Part shown: positions 1 to 64,000 of the stretch, in pieces
How the letters are laid out: each line of letters begins with the position of its first letter
How positions within the stretch are numbered: the first letter of the stretch is position 1
Source of the DNA: Anolis carolinensis
Lineage: Eukaryota
Assembly: GCF_035594765.1 (NCBI RefSeq)
Contig: NC_085841.1
Coordinates: 242,130,689-242,194,688 of the forward strand
Reading direction: 5' to 3'
Length of the DNA: 64,000 bases
The notes under the pieces: generated by a model
Told to the model about the DNA's origin: nothing
Database searches by the model: none
What the model saw: only the letters and a program-made list of their open reading frames with translations
Program-made: the position numbers and the translations under genes

Positions 1-1457
1 ATTCTGGATTAGAGATGTTCAGACAGTACTATAAAAGCCAAAAGAGACGATAAAGATGATGTGAACTGAGAAGACTAAACTGAAGATGTAAGAATATCAG
101 TTTACTATATATGAAGTGCTTCTTGTATTGATTCTGAATGGATTGTTTATTGTTTAATCATAGATCTGTTTACTGTGTAATTAATAAAAATGTTTTTAAA
201 TGTTAACAGAGCAAAGTTGGTAGTAGTTGCCAGGTTTCTGATTCATAGAAACTGAGAATGCTATACTATAGATACTGATGTGACCAGGCATGAACCTCAT
301 CTGCACCGGATCTATATCTCATGAAGCATTTTCTTGGTGGTGTTGCAGTGTCTCTGGGCACAGATCTTGAAGCACTTTTAACAGTTTTATCTTCATATGA
401 GACTGATTGAAGGGCTCATAGTTCTTCAAAGATGGGTTCCTTTATAGGAAAGTGCAGGAAACCTGTGATGTCTGTGACTGATGGCAGTGGGAGGGTTGGG
501 TATGATGTTTCAATATCCAAAGCTACTATATGAACACTGGATAGAATAGATGGTTTGTTGATTTTAAGGCCCAATAAGAGGATAAAAGCCATTTGAGGAT
601 AGAGAAGGAAGAGAGAGTAGGAGAAATTAATCATTTCCACTAAATCATTTAGTGAGGAATTTTTGTGTCTTGTTCACTTAGAGTTTACAGAAGGGAAGGT
701 GGGAGAGGTTAACACAAGGTTGCTCTTTATTTGGAAATCTACTATGTTTTGTGAGTGCTTTTCAAACTTTTTTTCCTTAGAAGAGACTGACCTTTCCCTC
801 TAGATGGGTGGAAGAGAAGTGCAGCGTTTACAAATGTGTCTTCAGCATCTTGGGGTAGTAATGGGCAAACATTCCTAAGAAAACAAGCCCTGAGTACTAA
901 ATAAAATACTTTTTTTTTTAAAAAAAAGTTGCTTGAATGTATTGATGGCCAGTAGGCTTGAGCGATCCATGAAAAAATTGATTCTAAACTCGTTTCAAAA
1001 GCAGGGGGCGCCAGCGTTTCGTTTCTGATGTCATTTCCGAATTTTGCCCCCCCAAAAATTCGAAATTAACAAAAATTCGTTATTTTCTAAATTAATTTGT
1101 TAATGGCGGACGCGCATGCGCAGTGGCCAAAAAAAAAAGCACGAGGGGAGATTTTACAGGACTCTCCCGCCCTCATTTTTTTGAGTGATCTTCTTCAAAC
1201 TTGGTACAGTGGTAGAACACATTTAACACTGATAGCTCAACAAAATTTGGAACGTTTCCCTTATCCTCTGATTTTTGGTGAATTTTCATAGCTTTTATAA
1301 TAAACCATTTTTTAATAATTGCAGAAATCTGTTCCTGGTTTGAAAGTCTTATTTCCTGTTAAATTGGGTTGTCTTTACTGTGAAAGTCATTGTTCTACTT
1401 CAGAAACTTTGTTTTTGTGGCTGAAACTTTGTTAAATTGGTGTGTGTGTGATATATA

Positions 1458-1459
<2 letters not shown>

Positions 1460-1510
<51 letters not shown>
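1460..1510. repeat. (TA)n microsatellite
   Basis: Direct read. Confidence 0.95.
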
Positions 1511-1512
<2 letters not shown>

Positions 1513-1644
1513 CTCACTGCTACAGAATCTTGGGAGGTTTAATTTGGTATGGTACCATTATTGGCAGAGAAAGCTAAGCTGTAGGAGTTGAAATCCAATC
1601 ATTTATCCTCCCTATAGAATCAATTTTATATGCATTTTAGCTAC

Positions 1645-2043
1645 AGAAAAGCTAAAATCAGGACAGTAAAAGAACAACACCCAGAAAATGGGAATTCCAG
1701 ACAGGAAACAATCAGGGCCAGCTAATACCTTCCAACAAAGGATTCCCCCAGGTAGGAAGCAGCCAGGCTTTGAAGCTGCAAGGCTATTCAATGCTAATCA
1801 AGGTGACCAATTGCAACATTCACACTTGCCTCCCACAGACAAGAGTTCTTTCTCCCACCCTGGACCTTCCACAGATATATAAACCCCACTTGCCTAGCTT
1901 CGCACAGACGTCAAAACCTCTGAGTATGTCTGCCACAGATGTGGGTGAAACGTCAGGAGAGAATGCTTCTGGCACATGGCCATAGAGCCCGGAATACATA
2001 TCACAACAGTGTGATCCCGGCCATGAAAGCTTTCGACAACACA
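1645..2043 (+). mobile_element. Penelope-like element 3' repeat (pLTR) fragment nested in the hAT element, with a core-mutated hammerhead ribozyme
   Basis: Matches the 47053-47240 copy (…gaaacgtcaggagag…ccatgaaagc-ttcgacaacaca); hammerhead core reads CTGAGTA (1920-1926) instead of CTGAGGA. Confidence 0.8.
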
Positions 2044-4394
2044 ACCACAGTATACTATCCATTCAAGTTCATGTAGCGTGGTATGGAGACCTGTATTGGG
2101 GGGAGGGAGGGTGCGAATCTGGGCCCCTGGGAGTCGTAGTCCTCCCTCCCTCCCTCCCCGGGAGCAGCCGAGGACGGGCCTGGCCCACACTCCCTCACAT
2201 CCCGGGCCTCTTCCTCCTCACCGCCGGGCCCCGCGCCAGCCTCCATCTCTGCGTGTCTCTGTCTCTCTCGGTCTCTCCATTCCCGGCTCCATCCGCCGCC
2301 TTCCTGCCTCACAGAGAGACACCAGGCCTGAGCTGAGGCGAGGCGGAGGCGGTGGCCATTTCCCCCCTCCGTCTTCCTCCTCCTCCTCGGCCTCCTTCCC
2401 CCTCGCCCCCTCCCATTGGCTGAGCCCGTGACGCCCCTTTTGCTGAGGGGCAAAAGGAAAGGGCCTGAGGCTGTTAGGAATGGTGGGAGTTTGGGTGATT
2501 TGCAAAAGCTTTTTTTCCTAACGAAAAAAACGACAACATAACAAAATGGCCTCTCGCGGTTCGAAACCGCGATATCCAGACGTGTGGACAATCAAGGCCG
2601 TATATTGCTTCAAAACTAACGAAAGTAACGAATTAATAATGGGTAACGGGGAAATCGAATTATTTGAGCAAGCCTAATGGCCAGAGCTGTTACACTTTAC
2701 TCACAAGGTAGGGATAGGAAAAGATGGGGCGGGAAGACAGAAAAAATACAAGATTTCAATGTGTGTGAATAGTAAATCCATTGTGGTTGTGTATGTGTAT
2801 AGTGGAGATGAAATTCTAATATAGGAGACTATTACGCAAGGACAAAGATATGAAACACTTGTTTCCATGCCATTGTCCAGATCCAGTCAGATTACCAGCA
2901 TCTCTGATTTATCCATGGGAAAATGTATAACAAGAATATCTTCTAGAGCCCTTTATGTATGTGAAAAGCTTTCCTTTTGACCTGCTGAACTTCAACTACT
3001 TATATGCAACCAAGAATACAAAACTATTATGCAGCTTTGAGGTGGATAAGATCTACATTTTTCCCATCTCAATGGGTTGCAATTTATGGGACATTTATAT
3101 ATAAGTTGAGATGCCCTTCTCTCTGATCTCTAATCAAACAGTTTTGTGGTTGTTCCTGTCAACATAACATGAGTTTACATATAGAAATACCTATGCATCC
3201 AAAAGGAGGGTGACACCCCAAGAACTAACAGGAGGAGTCAGGACAATATTTGTTCTGAGTTGTGTGCTTTAAAACATTGACTGAAAAAGTAAACTAATTT
3301 TAATGGGAACGAAAAGGTGCCTTGAGGAAGAACATTATTTGATAACTAAAAAGGGCCAGAGAGATTTAGTGAGAAGCAACAGAGCCCTCTCCTGCTTGGA
3401 TAGATGCACAGAACAGTAAATAGGGTCCAAAAAGCAACCCAGAAGAAAGATGATGAAGAATTATCTGCTGGCTGATTCTCAATATTTTAGGGCAAAACCA
3501 CCCAGACAGCAGTGGGTCCATAGCTCCTTCCCTCAGGGAAATGATTCGAAAGCATCAGATCCAGGGATTATTTGGACTGTATGTATGCTGTTGAGATAGT
3601 TGCATGGATCCCATCTGACTCCTCTTCGGTGAGGTTTGTTATGAGGATTACCAAGTAAGATCCCTTTTACATTTTGCCAAACATCTCCTCTGCATTATTT
3701 AATTATTTAATTTTAAAAAAACATCTCTGTAAGTAGAGATCTAATTTGGCAAGCTGCAACAGTGGTGCTGATATTCATTTCTCTTCCTTGGCTCATTGCA
3801 GTGCTAGATAACCCCCTTCTTTGCCCCCTCAGCCCCTTCTTAGAGATTTTCCTCTTCTGGCTCCTCTCAGAGCTTGTACCATTTTAGAAATGTGCTGTTT
3901 TATTGTGTTACAAGCTTGCATGTGCCAAAGCCCACACACTACATGCACATTTATGGGGATTCTTTTCATATGATATGCAAAATTGTCATAATTATGAAAA
4001 CATTACTTAGTTAAAATTGCCTCAATCTATGATTGGTATTATTTCCAGACTATTCAGTTTTTCTGTTTTAACATTAAGCAACAGTTCCCCCTCCTGGGAA
4101 GCTGTGGAAAAGCAATGAGACATGCTCAGATTTCTTGCATCAAGGAATAGGATTGCTTGATGGTATTTTTCTGCCTCGTTTTCCAGCTGTCTGTGATTTG
4201 AAGCTCTAAAATTCACAGTTTTTTTAAAAGCCTCTAAGACTTGTGACATGTCAATTTTCAGGAAGCCTTTGTTATACTTGGGGGGTGGATGTCTCAGCAT
4301 ACAGAAGAGTGATCTTATTCTGAGTAGGACTTTGAAGCTGTTATGTTATACTTTGGACAGGGTCAATTTAAGGTTATAAATTTAAGGTTATAAA

Positions 4395-4815
4395 CAAGCT
4401 AGACGGTGTCCAGTGGAGGGCAACTAAAATGATAAAAGCTCTGGAGACCATGCCCAATGAAGAGTCTGCAGGAGAGAATGTTGAGAGGGGAGCCGGATCA
4501 CCACGTGTAAATATTTCAAAGAATGTCATAGGAAGACAGACTTGTTTTCTGCTGCCATGGAAACTAGGACTCAGAGCAGTGGGTTCAAATTACAGGAAAG
4601 GAGACTCAACTAGAACATTAGGAAGAACTTCCTGATTGTAAGAGCTGTTTAGCAGTGGAACTCTCTGCCTCAAAGTCTGGTAGAAGCTCCTTCCTTGGAA
4701 GCTTTTAAATAGAAGCTGGATGGCCATCTGTCAGGGGTACTTTGATTGTATTTTTCTGGCATGGCAGGGGGTTGCAGTAGATGTCCCAACTCTAGTTTTC
4801 TATGATTCTATGATT
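4395..4815 (+). mobile_element. CR1 LINE 3' fragment, degraded
   Basis: ORF 4429-4635 (MIKALET..) and flanks resemble the CR1 ORF2 end at 37837-38184; ends in TTCTATGATTCTATGA tail. Confidence 0.85.
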
Positions 4816-5515
4816 TGTGGTGCTGCCAAGTTATGCTCACTAGGACCTGTATGATGACGTTCTCTGCAAAATGGGATCAAAAACTGCAGCTCCCAACTAT
4901 CCATGCCATTAATCTGTATTGCACATAGCAAAGTATGGTATTTTCATAGCACATCCCATGGTTGCTTCTTTGGGCGTAAGCAGACAACTCTACCATCTTT
5001 TGCTGAGGAGCAAACAATGTATTTATAATAATACTGCTGAGTCAGGCCAGGTCAGTCCATCATCTTATTTCTCACAATAACCAATCTATGTTTTTTTGGG
5101 AAGCCAACATGTAGGGAATGTAGGCAGCAGCATCTTGAGGCTCATGGTTTACCGGAAATGGCACTGAACGATATGCTTCCATTGAATTTGGAGTTAGCAT
5201 ATTGTCTATCAGGCTACCAGCTATTGATAGTCCTATCCTCCATTAATTTGTCTGTTTCCCCTTTATGCTCCTGGTATGGGTAACTGTCTTATGGAGAGGA
5301 ATCATGATTTAAAGCCAGCGAGGGTTGCCAGTTTCAAGGTCAGTGATGCAGTGAATCTTCTCTGGCTTAGTTTGAAGGAGCTGTCCAATGTACTGAACCC
5401 TATCATCACCAAATAAATTCAGCTTCTTGGATAGCCCTTTTAAAGTTTGGACTAAAACCTAGAGCAGACTCACTGCCTCACTACCAATGGAAACCACTAG
5501 TTGTCAAAACTCTGT

Positions 5516-5564
<49 letters not shown>

Positions 5565-5565
5565 C
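5516..5565. repeat. (ACA)n microsatellite, tail of an L2-type 3' end
   Basis: Direct read; followed by ctttatt..taccccgcc..atctcccc, the reversed L2-type tail seen elsewhere in the window. Confidence 0.9.
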
Positions 5566-5959
5566 TTTATTTTTATACCCCGCCTCTATCTCCCCAAAGG
5601 ATTGTTATGGGGATGAGCAATCTTTATCCAAAGGCCTGAGTGAAGAGCCTTGCATGCATACTTCCATCCACCTCCTTATTTATACTCTGCATTTCTCCTT
5701 AAAGTTGGAGCTCAAAGCAGCTTCCAAAATAGATTTGCAAACTAAAACAGATGTGACTAAAAGCATACAAAAAAGTAATACACAATTGACAGAATTAAAA
5801 GAATTCAAAATACTGATCCAAATGAATGAAAGAATGAATGGAAGAGACTTTATTTCTATCCTTTCATATTTCCCCAGTGGGGTCTCAGGGCAGCTAACAT
5901 TAAAACAATACAGTTCACTAAAACTCGGTTATACAGAGGTTTATAGTTCTTAACCCATA

Positions 5960-6380
5960 TTTTGAATTATGCTTGGAAACAGACTGCCAGCCAATTGAGC
6001 TATTGCAACAAGGGAGTAATGTGCTCACTTTAACCAGCCTCACTTAATAACCTGGCTGCGACTCTTTAGATGTTACTAGATGAAGTTTCAAAGGCAGCCC
6101 CACATTGCAATACTCCAAACAGGATGCAACCAAAGCATGTCTCACTGTGGCCAACTCAGATAATCCCTAGAAATTGACACAATCGTTCTAATTGTGCAAA
6201 TACAGTTTTGACCATTCCAAAACCCGAAGATCCAGGTTCAGGGCTGAACCCAGTATTGTGCTCAAACTGTAAACCTGTGTCTTCACAGAGGACATAACCT
6301 CATCTTGCACAGATGGAGCCCCTGTTTTTTCATCTGCCTTGCAAATGACCAAGAGGACCTCTGCCTTGTTGAAATTAAAT
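5960..6380 (-). mobile_element. Old L2 LINE ORF2 fragment
   Basis: Degenerate similarity to L2 pieces at 34740 and 50174 (…cccacattgcaatactccaa…, …aagaggacctctgccttg…). Confidence 0.5.
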
Positions 6381-7065
6381 CATGACTGAAGAAATTTTGT
6401 GTCTCTGATGTGATGCAAAGTGGAAATATAACTCTGTAATAAAGAAACAGGAAACCATTAATCTGATTTTAAAAAAAATTATTAATTCATTTTAACACAA
6501 ATAGTTGAATTCATAGTTGACATAATAAACATTCAGGAGGGGAGAGGAAATAGTAGGAAAAGAAAGAAAGAAAACAAGAAGAAAGAAAATGAATAAATAT
6601 ACATGTATAAGAATGCATATCTGTTTTAGTTAAAACTAAACTAAAGCTATTACACTAAAACACTACACACCAACTGCTTAAAGGGCTCTGGCCACCTAAG
6701 CCAAACTGTAACGAAAGGGGAAAAAATCTGAAAAGGGGAAAATACACTATCCTACCATTCTACTACTCAATACTCCTACTAAAAAAAAAATCAGTCATTT
6801 TTTTCCCTTCAAAACCCACATTGGTTTTCCAGTTTGGGTTAACACCTCAACCTTAACCGTCTTTTCATCTGTTGCTGTGCATCAGTCTGTTTTAAGTTTG
6901 AATAGTGTTCTTGCTGCTATCATATATCACTGAAGTATAGAATGATAGAAAGTTCCAGATTAAAAACTCACCAGTGAAGCAAAGACAAAGGACATAAGTG
7001 TTTATTTTATTTATTTACTTCATTTCTGTCCTGCCTTTCTCCACCCCAGAAGGGACTCAAGGCGG

Positions 7066-7494
7066 CCTATTTGCATATTGGCCAAGAAGCGATGCTTGTG
7101 AGCTCCTGCTCCAGAATTACAGGCACAAGAGAGCATGTGCTCTGCACAACAGTTTTTATACAACCAGGTTCATTATTCCAGTTTGAATCATCCCTCTTCT
7201 TGTTTCTGATTGGCTGAGCTCTGATGATGTGGCTGGAAATCCTCTCCCAGCCAAGTGAGGAAAGCTCTGTGGGCGGAGAGGAGTCTCCAGGAAGTGCTGG
7301 CATTCCAGGCCAGTGGGGGTCCAGGGTGGGCAGGATGGGATTATGAGACCCAGGCCCTGGAGAACAACGGAAGCTGATCTCTGTATCCTTGTCTTGGGCT
7401 AGGTAAACAAAGATGCCCGTTGAGGTGGCTTTAGTTGAGTAGTTGGGAGCTATTGTCTATCTTTTGTTATATTCTCTGCCTGAGGCTGAGAAGC
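7066..7494. mobile_element. LTR-like insertion of unknown class inside an L2/SINE tail
   Basis: Interrupts gggactcaAGGCGG|..|AGGCGGtttaaaca; AGGCGG at 7060-7065 and 7495-7500; contains octamer ATTTGCAT and ATTGG boxes; lacks TG..CA ends. Confidence 0.4.
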
Positions 7495-7555
7495 AGGCGG
7501 TTTAAACAGTTAAGGTAGAATTAAAGTACAGTTTATACATTTCAGACTTGGGAAA

Positions 7556-7779
7556 TTTATTTATTTTATTTATTTACAGTATTTATATTCCGCCCTTCTC
7601 ACCCCGAAGGGGACTCAGGGCGGATCACATTGCAGACATATAAGGTAAACATTCAATGCCATAACATAGAACAGAGACAAAGACAGACGCAGGCATGGGC
7701 GGGCCTCGAACTCATGACCTCTTGGTCAGAGTGATTTGTTGCAGCTGGCTGCTAACCAGCCTGCGCCACAGCCCAGCCC
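7556..7779 (-). mobile_element. tRNA-derived SINE with L2-type tail (Anolis SINE2-like), internally deleted
   Basis: Reverse complement shares head gggctgtggcgcag and tail gagtccccttcggggtgagaagggcggaatataaatactgtaaataaat with 50840-51340. Confidence 0.8.
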
Positions 7780-8071
7780 GGAAATAGATACATTATGTAA
7801 CAGGATAAAAATCATACAGCAAGGAATGGATACACATGTAGTAGTTAGTTACTTGAGTTTTGTCTTTGGATATTTAAACCTGAAAATGATGAAATTATGC
7901 AGATTTCCTTTTTCCAGGCCAGCAAAAATAGAGAATGTTGAAATGACCAAAGTCTCCTTTGTTTTGAGCCCCACCTGGGGCCATTTCTCAATGTGAAACA
8001 ATCGCTGGATAATTTGCTTCCTGACCTAGATCAGGTAGAGGTTAATGTTTTTCGGTCCCAGAAATAAAATA

Positions 8072-8397
8072 AAAGGCAAAGGTTTCCCCTGACATTAAGT
8101 CCAGTCATGTCTGACTCTGGGGGTTGGTGCTCATCTCCATTTCTAAGCCGAAGAGCCAGCGTTGTCCGTAGACACCTCCAAGGTCAAGTGGCCGGCATGA
8201 CTGCATGGAGCGCTGTTATCTTTCCACCGGATTGGTACCTATTGATCTACTCACATTGGCATGTTTTCGAATTGCTAGGTTGGCAGAAGCTGGAGCTAAC
8301 AGCGGCCGCTCACACCGCTCCCGGGGTTTGAACCTGGGACCTTTCAGTCTGCAAGTTCAACAGCTCAGTGCTTTAACACATTTTGCCACCGGGGCTC
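8072..8397 (-). mobile_element. Sauria SINE, full length
   Basis: tRNA-like head, diagnostic ggctcttcggcttagaaatggagatgagcacc, ACCTTT-type tail; flanked by agaaataaaata direct repeat. Confidence 0.92.
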
Positions 8398-8869
8398 ATA
8401 GAAATAAAATAGAACATGTTTAATAGGTCTATAGGAATAAAGGTGGGATAAAATACACTTTATAGAAGGGAGAGAGAGATCTGGGGGTGGTGGAAGGCCT
8501 GGGAGCTTTATGCAAAAGAGAGGATGCCACTTTATCTCATTATGGCTTATTGTCCTTGGAAAACCATAAATCCTTTTTATTAGGGGTGGGGGTAGTTGTG
8601 TTCAATAACAGAACTTGATTCATAGGGACGGACCTTGGTGATGTTATTAAATTAATGCACTAAATCCCCCTCCCCACACACACACACTGTGTTTAACCTA
8701 ATGAATTCATGCATTGCCAGAGTGAGGAGCATCCCTATAATGTACTGAACTGATCCATGCCTGAATTCTACACTTACCATTTACTCCAGGGACAGCAAAA
8801 CTTTGACTGCACTGAGACCAAAGTGCCTTTCTTTGCTTCGGCTCAGCAGCTATTTGAGCCCCACTTTTG

Positions 8870-9091
8870 AAGGGAAATCTTCAACTGCAAGAACCGATGT
8901 GGCTACCTGCTGGCCTGATCACTGAATGAGCAGTTTCCTGTCGTCTCTTTCTTCATACAAAGGAGCCTGCTATGTTCTTGTCTTTGCATTGTGAAGGGAA
9001 GTTTTGCGACAGTCACTTCCTCTAGTGCATCCAAATCTTCAGTGCCAGATTATTGTGCTGTGAAGAGGATATTCCAAAGTACTGGGTAAGT
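8870..9091 (+). promoter_or_regulatory. Candidate myeloid promoter and non-coding exon 1 of the first CXCR gene
   Basis: PU.1/ETS motif TCACTTCCTC (9013-9022), kB-like GGGAAATCTT (~8872) and GGGAAGTTTT (~8996), then donor G|GTAAGT at 9085/9086; non-repetitive sequence. Motif-only inference. Confidence 0.3.
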
Positions 9092-9637
9092 GGATGATTC
9101 TGGCTTGATCTGACCTAGAGCATTTTATTGCCTGGGATGGAGGAAAAGATGCACCCCCTTTCCCATCCCCTGTACAGAAGTCAGATGGATTACTTATTGA
9201 ATATTCCTTCAGAACTGGCAATAGGATATTGCATTTCACCACGTTTGAAGCAGCTCAGTTTAGGCGCTCAGGGGAAGTTGTGCGGCATGTCCTCCAAAGG
9301 AAAGGAACAACAGACATTTTGGAGAAATATGCAAGAGTCTTTCTCCACTGCCTTTCAGCATTTATAGCCTTCAGGTCTGCCTACTATGCCCAGTGGTAAG
9401 GCTAGTCCTGATTTTAGCTCCTTTTACATGGGTAAGACTGAAGCTAAGAATATGTATAGGAACAACACATTGATGTGTTGGGAACAACGGATGAATGCAA
9501 TAAGTGTCAGGTATAGCGTCTAAAAAACTCAGAGATTAAAGTTAAGCTGCTACAACTTTCAGATGAGATAATCATTACCAGACATTACAAAAATATATCC
9601 GAGTCTGGTGGTCTTCATTTGACAGAAGAGGATAATA

Positions 9638-9950
9638 CAGTAGAGTCTCACTTATCCAACACTCGCTTATCCAACATTCTGGATTATCCAATGCATTTTT
9701 GTACTCAATGTTTTCAATATATCATGATATTTTGGTGCTAAATTAGTAAATACATTAATTACTACATAGCATTACTGCGTATTGAACCACTTTTCCGGCC
9801 AGATTTGTTGTATAACATGATGTTTTGGTGCTGAATTTGTAAAATCATAACCTAATTTGATGTTTAATAGGCTTCTCCTTAATCTCTCCTTATATTCGCT
9901 TATCCAACGTTATGCCGGCCCGTTTATGTTGGATAAGTGAGACTCTACTG
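9638..9950. mobile_element. Tc1/Mariner-superfamily MITE (CAGTAGAGTCTCACTTATCCAA TIR)
   Basis: 22-bp TIRs, TA on both sides. Confidence 0.92.
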
Positions 9951-10916
9951 TATGTTGCTCTTGCAGGAGGGAGGTGGAAGCTGTGTTCTCTGGCTTGGTG
10001 GGGGAAAGTAAGCAAACACATAGTTATATATTGTCTATTGCAGGTATCAGAGGGAGAAGGCAAGAGCCTGGTGCACGTCACCTTTGGAAAAACCTCCTGG
10101 CACCCGGGATGTGTGTGTAAAGAAGCCTGTCCTTGGGGATAATCTGGGGCTTTGCTTTCTCTTATAATGTCTTGGGACTTGGGAAGGACTGCCCTAGGTT
10201 TGCCTTCCAAAAAATGACTGGCCAAGGTCCTTTCTTCCTATGGTGGTCTTGGCATCAGGAAGAAATGGAAATCCAGAGAGCGCAGGCCAGGGAGATGGGT
10301 ATTAAAAACCCTTGCTCTTCCCTATTTCTACCCCACCCCCCACCCCACCCCGTCATTTTGGCTCTTTAAAAATCATTGTCACACTTAATCTATAATTAAT
10401 TAATCAATCCTGCATTCCTTTGCAAATTTCTTCTGTTCTGAGAAGAAAGCTGCAAGAAGGGAAGTGTTTGAATCCCGTAAGGAATGGAAAGCTGTGTGGG
10501 TGGGGTTCTTAAAGAATATCAGTTGCAGTAACTTACAGAGCCTCTTGGGATGAGAGCACATGTGCCATTTAACTCTCGGTAAGTGTGCATGACTATCCTC
10601 AGGTTATGATAGGGCAAGTCCTGCAATAACCGTTTCTTGACTAAACAGAAATCCTGCCACTTAAGGATTTCTACCTTCCCTTTTTTCTTCTACTCCTAAG
10701 ACAGGTTAAAACTTGATCTAATCTAATCACTGTCAGTCCTCTGTCTAATTGCAATAATAGTTTCCTGGAAGTTTGTGAATCTGCGAGGGGGTTGCATCAA
10801 AATGTAGGCAAACAATTTCTCTGGTCTGCAAAAATGTGATTTTTAAAAAGAAAACCAACACCCTAACTCTTATTTTTGCAGTTCATATGTGGCAATTCGC
10901 AGCCATCTGAAAGATA

Positions 10917-11145
10917 CTCTGATTCCCCCCAAAATAAGACAGGGTCTTATATTAATATTTATTCCAAAAGATGCTTTAGAGCTTGTTTTCAGGGGCAGTC
11001 TCATTTTTCCAAATTGACTTTTTAAATTAACTACATCTAGGGCTTATTTTTGAAATAGGGCTTATAGTTCAAGCATCCTCAGACATGCTGAAAAATCATG
11101 ACAGTTCTTATTTTTGGAGTAAGTCTTATTTTGGGGGAAACTGGT
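10917..11145. mobile_element. Old pogo/Tigger-type MITE
   Basis: Degenerate TIRs ccccccaaaataagac / gtcttattttggggg; related to 31003-31408. Confidence 0.7.
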
Positions 11146-12427
11146 GACCACCAGTTAATGAAAAAAGTTTTTTTAAATAAACAAGAATAAACCACTACTA
11201 TAAATTTAGAAAGAAACATAACTTTGGGATTAAACATAACTATAATAGGATTAATCTTATTCTGATTGTCTAAGTGTTACTGTATTAACAAGACTTGCAT
11301 TTCCTTTGATGCTATATAAGTACAAGTGCACCAGGATCCAATCCTCCAGAAAGGAATGGGATCAGCATTGTGTTCATATAGTGCTGATATTTCTTTTCAG
11401 TGGGAAAAAACAGTGTTTGGCTTTTGAAGTACTACATAAAGCTCTCAAAGGCAGTGTCAGCCAAATGGCTTGGGATTTGCAGGTCTCTATTTTGTGGGCT
11501 TATCTGCAAATTAACTTTTAAAAAGACAACTTTTTTTTTTGCAAATTTTACATTTTCTAGGTTTTTAGAATTATCCAGGTTGTGTTTTGATATTTCACAC
11601 AGAATGAATGCTCATTCTTCTCTTTAAGCTATTTTCGATTCATGAGTGATGAGGTCTCTCAACTCTGATTTATTTTCAGTTCTTCTTTCATGTTTCATGG
11701 TCACCGGATTCAGATGTTTTCTTGACTGCTTCAAAAGTATTATTGAAAACAGTAGCACTTCACATTTTTTGCAACTACCATCCAACATACTCATTGAATT
11801 CCAGTATTGCCTTGATATCCAAATTCTTCTGTTACTGCTGTGATGTTACACATTTAAGATCTCCCAGCAATTTCAGCATCATTTCAGTAAGAAATGAAGA
11901 AGAACAAACCTACTAATGTGGTTGAGTAAGTCTTAGCTGACCACATTTTTTCACAAGGCACAGATTTGCCCTGATTATTAATTTGAGGATGGAAAGACGC
12001 AATTATTTAAATGTGTCATCATTTATGTGCCTTATATCTTGAGAAAGAGGTCTGTTCACAGAAAAACAAAGGTAGTCATGCTCATGACACAGATTTCCCC
12101 ACAAGGCAGTTAAATTGTGAGTTGCTTCACGTGTGATGTAAACAAAAAAGTCACAGGAACAGAAAGAGACAGGAACAGAAAGAAGTTAGTGACCTCCTGC
12201 ATGCCAATGAAAACAACTAACTTTGTTACAAGTTAGTTTTAGTCAAAAAGAGTATAGGTAAATTAACTAAAACATGGAAAGGAGAATAATGTTAGAAGTC
12301 TAAGAAACATGTTTGTAAAAAAGCATAGAAATTTTGGTTAACAATCAGTACAACGATACAGGAGATTTTGAAAACAGAAATAACATTCAGACAATATAAA
12401 GAAGGGAAAAGGAGATTGTGAATATAA

Positions 12428-12752
12428 AAAGGTAAAAGTTTCCCCTAATATTAAGTCCAGTCATGTCTGACTCGGGGTTGGTGCTCATCTCCATTTCTAA
12501 GCCGAAGAGCCAGCGTTGTCCATAGATACCTCCAAGGTCATGCAGCCGGCATGACTGCATGGAGCGCCATTACCTTCCTGCCAGAGCGGTACCTATTGAT
12601 CTACTCACATTGGCATGTTTTCGAACTGCTAGGTTGGCAGAAGCTGGAGCTAACAGCAGGCGCTCACTCCGTTCCCAGGATTTGAACCTGGGACCTTTTG
12701 GTCTGCAAGTTCAGCAGCTCAGCGCGTTAACACACTTCACCACCAGGGCTCC
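12428..12752 (-). mobile_element. Sauria SINE, full length
   Basis: Same family as 8072-8397; gtgaatata direct repeat on the flanks. Confidence 0.92.
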
Positions 12753-12857
12753 TAATGGTGAATATAGATTATGATATATAAAGAAATACCATATTTTTCG
12801 CTTTATAAGACGCACCTGATGATAAGACGCACCTAGTTTTCAGAGGAGGAAAATGGG

Positions 12858-12947
12858 GATGCCACATTTTTTAAAGGATTTAATAACCGTTTCATCCTTC
12901 ACTAACTGCCATGAAGACTTCACCCACTCGCAGAACTGGGCGATAGT
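12858..12947 (-). pseudogene. pogo-family transposase C-terminal remnant (30 codons)
   Basis: Minus-strand translation [30 protein letters not shown], the W-V-x-x-x-W...KSFKKCGI motif that follows the DDD domain of pogo/POGK-like transposases; not in the ORF track. Confidence 0.85.
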
Positions 12948-12948
12948 T

Positions 12949-13263
12949 CTCCCTGAAGTGGCGGATGACGGCCAGCGTGTCGCGGTGGGTGAGGCTGCTC
13001 ACCGGGGTGCCGTTCACCTCCAGCAAGACGTCCCCTGGCGCCGGGGCTTTCCCCGAGAGCAGGACCGAGCCGGGAGTGCCGCCCGAGGAAGAGGAGGTGG
13101 CGGGCGAAGGCTCGGAGAGGCGGGCGCCGAGGTAAGGGAACTCTCCGCGCTCGGCGCCGCCGTGGAGGAGCTCTGGGTCCGGCCCGCAGCCGCTGCCCCA
13201 GGACACAGCGCACTCCTGCACCTTGCTCAGCCAGTGCCGCTTCCTCCGCAGCGTCTTAGACAT
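12949..13263 (-). pseudogene. MAGI3: Captured MAGI3 exon 1 fragment (N-terminus and most of PDZ0)
   Basis: [22 protein letters not shown]…[12 protein letters not shown]…[36 protein letters not shown] matches the recalled MAGI3 N-terminus; similarity ends abruptly after RHFRE; no further MAGI3 exons recognised in the window. Confidence 0.92.
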
Positions 13264-14559
13264 GAGGCCACACCATGGGCGACCCTCCGCCCGTGAGGAG
13301 GACGAGGAGACGACGGCGGCACCACTCTCCCGAGTACTCAGTCAGTCAGTCACTCGTCCGGCTAGTTCGCCAAGCGCGCACCCCTCTGTTTGCGTGTGCG
13401 CGTGCGTGCGCGCTCTCCCTCTTTCTTTCCTCTCTCTCCTCGCCTCGTGAGGTCATATTGCGTTTATAAGACGCACTGACTTTTCCCCTCTATTTTGGGG
13501 GGGGAAAAAGTGCGTCTTATAAAGCGAAAAATACAGTACATCTTTACATTTACTATCTTTCCTTACAATAAAGTAATCGATGTAGAGAGGAGGACTGTCA
13601 TAAATAATTTAGCATACTGCAGTTAAAGAAGTTAATTTTAATTGGCGTGGGGATAGGAACAATGTTTATTATTTTAGATAGATATTGTTCATTGTTTGGA
13701 GAGTTATTGCCTGTCTATTGTTTCTTGTAATTTCAGCATTGCATCCGACATTAAAATATATAAATAACAATATTTAAACAGAAACATGAAGAAGCAAGTG
13801 ACCTTCTGCATGCTAGCGATAAGAACTAACTTTTCTACTAGTTAGTTCTTTACAAAACCCTCAGGTCAAAATTGATACAGATAAAAGCTCACATTAGTAC
13901 AAATATGTTTAAAAGGTAACACAAAACTAATCTGTCCGTAACATTAAAATCAATTAAGAGCAAACTCATTAAAAAGCAAAAAAGTGAACATTATTAAAAA
14001 GCCCTTAACCCCTTCCCTCTAATTTCCTCATCTTTCATTCATCTCTTCCTGGAAGTAAAGCAAGTAAATATGTTCCAAGTAAATTTGTATGCACTTCAAG
14101 AACAGCCTCCAGGAAGAAAATTAAAAAAAATATTGCAGGAAAACAGGAAGATAACAGGTACTTCCAGATGAAACTCTGCTTTTTGTGTGTGTGCAGTCTT
14201 CCTACAATAAAATTAAAATTTTAAAGATAAAGAAAAATATTAATTAGACACCCCTTTTCTGCCTTTTCCTTTTTGTTCTTTGCTGCTCTACCCACTGGTA
14301 TTACTGCCCCCCAAAATCCTCTGATCAGGACAGTAAGGGAGATTGTGAAAGGATGAGGGCAAGGAAAAACAGAGCTAATCAAAATATTGTTTCTTCATAT
14401 TTGTTCCTTCATACTCAAAATTCCCTGTACATTACTTTAGACTTCATTTTGAAAAAATAAAATCCATAATTTTAACTCAAAAGTCCCACACTTTCTTTTT
14501 TATTAGAACTGCATGCTTAGCAATGAGTAGTGGCATTCTTAAAGAGCATAAATATCCTA

Positions 14560-14760
14560 AAGGCGCCAGATGCTTTCTGATTTTGGAAGCTGTGCAGGTT
14601 AATCCCTATTTAGTACTTGGATGTGAGACCACCAGTAAATGTTAGGTACTGTGGGCTATACTTCATAGAAAGGAACTGACAAAACCACACCTGAGTATTT
14701 GTTGTCTTAAAAGAAATCTGTATGAAATTTATTAGGTCTCCATGAATCAACAAACACACA
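14560..14760 (+). mobile_element. Old 5S rRNA-derived SINE
   Basis: 5S-like head (tctgattttggaagct…tttagtacttggatgtgagaccacc), degenerate. Confidence 0.6.
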
Positions 14761-15188
14761 CAGTAGCATTCTTCCTATAATTCTTTCTTAGTAAAGTGTA
14801 TGCTAAGAATGACTAGAAGTCCTATGTATTTCATATAAAGGTCCTATGTTGGAAGAAAAGTGGATTTTTAATTAAATGCTTCAATATGAATGAATACACA
14901 TTTAAACATACAAATAAAATTATTGCTTGGAAAGAGTGCCATTACTCATCCAATATAAACTAAAACATTAATTTACTATGTACAGGTAAGAATGTAGCTC
15001 ATCTGATTTCTTCATCTTCTGGATTGCATTGTGTAATTCACAAAATTCAAGCCATCTAGTCCAACTGTAGATTTGTCTGTTTTAACCCACAGGTTTTTAT
15101 AATTCATCTGTAAATCCTTGAATTTAATGTAATTGGTTATTAATGTCTGCTTTGGCTTCACACACAGGTTGACTAACAAGAATTTAAG

Positions 15189-16268
15189 ATGGAAGATACC
15201 TGGACATTTGATGGGAATTTGTATGAGCTCTTTGGAAATTATAATTATGTTTATGAAAATACAATCGATCCTAGCGGTGTGTCAGAACCCTGCAGAGCTG
15301 AGGCTGCATCGCCTGTGATCAGGTACTTTGTGGCCTTCCTCTATTGCCTGGTGTGCTTACTCAGCCTGATAGGGAATGCCTTGGTGGTTTTGGTGGTTGC
15401 CTACAACAAACGGAATCGGTCTGTGACTGACGTGTACCTCCTGAACCTAGCCATTGCCGACCTCCTCTTTGCCCTCACCTTGCCCATCTGGGCTGTCTTC
15501 CGTGCTCATGAGTGGATCTTTGGCACTGGCATGTGTAAATTCACTTCTGTCCTGAAGGAAGTCAATTTCTACAGCGGAGTCCTCCTGTTGGCTTTCATCA
15601 GTGTTGATCGCTACCTGGCAATAGTGTATGCTACCCGTCATGCAACTGAAAAGAGGCACTGGGTTAAATTTGTCTGTGTTGGCATCTGGGTGTTCTCTCT
15701 TCTCCTTTCACTGCCTATGATTACCTACCGTGAAGTTTTCTATGCACCTAATTCCTCTTTGAGAGTTTGTTATGAGAATATTGGAGGCAATGAAACATCT
15801 AAATGGAGAGTGGTGCTGAGAATCTTGCCTCAAACATTTGGCTTCCTTGTGCCTTTGGCCATCATGCTTTTTTGCTATGGGGTAACGGTGCATAGACTCT
15901 TTCAAATGAAGAACAATCAAAAAAAGAAAGCTATGAAAGTCATCCTGGTTGTGGTGCTGGTCTTCCTCTTTTGTTGGCTGCCTTACAACATCACCCTATT
16001 TGCTGATACCTTGATGAGGACTGGGGTTATTACTGAGGAGTGTAAACGCCGTGGTATCATTGATGCTGGTCTTTCAGGCACAGAGATCCTGGGGTTTTCT
16101 CACAGCTGTATGAATCCCATCATCTATGCCTTTATAGGGCAGAAGTTCCGGAATAACTTCCTCAAGATCCTGGTTGAGAGAGGCATCATCAGTAAAGAAG
16201 TCCTGATTCGGTATCGGAAAGGCTCTTCCTTCTCATCTACATCTGGCAACACCTCCACAACTCTATAA
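15189..16268 (+). CDS. CXCR2: C-X-C chemokine receptor type 1/2-like (IL-8 receptor), copy A, 359 aa
   Basis: 7-TM class A GPCR; [57 protein letters not shown]-terminal STTL; splice acceptor cacacag| at 15167/15168. CXCR1 versus CXCR2 orthology cannot be resolved. Confidence 0.95.
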
Positions 16269-17166
16269 TGCCCATTCTATGAAGATGGGAAAGGAAAGAA
16301 TAGAGCTGAAGACACTGTCCAGCAAGTGCTTTGAGACTGAGATCAAGATCGTATAATTGAGAAGCTTCATCTTAACCTTAATTTGACATTTGTAATAAAT
16401 CATTGTATAATTTTATGAGCAGCTAAAAATTGTTTTTAAACACCAATAGAAATGAAATATTTTAAGATGTCCATACAAGATTGATATATTTTGTATAAGC
16501 TTTACACGTCACTAAATGTTACACCTTTTAACATTCAGGCAACAAAGGAGGACTTCATATGTTGGATGTTTCCTGTATAGAAAGTGTACCCTTGTAGGGG
16601 ACAGGTGAAATTCTAATGCAGAATACTGTATACTGTATACTGTAGACTGTCACACATCTATCCTTTCTCAATGCTTCTTTATAGCAGGATGTTGTTGTCT
16701 TTTGCTGTTTTTAAGCATGTTAACATGTTATTAGCGGATAAAATGCATCTGTGTAATACCATGCATGAAACCTGCAGATCTTCTTTAAGGTGTTTTCTTT
16801 ATGGAAAGATTTTTTTAAAAAGGGGGTTCCTGAGCCATTTACAGTGCAATCATACATACCCACTAAGAAATACTTCCCTTAGCTAAGTGTACATTCAGGC
16901 AAATAGATATACGAGATAGGCAGCCTGGTTTTTTTTTTTTTTAAGGAAAACTCCTGTGCTTTTACTGAAATTTGTTTGCACAGGAATGTCTGAAGTTAAT
17001 GGGCCAGCTTTCTATGAGATTAATATAGGTAGTTTCAAGATGGGTAGAAAAAGAGATAGATGCATAATTTGCCTTTAGTCATTTTTAACTAGCTATGAGA
17101 AGCCTTGGCTTTGCTAGCTGTGTATCAACTAGTCATACTAGTTGTGCTAGTTCTCAAATTTATGTG

Positions 17167-17169
<3 letters not shown>

Positions 17170-17221
<52 letters not shown>
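17170..17221. repeat. (TA)n microsatellite
   Basis: Direct read. Confidence 0.95.
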
Positions 17222-17227
<6 letters not shown>

Positions 17228-17317
17228 AGCATGAATAGCAGCATGTCTTCTATTACCAAAAAGAAGTGTGATGAGTAGTTTTCTTTTAGCTAGGAATTAT
17301 GTCTGTCAGTACTTTGA

Positions 17318-17578
17318 TTTTTTTTCATATCAGGAGCAACTTGAGAAACTGCAAGTTGCTTCTGGTGTGAGAGAATTGGCCATCTGCAAGGATGTTGCCC
17401 AGAGGACGTCTGGATGTTTTGATGTTTTTACCATCCTTGTGGGAGGGTTCTCTCCTGTCCCTGCATGGGGAGCTGGAGCTGACAGAGAGAACCAGCAACC
17501 TTCAGGTCAACAACCCAGCCTTCAAGTCAGCAATCCTGCCAGCACAAGGGTTTAATCCACTGCTCCACCGGGGGCTCC
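17318..17578 (-). mobile_element. tRNA-derived SINE (third family, probably Vingi-type 3' end)
   Basis: Homologous to 61878-62144; poly-A tail; ACTTTGAT direct repeat on both sides. Confidence 0.8.
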
Positions 17579-17968
17579 ACTTTGATGAAGAAAGTTTAGA
17601 TAATAGAAACAGCTCTTTTGTCCCACATGAACTAATTGTTTTGGTGAATATAGTATCTCTTTGTCTAGCACTTGTTTTTCACACATGTACCAATATTGCT
17701 GCATTGCTGTAGAGATTTTTGACATGAGAAAATTCACTCTCCCATGGTTATATGCATTGCTGTTCAAAATCCAATCAAGGTATGAACTGCAATTCCAATA
17801 AACGTTTATATAGAGGGATCATGTTGATACTTTCAATCATCTATGGTAAAAATGATAATTGTTAATTTTTCATATCATAAAAATGGTCTAGAAAATATTA
17901 TTGGCTTCAAACTGAATTTCAATAATAATCCTATTTGCATAAAATGGAGTGATATAGGATAACCAGTA

Positions 17969-18311
17969 CAGTAGAGTCTCGCTTATCCAAGCTCCACTTA
18001 TCCAAGGTGCTGTATTATCCAACATAGTTTGCCTTTTAGTAGTAAATGTTTTTGTAGTCAATTTTTCAATAAATTGCAAAATTTTGGTGCTAAATTCATA
18101 AATACAATAATTATTACATAACGTTATCGTGTACTGAACTGCTTTTTCTATCCATTTGTTGTAAAGCATGATGTTTTGGTGCTTAATTTGTAAAATCATA
18201 GCATAATTTGATGTTTAATAGGCATTTCCTTAATCCCTCCTTATTATTCAACATTTTCGCTTATACAATGTTCTGCCAGCCCGTTTATGTTGGATAAGTG
18301 AGACTCTACTG
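17969..18311. mobile_element. Tc1/Mariner-superfamily MITE (CAGTAGAGTCTC TIR)
   Basis: TIRs and TA duplication. Confidence 0.92.
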
Positions 18312-18667
18312 TACTTTCAATTATATCAAATCAATTGAAGTGGAAGAATATTTAAGTAAAGCAACAAGCATTTTGATTCATAGTACTGTGGATGAAAGGC
18401 TTAAGTATCCTAAAGGTACCATATGTGAAGTCTTGGCTCTGCCTTTTACTCTCCTTTGCTTTTGTTCCCCCTGTTTATAGGTTTTCCCAATAGTGTAGCT
18501 ACCTCATTTTGTATTAGTTTTGGGTGGAGCATATAATCCCCCTAGAGGCCAGCCTTAGTTGGTCTATTCCATTTGCCTGTATAGAGCTCCTTTGCTAGAC
18601 TCCTCCTTTTTTCTGCAGTAGAGCTACAGAGACTTGAGGCCTGATCATTGTCTGTAGTATTCATATA

Positions 18668-18986
18668 CAGTAGAGTCTCACTTATCCAAGCTAAATGGGC
18701 CAGCAGGAGCTTGGATAAGCGAATATCTTGGACAATAAGGAGGGATTAAGGAAAAGCCTATTAAACATCAAATTAGGTTATGATTTTACAAATTAAGCAC
18801 CAAAACATCATGTTATACAACAAATTTGACAGAAAAATACAATACGCAGTAATGTTATGTTATAATTACTGCATTTACGAATTTAGCACCAAAATATCAC
18901 GATATATTGAAAACATTGACTATAAAAATGGCTTGGATTATCCAGAGGCTTGGATAAGCGAGGCTTGGATTAGTGAGACTCTACTG
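18668..18986. mobile_element. Tc1/Mariner-superfamily MITE, opposite orientation to 17969-18311
   Basis: TIRs and TA duplication. Confidence 0.92.
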
Positions 18987-20660
18987 TACCACCAGTCCCA
19001 AAGACAACAGAAGCTTTTGGTCAGCCTAAGTTTCACAAAGAAGATCGAGACATCTTTATAAGTACCAGCATGTAAACCATAGCTTTGCATCAGAGGCAAA
19101 AGACTTTAAAAAATCCCAGAGAGATGACTGCAACCAGCAAAATCTCCCTTCGTAATGTATTGTTTTAATCTATCTTTCAATAGCCCCAGAAGGATTTAAC
19201 CCTTTATTCATCTTGTTTTCAGTAAACTCATTTGGTTATCTTTTCTCCTTGCTTGAAGTGCCTCTGTATGTTAGGGGTCTTGATTTTAACAGAAGGTATA
19301 CAGTAAAGACAGACATTATAGTTTTCCCAAAGGCTTGGGAAAACACCATATCTCATCTAATCTTGGAAGCTAAGTGGTGTCAGCCCTGGTTTGTACTCGG
19401 ATGGAGGACCACCAAGAGAATAAGAGATATGGTTCTGTTTTATAGGAAAAAAACCTCAGAGACAAGATTTGGTTTTATATCCATTCTCCCCTGCCCCCTC
19501 CCCTTTCATAGCATTCCCTGAGCTATGTTTGGCTGACACTATCCGTGCTTGCTAGCTTTTACCAGGCTTTCCCAACTTCACACTTCAAACTAGCCTACTT
19601 GCTGCTGGGCAAAACGTACATGCAGAGTAATTTGCACACAACCCTGTCTTCTGGTTTGGAGAAACAAGGCTCTAAAATTTCCCCATTGATGCCAATGGAC
19701 CGAATCTTACTGGAACAAAAACGGCATCTCCCTCCAGATTTCAGGAATTTTCCGGAAACCAGAATGGGGGGGGGGGGGGGAGCCAAAAATGGAACTGAAA
19801 ATAGCATGCTTTTTGCACATTGTGCACACTCCTATTAGCAAGCAGGAGACTTTACATGTAAACAGCCACTGCTAACTACAGCCCACTACACTGTATAGTC
19901 TTGAAGACATTTAGAAATGATGAGGCTGGCAGATCATAGGCTTTCTAAAGCAAACATGTCTTACCTACATATTGGGCAAGAACTGTGCCCCTACTTCCTC
20001 TTACATGAAGAGCAAAACAAATGGTCTGTTGGTGAAGATTTCTACATAACTGTAAAGTGTGAGCTGTTTCACACATGACATTTAACCTGCACTGACGTAT
20101 CCTCTTTGCAGGAACAAACAAACAAACACCCTATCATCCCATGTATTAAGACTTTAGAGTTTTTGGTCCAGAAATGTTTAACATCATTTTTAATAGCCCT
20201 TGAAGAAGGTCTGAAAAGTATTCACAGGACAAAATGTGTCTGTTTTTTTTAACCCAATGAAGCAACCATCTTTTGAACATCTTGAAGTGTGTCTAATTAC
20301 TTTTGCAGACTTCCTTACATGCTTCCCAGTTTCTGTTTTCCAAGAGCATGGAAAGCCTTATGGGTCAAATAGAATGACGTGGCATGCCAGATTTGATCTG
20401 TGGTCCTTGAATGGGTGGTATAAGGTGTACACAAATAGACATTTCACTTCATATATTCTGAAAAAATTGAAATCGAAGAAAGTAAAGTTGCCTTAATAAT
20501 CAATATTACTCAACTAATAACACCTCTTATGCAAAGATTCAATTTTTGTGGGAGTCTGTTCAGTATGAGCATTCCATACATGTACATCAGTGAGTGACTG
20601 CAATGGAAAAAAGTACAGGAAATCAATAATTACACACTGCAGCCTATAAATCTATGTATC

Positions 20661-20872
20661 TCAGGAAAGCTTGGAGAAGAGAATGATACTGGGGAAAATG
20701 GAAGGAAAAAGGAAGAGGGTTAGGGTTAGGGTTAGGGCAAGATGGATGGATGGCATCCTTGAAATGACTGGCTTGACCTTGAAGGAACTGAGGGTGGCCA
20801 CGGCCGACAGGAAACTATGGTCCATGAGGTCACGAAGAGTCGGAAGCATCTGAACGAATAAACAACAACAAT
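20661..20872 (+). mobile_element. RTE/BovB-type LINE 3' fragment
   Basis: Translation EKRMILGKMEGKRKR…RWMDGILE; ends gtcacgaagagtcggaa…aacgaataa(aca)n. Confidence 0.85.
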
Positions 20873-22717
20873 CTCCCAGAATTATTTTTAAAAGTACAAC
20901 ATCACATACAAGTAACTTTAAAAAATACACCGTGGGTTGCATGAATGTCTGGCCAAGGATGTAATAAAATAATACCATCTTGCAGCTGGTGAACACTGGG
21001 GCTTGTACACTCCTGTGTGAATGCAGCTGGAGCACAAATCTTTACCAATGTTCTGTTGGACATCCCCTTTTGCGTGCCCACACCATGCAACATCAGCTGA
21101 TAGTACTATATATGTACTTCTGGGTACCATCCAGCTAAATTGTCCTCCTGGAGCTTCAAGGAGGAAAAGCACCCCCCCTTCCCCAGATAACAAAACTGGT
21201 TGGATTGTGCCTGTGATCTCTCCTGTCCATACTGACTACTAAGAGACCAGTCTCATGTCATCTGTTGAGACTACAGAGGGAAAGGTTGTTGTACAAGGAA
21301 GTTTGGGATACTTCTGTTGGCAACCATTTTAAATTAGCATGCACGACATCATAGGCTAGGGTATGGCACCAACACAATGATAGCTTTGAGTCTTACATTA
21401 CCAAATATTCATTCATTCATCCATCCATCCATTCATTACTAAAATATTTCTTGCTGTTACATGCCTTCAAGTCGTTATCAACTTATGACGCTCCTAAGGT
21501 GCTTCTTGGAAATATGCCGAGAGCCCATTCTGTTTGTGAAGATAATTCTGATGTTTTTGTTCCTCCTGGCTTTTTCAGTACTCTTTCTTACCCTGGATGG
21601 CTACAAAGATTTGGGATGTGATCTCTGATTGACTAGACTCATTCATATAAAGAATCCAGGATACATTATTCACAATCTGAATGGGCTTTGTTTTATTCCA
21701 GATATGTTGGCAAATTTTCATATCCAGTTGGTTATATGCTAGTATCCTATTAGCTGACCTCTGGTAAGAAGAGCAAAGAAACTATAACTAGAAATAAAAT
21801 AGCAGTAGGAGATAATGAAAACAATTCAATAATTAATTGAAATATGGCCTTCCATACCAGTAATCTTTTTATTTTTAGGTATTGCTTCTGGAAGCGCTAT
21901 TTTGAAACTAGACACTGGCACTGAATAATAGTTAATTTAATCATGTTCTCTAATTTGAAAACCAGATAATCCTAGATTTTTGTTAAGAGTGATAGACAAT
22001 ATCTTTACTATAAAGTTACATCACTATTTATACGACTGTAGCTGACATGTTTCCATCTTGCAGAATCTTGGGGTTAATTGCTTGGCATGAGAAATTGGTA
22101 TCATACATATTACTACTACTACTAATAATAATGATAATAATTTTATTTTTCTATCCCGCCTCCATCTCCCCACAGGGACTTGGGGTGGCTTACACAGCGC
22201 CAAGCCCAAGAGCAGATAATAGGCAAAATAAAATACATGTAAAAACTTAACCAGATAAAACACATTAAAAACAAATAATATAATATAATAACATTAAAAA
22301 CCAATTTAAAACATAGGATAATAACACAGAAGGACCACCATTTAGAAAAAGTGGAATAAAATACTTACCTCTTGTCTACCTTTCTCTAAAGACACTAATT
22401 GTGATTATCAATTTCACTCAACCCAATAGAAATAGCTGCCCTTCCTTTCCTTGATTGTCAATTTTACCAAATGCTCTCCTGTATCTTTAATAGCCTGAGG
22501 ATGTACAGTAACTATAAGATATTAGAGGTGAAGGCAATTGTACTGATGACCATTATTTTGTAGAGATTCTGACTTAACAAGAACCATAGCATATGTTTAT
22601 ACATTTCTCCCCCCAAAAAGTCATTTTTACCATAGAAGGGAAAAATCAAGAGGCTCAATAAATCCTCCATACTCTGGACAGTGTGTCATGATTACCATGA
22701 CAAAAGGTAATTCAGTT

Positions 22718-23700
22718 GAGCCCCGGTGGCGAAGTGCGTTAAAGCACTGAGCTGGAGACCGAAAGGTCCCAGGTTCAAACCCCGGGAGCAGTGGGAGCAG
22801 CCGCTGTTAGCTCCAGCTCCTGCCAACCTAGCAGTTCGAAAACATGCCAATGTGAGTAGATCAATAGGTACCGCTCTGGCGGGAAGGTAACGGCGCTCCA
22901 TGCAGTCATGTCGGCCACATGACCTTGGAGATGTCTATGGACAACGCTGGCTCTTCGGCTTAGAAATGGAGATGAGCACCAACCCCCAGAGTCGGTCACG
23001 ACTGGATTTAAGCGCGCTCCACATGCTCCCCATTGACTCTGGGCCTAACATTTAATTCTATGGGAGGTGCTAAATATCTAGAAAATTTAAATATCCCAAA
23101 ATTTCGCCTTGCTTTTAGCTGGGCCAGATTTAATGCACTCAAATCAGCCATACTAGAGGGTAGATATAAAGGCACTGAATATGAACAAAGAGCATGCCCT
23201 TGCGGGGAGGGTAACGTCGAAACTGTAACACATGTACTTTTTATTTGTACAATTTACAAAGATGATAGATTAAGATTAATATCCCCTCTACTCACTAAAT
23301 GGCCAGGAAGAACGCTAAATTGGTACCACAGCTATTTACTGTCCGATCTTGATAAAAGGGTAACGGAGCAGGTAGCCAAATTCCTCTTTTCAGCGGCAAA
23401 AAGCCGTAAGGGCTTCATGAAAAATCTGTGTTGAGAGTATAACAAAGAGTATCTAGGGGACAGTTTACTAATCTGTAATCAGTTTTTGTTTCAGATTATA
23501 AAGATAGCCAAATAACCAATAGAGATTGAAGATACTTGTTATTAAGCATAAGCCAAATGCAATGTCACAAATGACTCAAATGTTGTATTCCATCATTGCA
23601 CTGTAACTTGATCCTAGCCAATGGTTTGTTGACCGAAATAAAGGCTACTGACTGACTGACTGACTGGACTTAACGTCAGGGGAAACCTTTACCTTTACCT
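22718..23700 (+). mobile_element. Sauria SINE split by a LINE insertion
   Basis: Head at 22718, body to 23011, resumes at 23662 with gactggacttaacgtcaggggaaacctttacc. Confidence 0.9.
23012..23661 (+). mobile_element. 5'-truncated LINE with C-terminal CCHC finger (RTE-X-like), (ACTG)n tail
   Basis: ORF 23033-23434: GRY…RACPCG…ETVTHVLFIC..Y; AATAAA then (ACTG)n; flanked by GACTGGAYTTAA. Clade call is tentative. Confidence 0.75.
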
Positions 23701-25067
23701 AAGAACATCAGTGTGCATATGTCCCAGTGACGGTCTCCAAATTCATTCTGTGTGCAACCAATAGAAACTGGGCGACCTGCTTATTGTAGGCTCATAATAC
23801 CAGAATCATTGATTAGAACATCTTCATTTTTGCTCTTTGCTGAAATTCATCTGGGCACCTCCAGCAGGATTTCCTTCATAGTAAACACTATAGTCTGAAT
23901 TTGAAAAAGCATTCTTTTTGGTAGGGGTCTTGTTGGAAAATGAATCAGATGATTACCCTGTTATTTTGAGTTCCATAGTTCAGACATCGTTGAACAATGA
24001 CTTGCTTGTATTCATCATCAGGATTCAAGGAGCTGTAGTTTTAAACTGTTTTTAAAATGCTCATTCTCTGTCAGAATACAAGAGAATGATTTCCCTTTTA
24101 ACATGTTTAAAATAGGTTTATTCATTTTTGAGTACTATTTACAATTAAATGGGAAGGTTATCTTGCAACGGTTAGCCAGGTACAAAGCCTGCGAAGGGTT
24201 AAAATAACAGAATTCAACCTAGAAAGGAAACAGAAAGGAGGAAGTAGCTGGATTTCAGAGAAAGTAGCTTCAAGATCGTCTTTCCTTTTTGGTAACTAAA
24301 GAGCTTTTTCTTCTTTCTTTCTCACTCTTTTGGTCTTTTAGCGATGGAGACAGATGGGAATGATCGAGGAAGCTACAAAGGAAAATCTGCAGACTGAACC
24401 CCAAAGAGGTATGACCAACTGGCATGTAGGTAGATTAAATGAGGACGTTCTCTTTGCCCTACTTCTTTGTATATTTTGAAAAGCTGTTTGTAGATTAGGT
24501 ACATAGTAATGATTTGCAATGAAAGATGATGCCCAAGGAAACATTTTATTGCATTTGCACATGGTAAAGTTGCTCGTAACTTCTGGAACCTTCTACCGAA
24601 TGTACTTTCTCCCTCTTTTTAATAAGATATCTCTTGAAGCTTTTTAAGGGAGAGAGATGCATACATTTAAGACTTCAACATCAGTTATTTGAGGGTACCT
24701 ACATTTGGGAGGGATAGATTTTAAAGTTGAATTGAACACCTGGAAAATTTAATATCTGTCTCTGTTAAAGGAAATAATTTTTGGGAGATATTTTACAGGG
24801 AAGAGGATACCTCTGTCTCTTTGGGTGCTAAGGGTGCATTCTATTGGTAGAGACAACAGTAACCAGTCCAAGAACAAAAAAATGTACTTTGGGAATTCCC
24901 AGGAAACAAAAAAAGAGATCTGAAGGAGGTTTTGTGGCCCCACAATCTGCACTGCCATTGTAGAGTGGTGATTCACCCTAGATGTACTATGACTTTTTGA
25001 TTTTGATTCATTTGTTCATTAATTTTCTGTTTGGTTTAACACTCTACACAGGTCCAATACTTCCAGG

Positions 25068-26147
25068 ATGGGTGATGTCCTGACCTTTGATGGGGATATT
25101 ACTGAATTATTTGACTATTTAAATTACTCTTACGAGTCCACACTCAACCCTGACAGTGCACCAGGACCCTGCCGACCTAAAAGTGCATCAGCTCTGATCA
25201 GATACTTTGTGGCATTCCTCTATTGCTTGGTATGCTTATTCAGCCTGGTAGGAAATGCCTTGGTGGTTCTGGTGGTCACCTACAACAAAGGAAACAGGCC
25301 TGTGACTGATGTGTACCTCCTAAACCTAGCCATTGCAGATCTAATCTTTGCCCTCACCTTGCCCATCTGGGCTATTTTCCGAGCTCATGAATGGATCTTT
25401 GGAACTGCCATGTGTAAAATCATCTCAGCCATGAAGGAAGTCAATTTCTACAGTGGAATCCTCTTGTTGGCTTTCATCAGCATTGACCGCTACTTGGCAA
25501 TAGTGTATGCTACCCATCATGTTACTGAAAAGAGACACTGGGTCAAATTTGTCTGTGTTGGCATCTGGGTGTTCTCCCTCCTCCTTTCATTGCCTATGAT
25601 TACCTACCGTGAAGTTGTCCATGCACCTAATTCTGCTCAGATGGTTTGTTATGAGAATATTGGAGGGAATGAAACAACTAAATGGAGAGTGGTGCTGAGA
25701 ATCCTGCCTCAAACCTTTGGCTTCCTTGTGCCTTTGGCCGTCATGCTTTTTTGCTATGGGGTGACAGTGCATAGACTTTTCCAGATGAAGAATAATCAGA
25801 AAAAGAAAGCTATGAAAGTCATCCTGGTTGTGGTGCTGGTCTTCCTCTTTTGTTGGCTACCTTACAATATCTCCCTACTTATTGATACCTTGATGAGGAC
25901 CAGAGTCATTGCTGAGACCTGTGGACTCCAGGATGCCATTGATGCTGCCCTTTTAGGCACAGAGATCCTGGGGTTTTCTCACAGCTGTATGAACCCCATC
26001 ATCTATGCCTTTATAGGGCAGAAGTTCCGAAACAACTTCCTCAAGATCCTAGTCACACGAGGCATCATCAGTAAAGAAGTCCTGATTCGTTACCGGAAGG
26101 GCTCGACCTTCTCATCTACATCTGGCAATACCTCAACAACACTATAA
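25068..26147 (+). CDS. CXCR1: C-X-C chemokine receptor type 1/2-like (IL-8 receptor), copy B, 359 aa
   Basis: Same motifs as copy A, intact ORF, acceptor ctacacag| at 25051/25052, C-terminal STTL. Symbol is nominal; the two copies look like lineage-level paralogues. Confidence 0.93.
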
Positions 26148-28910
26148 TGTCCATGTTGTGAAGACAGGATGGAAGAGAGGACAGCTGAATACATTGTCCA
26201 TCTGCTGTTCAACTCAGAATATTAGTAAATACTAAGGCTGAGACTGCAATGAGAGCTCCCTTTTAAAGGTACTGGCACTACCTTTCCAGTGCAATACTTT
26301 CTGCCACACATCCTAAGGTCAGAAATTGGCAAGGACAAATGGGAGGTCCATGTAACGCTTCACATATTGTTGAAATGTGACACTTAGCATCTCTAGCTCA
26401 CAGAAAAGAAAGTGAGAGATGCTAGCAGGTACAACTGAACACCTGGAGGGGTGCACCATTCCCACCTCTGCTGTAGGCTTTGCAGACTAATTGTTCATTC
26501 CAGTCATTAGGTACTGAGATTGCCCCATGTCCTCCACAGTGGGAGAAAGTGCAGAGGAAATGAACCTAGGGACATTTCTACATTGACCCTAAAAGTGAGC
26601 TTGAACCAGAATCCCAGATTCCATTTTGAGCCTGGTTGATGGTCTAAAAGGGAATCATTAAGCTGCCTCGGGGTGAGAGAGAGTTCCTACTACTTTAGGA
26701 TTTGGGTTGTCCCCCATGTCAATGTAACCTAGGGCAAAGCCATGTAAGTTTTGCCTCGAGTTAACCTGAATCAGCCTTGCATGATGTGTATTGTGGGGAT
26801 GACCAAATTACTCACTGACCTAATTGGTCAGTGTAGATCTGCCCAAGGTCTTTGAGGCACCAAATAGAAATCTGGTACTTTAGTTGAGGACCAACGTTAG
26901 CTTGTATGTTTGGCATCTCTTAGCCAAGAATTCCCTATACAACCTTTACCTTTACAACAAACAAGTGGCATATAATGGGGGGGGGGGGGGGTCTGAGAAG
27001 GGATGGGGTTGGGAGGGGGGAAGATTTCTGGGCTCCCTATGGGTTTTCCAGTTGTTGTTGGACAGCGACTCTTACCATTGGCTTGTAATGTATAAAAAGA
27101 GTTTTAGTTTAGCAATTTTGAAGGGTAAATTGTTCCCATTCTTGATCTAAAATGCAAAGTATTTCCTTTTGTGTTCATTCTTAAGATTGCTTTCAGAGTG
27201 GTTTCTTTTAAGCTGCGCAACATGACATAAAATTTTTAAAAAGCAGTTACTCAGTTCTCTGTGTTTGCATGTTTTAATAAGTTGCTTCTAGTTCTAAGGA
27301 AACACAACCTGTAAGAAGAACTTCTTTTTTATTCCCTGATGCTGCCATTCCTCCTTTCCACATCAGGAAAACTAGGCAAGGGTGCTTTAATATAATGTTT
27401 TAGAAATTTCCAGTGGACAGTGAAATGTTCTGAAATGTGAATAAATTTCAGATGTTTGCAAGGGAACTTTGGAGGTGTTTGAGCAAGAACACCACCTCAT
27501 AGCCTTGTAATATACTGGTTTGCTGAAAGAATTATGTGTGGAAGCTGTGGCATATTTTCAGTCATCTCTTTAGATTTCTTGATGTTGCTTCTTGTAGTGA
27601 TGACTGAATCCTCTTTCAACTCAATCACAAATGAGCTGCAACTTGTGAGCATTAGCTATGAACTGGTGGATGGATACAATGTTCTCATTTCTAAGAAAAG
27701 AAAATATCTTTTGTTTTGCATTTTGGACTAGGGTGGTATTGGCTCATCCATAGTTTGGCACTGATGCTTTGCAATTGCAGTTCAAGGAAAGGAAGCACAT
27801 TGCCTAGGCAACCATTCAGTACTTTGTGTATACATATATTGTATGTGGGATGCATGTATTGCCTTGCACTGTGACTGATTTATTTGGGAATTTTTTACAT
27901 TTTGTATATTCACAAAGCACACTTCTCTTTGCTTCTCCGAGCCTTCCAAACAGCTGGGGTTGCAAGAGTTATTTTTGTAAAGGCTGTATTTCAGCAAAGT
28001 AATATCCGCCTCTTGAAGAGAGCAAGACAAGTTACTATTCTGGTCTGTGTATTACACACCCAGTTCTTAAACTTTTGAATCAATTTCAGTACCAAATGTT
28101 CAACCGTTACCGATGCAGACAATTGCTTGTTAAAGTGCTTCTTTTGTAGAATTCTGCCGCCATTTCACAATAGTTTAGGCTTAAGATCAGCTTGGTAAAC
28201 ATCCCACAAAAGTTATTAGCTTGCTTGTCATCAATGGAGAACAGATTTATTTATATTCACCCGTAGTCTATTTCTATGCAGATATGGGAAATGGAACAGG
28301 CCTCCCTCCTCTGTCACACAGATTTGAAATCTAGAGAAATTGTCACAGAAATTTTAAGAAATTGTTCCAAAGATTTTAAGAGTTCATTAAGAGCATGACA
28401 AGATCATAATTTTTAAAGTAAAAACCAATTTGGACTTGGAATAGTGCTTTACTTAGCTCACTGCTCAGGGGAAAGGTCACTTGTCTTCAGATTCAAATTT
28501 CTTACTCCTTTGAGAGAACATCCACTAGTGGTCACATAGTCCCAGAACTTATAACTTAAGCTGGGAGTATTTTCTGTCTCCAAGAGCCATCAAATGTATT
28601 TTAGCTACTGTTTTAGGTACTGAGTGTTGCTGTTATGTCAGCAGAGCTATAGAAAAAGCCAAAAGCAACAGCAATAATTAAGTACCAGGGAATAAAATGG
28701 AGACATAAAACATATTTTGACTGCCATAGTTTTACCACCAAAGGCAATTTTATGATATATCTATGGTGAATTTACTCTGGAACTGTCTTCATAGAAATTA
28801 GATTAGCACCCAATCTGCTGTCATTCTGTAGGTTGGAAAAAAAACTTATTTTTTCAGCAGGCCTTTGAGAGCTGATTGCTCAGAGGAGAAGATCCTTTCT
28901 TTATGTACAA

Positions 28911-29483
28911 TCTATATATATATAAAAGAGTGATGGAATCCCGGTGACTGACAAAACAACAAAACTAAAGGCCCCCCAACCTCGAAATTTGACAACATAA
29001 CCCATCATCCACGCCTCCAGGTTGATACAACAAAAAGAAAAGAAAAATAAAGTCCTAATTAAAGGGAGAGGAATAATTGTTTTTATCCAATTGCTGCCAG
29101 TTAGAAGGCCAATCTCCGCCCACTTGGTCTCCTAGCAACCCACTCAGCCCAGGGGACAGGCAGAGTTAGGCCTCACTTAGGCAGCTTCTGCCAACCCTAA
29201 AGTTCAAAAATATGCAAATGAGAGTACATGAATAGGTACTGCTCCGGCGGGAAGGTAACGGCGCTCCATGCAGTCATACCACATGACCTTGGAGGAGTCT
29301 ACGGACAACGCCAGCTCTTTGGCTTAGAAATGGAGATGACCACCAACCCCTAAAGTCAGACACGACTGAACTTAATGTCAGGGGAAAACCTTTACCCTTT
29401 ACCTAACTACCACCAATTCCTCAATACTTTATTTCCCATACCACCATACTTCGTCACAGCAACACGTGGCCGGGCACAGCTAA
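28911..29483 (+). mobile_element. Non-autonomous Helitron, 573 bp, containing a Sauria SINE 3' part
   Basis: A|TCTATATATATAAAA 5' end; gtggccgggcacag-CTAA|T 3' end; no target duplication. Confidence 0.85.
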
Positions 29484-30386
29484 TATTGTCTATATTTGTT
29501 GTTTTTCTTTTTAATGTCCATGTTTTTAATTCTATGGAAAGTTTATGCACTGTATAAATAATAAACCTTTGAATTGCATGAGCTGTATCTGTTTTAATTT
29601 TTGCAAGGTACTTCAACTCTTAAAACAGTGAAAACATTGATTAAATAAATAAAGATCACCATTACCATAATCATTGTTGTTATCAAGAAGTAAATTATGT
29701 CATTAGTGAAGAAGAAGCGACAGCCAATGCTATACCTTGTTAAATGCCTGTCTTCCCAGAATTACTTGCACTTCATAATTTTTTTACAAGTGTAAATTGC
29801 TTTCTGGAAATACCTTTCCTTCTTTGACTATAAGCCACAAGTATTCCTCTTACATGTGCCATTTTGTAAATGGCAGCAATAATTGTGTTAAGAAAAAATG
29901 GCTTTTGTCTGCGATACCAGGACTGAACCTGAAACAACAAAATGAAATTGGAAGACCAGTATGACCTGGATGAATCCATACAAGTAATGACAATGATAAG
30001 AGCTAAAAGAGATGGGAAAGGAGTTAATCAGAATTAAAATGTTGGCCACTCTGGGCCTTTTCAACAGAGATGAATAACTCATAAATTACTGTAAAACTAT
30101 AGTACTATTATTTGTTCAGCCTTGGTGCTGATGTTGACATGCAAATTAGGAATAAAACCAGAGGCAGGAAAACTGAAGACAGAATTTATTTATTCATTTA
30201 TTTATCTATCACGTCAGAAGTGAATTGAGAATTGCTTCATTTGTTTGCTTCACTTTTTACTAGAAGTCCAAGATTCACCAATCATTATGGGCCCTTTTAC
30301 ACTACATAATTATGGCATTAGCATCCTAGTTTAACTGCCAGGGCAACTTGGAGTCCTGGGATTCATAGTTATGGGAGGCTCTAGAG

Positions 30387-30508
30387 CCGTTTTTCTCAAA
30401 CTTAGGTCCTCCAGATATTTTAGACTTCAGCTTTCAAAATTTCTGACTGTTGACCAAGTCAGCTAGGTTTTCTGGAAGTAGATATCTAAAGCATCTTGGG
30501 AATCATTG
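30387..30508. mobile_element. hAT (Charlie-type) MITE, older
   Basis: Degenerate palindrome between CTCTAGAG copies at 30379 and 30509. Confidence 0.7.
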
Positions 30509-30516
30509 CTCTAGAG

Positions 30517-30639
30517 CAGTGGTTCTCAACCTGTGGGCCACCAAGTGTTTTGGCCTGCAATTCCCAGAAATCCCAGCTGTTGGGATTTCTGGAAGTTGAA
30601 GGCCAAAACATCTGGGGACCCACAGGTTGAGAACCACTG
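30517..30639. mobile_element. hAT (Charlie-type) MITE
   Basis: TIR CAGTGGTTCTCAACCTGTGGG at both ends; 8-bp duplication CTCTAGAG. Confidence 0.92.
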
Positions 30640-30885
30640 CTCTAGAGCTCACTGGCTGAGAATACTGAATTCCAAATTTTGGGATTCAGTAGGATGGAGT
30701 CATGGCAGTTGAAGTGGAAATTAGAGTGCTATGGCTGAAAAACATCAGCAATGTGTTTTTAACTTTAGTCAAGAAAAATAGCTTAATTAGACAATTGCTT
30801 ATCAGAAACACTTGCTAATCTACTGGAAATCAGTCTGACTGCTATCAGCAGTACCAGGTAGTGGAAAATCGCATCTGATACAGGA

Positions 30886-31620
30886 AGAGTCGCACAGTGG
30901 GTTAAAGCACTGATCTGCTGAACACGCTGACTGAAAGGTTGGCGGTTCGAATCCAGGGAGCGGGGTGAGCTCCCGTTGTTAGCCCCAGCTTGTGCCAACC
31001 TACCGTGTTTCCCCGAAAATAAGACAGTGTCTTAATTTTTGCTCCCAAAGATGCACTAGGTCTTATTTTCAGGGGATGTCTTATTTTTCCATGAAGAATT
31101 CACATTTATTGTTGAACAAAAAATGAACATTATATACTGTACAGTAGTTGTCATCACAAACCAGCATAACCAGACAAACTGTGAATCCTATCAAGAATTT
31201 CTTGTTACTGTCAATATTTCAATGTACAACACTCTGTGGTACCTACATTTACTGATCCTGCATGCTCTGGTGTTCTGTTCGATGGGCATGCTTCCAAACA
31301 AAAACTTTGCTAGATCTTACTTTTGGGGGAGGCCTTATATTTAGCAATTCAGCAAAACCTCTACTAGGTCTTATTTTCTGGGGATGTCTTATTTTAGGGA
31401 AAACAGGGTAGCAGTTTGAAAACATGCAAATGTGAGTAGATAGGTAATGCTCTGGTGGGAAGGTAACAGCGCTCCATGCAGTCATACCGGCCACATGACC
31501 TTGGAGGTGTTTACGGACAATGCCGGCTCTTCGGCTTAGAAATGGAGATGAGCACCAACCCCCAGAGTTGGACATGACTAGACTTAATATTAGGGGAAAC
31601 CTTTACCTTTACCTTTACCT
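30886..31620 (+). mobile_element. Sauria SINE split by a pogo-type MITE
   Basis: gccaaccTA|insert|TAgcagtt reconstitutes the SINE; ACCTTT tail. Confidence 0.9.
31003..31408. mobile_element. pogo/Tigger-type MITE, 406 bp
   Basis: TIR CCGTGTTTCCCCGAAAATAAGACA / TGTCTTATTTTAGGGAAAACAGGG; TA duplication. Confidence 0.9.
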
Positions 31621-32767
31621 ACAGGAAGAGAAACAGATCAGATCAGATCATGACACTTTTGATATCCTTCTCCTGTGAAAAACAAGGCTAGTTATCTGGT
31701 TATCACACTGTTCATTTGTTTCAGGTTTTTCTGTTAAAAATCTCTTCACCTATACTTATTCCATTGTAATCATGTTATTATTCCATTATGTCATAGGGTT
31801 TCAAAATTCTATATGTATATGTGCCTTCAAGTCATTTGTAGATTTATGTTGACCCCATTAATTTTTCATAGGGTTTTCTTAGACAAAGAGTAAGAGGCGG
31901 GCAGTGTTTCCCCTGTGAAACATAGACTACAGCACCTGGTATTTGTTGGGATCTCCTATACAATCACTAAAGGGCACTGATCCCTCTTAGTTTCCAAGTT
32001 CAGAGAGTATCTGGTGCCCTTATGATATTTAGAGAAAAGTGTAGAGTATAAAAAACACAACTGCATATTCTCTTGGAAAATCTTGTCATTCTTATCCAAG
32101 CATTGGAACCATCTGAGGCTTCCCTGCTGGAGATTTTCTTTGGATCCAGACTCACCCACACTCACAATAGAGGGCAATGAGACTTCAGCATTCAAACTGG
32201 TTACTGAATCAAACTGGTTACTGAAGTAGCTAGCCAAGGATGTGTGTATCATTCCCAGCTTATTTCCAGCATGAAAAAATAGCATTCCCAAAAACTGGAT
32301 TGCAGAACTCTGAACAACACACGAACCGTGACATTATGTGATAAGGCTGAGACAAAATCAAGACTAAACCACGGCTATGATGATATAACAGTGTGGTATG
32401 ATAAGGAACAGTTTTACTGAGACACTGATTGAAGATACGTTAAGGCAATCACTACAGTGTGGTCCAAATGAAATTGATAACATTTATGTAATTCTGAACA
32501 TTGTAACAACACTGAGTTAGGAAAGGTAGAAGTTCATAAGTGCCAATGTGCAAAAAGGAGGGCAGTGTGTAGTTGCATTGTCTGCATCAACATAATAGGA
32601 TCTAAAACAGTTTGACATATCTTGATGTATGTGCTCTCCTTCACAAAAATGGACCAGTCATATACCAATAAGTAGCCTCAATAATATATTATTGATATTA
32701 GGTCAGGAAAACTAACAGGGAAGAGTAGTCATTTACATTTTCTGCCATTTTATCTTCTTCTCATCTA

Positions 32768-33073
32768 CAGTAGAGTCTCACTTATCCAAGCTAAACGGGC
32801 TGGCAGAAGCTTGGATAAGCAAATATCTTGGATAATAAGGAGGGATTAAGGAAAAGCCTATTAAACATCAAATTAGGTTATGATTTTACAAATTAAGCAC
32901 CAAAACATCATGTTATACAACAAATTTGACAGAAAAAGTAGTTCAATATGCAGTAATGTTATGTTGTAATTACTGTATTTACAAATTTAGCACCAAAATA
33001 TCACAATATATTGAAAACATTTACTACAAAAATGGCTTGGATAAGCGAGGCTTGGATAAGTGAGACTCTACTG
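32768..33073. mobile_element. Tc1/Mariner-superfamily MITE (CAGTAGAGTCTC TIR)
   Basis: TIRs and TA duplication. Confidence 0.92.
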
Positions 33074-33286
33074 TATTTATTTTAAGAAACCACCTTGTTC
33101 TTCCTTAAAGACCATATTGCCAACTGCACGAAAACCCCATTTCCTATTACACATTTTATTTTCCAACCCATCAAAAGTATCTGACTACATACTGGTGTAA
33201 TGTCTGAGGCATCCACAAGATATTTACAAGGAAACCCTGAAGTGTACATCATACAGTCTCTGCAGTTTAATATCACTTGAATGATA

Positions 33287-34313
33287 TCCTTTAGAAATAA
33301 AAATGTAATGTGACCCTTTAGAAGGGTAGGCTCCGCCCACTTCGTCTCCTAGCAACCCACGAAGCACCAGTGGCGCCAGAGCCTCTTCACTCAGGCCACT
33401 GCCTATAAAATACAGATTATCTGATTTGAACTGGATTATATGGCAATGTAGACTCAAGGCCCTTCCACACACCTATATAACCCAGAATGCCAAGGCAGAT
33501 AAACCACAGTATCTGCTTTGAACTGGATTATCTTGAGTCCACACTGCCATATAACCCAATTCAGTGTGGATTTTATACAGTTGTGTAGAACAGGCCTCAT
33601 ATAATCCAGTTCTAAACAGATTATATCAGATTGTAAATATAATATGTAATAATTACTCTGTTATAATAATACAGAACAATATAATCTTTAAAATCAGGAC
33701 AGTAAATAAAGAGCAACACTCGGAAAACAGGGGAATTCCAGAAAGGAAACAATCAGGGCCAGCTAACACCTTCAACAAAGGAATCCTCCAGACAGGAAGC
33801 AGACAGACTTTGAAGCTCAAGGCCATTACATGCTAATCAAGGGGACTAATTGCAGCATTCATACTTGATGCACTTAGACTATTCATTGCCATTCAACCTG
33901 GCCAACCAAGGATTCCATAAGGTAGAAAGTGGCCAGGCTTACAAGGAGCAAGGCTATTCAGTGCTGTTCAACCTGACCAACCAAGATTTCCCCTAGATAG
34001 AAAACCCTCAGGTTTTGAAGCCACGAGGCTACTCTGTCCCATTCAACCTGCCCAAGGAAGGTTGCCCATATATAGAAAGCAACCAGGCTTTGTAGCAGCG
34101 AGGCTATTAATTGCCATTCCAGCAGCCCCTAGAACGCAAGTACCCAGCCTTCCTAGCAGCAAGCCTATTCCATTGTATTCCAGCTCACCAAACAAGGATT
34201 CCCATAAGAAGAAAACGGCCAGGCTTTGAGGCTGCAAGGCTATTCACTGATATTCCACCTGGTTAACAAATGATTCCCATAAGCTACAGCAACGTGTGGC
34301 CGGGCACAGCTAG
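33287..34313 (+). mobile_element. Non-autonomous Helitron with Penelope-derived tandem repeats
   Basis: 3' end cagcaacgtgtggccgggcacag-CTAG|T shared with 28911-29483; internal blocks shared with 47334-49630; ~60-bp repeats (ggattccc…ccaggcttt…aggctatt) at ~33780-34280. Confidence 0.82.
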
Positions 34314-34739
34314 TCCTTTAGAAATTTGGTGAAGGAATTCAAATTCTCACAGGAGAATCTCCAAAATTCAAAATTTCAAATTTCCATTGGAGGAATACTA
34401 CCATTTCAAGTAGCATTAAGCTTCTGTAAATGTGTGATGTTTATAACATAGATATTTCAAATTGCATACCTACTGCTTTGACTTATTGCTGTCCAGGTTC
34501 TATGTATCATGAGTTGAGCTCCCCAAACCCCATGGAGAGCCAGTTCTAAACAGATTATGTGATAAATGTCATTTTTTGATCATAAAGCAGTCATTCAAGT
34601 ATGACAATCCCATTTAACATTTTGCCAGTCCTCAGATTTCATGTCCACAGTGGCTGCTTATTTTTCACATTATGCAGAGTGTTGGATTTGGAGAAGTGAT
34701 AAGAAATCTCTGGGATTCCAGATTACTTTGGTCCATGAC

Positions 34740-35183
34740 TTATTTACATCTAGAATGGACTACTGCAATGCGCTCTGCGTGGGATTGCCTTTGAAGATGG
34801 CTCAGAAACTGTAGTTAGCGCAAAGGTTGGTGGCCAGATTACTAACTCGAGCTGGTTATAGGGACCATACCTCTAATAAAGCAGCTCCACTGGCTGCCAA
34901 TGAGTTTCCGGACTCAATTCAAAGTGCAGGTTATTACCTATAAGGACTTTACACTTAGGGTCCAACCTATATTTGAGACCAGATCTTTTTCTATGAAGCA
35001 TCACGGGCTTTAAGATCTACTGGGGCGGCCCTCCTCTCGGTCCCACCTCAGTCTCAAGTGTGGTTGGTGGGGACGAGATGTTATTGTTTCTGCACTTTTT
35101 GTATATTGCATGTTTTTAATGCTTTAGTGCTTTGTGAGCCACCCCAAGTCTCCCTGGGAGATGGTGGTGGGGTATAAATAAAG

Positions 35184-35233
<50 letters not shown>

Positions 35234-35235
35234 AT
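34740..35235 (+). mobile_element. L2 LINE 3' fragment with (GTT)n tail
   Basis: SRMDYCNAL..GLPL and LHWLP…FKV motifs; tail at 35183-35233. Confidence 0.8.
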
Positions 35236-35894
35236 TAATCTTACAATCCCCAAGCACTAACCCATCTAGTTGGTGATAACTACAGCCCAACATCTAGAAG
35301 GCTGTAGATTCCTCACCCTTGCTAGAGAATACTTTTTATTTTCTGCTTGACATCTTGGACACAACAAGGTGCTTTTGTAACCTTTACATGAGCTCTGCAC
35401 AATGATGATGTTCTCAGACTTTCATCCAGAGTCAACTGCAATCGAATGTTGTGAAGGAATTTCCAAAGGTTCTGTACACAAGAAGAGTCCAGGTCTCACG
35501 ATACTGCCGGCACACATCATTTCCAGGATGTCGAAGCAACTGTTACCCAACTGGCTTTTGCAAACTCCTGCACATCCTCCCAGTCTACTGTAAATTTCTG
35601 ACATCAGCCTGAGAGTACTGCTGAGAAATAACATCCTGGGAAAATAATGATGCCCAGATCATAACAAAATACGGCTACTTAGGAGGGCGCCCAGGTTGCA
35701 GCACTCAATTGTGTAGGGCAAATGGGGATGGGATAGGTCCCCATAGGACTCAATTTGCCCAATGACTAGGAATAAAATGGCATGCTTTCCTCCTGTACTT
35801 TTAGCAGTAGCTTGAGAGCTACAAAAATCAGCATATGATTTCTGTTTTCATAGTATGGATAGAAAGTGTGATAACATCCACAGATAAGGCTGTG

Positions 35895-35938
<44 letters not shown>

Positions 35939-36289
35939 GCATTAGCATTGCAGTAAAATCTCAATCAGTTGAGCATTTAAAAACAGATCAGAGATGCACA
36001 ATGGTATATAATTCACTTTAGAGTGTGCAGCACTATATCACATCTGAACATCTCTATTAGATGCATTGGAGCAGAAGCCAACAATGAGGTGTCCAGCAAC
36101 TCTATGAGTGGAATTACACTGGTTTAGTTTCAATTGGTGAATACTGTTGTTGTGGATCACCTGCTGGGGTAAGTAAGGAAGACAAGCCGCTTTCTTGATA
36201 ATTTCACCTCTTGGCTGGTCATCCAGGGAGGAGATGCAATTTGATCTAAAATAAAACCGTTTTAAAAAGTTTTAAACCGTTTCGGTCTT

Positions 36290-36565
36290 CCCCAGAGTAC
36301 TATTGTTATTAATAATATTAATATTAAATTAACACCAATTGGTACACATCAGATGTAATGGGGAAGCAGTCCTCTCTCAGACTCAGCTTAGGGTCCCAGA
36401 ATAACTATTGTTATTAATATTATTATTAGCACCCATTGGTACACATCAGATGTAATGGGGAAGCACTCCTCTCTCAGATTCAGCTTAGGGTCCCAGAGTA
36501 ACTATCGTTATTAATATTAATATTATTATTAACACCCATTGGTACACATCAGTTGTAATGGGAAA
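36290..36565. repeat. ~105-bp minisatellite, about 2.7 copies
   Basis: Unit cccagagt…tattgttattaat…attggtacacatcagatgtaatggggaagca…ctcagcttagggt repeats at ~36290, ~36395, ~36492. Confidence 0.9.
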
Positions 36566-36589
36566 GCAACCCTGTCAGTACCTGCTTAT

Positions 36590-36766
36590 TGTTATGGGGC
36601 CCAAACGAAAGGAAAACGAAAGCAAGCACGATGACTGCGCGGCTTTCATTTTTGTGTCGCTTCTCATTTCCTACGAAAATGTCATCACTCGTTTCGTGTA
36701 GACAAACGGTCAAAACGAAATGATAGCACAAAGGAAATGAAGGAAATTTTTTCATGCACATTTCTA
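36590..36766. mobile_element. Probable hAT element terminus
   Basis: Clustered AACGAAA subterminal repeats ending in tgcacatttCTA; matching left TIR not found. Confidence 0.5.
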
Positions 36767-37748
36767 GTAAGTAATAATTAAAGAAGGCCTGGTGTTCTGC
36801 GGTATTAAGATTCATATAGACACATTTTATACTTTTATGTCTGATCTTGTGCCTTTGCTAAGAACATGAAACCTTCCCCTTGTCCCTTTAACATCTGAAC
36901 AACAAGAGATGTTTGATGGATACAGTTTTCCCTGACATAGAAATGCAGTGTTAGGGAACATTGCTCCAGCTGAATTTTTCCTTGTCCTGCAGCTATTAAC
37001 AGTGCAGAGAGTTATGTTAGGAAAAAGAAAAAACAAAGAAACGGGTTTTAAAGTATCAGGTGCAGTTGGTCCTCTGCATCCATGGTTTGAAAATATTAAC
37101 TAAATAAATACATACATATATTAATATATAAAATTTCAAAAAGCAAATCTTGATTTTGCCATTTTATATAAAGGATACCATTTTACTAGACCATTGCATA
37201 TAATGGGACTTGAGCATCCATGGATTTTGATATTTACAGGTGATCCTGGAACCAAATCCTAGCAGAAGATGTTATGATCATATGTTTACTGGTCCCCCCC
37301 CCCCCCACAATCTTTCTTTGGTCCAGAGACTCTTGGTTTCCCCTGCAGAAGCTGCTAGGAAATCTCTTGCTTAAGAGACCAGAGCGTCTTCTGCAACAGC
37401 ATCAGGAAGCCTACAGAGGGAACAACGGTTGGCTAAGAGGTCACTTTCTTGCCCACGGTTGCGTTTAATTGCTTAACCATACCGACAGATGAGATGGGCA
37501 GGATAAAAGATGCAATTAACACAATGCTCCTCAGCAACTAACTTGCACCAACTGCTTTGGGTCAATCTGTTTGAGTCAAGGTTGCCAATATTGGTTACCA
37601 ACCCTATCATCTTTTTCTCTCCCTTCCCTGGTATATTTACAAGTCTTGCAGATGTTGTTAGACTTCAGTTCCTATCCACTATAGAAGGCAGAGCTTATGG
37701 GAATTTGAATCCAACAGCACAACATGGACAAGTGATGGGTCTATAGTT

Positions 37749-38792
37749 AGAATCATAGAATCATAGAATAGCAGAGTTGGAAGAGACCTCATGGGCCATC
37801 CAGTCCAACCCCCTGCCAAGAAGCAGGAAATCGCATTCAAAGCACCCCCGATAGATGGCCATCCAGCCTCTGCTTAAAAGCCTCCAAGGAAGGAGCCTCC
37901 ACCACAGCCCGGAGGAGAGAGTTCCACTGTCGAACAGCCCTCACAGTGAGGAAGTTCTTCCTGATGTTCAGGTGGAATCTCCTTTCCTGTAGTTTGAAGC
38001 CATTGTTCCGTGTCCTAGTCTGCAGGGCAGCAGAAAACAAACTTGCTCCCTCCTCCCGATGACTTCCCTTCATGTATTTGTACATGGCTATCATGTCTCC
38101 TCTCAGCCTTCTCTTCTGCAGGCTAAACATGCCAAGCTCTTTAAGCCGCTCCTCATAGGGCTTGTTCTCCAGACCCTTAATCATTTTAGTCGCCCTCCTC
38201 TGGACGCTTTCCCTTCAACTGTGGTGCCCAGAATTGGACGCAGTATTCCAGGTGTGGTCTGACCAAGGCAGAATAGAGGGGGAGCATGACTTCCCTGGAT
38301 CTAGACGCTATACCCCTATTGATGCAGGCCAGAATCCCGTTGGCTTTTTTAGCTGCTGCATCACATTGTTGGCTCATGTTTAACTTGTTGTCCACGAGGA
38401 CTCCAAGGTCTTTTTCGCACACACTGCTGTCAAGCCAGGCATCCCCCATTCTGTATCTTTGATTTCCATTTTTTCTGCCGAAATGAAGTATCTTGCATTT
38501 GTCCCTGTTGAACTTCATTTTGTTAGTTTCAGCCCATCTCTCTAGTCTGTCAAGATCGTTTTGAATTCTGCTCCTGTCTTCTGGAGTGTTAGCTATCCCT
38601 CCCAGTTTTGTGTCGTCTGCAAACTTGATGATCGTGCCTTCTAACCCTTCGTCTAAGTCGTTAATAAAGATGTTGAACAGAACCGGGCCCAGGACGGAGC
38701 CCTGCGGCACTCCACTTGTCACTTCTTTCCATGATGATGACGCATTGGTGAGCACCCTTTGGGTTCGTTCGCTTAGCCAATTGCAGATCCAC
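37749..38792 (-). mobile_element. CR1 LINE, 5'-truncated, ORF2 reverse transcriptase C-terminal part with a small deletion
   Basis: [21 protein letters not shown]…KFADDTKL…[13 protein letters not shown]; frame break near 38210; (ATTCTATG)n tail. Confidence 0.95.
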
Positions 38793-38848
38793 CTTCTCCA
38801 CCCTTGTTTAAAAAATTGATTGGTCTGTCAGTGTTTAAGTGTTTAAGG

Positions 38849-38982
38849 CAGTGGTTCTTAACCTGTGGGTTCCTAGATGTTTTGGCCTTCGACTCCCAGA
38901 AATTCTAACAGCTGTTAAACTGGCTGAGATTTCTGGGAGTTGTAGGCCAAAACACCTGGGGACCCACAGGTTGAGAGTCATG
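38849..38982. mobile_element. hAT (Charlie-type) MITE
   Basis: Same TIR family as 30517; 8-bp duplication GTTTAAGG. Confidence 0.88.
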
Positions 38983-41538
38983 GTTTAAGGGGTGAACCAA
39001 TTCTCTGTAAATCCTGATTTCTGAAGACTAATAAAGACACAAGGGTTTAAAAGTTCTGCTCTTGAAACTGTTTTGAACTTTGAGTTGAGTACCTTAAATA
39101 TTGCACTTCTCTCCAACTGCATAATTGCACCTATTCGTCAATTTTGGGTTCCACAATGGAAAGTGATGCCATCGAAGTGTTTTTTCACAAAACAGGGAGA
39201 GAAATTTCACTTCAGTTTATCCAAATTGAAACACCTTTAGCTCTCACTGATTTTAACTTGTACATAAGCATATATCTAACAACTGAGCAGTAATTCACTT
39301 ATGCTAGCATGATTTGTGCCATTTTAAAAACTTCTACAAACCAAATGGTGAGTTTCTTTCCTTGCATTGTTCCAAGACTTCTGTTGTTGTGTCCTGTCAA
39401 AACGTTTCCAACTTATAGCAACCCTATGGGGGGGGGGGGGTCTGAGCAGGGCCCTAGCTTGGGGGGGGGGGGAGGCAGGATTAAAAGTCCACCCCTCCTG
39501 AAATGTGTTAGGTTAACAAAATCGGGTTTACTCATAAATTGGTTAACCACTTAAAATTCACGGGTAAACCAGGTTTGGGGGGAGGGTTGAACCCTTGTGT
39601 GTGTGTGTGTGGGGGGGGGGTGTTGAACCCTTAACCCCCCCTCTGGCTATGGCCTTGGTTCTGGGGCTGAGAGTGTGTGACCTGCCCAAGGTCCCCCAAT
39701 GGGTTCCCATGGCTGAATGGGGATCTAAATTCTGGTTTCCATAGTCCAACTATGTTCAAGCAACTATGTCACACTGACTCTTCTTAGTCACCAATAGCAA
39801 TAAATGATTACAACGGAACTTATTTTCAGGAAAGTAAAACATTGAGACTGCACCTTTCCCTCTTTCAAATGGGACATTAAACAAGCAGGCCTCTTTCAAA
39901 TACTGCACACCTTTTGTCAGAGCTCAGAAGCAGTACTTTTCTGGACTGTTGCTCCCAGAATACTCCAGCCAACACAACCATTGACCATGCTATGCAGACA
40001 ATGCTGAGAATAACTTTCTCAAACTCTGAGTGTTATCTGGGGAATGTCAATGAGGTATGAACTGCAATGCTGGGAAACATGACTACTGGCACCAAGTAGC
40101 ACACAACTGATGCCATCTTTGGTTGTGCCTCTGCTCTTCTGCCCCATTGCCCAGGGAGAAGGCATCCATTGTCCTTTGGCGGTTTTCACTGGCGGCAGAA
40201 TGGTCAGTGAGGACCGATACCACAATATCCATGAGGGATGAGACAAAGATCTAGGAATGATAGTCCAGACAGATGTCTGTTGGATTAACAAAGTGTGTCT
40301 GTGTGCGAGATGGCATCACCAAGGCACCCCAAGAACCCACAAAGTAATTTTCCCAGGACCTACTCTTCATGGATGTATCCCACCTTCTTCTTCACAGGCA
40401 GTAGCATATTCAAAAGAAGTCACATTTGTTTGAATGCCACCAAGTTGAAGTTTCTCATTATTTGCATTGGGTATCCTTGCCTCTCATAAGTAGTACTCTT
40501 TTATTGGTATGTCTGACTGTGTGGAGGCCGTGTTTTCACCAAGGATACTAAGAGAACAGTAGCCTTCAATGGTGTAACACAATAGTTACTGTCCACATGC
40601 TGTTTCATATGCTTTCAGGCTATTTGATGAGGTGCTGGCTGACCTGGCAAGCCATTATGTATGGTGCCACTGCTTAATTTTTCCCCAATACCAGAATACC
40701 AGAAATTGCATGCACATAAAACTGGCATCCTTCTGGATTATTATGCTGAATCTACTTTGCTGCCTCCGATGGTTTCTAAGATTGCTTTATATTAATTTAT
40801 GTCCATGATCAACAAGCCAAAGAATAGGAGGAAGGAGGCGAAATATCTTTTCAGTTCCCGTCCTTAGAAAGTTACTTTCAATTGACAATTGACTGTATAA
40901 TTCATTACACAGCTAAAAAAAATTATTGTTAATGCTAGAAATAGGGTTTTCTTATTTATAAAAAACCACCCACAACTTTTGTTTTTGGTTATTTCATTCC
41001 TTTTTGCAGATATAGGTGAATGGGATACAATTTGGAAAATTCCTCTCTAAAATACTTTAAAACGCAATCACAACTATATTCTTGATTAGTACCATCATTT
41101 TAGCAGCATCTGAAAAATAATAACTACTAATTTCTTTGGTAATATGGAGAAAACAGGACAGCATATTATACACTATTGTATAAAAATGAATAGTAAAACA
41201 AACGGAGTCACTTTGTTTTCACTGAACTGCACTGAATGTCAGCTAAAACCAGACTGTCAACAAAAGGTGTTATTGGGTTTGAAACACATTAGAGATGCCC
41301 AGCACCACTGAAAGTGCCTCAATATTCAGGGTCAGACTCTATTTCTATCTAATTTTGAAGGGAATTCCTCATTATCATTCCAACACCCTCAACGGTCATA
41401 GTATGGTCCTGTTTCACCAGGTTGTTCTGCAGTGATGATACAAAGGCATACATTGCCAAACTACCACGTCAGCTAGAGGAAAGTTTTGGCCAACTGTGGA
41501 ACTGAGTAGCCCTTGTTGATTTGATGAAGTTTGAAGTG

Positions 41539-41641
41539 TCAGGTTCCTTGGCTGTTTCTCTTCTGGTGGCATGGCAAGCAACAGCGCTCCTTCTGCCCAG
41601 TACTCACAGAACAAGCATGGCACACAGTGTGTTGGCACAAC
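41539..41641 (-). CDS. RUFY4: RUFY4 last coding exon (FYVE-like finger, second half)
   Basis: (R)[33 protein letters not shown]; pyrimidine tract and AG acceptor. Confidence 0.88.
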
Positions 41642-44600
41642 CTGAGAGAGAAAGAGAAAGATTGATCGAGACCACTTAAAAAATGATTTAGTGATCTGTT
41701 CATCAGCATGTTTCTGAAGAACGTGTACATTATGGTCAATAATAGAACTTCATCCTACATGTTCTGACTCGTACAATAACATGACAAAAAGGTCTGCAAA
41801 GCTGAGGAAATCATGCTTTTTCAAAAGTGTCTTGCTTCACCGAATGCAGAAGCTGTTGGGATCAAAGTTGTAGCCACAGCCTTGATTGCCAATACAGTAG
41901 CTTTACACGTGCACGAATAATTCCTTTGTATGTTGGATTGTCAATTGAGGCATTTATGTATTCTCAACAATAACTCAAGTGAGGAAAGATTGTCTTGTTA
42001 TTTTGGGTCTTCCTTTTTTATGCTGAAGCTATTCTGTCCTGGGTTTCTCAGTTTTGCTTCTGCCTGTTGTATCAGAAATTGCTCACCAGACAGAAGTCAG
42101 CTGCTTCCTGAGCAACAGAGAAACAGACCACCGCTAATCTCAGTAGCTGCTTCCTGATAAGTGGAAATTGGGACAGGACTCACTCAGTAGTATCATTACT
42201 GAGCTGCTTATGCATACGTATCTCCTACATAGTATCAAACTATCACTAAAATTTAAGCCAGTGAAAAACATATTATATAATAAGTTTAAAACATTTTAAC
42301 TGTATCTTCCTTCCCTTTTTCTTATTTTGGCTATGTTATATAAGGTGTCAAACTGTTGAAAAGTTTAGGTGCTCAGTCTGTACTCCTGAAGTAGTTCTCA
42401 TATCACATTGGCTCTTACCACTTGCAAAAGCTTCAGCATTTTATTCTGAGTTAAGACTTCCCCTTTCTGCAGCTGTTGTTTACTGCACTGGCAAAGACAC
42501 CCTTCAGCTGGAGCAATGAGCGTGATGGAACGGCAGTTGGGACAAAATACGGCAGATGATAGAGTTCCTTCATACAAAGTTTTTTCTCTTTAATTAGATT
42601 ATTTTCTGACCTCATGAACCATGCTTTAAATAAATACATTGTAGAATATTTTCTAATGTAAATAAGAATTCCAATACTGTATATTGAACATTAGCATTTG
42701 GTTGTGGTTAGGGTTGATTTGGACAATGGCTAGGGTTTATGTACATTTCTTATATTTTCTAACCACAATAAGAATTCTACTACCTTCCTTCTGTCACTCT
42801 CTCATACAGTAGGGCTGACCTTGAGTACATTATCATATGTACTTTGATTAACATTGCATAGTGAGATATCAGGCACCTCCCTATGCAATGCCCCTTCTCT
42901 TCTGTTCAACATGATTTAGCCATGCAGGACATATCCATTTGCAAGCTTAATGATATTGTATAGTGGGCCCTACTAGGCTTTGGTTCCAAGACTGTACTGT
43001 GAATACCAAAATCAATGGGTGCACAAGACTCACTATATGCAATGTGTTGTATCCCAGCCACAGGCTGGCCAGATTCTAGATGAAGATGGAGGGGATTCTG
43101 GGGATTCTGGATATGGGATTCAAGATCAGCAGTCTGAGGCAGAAGCTAGCTCAGACATGCAGTTGCAGGATGAGCTGCTGATTCCAGGAGAAACAGATAA
43201 TGGTCAAGCTGACATGAGAAATATTGAGGGAGAGACTTCAGCCTTGGAAAATAATGAGGATGACGGTTTAGCTTCTGACCAGCAGGTGCAAGATAACAAG
43301 GATTTATCTAGAGAGGACAGTTTGTCTTAGATGGGTTCCCAGGTCCATAGAAGTGAGCGTTTGGCGCGCAAACGTGAATCTAGCTGTGGGAAAAGGAATG
43401 CATTCCTAAGTTGTTATTAAAGCATGCTTTCACAGACTATTCTTTGTCAGTGCAATTTCATCGCTTCATCTGTGTGGAAGTTTTATCGAGCCAGCGTTCT
43501 TGGGTTCTTGGGCCTTGTTCTTTGGACTATTTGCCTTGTGGTTTATCTTGGATTCTTGGACCTTGTTCTTGGACTCTATGGACTAATTCTTCACTTTGTG
43601 GATTATCTTGGATTCTTGGATCTTGTGCTTTGGACTCTATGGACTAATTCTTTGCCTCATGGATTATTGTTCCTGCTATGCTTTTTGAACCCATGGACCT
43701 AGCCTTTTGGATTAAATAGACATTCATGTACTTTGTGAATCTCTTGGACCTATTGACTCTTTCATTACAACTTTGAACTACCTTTTGATTGCTTGCTTGA
43801 TTTATATTCTGCTTTGCTTAATAAAAACTTCAAAAGACTACCTGTGTGTCTGACTGGGTATCTATAGCAAGGTGAACTTAGCCTGAGGTGCGACACAATG
43901 GTATAGTAGAATTATATAGCAAATTTGGAATTTTGTTCTTGAATATGTTCAAGACATGGACATAGAATCTGTGGATACAGGAGAACAACTGTACTGTTTC
44001 CATTTTGATGTGTAAGCTGCTTTCAGCCCTGGTTCTGGAAAAATGGCAGATATAAAGGAGGAAGAGCATGTCTTTGTACTTGACCCATGAGTCTACACGT
44101 GTAAATGAGCACACCAGATCCTTCATGTTCAATCATTTGACGCTGTGAGCAAATCTGGGTGAGAAAGACCCAGATGCCAGATGCCATTTGGAACTAGCAA
44201 TAGAGAAGACGAGCAAAAATTTCCTCAGGTTGGTATTATTTTCCATTCTGCTCATCTTAAGAGCATTGCATAGGGCGAATCTCTTCACTTACCCATTTTA
44301 TTTTAGATACATCAGGAATGCTCCAATGTGGGACCAAAAATACAACCAGGGTGAGGGAGGTGTCTTCTCTTCAAAATGGAGGCCTTCACCATACTTTGCT
44401 TTAGTAAGAGGTTGGTTGCCTCCAGGTGTGGTTGTTGAAGTAGATTCAATTGTCATTCTGTTTAGCTTCCATACATAAAATTAGGAGGTTGTTGGACATT
44501 TTGACTTTTGCCTTTGCAGAATGACTTGGGCTAGTGTTCACCTTGGCAAGGCATACTACTCGTTCTTGGAACCAGTCTCTCCAAATATGCCTATTTTCTC

Positions 44601-47600
44601 TCAACAGTAGTCAAATACCTTGAAATATTACCTGCACTGGTAGCGGCGTGACATGAGCCTGAAATCCTTTTTACAGAGAGTACATGTCCCAGAGGTCTGG
44701 GGAGCTGAACACGCTACTGGAGGAGAAATGCCTTCTGTCTTCTGCCACAGAGCATCCTTCTCACTGTGGAAAGAAAAGGAAGGCAAAGAACAAAAGAGAG
44801 TCATTCTCTTTGCTACAAGGACCAAATAGAGACTAATCATCAGATTATTTCCCCCTTCAGATTAGTAAAAATTTATAGTTGGTAGGGATCTCAAAGATCA
44901 CTTAGTTTAGCCTTCTGTGAACACTATTTATTTATTACAGTACTTGTATCCCACCCTTCTCACCCAATAGGGGACTCAGTGCGGCTTACAATAAAAACAC
45001 ATATATAAAAATACAGAACATTCAATCAATTAAAATTAAATACAATAAACATTCATAAAAATATACATATAAATATACAATTGGAGCATTTCGAGTCTAA
45101 AAAACTGGGTCTGTCATTGAGTTCTAAAGCATGCAGTAGTAATTGATGCTGCTATTATTGTTCGAAAGCCTGGTCCCACAATCAGGTCTTAACTTTTCTA
45201 CAGAAAGATAGGAGGGAGGGAGCCTGCCTGACATCATTTGGGAGGACGTTCCATAGGTGGGGAGCCACTACTGAAAGGGCCCTGTCTCTCGTCCCTGCCA
45301 GCCGCAATAAATCCATTGCAATGGCAACCTGGATAAACAGTCATTTTTGCTGATGTTTAATAATTTCTAACTGAAAGAAACCTTCCGAGACAACCTATTC
45401 CAAAATCATTTATCAAAACCATCTACCAAACATCACCAGAAAATTCTTTCTAATGTGCAGTTCTGGTCATTTGGACCTGGCCTTCTAGTTCCTAACTTTT
45501 GAAGCAAGAAAACAACAACAACAACAACAACAACATTTGTTCCATCATCTATATACCAGCCATCTTCCATTGTTGACACATGTCACTGAGCGATTTGTCT
45601 GTTTATTGTACTTATACTACATCCAGTGTTATTTGATACCCAAATTGTGCCTATATCCATTTTAAGTTGCCTTTTCCCAACTGAAATAGCCTATGCTCTA
45701 CTTAAGATCTACTTTTCAGGTGATTCATTTTACAGTTCCCTTCAGTCATCACTTCAGATGCATTTGAAGAACTCCGAAGAGGACTACCAGATATAGAGTC
45801 ATGGCAGACTCTGGAAATGTTACTGTTGGATTATAGGTCATCAAGTTCCCCAACCAACAGGGCAAGTGATTACCACACTGCAGAAAATACAATTTTAAGC
45901 CCTGGTTAGCTAGCAGCGCCCATCGAAACTGGGTGGCATGGCATGGCAAAAGTGTATGTGTGGAGTGGTGGTGATAGAGGAGATCTGAATTTTAGTTTTA
46001 AAACAAAGCATATGGAGATCATAGACTTTATGTTTTAGCAAAATTATATCCTCCAAAGTGTGGTTTTCCTTGTTTTAAGTTAAAATGTGACTTTCTTTGC
46101 TGCTGAGTTTTGGTAGTACAGCAGCAAACTGCAGTTCAGACCATGACTTTCAAAGGACTGGAGGAAGAGAAGCATATGCACTACACTAGTGGTTTCCAAC
46201 CTTTGGGCCTTCAGATGTTTTGGACTTCAACTTCCAGAAATCACAGCCAGCTAACCAGCTGTTAGGAATTGTGGGAGCTGAAGTCCAAAACACCTGGAGG
46301 CCTAAAGGTTGGGAACCTCTGCACTGCACCAAGTTCTTAGTGTCTGGTCCACGCTGACTGGTAGTTCCTCTCCAGGGTTTTGAGGTAGTACTTTTCCCAG
46401 CCTTCCTAGGGAAAAGCATTGAACTCTCATCCTTCTGCATACAAAGCATGTGCTCTATCACAGAGCTATGGGCCCTTTCCATCTTCTTTCTGGACTATAT
46501 GACTCTTGCTGACATCAATCTTCTCTAGTCTGCTTTGATTTGTTGTGTGTGTTGGTGGGTTTTGCTCCCTGCCACATATTGCTTTCTAAATCCAGTAAAC
46601 ACAGAAGTCACTTTCCCCTTGTTCCTCTTGGTCTTCTTTCACTCACCGCAGTAATTCCAGCAACTTCCCTTTCATACTGCAAATAAGCTCCCCCTGTTCC
46701 GACAGCTGTTGCTTATATTTATTTTCCTTTTCTTTTGATTCTTGGTGTCTTTTTTCCAACAAGACTTGCAATTGTTCTTTTTCTTGCTGGGATCTAAGTA
46801 GGAGGAAGAGAAATACATGAAGTAAATAATAATAATCATGATCATGATCATGATCATCACAGGGTTGTTGTATGTTTTCTGGGCTGTATGGCCATGTTCT
46901 AGAAGTATTCTCTCCTGACGTTTCACCCACATCTATGGCAGGCATCCTCAGAGGTTGTGAGGTATGGAGAAACTAAGCAAGGAGGTTTATATATATCTGT
47001 GGGAAGTCCAGGGTGAGGGAAGAACTCTTGTCAGTTATTTATGCTGGCCTCCAACTGACAAGAGTTCTTCCCCCACCCTGGACTTCCCACAGATATATAT
47101 AAACCTTCCTTGCTTAGTTTCTCCATACCTCACAACCTCTGAGGATGCCTTCCATAGATGTGGGCGAAACGTCAGGGAGAATACTTCTAGAACATGGCCA
47201 TACAGCCCGGAAAACATACAACAATCCTGTGATCCCGGCCATGAAAGCCTTCGACAACACAATAATAATCACCTTTTCCCCAGAATGGCACCCAAAGAGA
47301 CTTCCAAAACCAATAAATTAAAAACATTTACAATCTATATATATAAATGAGTGATGGCATCAGGGCAACCCACAAAACAACCTCGAAATTTGACAACACA
47401 ACCCATCATCCACAGCTCCAGTAAGATACAACAAAAATAAAAGAAAAATAAAGTCCTAATTAGAGGGAGAGCAATAAATTTTTTTATCCAATTGCTGCCA
47501 GTTTAGAGGGCTAATCTCTGCCCACTTCGTCTCCTAGCAACCAATTCAGCCAAGCACAGCCAGGGTTCAATTAGGGGACAGGCAGATTTAGGCCTCACTT

Positions 47601-48709
47601 AGGTCTCTTCCACAGATTATCTAATTTGCACTGGATTATATGGCAGTGTAGACTCAAGGCCCTTCCACACAGCTATATAACCCATTTATAATCTTATATT
47701 ATCTGCTTTGCACTGGATTGTCTTGAGTCCACACTACCATATAATCCACTTCAGTGTGCATTTTATACAGCTGTGAAGAAGGGGCCTCATATAATCCAGT
47801 TCTAAGCAGATAATATAAGATTATCAATATGCAGTAGAGTCTCACTTATCCAACATAAACAGGCCAGCAGGATAAGTGAATATGTTGGATAATAAGAAGG
47901 GATTTAGGAAAAGCCAATTAAACATCAAATTAGGTAATCGTTATACAAATTAAGCATCAAAACATCAGATTATACAACAAATTTGACAGAAAAAGTAGTT
48001 CAATGCTCAGTAATGCTATGTTGTAATTACAGTAGATTCTCACTTATCCAAGACTCGCTTATCCAATGTTCTGGATTATCCAACGCATTTTTGTAGTCAA
48101 TGTTTTCAATATATCGTGATATTTTGGTGCTAAATTCATAAATACAGTAATTACTACATAGCATTACTGCGTATTGAACTACTTTTTCTACCAAATTTGT
48201 TGTCTAACATGATGTTTTGTTGCTTCATTTGTAAAATCATAACCTAATTTGATGTTTAATAGGCTTTTCCTTAATGCCTCCTTATTATCCAACATATTCG
48301 CTTATCCAACATTCTGCTGGCCCATTTATGTTGGATAAGTGAGACTCTACTGTACTGTATTTACAAATTTACCACTAAAATATCACAATGAATTTAAAAC
48401 ACTGACTACAAAAACATTGCTTATGAAAAGGCAGACTGCATTGGATAATCCAGAACACTGTATAAGCGAATGTTGGATAAGTGAGATTCTACTTTAATAT
48501 GAAATAATTACTGGGATAGAATAATGCAGAACAATATAATCTCTAAAACCAGGACAGTAAATAAAGAGCAACACTCTTGAAAGCAGGGAAACTGGAAATT
48601 CCACAAAGGAAACAATCAGGGCCAGCTAACACCTCCCAAGAAAGGATTCTTCCAGAAAGGAAGCTGAGAAGGGAGTGAAGCAATGTGTATTACCAGTCAT
48701 TATTATTAC

Positions 48710-48752
<43 letters not shown>

Positions 48753-49871
48753 GTGTTGCTGTCAACCATGAAAATGAATACAATCTGGCTCCAAGTATTC
48801 AAAAACACTAAAATCTGAATATATAAAAATTAATGTGGTATAATAAAACAGAACAATACAATCTCTAAAATCAGAACACTAAATAAAGAACAACACTCTG
48901 AAAACAGGGGAATTCCACACAGGAAACAATCAGGGCCAGCTAACACCTCCCAACAAAATATTCCCATCATCAAAGTCTGGCAAATCCTTTGTTTTCTCAG
49001 GGCCACAGACTGTAGAAGCACATAAAATATCGCAAACAACACCACTCTGAAAACAAGGGAATTCCAGACAGGAAACAATCAGGGCCAGCTAACACATCCC
49101 AACAAAAAATTTACTCGGGGAGGAAACAGCCAGGTTTTAAAGCTGCAAGGCCATTACATCCTAATCATTTTTCCTAATTGCAGCATTCATACTTTCCTCC
49201 AACAGACAAAAAAAAAGTAATCAGAAATATTGTATATTCACAACCTTTAGGAAATAACATCCCCTGATGGCGCAGCGTGTTAAAGCGCTGAGCTGCTGAA
49301 CTTCTGGACCGAAAGGTTTGAATTGGGGGAGCGGAGAGAGCCCCTACTGTTAGCCCCAGCTTCTGCCAACCCAGAAGTTCGAAAACATGCAAATGTGAGT
49401 GCATCAATAGGTACTGCTCCGGCGGGAAGGTAACGCCGCTCCATGCAGTCATCCCACATGACCTTGGAGGAGTCTACAGATAATGCCGGCTCTTCGGCTT
49501 AGAAATGGAGATGAGCACCAACTCCCAGTCGAACATGACTGGACTCAGGGGAAAACCTTTACCCTTTACCTTAACTACCACCAATTCCTCAATACTTTAT
49601 TTCCCATACCACCAGACTTCGCCACAGCAANNNNNNNNNNNNNNNNNNNNNNNNNNNNNNNNNNNNNNNNNNNNNNNNNNNNNNNNNNNNNNNNNNNNNN
49701 NNNNNNNNNNNNNNNNNNNNNNNNNNNNNNNNNNNNNNNNNNNNNNNNNNNNNNNNNNNNNNNNNNNNNNNNNNNNNNNNNNNNNNNNNNNNNNNNNNNN
49801 NNAGACACTGCAGATATAAGTAGGTTTTATGGCTCTACCAGGCATATTCCAAATAATTGTGTGAATTGAGT

Positions 49872-49924
<53 letters not shown>

Positions 49925-52900
49925 TTATCAATACCCATCTCCCATAGGGACTCAGGTCGGCTTACAAAATAACACACAAAGATGCCAAACATGAAATACA
50001 TAATACATAAAATACATAAACATGAAAATAATTCTAACATTACATAAACCAGATATATAAATTGGATAAAACAACCTCTGTTAAAATAGAATCAGTTAAA
50101 AGAGCCATGTAATCAATGTAGCAACCCAGATGAAGGTGTAAAATGTAAATATAAAGTGCTAAGTGATTGGCAATCAGTTCTTGTTATCAAATGTCTGCTG
50201 GAAAAACCAAGTTTTTAACTCTTTCCTAAAGTGTTGTAGTGTGGGGGCTTGACTAAGTTCCCTGGGGAGGGCGTTCCAGAGCTGGGGGGGGGGGGCACTA
50301 CCAAGAAGGCCCTCTCCCTCATCCCCACCAATCGTGCTTGTGACGGAAGCAGGAGCGAGAGAAGCCCCACGTAGCACATCCATTCTACATGTAACTAAGG
50401 TGTGGACCACTGTGGCCACGTCAGGTTTTTCGAGGTACGGTTGCAGTTGGCACACAAGCTTTAACTGTGCAAAGACCCTCCCAGCCACTACCGACACCTG
50501 CACTTCAAGTGTCAACGCTGAGTCCAGGAGGACCCACAGACTGCAGATCTTTGTCCCCATGGGGAGTGTAACCCTGTCTAGCACTGACTGCCACCCTATA
50601 CCCCGATTGGCCTTGTGACTGACCAGGAGGACCTCTGTCTTGCCTGGATTAAGCCTCAGTTTGTTGGCCCTCATCCAGTTCGTCACAGTTGCCAGGCACT
50701 GGTCCAGGATCTGGGGAGCTTCTTTGGAGTGGGGTGAAAAATGGTAGTAGAGTTATGTGTCATCTGCATAGAGATGGCACCCAACTCCAAAACTCTGGTT
50801 GACCTCTCCCAGCACAGAATCATAGAATCATAGAATTATGGGGCCGGGCTGTGGCGCAGCTAGCTAGTAACCAGCTGCTATAAATCACTACTGACCGAGA
50901 GGTCATGAGCTCGAAGCCCGGGTCGGGTTAAGCCTCCGACCATAAATAATAATAATAATAATAATAAAAAATAGCCCCGGCTTGCTGTTGACCTAGCACC
51001 CCCGAAAGACAGTTGAATCTGTCAATTAGGGAAATTTAGGGACGCTTTATGCGGGAGGCTAATTTAACTAATCTACAACACCATAAAACTGCTCACGAGG
51101 AAAAGAAGAGGAAGAACAGCCACCAATGGACGGTGAAGCAACAGCTCCCCCTGTGGCCGGAAATCGTGAAGCTGGAAGATGTTAAAAAAAAATGCCTCTG
51201 TGTCTGTCTAAAACTGAATGTTGTTTGTCTATTGGCATTGAATGTTTGCCATATATGTGTTCATTGTAATCCACCCTGAGTCCCCTTCAGGGTGAGAAGG
51301 GCGGAATATAAATACTGTAAATAATAATAATAATAATAATTATAGAGTTGGAAGAGACCTCACGGGCCATCCAGTCCAACCCACTGCCAAGAAGCAGGAA
51401 AATGACATTCAAAGCACCCCTGACAGATGGCCATCCAGCCTCTGCTTAAAAGACTCCAAAGAAGTTTCATGTAGATGTTGGAAAGCATGTGGGAGAAAAT
51501 AGAACCTTGTGGGACCCCACAGGACAATAGCCAGGGATCTGAGCAGGTGTCCTCCAGCACCACTATCTGGGTCCGATCCTCCAGGAAGGAGTGGAGCCAC
51601 TGCAGCACAGTGCCCCCAAGACCCATTCCAGAAAGCTGACCGTGAAGGATACCATGGTCGATGGTATCAAAAGACGCTGAGATGTCCAAAAGACCAGCAG
51701 GGATACACTCCCCTCATCTAGTTCTCTGCAGAAGTCATCCACCAAGGCAACCAAAGCTGTCTCCATTCCATAACCTAATTATAATCTCTCACCACTGTGG
51801 CTAATGGTGAAGGATGATGAAAGCTGCAATCCAAAAACATCTAGAGAACCTCATGTTTCCCAGTATGGTTTAAAGGGTCAAGCAGAATGACTATTAAAAC
51901 TACACTGTCTAGATTTAGAGTCACAATGGCAACTGAGCATCTTTCCCAAGAATCTGGGCTGTTTGTTGCTTACTACCATAGTTCTTGGGTACAGTGCATG
52001 CTTGACAACTGGTAGAGCAAAAATAACAAATGCTAAGAAGAGTCCGTTACCAAGTTTAATATCCACAGTTCACATCATAGTGATCAATAGCTTGCTGCAA
52101 ATGAGCTTATCACTTATGAGGCAGGTAAACAGCAGTTGCAGCAAGATAAATAGCATCTTTGGTTAGGATCACATTACATTATTTCTCTTGGTGGGAGACT
52201 GTTTGGAAAGCATTTATTATACAAACACACCAAAAATAATTAATGACCTCTCATCAGAAAAACAACAGATGAGGAAAAAATGTCCTGTGGTAGGTCCTGT
52301 TGTTATCCTGTAGCAACTATGATTTATTTGCCTTGTGTGATAAGGTCCTTGTACTCGCACACCCAGTAAGGTACCTTGTGAAGCAGTCAAATGTTTCTTG
52401 GTAGGGAACAAGTGTATAGCAGATGGTTGATGATAGACAATCAAGAAATGTTTTATGACTGCTTTCCCTAATGTAACAATCTTTCCATTGTCTCCAACCA
52501 ACAGGTCCATCTCACTTGCTGGATGAAGGGAACTGTAATCTTATTAATCTGGAGGGTGTTGGTTTGGGAAAGCATAGACTCTGTGAGAACTGCTAAAGGG
52601 TCAACAAGAGATACAGAACATTGGTCCCACCATGAGGCCAAACTATGAACACTAAAAAGAGACTAGTTTAAGAAATAACAGGTTTGCTTATAAAGGGCAA
52701 GTGTGTTAGGAGGCAGCCAGAGCTTGCAGATGTAGCTATTGCATGTGTACCATCCCTGCTCTATACAAGTGGCTAGATCTCTTTTCTGTTTGGAGATTCT
52801 GGAAACTGAAACTTAGAACTTCTGCAAACAAAGAATATGTTCCTGTAGTCGGTTGCAGTCCTTTCCTTAAACTACAATAGCAAATGGAATGGGTTTGTTC

Positions 52901-55900
52901 CCTCACCGGCTCAGCTGCTCCATGAGATGCTTTGTAGTGTCTGCCTTGGCTGCTAGCTTTTGCTTTGCATGTTGAACATCATTCATAATTTTGTCCAGAT
53001 GGCTATTCAGACACTGAGAAAAAAAGATAAAGTTTGGGAGAAGCAGAAAAAAAATCACTGTTATGCAAGTGAGGGAGACCAGGTGCTTTTTTCCAAAACT
53101 ACATGCTTTCTGTATCTTGAACTGGTAACAGCTGATCTTTGATTTGTCTTCAGTTCCCAGATGCCCTAGCCAACAAGGCTGGAGATTGTGGAAGCTCAAA
53201 CACCTTGGTCCTACAGAACTTTCAAGAAGCTAAAAAGAAACAAACTGGAGTTGCATCTACAATATAAATTTATTGTAGTTGGACACTACTTTAACTGCCA
53301 TGATTTAATCCTACTTTGGTTTCTCTTCAGATCGTATAAATCTTTCGCCTTTTACTAAAGATTTCTGTGGAGAGGAACATTCAGGAGTTTGTAACCAATT
53401 GTTGAGGCTCTGTTGAGGCCAGGTTATAGCACAGCTGGTTAATCACCAGCAGCAATAGATCACTGCCGACTGGAAAGTGGGAAGCTTGAAGCCCTAGTCG
53501 GATTGAGCACCTGATTGCCAATAGCCTAGCTTACTGTCCATCTCAGTTCGAAAATAGCTGCAGCTGTGAGTAGAGAAATTAAGAAGTTAATTTAATTTAC
53601 AACAGCGGGGAAGTTAATTTAAAACTGCCAGTGATCAAAGAACAAGGAGGAAATACTATTATCAAAAAGGACTCAGCATCATAGTGGATAAAGCAAGAGC
53701 TCCCCCTGTGGCCGGAATTGAGCATAACCTCCAGAAATTGGAAAATGTTACATTACCTCTATCTGTCTGTATGTGTTGTATGTCTAAAAGCAGCATTGAA
53801 TGTTTGCCGTGTATACGTGCATTGTGATTCACCCTGAGTCCCCTTCGGAGTGAGAAGGGTGGAATATAAATACTGTAAACAAACAAACAAATAAATAAAT
53901 AAAGTGGAGTTGCAATTTTATAAGGCCTTTATGCTTCTCACCAAGCTATAACTTCCATGACCCCATAGCATTGTGTCATGGTAGTTAAAGTAGTGTTAAA
54001 CTGCATCATTCTATACTGTAGATGTACCCTAGATTAGACCATCCAATCTAGTATCTTTTTCAAAGTATATTTATGCAAAATATTTATTCTGAAAATAACA
54101 CATCAAGACAATAGCAGATCTTGAAAAAATTAATTGGCATTTTTTTAAAAATCCCTGAATCCCACAGGCAGCATTGCCACAAAGTAATCTTAATCCTTCT
54201 AGACAAGTCCTGCCCCCTATATTCTATAAAGCCCCAGGCTTTATATGAGATATTTTTCATAATTTCAGTCTGATTTGCACAGAACCACACTTACTGTTTT
54301 GTTATATATTCATTTAGTTTAGAAAAATATTTTTGGAACTTGTCACAATTATCCCAGGTTTAATGCCACCTGAAAACTTGTTCTCTCATGTTATACCCTC
54401 AGCGCCAGGTATTTTTCTAATTATATTAAGCAACACTAATCTCAAAGCTTGGTTTACTTCCCTGTGCTATAAGACTTGCCTATTTACTTTTTACAGCATG
54501 TAGTTCAATTTCTTAATTAATTGAATGCATTCTATATAGAGGTCCTGCATTTCCACAGAGTACCAGTGCAGGAATGTTGCTTCCAGTGTGGCCCAATATT
54601 TTATTCCACAGAAGAAGGATGGCAGTTACAGATGGTGCTCTGGACTAGAAATACCGTATTTCCTAATATCACTTAACAACATACTGTACATGGAACAGAA
54701 GGCTCCTACCTTTCCATGGGTTTGATTTTCATGCTTGTCACAGCTCACTTTCTTGACAGCGTTTTCCAAAGCTTGTGGCATACCAACTGGAAGAATGTCC
54801 ATTAGTTGTGGCGTTGCCACCCCAGAGCTGTTTGCCTCTGTGAGGATTCCCCTCTCCTTGACTGGGACCCTGGCTTTCTCATCTCTGGTCTCAGGTTCTA
54901 GTGTCAGCACATTGCCACAAAGAGGAATGCTCTTCTCTGTGGACCATTCCCAGTATTGTTCCAGTTCTTCACTCAGCTTCTTTGCTATGTCAGTTGCTTG
55001 GTTTTTCTCTTGTTCTAGTTGGCCCACACGAGTTTTCAGTTGTAGACACTCCTCTCTTAGGGCAGAGGCCACAATTTCATTTTTATCCTGCAAGGTTTTC
55101 TGTAGTGCTTGGCTGGTGGCCTTCCCATTCTCCAGCTCACTTCTAAGTTGGGTGATCTCCTGGATCTGTCCCTTCAGGGCAGCAGTAGTGCTCTCTAAGT
55201 GCTTTGCCAAAGCCTCTCTTTCTTCAAGGCCTTGCTGCAGAGTGGCCTGGAGCTGCTTCTTCTCCTCTTGAAGCTTAGCAACCTCTTTTTCAATTGTTCC
55301 TATCTGGCTGACTGATTCCTGTCTGATTCTTTCACACTGGGTCCGCTCCTCAGCTAGTTGATCAATCAGCTGTGATTTCTTTTGGGCCATTTCTTCTAAC
55401 TGAACTTTCAATGTAGTGTTTTCCTTCAAAACCACCTGAAGCTGGTTTGTCTGGGCCTGTAGGTCATTTTGCAAGCCTTGCAATTGCTCTTCCTTGTCTT
55501 TTAGGACCTTCTCTGTCTTCTGAAGAGACATCTGGAGAGTAAAAATATGTTCTTGACACACTGACACTTTCATCTGAAGGTCCTGAGCTTCTAATTTTGT
55601 TAACATGAAGCTATTCTCTTGTGAGATGAGAGTTTCTGTGAGAGTCTCCTTCTCCCTTTCTAGCATCTTTATCTCAGCTAGCCTCCTCTCCAGTTTCTCC
55701 CTTAAAAGACCCTTCTCTAATGCTGTCTCTACTAGTGTGTCATTTGTCCCTTCTGACTGTGCCTCACTGGTTTCCAGTTGGCCATGATGGCTGCTCAGAG
55801 CAGCCACTTGGGTTTCCCATCTGTCCAGACTCTTTTCACACACCTTTAGTTTTTCCTGCAGCCCCTGACATTGAGAGATCATTTGCTGGTGCTTCAATTC

Positions 55901-58900
55901 TTGAGTCTCCTTTTCTGCCAGGCACCTTCTCCATTCTGCCTCTTGAGAACTCAGCCTTTGTTCTGCCTCCTCAAAACGCCTCTCAGCAGCATCTTTCTTG
56001 GCCCATGCCTCCTGGCATTCAATGGTCAGGTTGGCAATCTTGGATTCTGCCTCTCTGAGGGATTTTACTACCTTGGACAGCTCTTGCTGCTGTTTCTCCT
56101 GCTCATTCATTTTCTCCTTCTGTTGTTTTTCATGCTTGGCTAGCTCCTCTTTTAGAGCCTGATTCTCCTCTAAAAGGGCTTGCTTCAGATACTTGTTTTC
56201 TTCTTGTTGCTGGGCCATCTTCAGCTGCAAAGCACTAAGTTCCCATATCATCGCTCTCAAATCCTTCTGCTTCCAGCAGTCCTCATTTTCAGATGTCACT
56301 TGTGGATCCTCCATCTTTTCACAGAGGAAATGTTCAGGCTGAGAAAGCAGGGAACTAAGATCTTGGCTGGAAGAGACCTTGCCTGGTTGCTCCTTACTGA
56401 ATTTGTCCACATGGATCTGTGACTCACCATTTCCCCTCTTCACTTCCTCAACAGAAACTGGATGCTGGGCTTCCTTTTCCATAAAAGAACTCAGCTTTAC
56501 AAGAGAACCCATCTGTAGCAGACTGTTCTTTCTGTTTCTCCAGACTCCAACCCACTTTTCTATTGAGTGCTCCCATCCAAGTCTGACTGGATCATCATTT
56601 GTTGACTGAGGAACATATAAATCTTTGGTTCGTAATGCATTCTTGTGGGCTTGGGTGGCTTCTTGGTTGCTTCCTGGACTGTGATTTGAGTTCCTAACCT
56701 ATGAACAATACACAAATAAACAGTTTGATATGTAGAGTTGTTATCATATTAGGTGCTAGGAAATGCAAGAAAAGCAGTGAGTGCTGGAGTTGGTCCATGA
56801 ACAAAAGCTGGGCCTTATATGTCTTATCATGCATTGACACTAAACAAGAAACACTAAAGAAAAACAACTACATGACAAATGAGATCTTGAAGAACAACCC
56901 AAAGGTTGCCAGATCATAAGAACAATCTTCCATGTCCACACACCATTTTTATGTAAGATAGGCTGAAAAAGCAATGGTCTAACTTGGAAGTGTCCTCATA
57001 GTACTTTTTACAAACATTCCCTTTTCTTTCACCAGGGTAAGTTCTGCATAGAGCTTAGGAACGTTACTTCTTCTGGACTACTACTCAGAAACTTCCAACG
57101 AGTATGGCCAGCCAGCATAAGCACTACATATTCTGCCTGGAGGATTCTGTCAGCACCAATCCAAAAATAAAACAAAATTTCCCAAGGTCTAGTTCTGCAA
57201 GGGCTGAATTATGGAAAATATTACTGGAGAGTGATGACTGGCTACAACTCATGGCATCTTGAGAACACTTCATCTTATACCCAAGTTTGCAGCTGTTTCT
57301 ACAGCTTCCTTTTTTTTAAAAACGATGTGCGAATATATAAACACACATGAACTAATTCTGAAAGGGCAAGAAACCTGACAAGAATTTGGAGAGGGACAAA
57401 GCATATAGATAAACTAGCTCTCAATTTGCTTGTGTGTCTCTCACACACATACTCAAGTTGGACTCATGCTGTGCATTAGGAACTCATGAGGCACTCTTTC
57501 AATATTACAAGATGGTAAAAGTTCTGGAAACCAAACTATGAGGAACTGCTTAGGAAGCTGGGTGTGTTTATCTGGGAGAAGAGAACTGGGCTGCAGTGGT
57601 GCAATGGATTAAATCCTTGTGCTGTCTGAACTGCTGTTGCCAGTTCGAATCCATGAGATGGGTGAGCTCCCGTCTGTCAGCTTTAGTTTGCTGGGACATG
57701 AGAGAACCCTCCCAGAAGGATGGTAACATGTCCGGGCATCGCCTCGGCAAAGTCCCTGTAGATGGCCAATTTTCTCACATGAGAAGCAACTTGCAGTATG
57801 TTCTCAAGTCACTTCTGACACGATAAAAAAAGCCATCTTAAAGAGGCTGCTTCAGTAGTAACCATTTTGGATAGAATCTGGCCTTTTCAGTTGTGAGAAC
57901 TGAAGTGGTCAGAGCTGTGGGACATTTGGATTTTCAGATGCTTTGACCTCTAGTGCTGATCGGCCCCACCCAGCAAGCCAGTGGCAAAGGATTGGGGAAT
58001 TATAGTCCAAAACATTTGGAGAGCCAAAGGTTCCCCTCTGTTGCAATAGAGGCTGTGGTTCTCACACTGACTTTCACAATATCTCTATGGAAATCAAGGT
58101 TATCAGATCACCTCTATCTTGGGATGCAAGGTAAATTGATACAGGGAAAACTCAGACTCTGTGAGCTGTTTCTCAACACAGAATTCTAATGTTATGATTC
58201 CACTTTAACTGCCTTGGCTGCATTATATGAAAATCTGGGGTTTGTAATTTGGTCAGAAACACCAAGGGGTTCTCCCTGAATTGAAAATTCCTGAGTTCTA
58301 TGGGATAGAACCATGGCAGATAAAGTGGAACCATAGTGTCATAACTGTATAGTGTGAAAGGTGCACACAAATGATGTAAAGCTATTGTTGGGATCTTCCA
58401 GCAGGGAGTATCTTGCTATGTAATAGAACAGACAGGGAAGTGAAAGCCACATACCTCAGAAGATTCATTCTCTGCATTGGTGTGCTTGGCAACTGGGATG
58501 GAACGTTGCGGCAAAGCCCTAGAAAAAATAAATATCAAATCTTCAGTCATGATACTGACTGAAATACATGATATTTCATCTCACTCCTCATGACTATCTC
58601 ATATGTTTTCTGAAGGAAGGACTGTCTTTGCATGCTGCATACCTGGACATGGTTTCCATGGATAGAGATTTTCCTGGGTAGAAGGCAATTTTCATCATTC
58701 AAGTTATGTTGTGCTACAACTGTTGTGAGGCTTAGCTAACACAAACAATGCTGGGAGAATCATGGGAGTTACAGTCCTTGGAGGGCCATAAAAGCCTACC
58801 ACTTAGACTACTATCATGGATGGAATTGTATCTTCACCCACACTACACATTTATAGCACTCTTTTTCCACTTCAGTTACCAAGGGTCCATCCTAGAGAAT

Positions 58901-59563
58901 CCTGTTTTTTTGTGGTTTGGTCAAGGGCACCAAAGGAACTCCATGGCTAAGGATTTTAATGCCTCTCCTTCAACTGTCCATCAGAGACAGCTAGTGTAGT
59001 TTAGTGATTTAAGTCATGGAAACCCACTGGGTGGCCTTGGACAAGTCATACCCTTTCAGTTTTAGAGGAAGGAAATGGAAGACCCTGATTGAGGGAAAAG
59101 ATGCAAGAGGCACACAAATCACAGAAGACAGATAGAGGATGAAGATGGGATACTGCATAACACACAGTCCACTGGGATTTGTAAGAGATGAAAGTTAGTG
59201 AGAACATAAGGGAAAGGCAGCAAAGAAGTTATAGAGATAAGAGATTAAAGAAAGGCATTAACAGATAAGTTGATGAATGAAGGGGAAAGCGAAGTGTAAT
59301 CAGCTGCAGTGTGTGTTTGTATCTACCAAAATATAGAAGCAGATTTTGTTTTAACTTTTGTCCCTCTAAGATGGAATTAGACTGAAACAGCATTACTTGG
59401 TACTGATTATGCAGATAAGGGCTGATGGATACTGTAATCCCACAATATCTGGGAAGACGCTGTTGAGAGAGAGAAATAGCTAAACCCCAAATGAGACTGG
59501 AGGTTTTTGGCACCTCCAACATACTTTAAAAATGTCTTCTGGCCACTGAGAGTGGGCAGGAAG

Positions 59564-59624
<61 letters not shown>

Positions 59625-62600
59625 TTTATTTGCATACCGCCCTATCTCCCTGAAGGGACTCAGGGCAGTTTCCAACATGTAAGGCAAACATTCAATTGCC
59701 AGAAAGCAAACCGTTCAGACAATATATTGAAATAAACACATTCAACAATAGAAGCTAATCTAAACCAAGTTCAGCATGTAACATAAGAAATCACAGAGTC
59801 TCCCTCAGTGCATGTGCCCAGGGCTGGAACTGTGTCCAAATTAAGTATTTTCTAACTTCTCCCAAAGTCCTCACATCCTGAGTCTATTATTTAAAAAGAG
59901 TTGCATGTCAGTCATCCTAGGATTTAGTCCTTCACATCTGAAATTCAAAATCAATTCACAAAAAGTATAATAAACTTGAAATGCCAAAAGAAAATTCAGA
60001 GATGCATATTTTTCATAGAAGCTAAGAAAATATTGGATTCAATTAGACATTCCTTTCATTAAACAACAGTGTTTGGGTCAGACAGCAATTTTAGACATAT
60101 GCCTCACTAAACAAAGAACCACCTAATGTTATACATTTTCAAACACACTGTACTCTCATCCCACAATCAATTTTGGCTTTGGCAGAAAAGGAATAGAAAC
60201 AGAAAACAGAAATGCAAGTTTAAAGAATAAACATACAGTAGAGTCTCGCTTATCCAACCTTCGCTTATCCAACGTTCTGCATTATCCAACACTGTTTTTG
60301 TTTTTGTAGTCAATGCTTTCAATACATTGTAATGTTTTGGTGCTGAATTTGTAAATACAGTAATTACTACATAACATTACCATTTATTGAACTGCTTTTT
60401 CTGTCAATTTGTTGTAAAACATGGTGTTTTGGTGCTTAATTTGTAAAATCATAATGTAATTTGACATTTAATAGGCTTTTCCTTAATACCTCCTTATTAT
60501 CCAACATTTTCACTTATCGAATGTTCTGCTGGCCCGTTTATGTTGGATAAGCAAGACTCTATTGTATTTCCTTATGCTTGTGATCCCATGCACTAATTTA
60601 ACAGAGAGCTTCAGCACTCACAGTGAACAGATGCAAGAGAGAGAGAAACAAAACTTCTCCATTGCATTGCATTGACCCCAACTCTCATTGTTTGAAAATC
60701 AGAAAGTGAGGAAATTATGTAAAGAATCCATGGCTTCCCTCATTCTGGAAAATCAGTATCTCCTCCTGCTTACTCACTCAGAAACCATTGGCCATGCAGC
60801 ATCCAGGTCCGCTCTACAGAGTGCGAGGTGGAAGGTGATGCCTTCAAGTTCATAGAGGGAGCCCAAGATATCCAGCCATAGCTTTTTGTCCAGAAAGGGG
60901 CTGCGTGCGTAGTACCACTCACTGCAAAGAGCAAACCAGAGCAGATCCTGAATACATGCCCTGAACAAATTGCACTATTTCCATTGTGGACCAGGTCGCA
61001 TGGGATGTAATAAGCTGGTTGGGGGGGGGGGGGGTAGGAGGACCTCCTAGTTACCTAATGCTTGACTTTACAAGGTTATGGAGCTACTTCCAGTTTGCCT
61101 GCCTTGTATAATGCAGCCCAAAATTTGGAGCACAGGATGCTTTAGATATGCAGGCCTCACTGTGACAGTAAATATAGCAACACCATGAAGAAGAACCTCA
61201 AAGTGCAGGTGCTTAACAGTTTTTCTTCAGCTCAGAGCACCCTTACCTGGTAGCATCTGGTTCCATGAAGCAAAGCTGTAAGGTTTCAGCAAGTTGTCGA
61301 TGGACCAGGCAATAGCGGAGGAAAGCACGTCCTTTCCCTAAAGATGTTTTTAGCTGTTGGAACAAACAAAGACACACTAATGTACATTCGTGGCTAGAAG
61401 AATAATCTAATATCACTCTATTTGCAATAGTGTATACAAAAAGCTTCCAAGCAGAGCAGATAAAAAAATCCATCTTACTTTGTCCAGGGAGGTGACATGT
61501 TGCAATCCTTCATGGATTCCACTGTGCAGCCTTGTCAGGACTCTACTCAGAAAGTCCCAATAATCTTTCTTCTGCCCAAAGAGATTTCTCTTCTCTTTCA
61601 GATCATACTGGAATGATAATATGGGGTGGGATGTGTGTGGAGATAATGGCCTTATTCATTAGTATGTGTTTTGTGGATGCTACCATATTTTCAATTTGCT
61701 ATATATTATGCTAAGTGCTATGCTGCATATATTTTTTATTATCAAAGGAACAAGTACGCTTCACCCTGTACGATCCACTAGATTGGGGCTCCCTCATCAT
61801 GCAGTCATTTTTTAAGTAGAGATAATCACCATGGCAGTCCCCAAAAAACCAAGTGGGGCTTTCCCACCTGGTGCGTCAGGAGCCCCGAATGGCACAATGG
61901 GGTTAAACCCTTGTGCCGGCAGGACAGCTGACTGACAGATCGGCAGTTTGAATCCAGGGAGAGAGGGTGAGTTTCCTCTGTCAGCTCCAGCTCCCCATGC
62001 GGGAACATGAGAGAAGCCTCCCACAGGGATGGTAAAACATCAAAACATTTGGACATCCCCTGGGCAACGTCCTTGCAGATGACCAGTTCTCTCACACCAG
62101 AAGCAACTTGCAATTTCTCAAGTCGCTCCTGACATGAAAAAAAACTGGTGCATCATCCAGGAACCACTTTTCAATCTCCCATTCATCCTTCTCAGTTAGG
62201 AAAGGGGGTAGAACAGGAATAGAAGAGAACTAGGAAGCAAATTGCTCCCAGTCTCAAAAGCTCCAGGAAGTATCAAGGAAGAGGCAAGAAAATTGTTTCA
62301 ACTCTTTTTTTGTTGTTCAGGGAAAGCCAGAGGAAGGTAATCTGCTCTCATCTGGTGATGGCAGGATCTGTCTGAAATCCTAGACTGGAGTCAGCTAGTT
62401 TCAGAAAGCACCAACTAGTAGTGGGGCAAGGAGTCAATACTATGCCTAATCTGGGTTTGGAGAAAATAAGCAGGAAGTTCCTTGCAAGCATCTCTTTTAA
62501 AAATAGGAGATATTTCTTTCCCTCTAGAATGGGAAGCGTTTCAAGGAAGGAAAGTGGCTTTATGGAAGGATAAACTTATTACAGGGCTGGGTTTCTAACC

Positions 62601-62809
62601 CACACTGATAGAATGAAGGTTCCCTTCTCTCCTCTATCAGAAATGCTTTTTGTTTACTCTGTTCACAATCCGTGCCCTGTTGTGATGTATCAGGTGCCAT
62701 ACCTGCAACAAGAACTCCAGCTGGGCACAGAACTGTTGCAGCTCCCGACTACCATCTGTCACTGGTAGTCCCCGTGCCTGGTAATTTGCATTTAACTCTA
62801 TCACAATAT
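41539..62809 (-). CDS. RUFY4: RUN and FYVE domain-containing protein 4, ten coding exons (5' exon outside the window)
   Basis: Exons 62809-62703, 61607-61479, 61353-61247, 60921-60778, 58518-58455, 56698-54710, 53013-52907, 46793-46647, 44763-44632, 41641-41539; all GT-AG, phases join into one open frame of 3029 nt; RUN domain, coiled coil, FYVE-like finger; neighbour of CXCR1/2 as in mammals. Confidence 0.9.
42959..43993. mobile_element. Old Tigger-like MITE split by the solo LTR
   Basis: Degenerate ends tagtgggccct… / …gtggatacaggagaacaactgTA. Confidence 0.5.
43045..43895 (+). mobile_element. Solo LTR (Gypsy-like), 851 bp
   Basis: TGTTGTATC…GGTGCGACA termini; 5-bp duplication CAATG at 43040-43044 and 43896-43900; AATAAA near 43820; internal ~60-bp tandem repeats. 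Confidence 0.85.
44632..44763 (-). CDS. RUFY4: RUFY4 exon (coiled-coil end, FYVE-like start)
   Basis: [10 protein letters not shown]…[17 protein letters not shown]; 132 bp, phase 2/2. Confidence 0.9.
44925..45305 (-). mobile_element. L2 LINE 3' fragment
   Basis: Reversed L2 tail and ggacgagagacagggccctt…gtggctcc motif. Confidence 0.7.
46187..46321. mobile_element. hAT MITE
   Basis: Palindromic; CACTRCAC flanks. Confidence 0.8.
46647..46793 (-). CDS. RUFY4: RUFY4 coiled-coil exon
   Basis: SQQEKEQLQ…KGKLLELLR; 147 bp, phase 2/2. Confidence 0.88.
46913..46954 (-). ncRNA. Minimal type I hammerhead ribozyme motif
   Basis: CCT CTGAGGA tgcctgccatagatgtgggt GAAA CG TC AGG on the minus strand. Confidence 0.7.
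47136..47176 (+). ncRNA. Minimal type I hammerhead ribozyme motif
   Basis: CCT CTGAGGA tGCCttccatagatgtgGGC GAAA CG TC AGG. Confidence 0.75.
47334..49630 (+). mobile_element. Long composite non-autonomous Helitron; 3' end runs into an assembly gap
   Basis: A|TCTATATATATAAATGAGTGATGG start and 3' region match 28911-29483; contains MITEs (47832-48494, nested 48030-48352), Penelope-derived repeats and a Sauria SINE (49262-49572). Confidence 0.85.
49631..49802. other. Assembly gap (172 N)
   Basis: Direct read. Confidence 1.
49873..51775 (-). mobile_element. L2 LINE fragment interrupted by a CR1 3' end (~50814-51462)
   Basis: [47 protein letters not shown]; L2 resumes either side of the CR1 piece. 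Confidence 0.88.
50840..51340 (+). mobile_element. tRNA-derived SINE with L2-type tail (Anolis SINE2-like) nested in the CR1 tail
   Basis: A and B box-like head, (AAT)n tail; splits tagaat|agagttggaagagacc. Confidence 0.85.
52907..53013 (-). CDS. RUFY4: RUFY4 exon
   Basis: [20 protein letters not shown]…MEQLS; 107 bp, phase 0/2. Confidence 0.85.
53415..53903 (+). mobile_element. Older copy of the L2-tailed SINE
   Basis: Homologous to 50840-51340. Confidence 0.8.
54710..56698 (-). CDS. RUFY4: RUFY4 giant coiled-coil exon (1989 bp, 663 codons)
   Basis: Contains the 628-aa ORF in frame; acceptor ttcatag| at 56699, donor AAG|gtagga at 54709; E/Q/K/L-rich heptads. Confidence 0.9.
57588..57831 (+). 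mobile_element. tRNA-derived SINE (third family), degraded
   Basis: Homologous to 61878-62144. Confidence 0.75.
58455..58518 (-). CDS. RUFY4: RUFY4 small exon
   Basis: (E)[21 protein letters not shown]; 64 bp, phase 2/0, needed to keep the frame. Confidence 0.8.
59564..59623. repeat. (CAT)n microsatellite
   Basis: Direct read; tail of a reversed L2-type 3' end. Confidence 0.95.
60236..60564. mobile_element. Tc1/Mariner-superfamily MITE (CAGTAGAGTCTC TIR)
   Basis: TIRs and TA duplication. Confidence 0.9.
60778..60921 (-). CDS. RUFY4: RUFY4 RUN-domain exon
   Basis: [10 protein letters not shown]…[16 protein letters not shown]…[10 protein letters not shown]. Confidence 0.92.
61247..61353 (-). 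CDS. RUFY4: RUFY4 RUN-domain exon
   Basis: [28 protein letters not shown]. Confidence 0.93.
61479..61607 (-). CDS. RUFY4: RUFY4 RUN-domain exon (not in the ORF track)
   Basis: [43 protein letters not shown]; cag| and |gtaaga. Confidence 0.92.
61878..62144 (+). mobile_element. tRNA-derived SINE (third family)
   Basis: A and B box-like head, poly-A tail, CTGGTGCRTC flanking repeat. Confidence 0.85.
62703..62809 (-). CDS. RUFY4: RUFY4 RUN-domain exon (not in the ORF track)
   Basis: (D)[35 protein letters not shown]; 107 bp, phase 1/0. Confidence 0.9.
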
Positions 62810-64000
62810 CTAGGCAAGGAAAGAGATGGGATTAGTTGCCTAATTGTATTTAGTCATACCTTCTAATGCTGAATTTTGGGACAGGGGCATATGAACAGCT
62901 TTGTTCTCAAAAATGAAAGCAATGACTAACAAGAAAGGATTAGATGCAGGCTCAGGGGAACCTAGCATTTTTTAAAAATATACAACAATTAACTAAAATG
63001 GGAATAAATAGCAGAAGGAGGGGAACGGTAGAGATGAAAATGGTCTGTCAGAACCAAGACACCTATAGAGGTTGGGGGTACCAGCACACATTCATTTAAA
63101 TATAAATAAATTATACCGGGCTTTTAATATCCCACATTTGGACATTTCTTAGTATTAGTATGGAAAAGATAAGAGGAGCCATATTGAATCACAATACTGG
63201 GCTAGACATTTCTTTGTGTTGATCCAGTATAGCTTTATTTAGTCAGAGCTGTTCAAGTCATATCATATTCATGAGCAATTGTTCTCATGTCCTACTTGTG
63301 GGCTTCTAGTTCAGAATACTGGACTAAATAAAGCTTAGGCATGGCTTCATAAACATAATTTATGGCAGTATAAGAGCACAGCATGCATACATTCACAGCA
63401 TACACGTGTTAGCTGGATAATCAATCAATTCTAAGTGGCTTCATCCCTAGTTTGTGGCAAACTTGGCTCTGGTTTTAATTTCTCCAAATGGTAAGTCAAC
63501 TATTAGCTATGCCTCTTTCCCTCCTGAGAGGTATCAAAGCACAAAAACAACTCAGAAACACAGAGCAAGGATGGGGAAAGTGATGTTGCCGGATTCTAAC
63601 TTCTATCATTTCCATCCACTGGACATGCTGACTGTGATTGAGGATTTTCTTCCAATGATATCTGGAGATTTACAAACTCCATACATCTATTCTTGAAAGA
63701 CCATAGTCACGTGGTACAGAGTAGCAATGTTCTGCAAGTTTATAGTCCTATATTTGATCCCAAAATTTCAAATTAAATTAAGAGCCAGGAAACCTTTTGG
63801 TCCCTCAGATATTTTGTACAGATTGAGTTTCTTTCCTCTGGAAATCTGAAATTCAAAGTGCTCCAAAATCCACATGGAGGGCTGGGATAGTCAACACTTT
63901 TGTTTTCTTCAGTGAACACAAACTTTGTTTCATGCACAAAAATATTAAAATATTATATATAAAATTCCGTTCAGGTTCAGGTTATTTGCATGAAATGTAT

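Follow-up and report, generated by a model that had tools for sequence, protein, structure and literature searches.

How did the first coding exon of a host gene, MAGI3, come to lie between the ends of a small DNA transposon, and has it moved together with that transposon? The question is raised by a 748-bp element at positions 12789-13536 of a 64,000-nucleotide stretch of Anolis carolinensis DNA (the whole stretch analysed, hereafter the window), corresponding to about 242,143,477-242,144,224 on CM069367.1 of assembly GCA_035594765.1.

Structure of the element and its Passer ends

The original prediction of a complete 748-bp element with 27-bp terminal inverted repeats (TIRs) and a TA duplication proved exact in its coordinates. 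The two TIRs are identical at 25 of 27 positions and perfect over the inner 24 bp, and this 24-mer occurs twice in the whole window and not once in 100 shuffles. The TIR core motif is repeated a short way inward from each end, and a TA pair brackets the element (Table 1). The element is located 1.65 kb upstream of a CXCR1/2-like receptor ORF, which is on the opposite strand, and a sequence that we take to be a SINE lies about 35 bp away. The receptor ORF, at 15189, clusters with A. carolinensis G1K910, and the locus retrieved for it is 100% identical to the window over 10189-21268. The only run of Ns in the window is at 49631-49802.

Table 1. Features of the MAGI3-carrying element in window coordinates
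Feature	Positions	Strand	Basis
TA target-site duplication, left copy	12787..12788	.	single TA at the empty site, run X11
TIR, 3′ end of the element, 27 bp	12789..12815	-	25/27 versus the published Anca-PasserC TIR
Passer 3′ subterminal sequence, with second TIR core motif at 12821-12832	12816..12859	-	by-eye comparison with Anca-PasserC
Passer transposase remnant, 30 codons near the C-terminus	12858..12947	-	translation; 12858-12907 matches Anca-PasserC
Captured MAGI3 codons 1-105: basic N-terminus and most of PDZ0	12949..13263	-	101/105 residues versus anole MAGI3
Captured MAGI3 5′ UTR	13264..13293	-	detectable homology, skink and snake MAGI3
GC-rich stretch holding the 5′ junction	13294..13453	-	conserved upstream block of squamate MAGI3 not matched
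Passer 5′ subterminal sequence, with inverted TIR core motif at 13463-13477	13454..13509	-	motif scan, read contigs
TIR, 5′ end of the element, 27 bp	13510..13536	-	TIR alignment
TA target-site duplication, right copy	13537..13538	.	TA pair; single TA at the empty site, run X11

An 80-bp direct repeat (12169-12248 and 13778-13857; 78% identical) lies on either side of the element and the presumed SINE. The window also contains two CXCR1/2-like single-exon ORFs, at 15189-16268 and 25068-26147, which are 86% identical in DNA; no homology was detectable in their upstream 3.7 kb. We also considered, and rejected, that the region preceding the second CXCR gene might hold a paralogous empty site, the homology being confined to the coding exon and SINEs.

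Elements of the Passer family (pogo superfamily) are recognised by a TA duplication, TIRs of less than 30 bp starting with CCGTA and a DD35D transposase. In passages of Gao et al. 2020 (PMC7386202) and Wang et al. 2023 (PMC9976928), Anca-PasserC-lizards is listed as an autonomous Passer of 1849 bp, with a 422-aa DD35D transposase and 3 copies. The TIRs of our element, including those of the second copy described below, match the Anca-PasserC TIR at 25-26 of 27 positions; the CCGTA start is present at the 5′ end of the second copy, and the remaining ends of the two copies are CpG-decayed forms of it. In a by-eye comparison with the 3′ end of Anca-PasserC, the first 70 bp of the window element agree, about 275 bp are absent, and the match resumes in transposase codons. 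The absent segment, which comprises the last 43 codons, the stop and most of the 3′ UTR and shows a 2-bp microhomology, is missing from both copies. Translation of 12947-12858 gives a pogo-type C-terminal stretch, and contigs of 1.4-1.5 kb in runs X11 and X16 terminate on this transposase remnant (12874-12947). The catalytic triad is deleted from the element; the remnant and the 3′ end match Anca-PasserC, which is listed as DD35D. Pfam returned nothing relevant for the remnant (35 aa), Atlas gave only a weak DDE_1 lead for it, and a TIR pattern scan of metagenome and viral contigs produced 0 matches. At the sequence level, assignment of the element ends and the transposase remnant to Anca-PasserC is supported, and the TIR and the deposited 3′ end thereby narrow the earlier, broader call of a pogo-type transposon.

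The element ends (12789-12859 and 13454-13536) are also matched by many contigs in all four runs, which diverge at 12859 or 13453, pointing to numerous further Passer derivatives.

The MAGI3 cargo and its second copy

On the minus strand, an ORF begins at the ATG at 13263, and its codons 1-105 reach 12949. In a protein-level comparison, 101 of these 105 residues are identical to A. carolinensis MAGI3 (XP_016848909.2). This bears out the 105 uninterrupted MAGI3 codons of the prediction, which had made the capture depend on a match to the species' own MAGI3 exon 1. The parent gene encodes 1484 aa and spans 210 kb on a 257-Mb contig that carries neither copy of the element; MAGI3 is on another chromosome and, as anticipated from mammals, unlinked to this locus. 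The coding cargo has a GC content of 71% and a CpG o/e of 0.86, compared with 40% and 0.25 in the window, and the host cargo between the 5′ and 3′ parts of Passer amounts to 345-420 bp. The description of the cargo as exon 1 holds for codons 1-105, but the last 10 codons of the exon and the splice donor are absent from the window copy. By the established topology of PDZ domains, this copy ends short of the last PDZ0 strand.

Past MAGI3, the ORF extends for 18 further codons through transposon sequence read in a different frame. An in-frame MAGI3-transposase fusion was considered and rejected: the reading frames of the transposase remnant and the MAGI3 ORF are offset by one base, and therefore there is no fusion protein. 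In a serine-rich insert, the cargo has the same version as A. carolinensis MAGI3, and a second Anolis species (presumably A. sagrei, from the accessions) shows an indel difference. Since the version is shared with A. carolinensis, the capture is later than the split from the second species. The TIR motif is absent at the skink and cobra MAGI3 loci.

The 5′ junction is placed between about 13293 and 13388, because homology to the skink and snake MAGI3 loci begins only at 13293, some 30 bp ahead of the ATG, and contigs of X11 and X16 match the 5′ part of the element down to 13388 and 13369, respectively, and then end or diverge. The sequence at 13369-13453 is probably Passer 5′ sequence, and that at 13294-13368 may be anole MAGI3 5′ UTR. 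Skink and cobra share a conserved block further upstream of MAGI3 (score 100, against a maximum of 52 in shuffles); the element lacks it, with scores of 24-28 that lie within the shuffled range. The MAGI3 promoter was probably left out of the capture, as judged from the loci of other species, from which the anole parent may have diverged. The cargo originally delimited as 12949-13455 was too wide, MAGI3 homology being detectable only from about 13293. It had further been proposed that a piece of the MAGI3 CpG island was acquired at the DNA level. Unspliced sequence was indeed captured, as seen in the second copy, but the size of the piece was overstated and the conserved promoter is not part of it.

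A homologue search gave two short anole proteins, and both known copies (n=2) were reached via such protein annotation. The second copy (L001:9729-10615, on CM069368.1) is 887 bp long and 95% identical to the window copy. It lies inside a TIMM29 intron, adjoining YIPF2, on a third chromosome, with the same TIRs as the window copy, its own TA pair, and flanks unrelated to those in the window. It contains the complete exon, a GT donor and intron-start bases matching the cobra intron start, followed by 75 bp of a common repeat and then the transposase remnant. Because the donor and the intron start are kept, the cargo must have been captured unspliced. A second homologue search with the L001 ORF revealed no more anole copies among annotated ORFs of similar length, the only ones visible to it.

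The two copies have a common 5′ part, which runs colinearly between TIR and ATG, and they lack the same Passer 3′ segment; their 3′ cargo junctions are unlike. The window copy has an additional 17 bp of transposase and the L001 copy an additional 156 bp of cargo. Since each holds sequence missing from the other, neither copy gave rise to the other, and both must go back to a longer form. The one 5′ part and the one internal deletion common to both argue for a single capture followed by transposition. G90S, present in both copies, was rejected as strong evidence of common descent, being a CpG transition. The predicted multi-copy state and movement after capture are thus borne out by two TA-flanked copies at distinct target sites on different chromosomes, together with the empty site described below.

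Both copies have been annotated as protein-coding. A0A803TN99 is the Ensembl model of the window locus, with a second exon at 12125-12006, and skips 11 residues; XP_062827468.1 is the annotated protein of the L001 copy. The annotated regions (window 12006-13263 and L001:10001-10384) look like homology-driven models on transposon cargo, and the two database proteins should be read as such cargo, not as MAGI3 paralogues. In the TIMM29 intron, the second copy is immediately preceded by a cluster of small TA-type inverted-repeat elements (L001:7068-9489). In the window, a GC-rich, promoter-like region at 2060-2500 adjoins a piece (2459-2489) of the repeat found inside the L001 copy.

The empty site and the origin of the cargo

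In run X11, which has a different organism label and a flank about 1.3% diverged, a contig joins 12788 to 13540. The site has one TA, no element, no excision footprint and one substituted base; this evidence concerns the window copy only and comes from one contig with 34 letters on its short side. The empty TA site sought in related species is therefore present in X11, where the orthologous position is empty and not occupied by a cargo-free Passer. Misassembly had been named as an objection to the capture. It can be dismissed because an independent sample, run X1, has contigs over the left end (12709-12814) and the cargo-transposase junction (12843-12978) that show no differences. Run X16, which carries the same organism label as X1, has no such junction contig (word share 0.39, versus 0.40 for X11). 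This hints at a presence/absence polymorphism of the window insertion, although gaps in these contig data carry no proof. Locus L005 comes from the same assembly as the window and is not independent support. Contig depths were not taken as copy numbers, and X1 contig 6 (13037-13433) was left unassigned to parent or copy, as contigs may be mosaics.

We consider it likely that the element arose by one template-switch capture into a broken Passer copy, followed by transposition in trans and then by separate deletions. The middle of an Anca-PasserC copy would have been lost, and genomic MAGI3 sequence taken up in a single event, comprising the last part of the 5′ UTR, exon 1 and the beginning of intron 1 and reading in the same direction as the transposase. 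The polymerase may have switched template while a break within or next to the element was being repaired, either in gap repair after excision or by fork switching. Passer transposase, presumably that of Anca-PasserC, could then have moved the product, which had both TIRs, in trans to two or more TA sites on chromosomes other than that of MAGI3, and internal deletions arising separately would have shortened it to 748 bp in one copy and 887 bp in the other. We see no microhomology where 12948 meets 12949, and this junction may stem from a later deletion. Outside its CpG island, the cargo would become methylated and decay.

Composite mobilisation, known for plant Pack-TYPE elements (PMC8903248), would yield the same order of parts: Passer insertions just upstream of the MAGI3 start codon and in intron 1 would have moved together with the exon between them, their inner ends being lost later. 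A longer progenitor and later deletions are required anyway. However, one Passer would have to have inserted no more than about 100 bp from the start codon of a conserved gene, and each copy would have to have lost its two inner TIRs precisely; no inner TIR remnant was seen, and we regard this scheme as unlikely. The cargo is sense-oriented and begins downstream of the conserved promoter block, as if copied from unspliced nascent MAGI3 RNA during repair and then transposed. Yet it has no poly(A) and no exon 2, it retains the intron start, and DNA templates are the published norm for Pack-TIRs (PMC8277862), which makes an RNA template quite unlikely. The different 3′ junctions would also fit two independent, transposition-independent gap-filling captures into Passer relics resident at each site, the usual single-copy Pack-TIR route and the commonest in animals (PMC8277862); the shared G90S lies at a CpG and could be recurrent. 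Given the same colinear 5′ sequence and the same Passer deletion in both copies, and an X11 site that is empty rather than holding a cargo-free Passer, such a double origin is highly improbable. One assembly supplies both copies, but an assembly artefact or a segmental duplication is next to impossible: the X1 contigs cross both junctions exactly, evidence that would lose its weight only were X1 the animal that was assembled, and the older Ensembl model A0A803TN99, which maps here too, speaks against an artefact even then; moreover, the flanks of the two copies are unrelated.

The two copies differ at 23 of 150 CpG sites and at 12 of 580 others (15% versus 2%, p = 3e-9), and this concentration at CpG is the pattern of germline methylation. 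Among the coding differences, 7 of 15 are non-synonymous, while 59% are expected for CpG transitions (p about 0.3, with little power). Overall, the copies look neutral and decaying, with no signal of selection. The terminal CpG is decayed in both window TIRs, which may lower their mobility. With the same mechanism, one copy might now serve the host as a young gene or exon, for instance by encoding a short PDZ0 protein or by contributing to a MAGI3-TIMM29 chimera. The ORFs are open in both copies and annotated as coding by RefSeq and Ensembl. The MAGI3 donor in L001 is of phase 1 and in sense orientation, and TIMM29 exon 2, whose acceptor is also of phase 1, follows about 815 bp downstream (L001:10344-11160), so that an in-frame chimeric splice is possible on paper; with phases read exon by exon, the match is roughly a one-in-six coincidence. 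Against a function stand the missing selection signal, the altered conserved residues (G90S in both copies, G40R in L001) and the loss of the last PDZ strand in the window copy. In the single RNA-like run the cargo is covered by no contig, which says little about expression given the human filter. We find a functional copy very unlikely. A broader speculation is that a small, recently active family spreads a module of start codon and donor, possibly behind a Passer promoter, and that the TIMM29-intron insertion is spliced in frame into a MAGI3-PDZ0/TIMM29 chimera still segregating in populations. This is distinctly improbable; if true, it would represent exon shuffling by a pogo transposon in an amniote.

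Comparison with known gene-capturing elements

Tan et al. 2021 reported 370 Pack-TIRs in 100 animal genomes, 115 of them on TcMariner-class elements; only four were multicopy (three frog, one alligator), and none was found in anoCar2 (PMC8277862). A Pack-TIR is defined by an internal segment of 100-5000 bp enclosed by the two ends of a single TIR element, with a parent of at least 90% identity that is not flanked by the same transposon, spliced retrocopies being excluded. Here, the internal cargo is 345-420 bp long, the parent matches at 101/105 residues at the protein level, and the donor and intron start are kept in L001. With the same cargo at two distinct target sites and an empty orthologous site for the window copy, the element is best described as a multicopy Pack-TIR. 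Gene capture by a TIR element is a known kind of event, and the novelty first claimed for a vertebrate capture was overstated, since vertebrate Pack-TIRs, multicopy ones included, have been published (PMC8277862). Mobile multi-copy cases are nonetheless rare in vertebrates: four families in the 100-genome screen, none of them squamate. The few TIR elements annotated in the anole (77 in the screen of Tan et al.) suggest why Pack elements were missed there. Our literature search returned no paper linking MAGI3 to a lizard transposon and none on a Pack-TIR in Anolis. This element combines a coding cargo and an empty site with a named autonomous partner and two copies that carry different deletions, and so offers a clean test of gene capture by TIR elements, be it by gap repair, fork switching or composite mobilisation. 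According to passages of PMC9976928, Passer is under development as a gene-delivery tool.

The element resembles Anca-PasserC, as described in passages of PMC7386202 and PMC9976928, in its TIR, TA duplication, 3′ subterminal sequence and C-terminal transposase codons. It differs in being non-autonomous and in having host DNA in place of nearly all the transposase; a cargo-bearing Passer form is not described in those passages. The composite hAT/hobo and TcMar-N elements of A. carolinensis (Novick et al., PMC3014272) are found in the same genome, are likewise non-autonomous and have taken up extraneous DNA. However, their described cargo is mostly other transposons, the Passer TIR is not among the 17 TcMar-N families, and MAGI is not mentioned by Novick et al.

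The closest parallels are the multicopy Pack-TIRs, such as Pack-hAT-N8_XT with the CAPSL 5′ UTR in Xenopus tropicalis and Ssk-FB4 in Drosophila (PMC8277862). These share with the anole element the host DNA between the ends of one TIR element, an interchromosomal parent, several insertion sites, a GC-rich cargo from the 5′ end of a gene, and secondary deletions. In contrast, the anole carrier belongs to Passer/pogo and its autonomous partner is known from the same genome, and the cargo has a start codon, a coding exon and, in L001, a splice donor; evidence of expression and selection exists for Ssk-FB4 and not for the anole element. Plant Pack-MULEs and Pack-Mariner (PMC8903248) are also non-autonomous TIR elements that spread gene fragments at low copy number, whereas the anole case involves a vertebrate host, one demonstrated donor gene and another transposon family.

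Follow-up and report, generated by a model that had tools for sequence, protein, structure and literature searches.

The window, the 64-kb stretch of Anolis carolinensis DNA that was analysed, contains a TA-flanked element of 748 bp (12789-13536) with 27-bp inverted ends, in which DNA of the host gene MAGI3 is joined to the remains of a transposase gene. The features identified are as follows.

12787..12788, no strand: TA target-site duplication; the empty-site joint 12786->13537 is present in one contig of run X14
12789..12859, minus strand: right end of the Passer element, with the TIR at 12789-12815 and a subterminal repeat; its identity to the autonomous copies, over their terminal 71 nt, is 97%
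12858..12947, minus strand: transposase remnant of 90 bp, from the part that codes for the C-terminus; 94% identical to positions 2217-2306 of the L043 element
12892..13263, minus strand: chimeric ORF of 123 aa, with its ATG at 13263 and its stop at 12892-12894
12948..12948, minus strand: single A at the join, present in neither donor by three-way alignment
12949..13447, minus strand: captured MAGI3 DNA, 499 bp (5′UTR/exon 1); 97.0% identical to positions 2337-2835 of L045
13446..13536, minus strand: left end of the element, with the 27-bp TIR at 13510-13536 and a subterminal repeat
13537..13538, no strand: TA target-site duplication, the other flank of the element

The join between MAGI3 and the transposase was found as an earlier note on this DNA had described it: the MAGI3 codons (...RHFRE) end at 12949, position 12948 is the A, and from 12947 to 12858 the minus strand reads in the frame of the transposase (ACT ATC GCC...). 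The MAGI3 cargo is CpG-island-like and comprises about 185 bp 5′ of the ATG and 105 codons of exon 1. Its source, L045, lies on a separate contig; the exon there matches MAGI3 entries of Anolis with 100% identity, and no TIR was found within the 14 kb examined. At the left join, the element and MAGI3 overlap by 2 bp (CG). The right TIR has one mismatch to the family TIR, and the 276-bp deletion between the transposase remnant and the right end is common to L002, L003, L145, L017, and L021.

Elsewhere in the window, two similar intronless ORFs of rhodopsin-family receptors (7tm_1) were identified on the plus strand at 15177-16268 and 25023-26147, which we take to be CXCR1/2-like. The first of these begins about 1.6 kb after the element. 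One MITE and two SINE-like repeat copies occupy 9636-9952, 8071-8400, and 12427-12754, one of the SINE-like copies adjoining the element; the TIR of the MITE matches TcMar-N7/N8_AC in Table 2 of PMC3014272. The window also has a 690-aa open frame of coiled-coil character at 54626-56698 on the minus strand and a GC-rich stretch at about 2000-2600.

It is hardly credible that the join, or the whole element, is an artefact of the assembly. The join is crossed by one 136-nt contig with no differences, with a short side of 30-31 letters that is at the limit of the comparison, and this contig comes from only one of the four runs examined (X1, which may be the assembly's own sample), as an artefact would lead one to expect. 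Against this reading, however, the TA duplication is clean, the copy has private substitutions, and contigs spanning flank and TIR were found in X1, X4, and X11 of the four runs. Moreover, the exact empty site is present in one contig of X14, and dozens of analogous elements exist.

The earlier note described the MAGI3 frame as reading through into the transposase DNA, and the resulting 123-aa ORF was indeed found. It consists of 105 MAGI3 codons, which encode a truncated PDZ domain below the Pfam cut-off, and 18 out-of-frame transposase codons. Relative to the parent gene it has 4 synonymous and 4 non-synonymous changes, and the window copy as a whole has changed at 10 of 126 CpG positions versus 2 of 373 others. 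A cluster of CCAAT and GC boxes, with four CCAAT boxes, lies 5′ of the parent MAGI3 gene, outside the captured piece. RNA-labelled runs hold 0.00-0.06 of the words of the window stretch, which proves neither expression nor its absence; the same is true of the contigs of X24, a run whose RNA label is a guess, which span a portion of a transposase copy with a frameshift. The ORF is likely non-functional, decaying junk, judging from its sequence. It would be very surprising if it were a new gene with a function or acted as a dominant-negative fragment of MAGI3. Such a role would be favoured by the open frame from the native ATG and by the receptor ORF 1.6 kb away, but the cut-short PDZ domain, the equal numbers of synonymous and non-synonymous changes, the CpG decay, the core promoter boxes left behind, and the empty allele all speak against it.

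The search with the transposase remnant found 12 places in the genome and led to L043 (G000:C5, about 203.75 Mb), an element of 2653 bp with the same 27-bp TIR and an open ORF of 422 aa. The pogo/POGK-like parent with the TIR CCGTATTTTTCGCTTTATAAGACGCAC which the earlier note had predicted is thus present in the same genome with a full transposase, and the window element is, as proposed there, an internal-deletion derivative filled with host DNA. The peptide on which that prediction was based is by itself less telling: its 31 aa have no DDE_1 match in Pfam (only DUF6794, E 0.1), but at the DNA level it matches the C-terminus of the full transposase over 90 nt with 94% identity. As the matching transposase has the same TIR, the prediction withstood the refuting condition set for it in the earlier note.

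The L043 protein is a single ORF within the 400-500 aa of Passer transposases, with a CENPB-type HTH domain (HTH_Tnp_Tc5, PF03221, E 1.7e-13) and a DDE_1 domain (PF03184, E 1.9e-30). Its catalytic residues are D171, D278, and D314 with a spacing of 35, which is the DD35D by which Passer is defined (PMC9976928). L043 and its family likewise have Passer-type ends, namely a short CCGTA TIR, a TA duplication, and a AAGTACTT-like target. No BrkDBD (N-terminal Brk motif) match was found in L043 at E<=0.001; many homologues carry PF09607. A second near-full copy, L044, has a stop and a frameshift, and among the copies seen L043 has the only open full-length transposase ORF. L044 and contigs of three runs contain one codon that L043 lacks. 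Row 332 of Table S1 in PMC9976928 lists this element, as Anca-Passer, in A. carolinensis with 423 aa, 3 copies of which 1 is intact, a TIR of 29/29, and TA/TA. As to transposition, the observations are the open ORF and one empty-site contig; the L043 transposase is likely working. The closest proteins are POGK-named transposases of frog, caecilian, and wall lizard (81-84% identical), and POGK-named relatives in other animals, 76-84% identical, include those of frog, caecilian, bichir, and tick. This distribution is a hint of horizontal transfer. A search for a host locus behind the GC-rich 5′ part of L043, in which 40 of 59 candidates were scored, found none; this part is treated as native to the element since the matching loci examined all carry TIRs.

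The earlier note had considered the window element alone; the element is real, but the large family with many cargoes to which it belongs had been missed. The family TIR has 397 matches in the genome at <=1 mismatch, and the reversed control has none. We estimate roughly 220 elements, a rough figure for which 89% of partner ends pass the TIR filter. The sample combined the search matches with 60 stretches, each around a further exact match to the TIR (from the first 100 listed), and gave 98 distinct two-ended copies. TA/TA flanks were found in 93 of these, and 96 contain at least 50 nt of filler that is not from L043. Their target sites follow AnnTAnnT, in 86 and 84 of 98, as in the AAGTACTT of Passer. 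The fillers sort into 31 groups, and modules recur in varied combinations, nested in one another as chimeras. MAGI3 coding sequence is carried by four copies on three contigs, and MAGI3 DNA also occurs in six chimeras.

A CpG-island-like 200-bp window was found in 58 of 70 fillers (those of at least 200 nt among the first 82 copies, two with LTR insertions excluded) versus 2 of 80 flank pieces, copies inside one filler group not being independent. By groups, 24 of 31 are CpG-island-like. When copies were picked by TIR alone, 52 of 61 had such filler, about 10 of them being short hairpin arrays without an assigned source. The present copies lie in ordinary AT-rich DNA, in which none of 226 flank bins is CpG-island-like. 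GC-rich members built of a hairpin unit are L059, L062, L077, L101, L108, L076, L079, L084, L098, L102, and L054, and the unit of the short members also caps the cargo-bearing L068, L074, and L111. L065 and L088 each have an insertion of a 6.3-kb LTR retrotransposon with long ORFs.

In total, 56 of the 98 copies were traced to nine host loci without TIRs; the cargoes to be traced were chosen selectively, favouring GC-rich ones with ORFs, and 42 of the 98 copies remain. These sources are MAGI3, ROCK2, PGRMC1, a LIM-domain gene, a homeobox (Hox) gene identified by translation, and four others, namely L148 and three that are presumably MICU3-like, AATF-like, and TRIM37-like. The labels HOXB2, LHX1/5, and OPCML/NTM-like are likewise presumptive. 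The peptides of L130 and L132 gave no useful match in PDB or Pfam. L026 and L136 were rejected as MAGI3 carriers, only the intron 1 repeat being matched, which lowered the traced count from 58 to 56 of 98.

No TIR and no element end were found alongside the nine sources within the 3.5-6.5 kb examined. Eight of the nine lie at apparent gene starts, the Hox cargo being a last exon with 3′ DNA, and every one is at a local GC peak. The cargoes of MAGI3 and of the L149 gene contain exon-intron borders, and the introns indicate that capture was from DNA and not from mRNA. Identity to the sources is mostly 88-98%; the PGRMC1 cargo is only 72% identical overall to its locus because of rearranged tandem repeats. 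In 12 cargo-parent pairs, 82 of 1208 CpG positions (6.8%) were changed versus 135 of 6190 positions elsewhere (2.2%). This excess fits methylation of the moved islands, after which the cargo likely decays. The LIM, ROCK2, AATF-like, and L148 groups have roughly 15-25 BLAST places each and are all GC-rich.

Several other arrangements were seen in the cargo. L053, L083, and L093 carry the start of the L149 gene, which we take to be TRIM37-like, as a 470-bp inverted duplication, so that a transcript would fold into a long hairpin against the 5′ end of the parent. Two other right breakpoints are also located at templates that are awkward to copy. In the L025 group, comparison with L148 places the right breakpoint at the start of a TAA microsatellite, and that of L026 is near the middle of a palindromic repeat family found in MAGI3 intron 1.

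The earlier note had further claimed that the join in the window preserves the junction at which MAGI3 was captured. Our comparison of the MAGI3 copies argues otherwise. The sister copies L002, L003, and L145 (the last 5′-truncated) share the capture but run on into the intron: they retain exon 1 in full, followed by about 130 bp of intron 1, and reach the transposase 16-18 nt further on with a 2-bp overlap. Compared with these intron-bearing sisters, the window copy has 159 bp less of MAGI3 and 16 more bases of transposase. The left join is also that of six more copies, in which 75 bp of the MAGI3 5′UTR is followed by PGRMC1 DNA and, at the end, by the same intron tail, 13 bp long. The nine two-ended MAGI3 carriers all have a derived A in the 5′UTR that is absent from the parent locus, which points to one capture. 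MAGI3 ends at one intron position in eight two-ended carriers and in L145, and the window copy differs; an inverted repeat of 172 bp has its apex about 5 bp from this shared end. The microhomology sought at the window join was absent, one inserted A being found instead. The alternative description of the join as a 2-bp AG overlap with a 3-bp deletion was unsupported by the other copies examined.

Since the sisters share the capture yet keep more MAGI3 and less transposase, the window join is probably secondary, formed inside one family copy, and not the capture itself; the order of events among the MAGI3 copies is given by parsimony. It may have arisen by deletion from a longer ancestor or by repair off a sister or autonomous copy, which fit equally well, and end-joining would then have sealed it with one added base. 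The opposite order, in which the window join is the original capture junction and the intron-bearing copies later re-copied more MAGI3 from the parent locus, is unlikely. It is in keeping with the transposase piece of the window copy, the longest among the four MAGI3 coding copies, and with the closeness of this copy to the parent outside CpG sites (2 of 373 changed). However, it requires a second visit to the parent locus, and nine other copies in two sub-lineages have one intron end with a 2-bp overlap beside the hairpin apex, whereas the window join is unique among the loci examined.

We therefore consider, with a probability of about 0.75, that the window element is a non-autonomous copy of Passer (pogo, DD35D) and that its family carries host DNA, mostly CpG-island gene starts, likely acquired by template switching and spread by the autonomous transposase. 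This reading is based on the shared TIRs, the TA duplications, the TIR-free sources, the exon-intron borders, the multicopy spread, and the nested chimeras. Under the proposed mechanism, broken or replicating element ends would switch template onto host DNA and then back, the filled elements would be moved on by the autonomous transposase, and later deletions and exchange of filler between copies would produce the mosaics. The 14 distinct joins, assessed by eye and without a shuffle control, comprise nine with 1-5 nt of overlap and five with 1-13 inserted nt. This anatomy fits template switching with end-joining and singles out no one repair pathway. Passer insertions in human cells have been reported to be biased to 5′ ends and TSS (PMC9976928), and we infer that insertion near transcription starts would set broken ends beside CpG islands and thereby cause the gene-start bias. 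The lack of an element end by any source in the regions examined, together with 0 of 226 CpG-island-like flank bins, argues against a simple local model of promoter insertion.

The main rival to this reading is that host DNA is captured without bias and that the fillers look GC-rich because of selection afterwards, with open, CpG-rich filler transposing or persisting better. We consider this improbable, though less so than the other alternatives. The large groups (LIM, ROCK2, AATF-like, and L148) are all GC-rich and amplified, as selection would predict, and bat Helitrons with 5′ cargo are also described at higher copy number (PMC4224331). On the other hand, most groups with one or two copies are also GC-rich (12 of 12+5 small groups; 24 of 31 groups overall).

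Capture of host DNA has been described in several transposon systems with which the family can be compared. Passer itself, in the description of Anca-Passer (PMC9976928), has the same right end, a transposase of about 423 aa with DD35D, a CCGTA TIR of <30 bp, and a TA duplication. The 3 copies listed there leave the roughly 220 cargo-bearing derivatives outside that account, and the terms non-autonomous, MITE, and gene fragment do not occur in its main text.

The window element fits the definition of a multicopy Pack-TIR: it has TIRs and a target duplication around non-TE DNA, a TIR-free parent on another contig, and copies at several distinct places. Breakpoint microhomology, another trait of Pack-TIRs, is absent at the transposase join of the MAGI3 window copy and 2 bp long at its left join. 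The Pack-TIRs of Tan et al. (2021, PMC8277862) resemble the present case in their host DNA, their GC-rich cargo, their insertion at several sites, and a parent that is distant and TIR-free; short microhomology is also described for them. Four multicopy cases in 100 animal genomes are reported in that paper, the example given having three copies; no Pack-TIR of either kind is listed for the lizard, and the lizard row of its library has no Tc/mariner consensus. In contrast to those cases as presented there, nine sources or more were traced here for a single family, whose groups reach roughly 25 copies, whose chimeras are nested, and whose autonomous ORF is open.

By analogy, the lizard family works like a Pack-MULE without being a member of that class, and can be seen as a vertebrate counterpart of the rice Pack-MULEs, since its members carry GC-rich host gene DNA, mostly starts. 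Pack-MULEs also form multi-gene chimeras. GC-rich genic cargo and multi-locus chimeras are both present in the lizard family, and long Mutator-like TIRs and the 8-11 bp duplication are not. Unlike a Pack-MULE, it is a pogo element with a TA target, a short TIR, a vertebrate host, and hundreds, not thousands, of copies. Rice Pack-MULEs are described as preferentially duplicating GC-rich gene DNA into GC-poorer sites, with flanks that are likewise ordinary and AT-rich (PMC5861414).

The Helitrons of vesper bats, as described in PMC4224331, are alike in their vertebrate host, in their bias to promoter, 5′UTR, first exon, and first intron, and in sequential capture. However, Helitrons are rolling-circle elements and have no TIRs, whereas the lizard family has TIRs and a TA duplication; it is a cut-and-paste element, so capture here cannot be terminator read-through. 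In the anole genome itself, hobo_AC (Novick et al., PMC3014272) also has extraneous DNA and inter-element recombination, but it is a hAT element whose filler is described as largely other repeats, in contrast to a Passer element with host gene cargo. Table 2 of that paper has 18 Tc/mariner TIRs, and the family TIR matches none of them. No account of the cargo of the family was found in the open literature searched, a scope outside which lie Repbase, Dfam, subscription papers, and bioRxiv supplements.

The join of MAGI3 to the transposase is real and ordinary by itself, and the family is the larger result. The way in which TIR transposons acquire host genes, and the reason for their GC-rich cargo, have been studied mainly in plants, and multicopy cases in animals are reported as very rare. 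In this family nearly every examined copy carries filler, and sources, intermediates, and a likely working transposase are found in one genome, which provides a natural junction series and a testable system. We tentatively suggest, at somewhat less than even odds, that this young Passer family, segregating and with an intact transposase, is the first vertebrate cut-and-paste transposon which normally harvests CpG-island gene starts by way of a promoter-targeting transposase, and that its nested chimeras bring together first exons from dozens of genes. If this is true, the long-unresolved capture mechanism of Pack elements could be reconstituted in cultured cells. The scattered copies of first exons, from genes with developmental and housekeeping roles, can lead annotation of the lizard genome astray, and they may seed new promoters or antisense RNAs.
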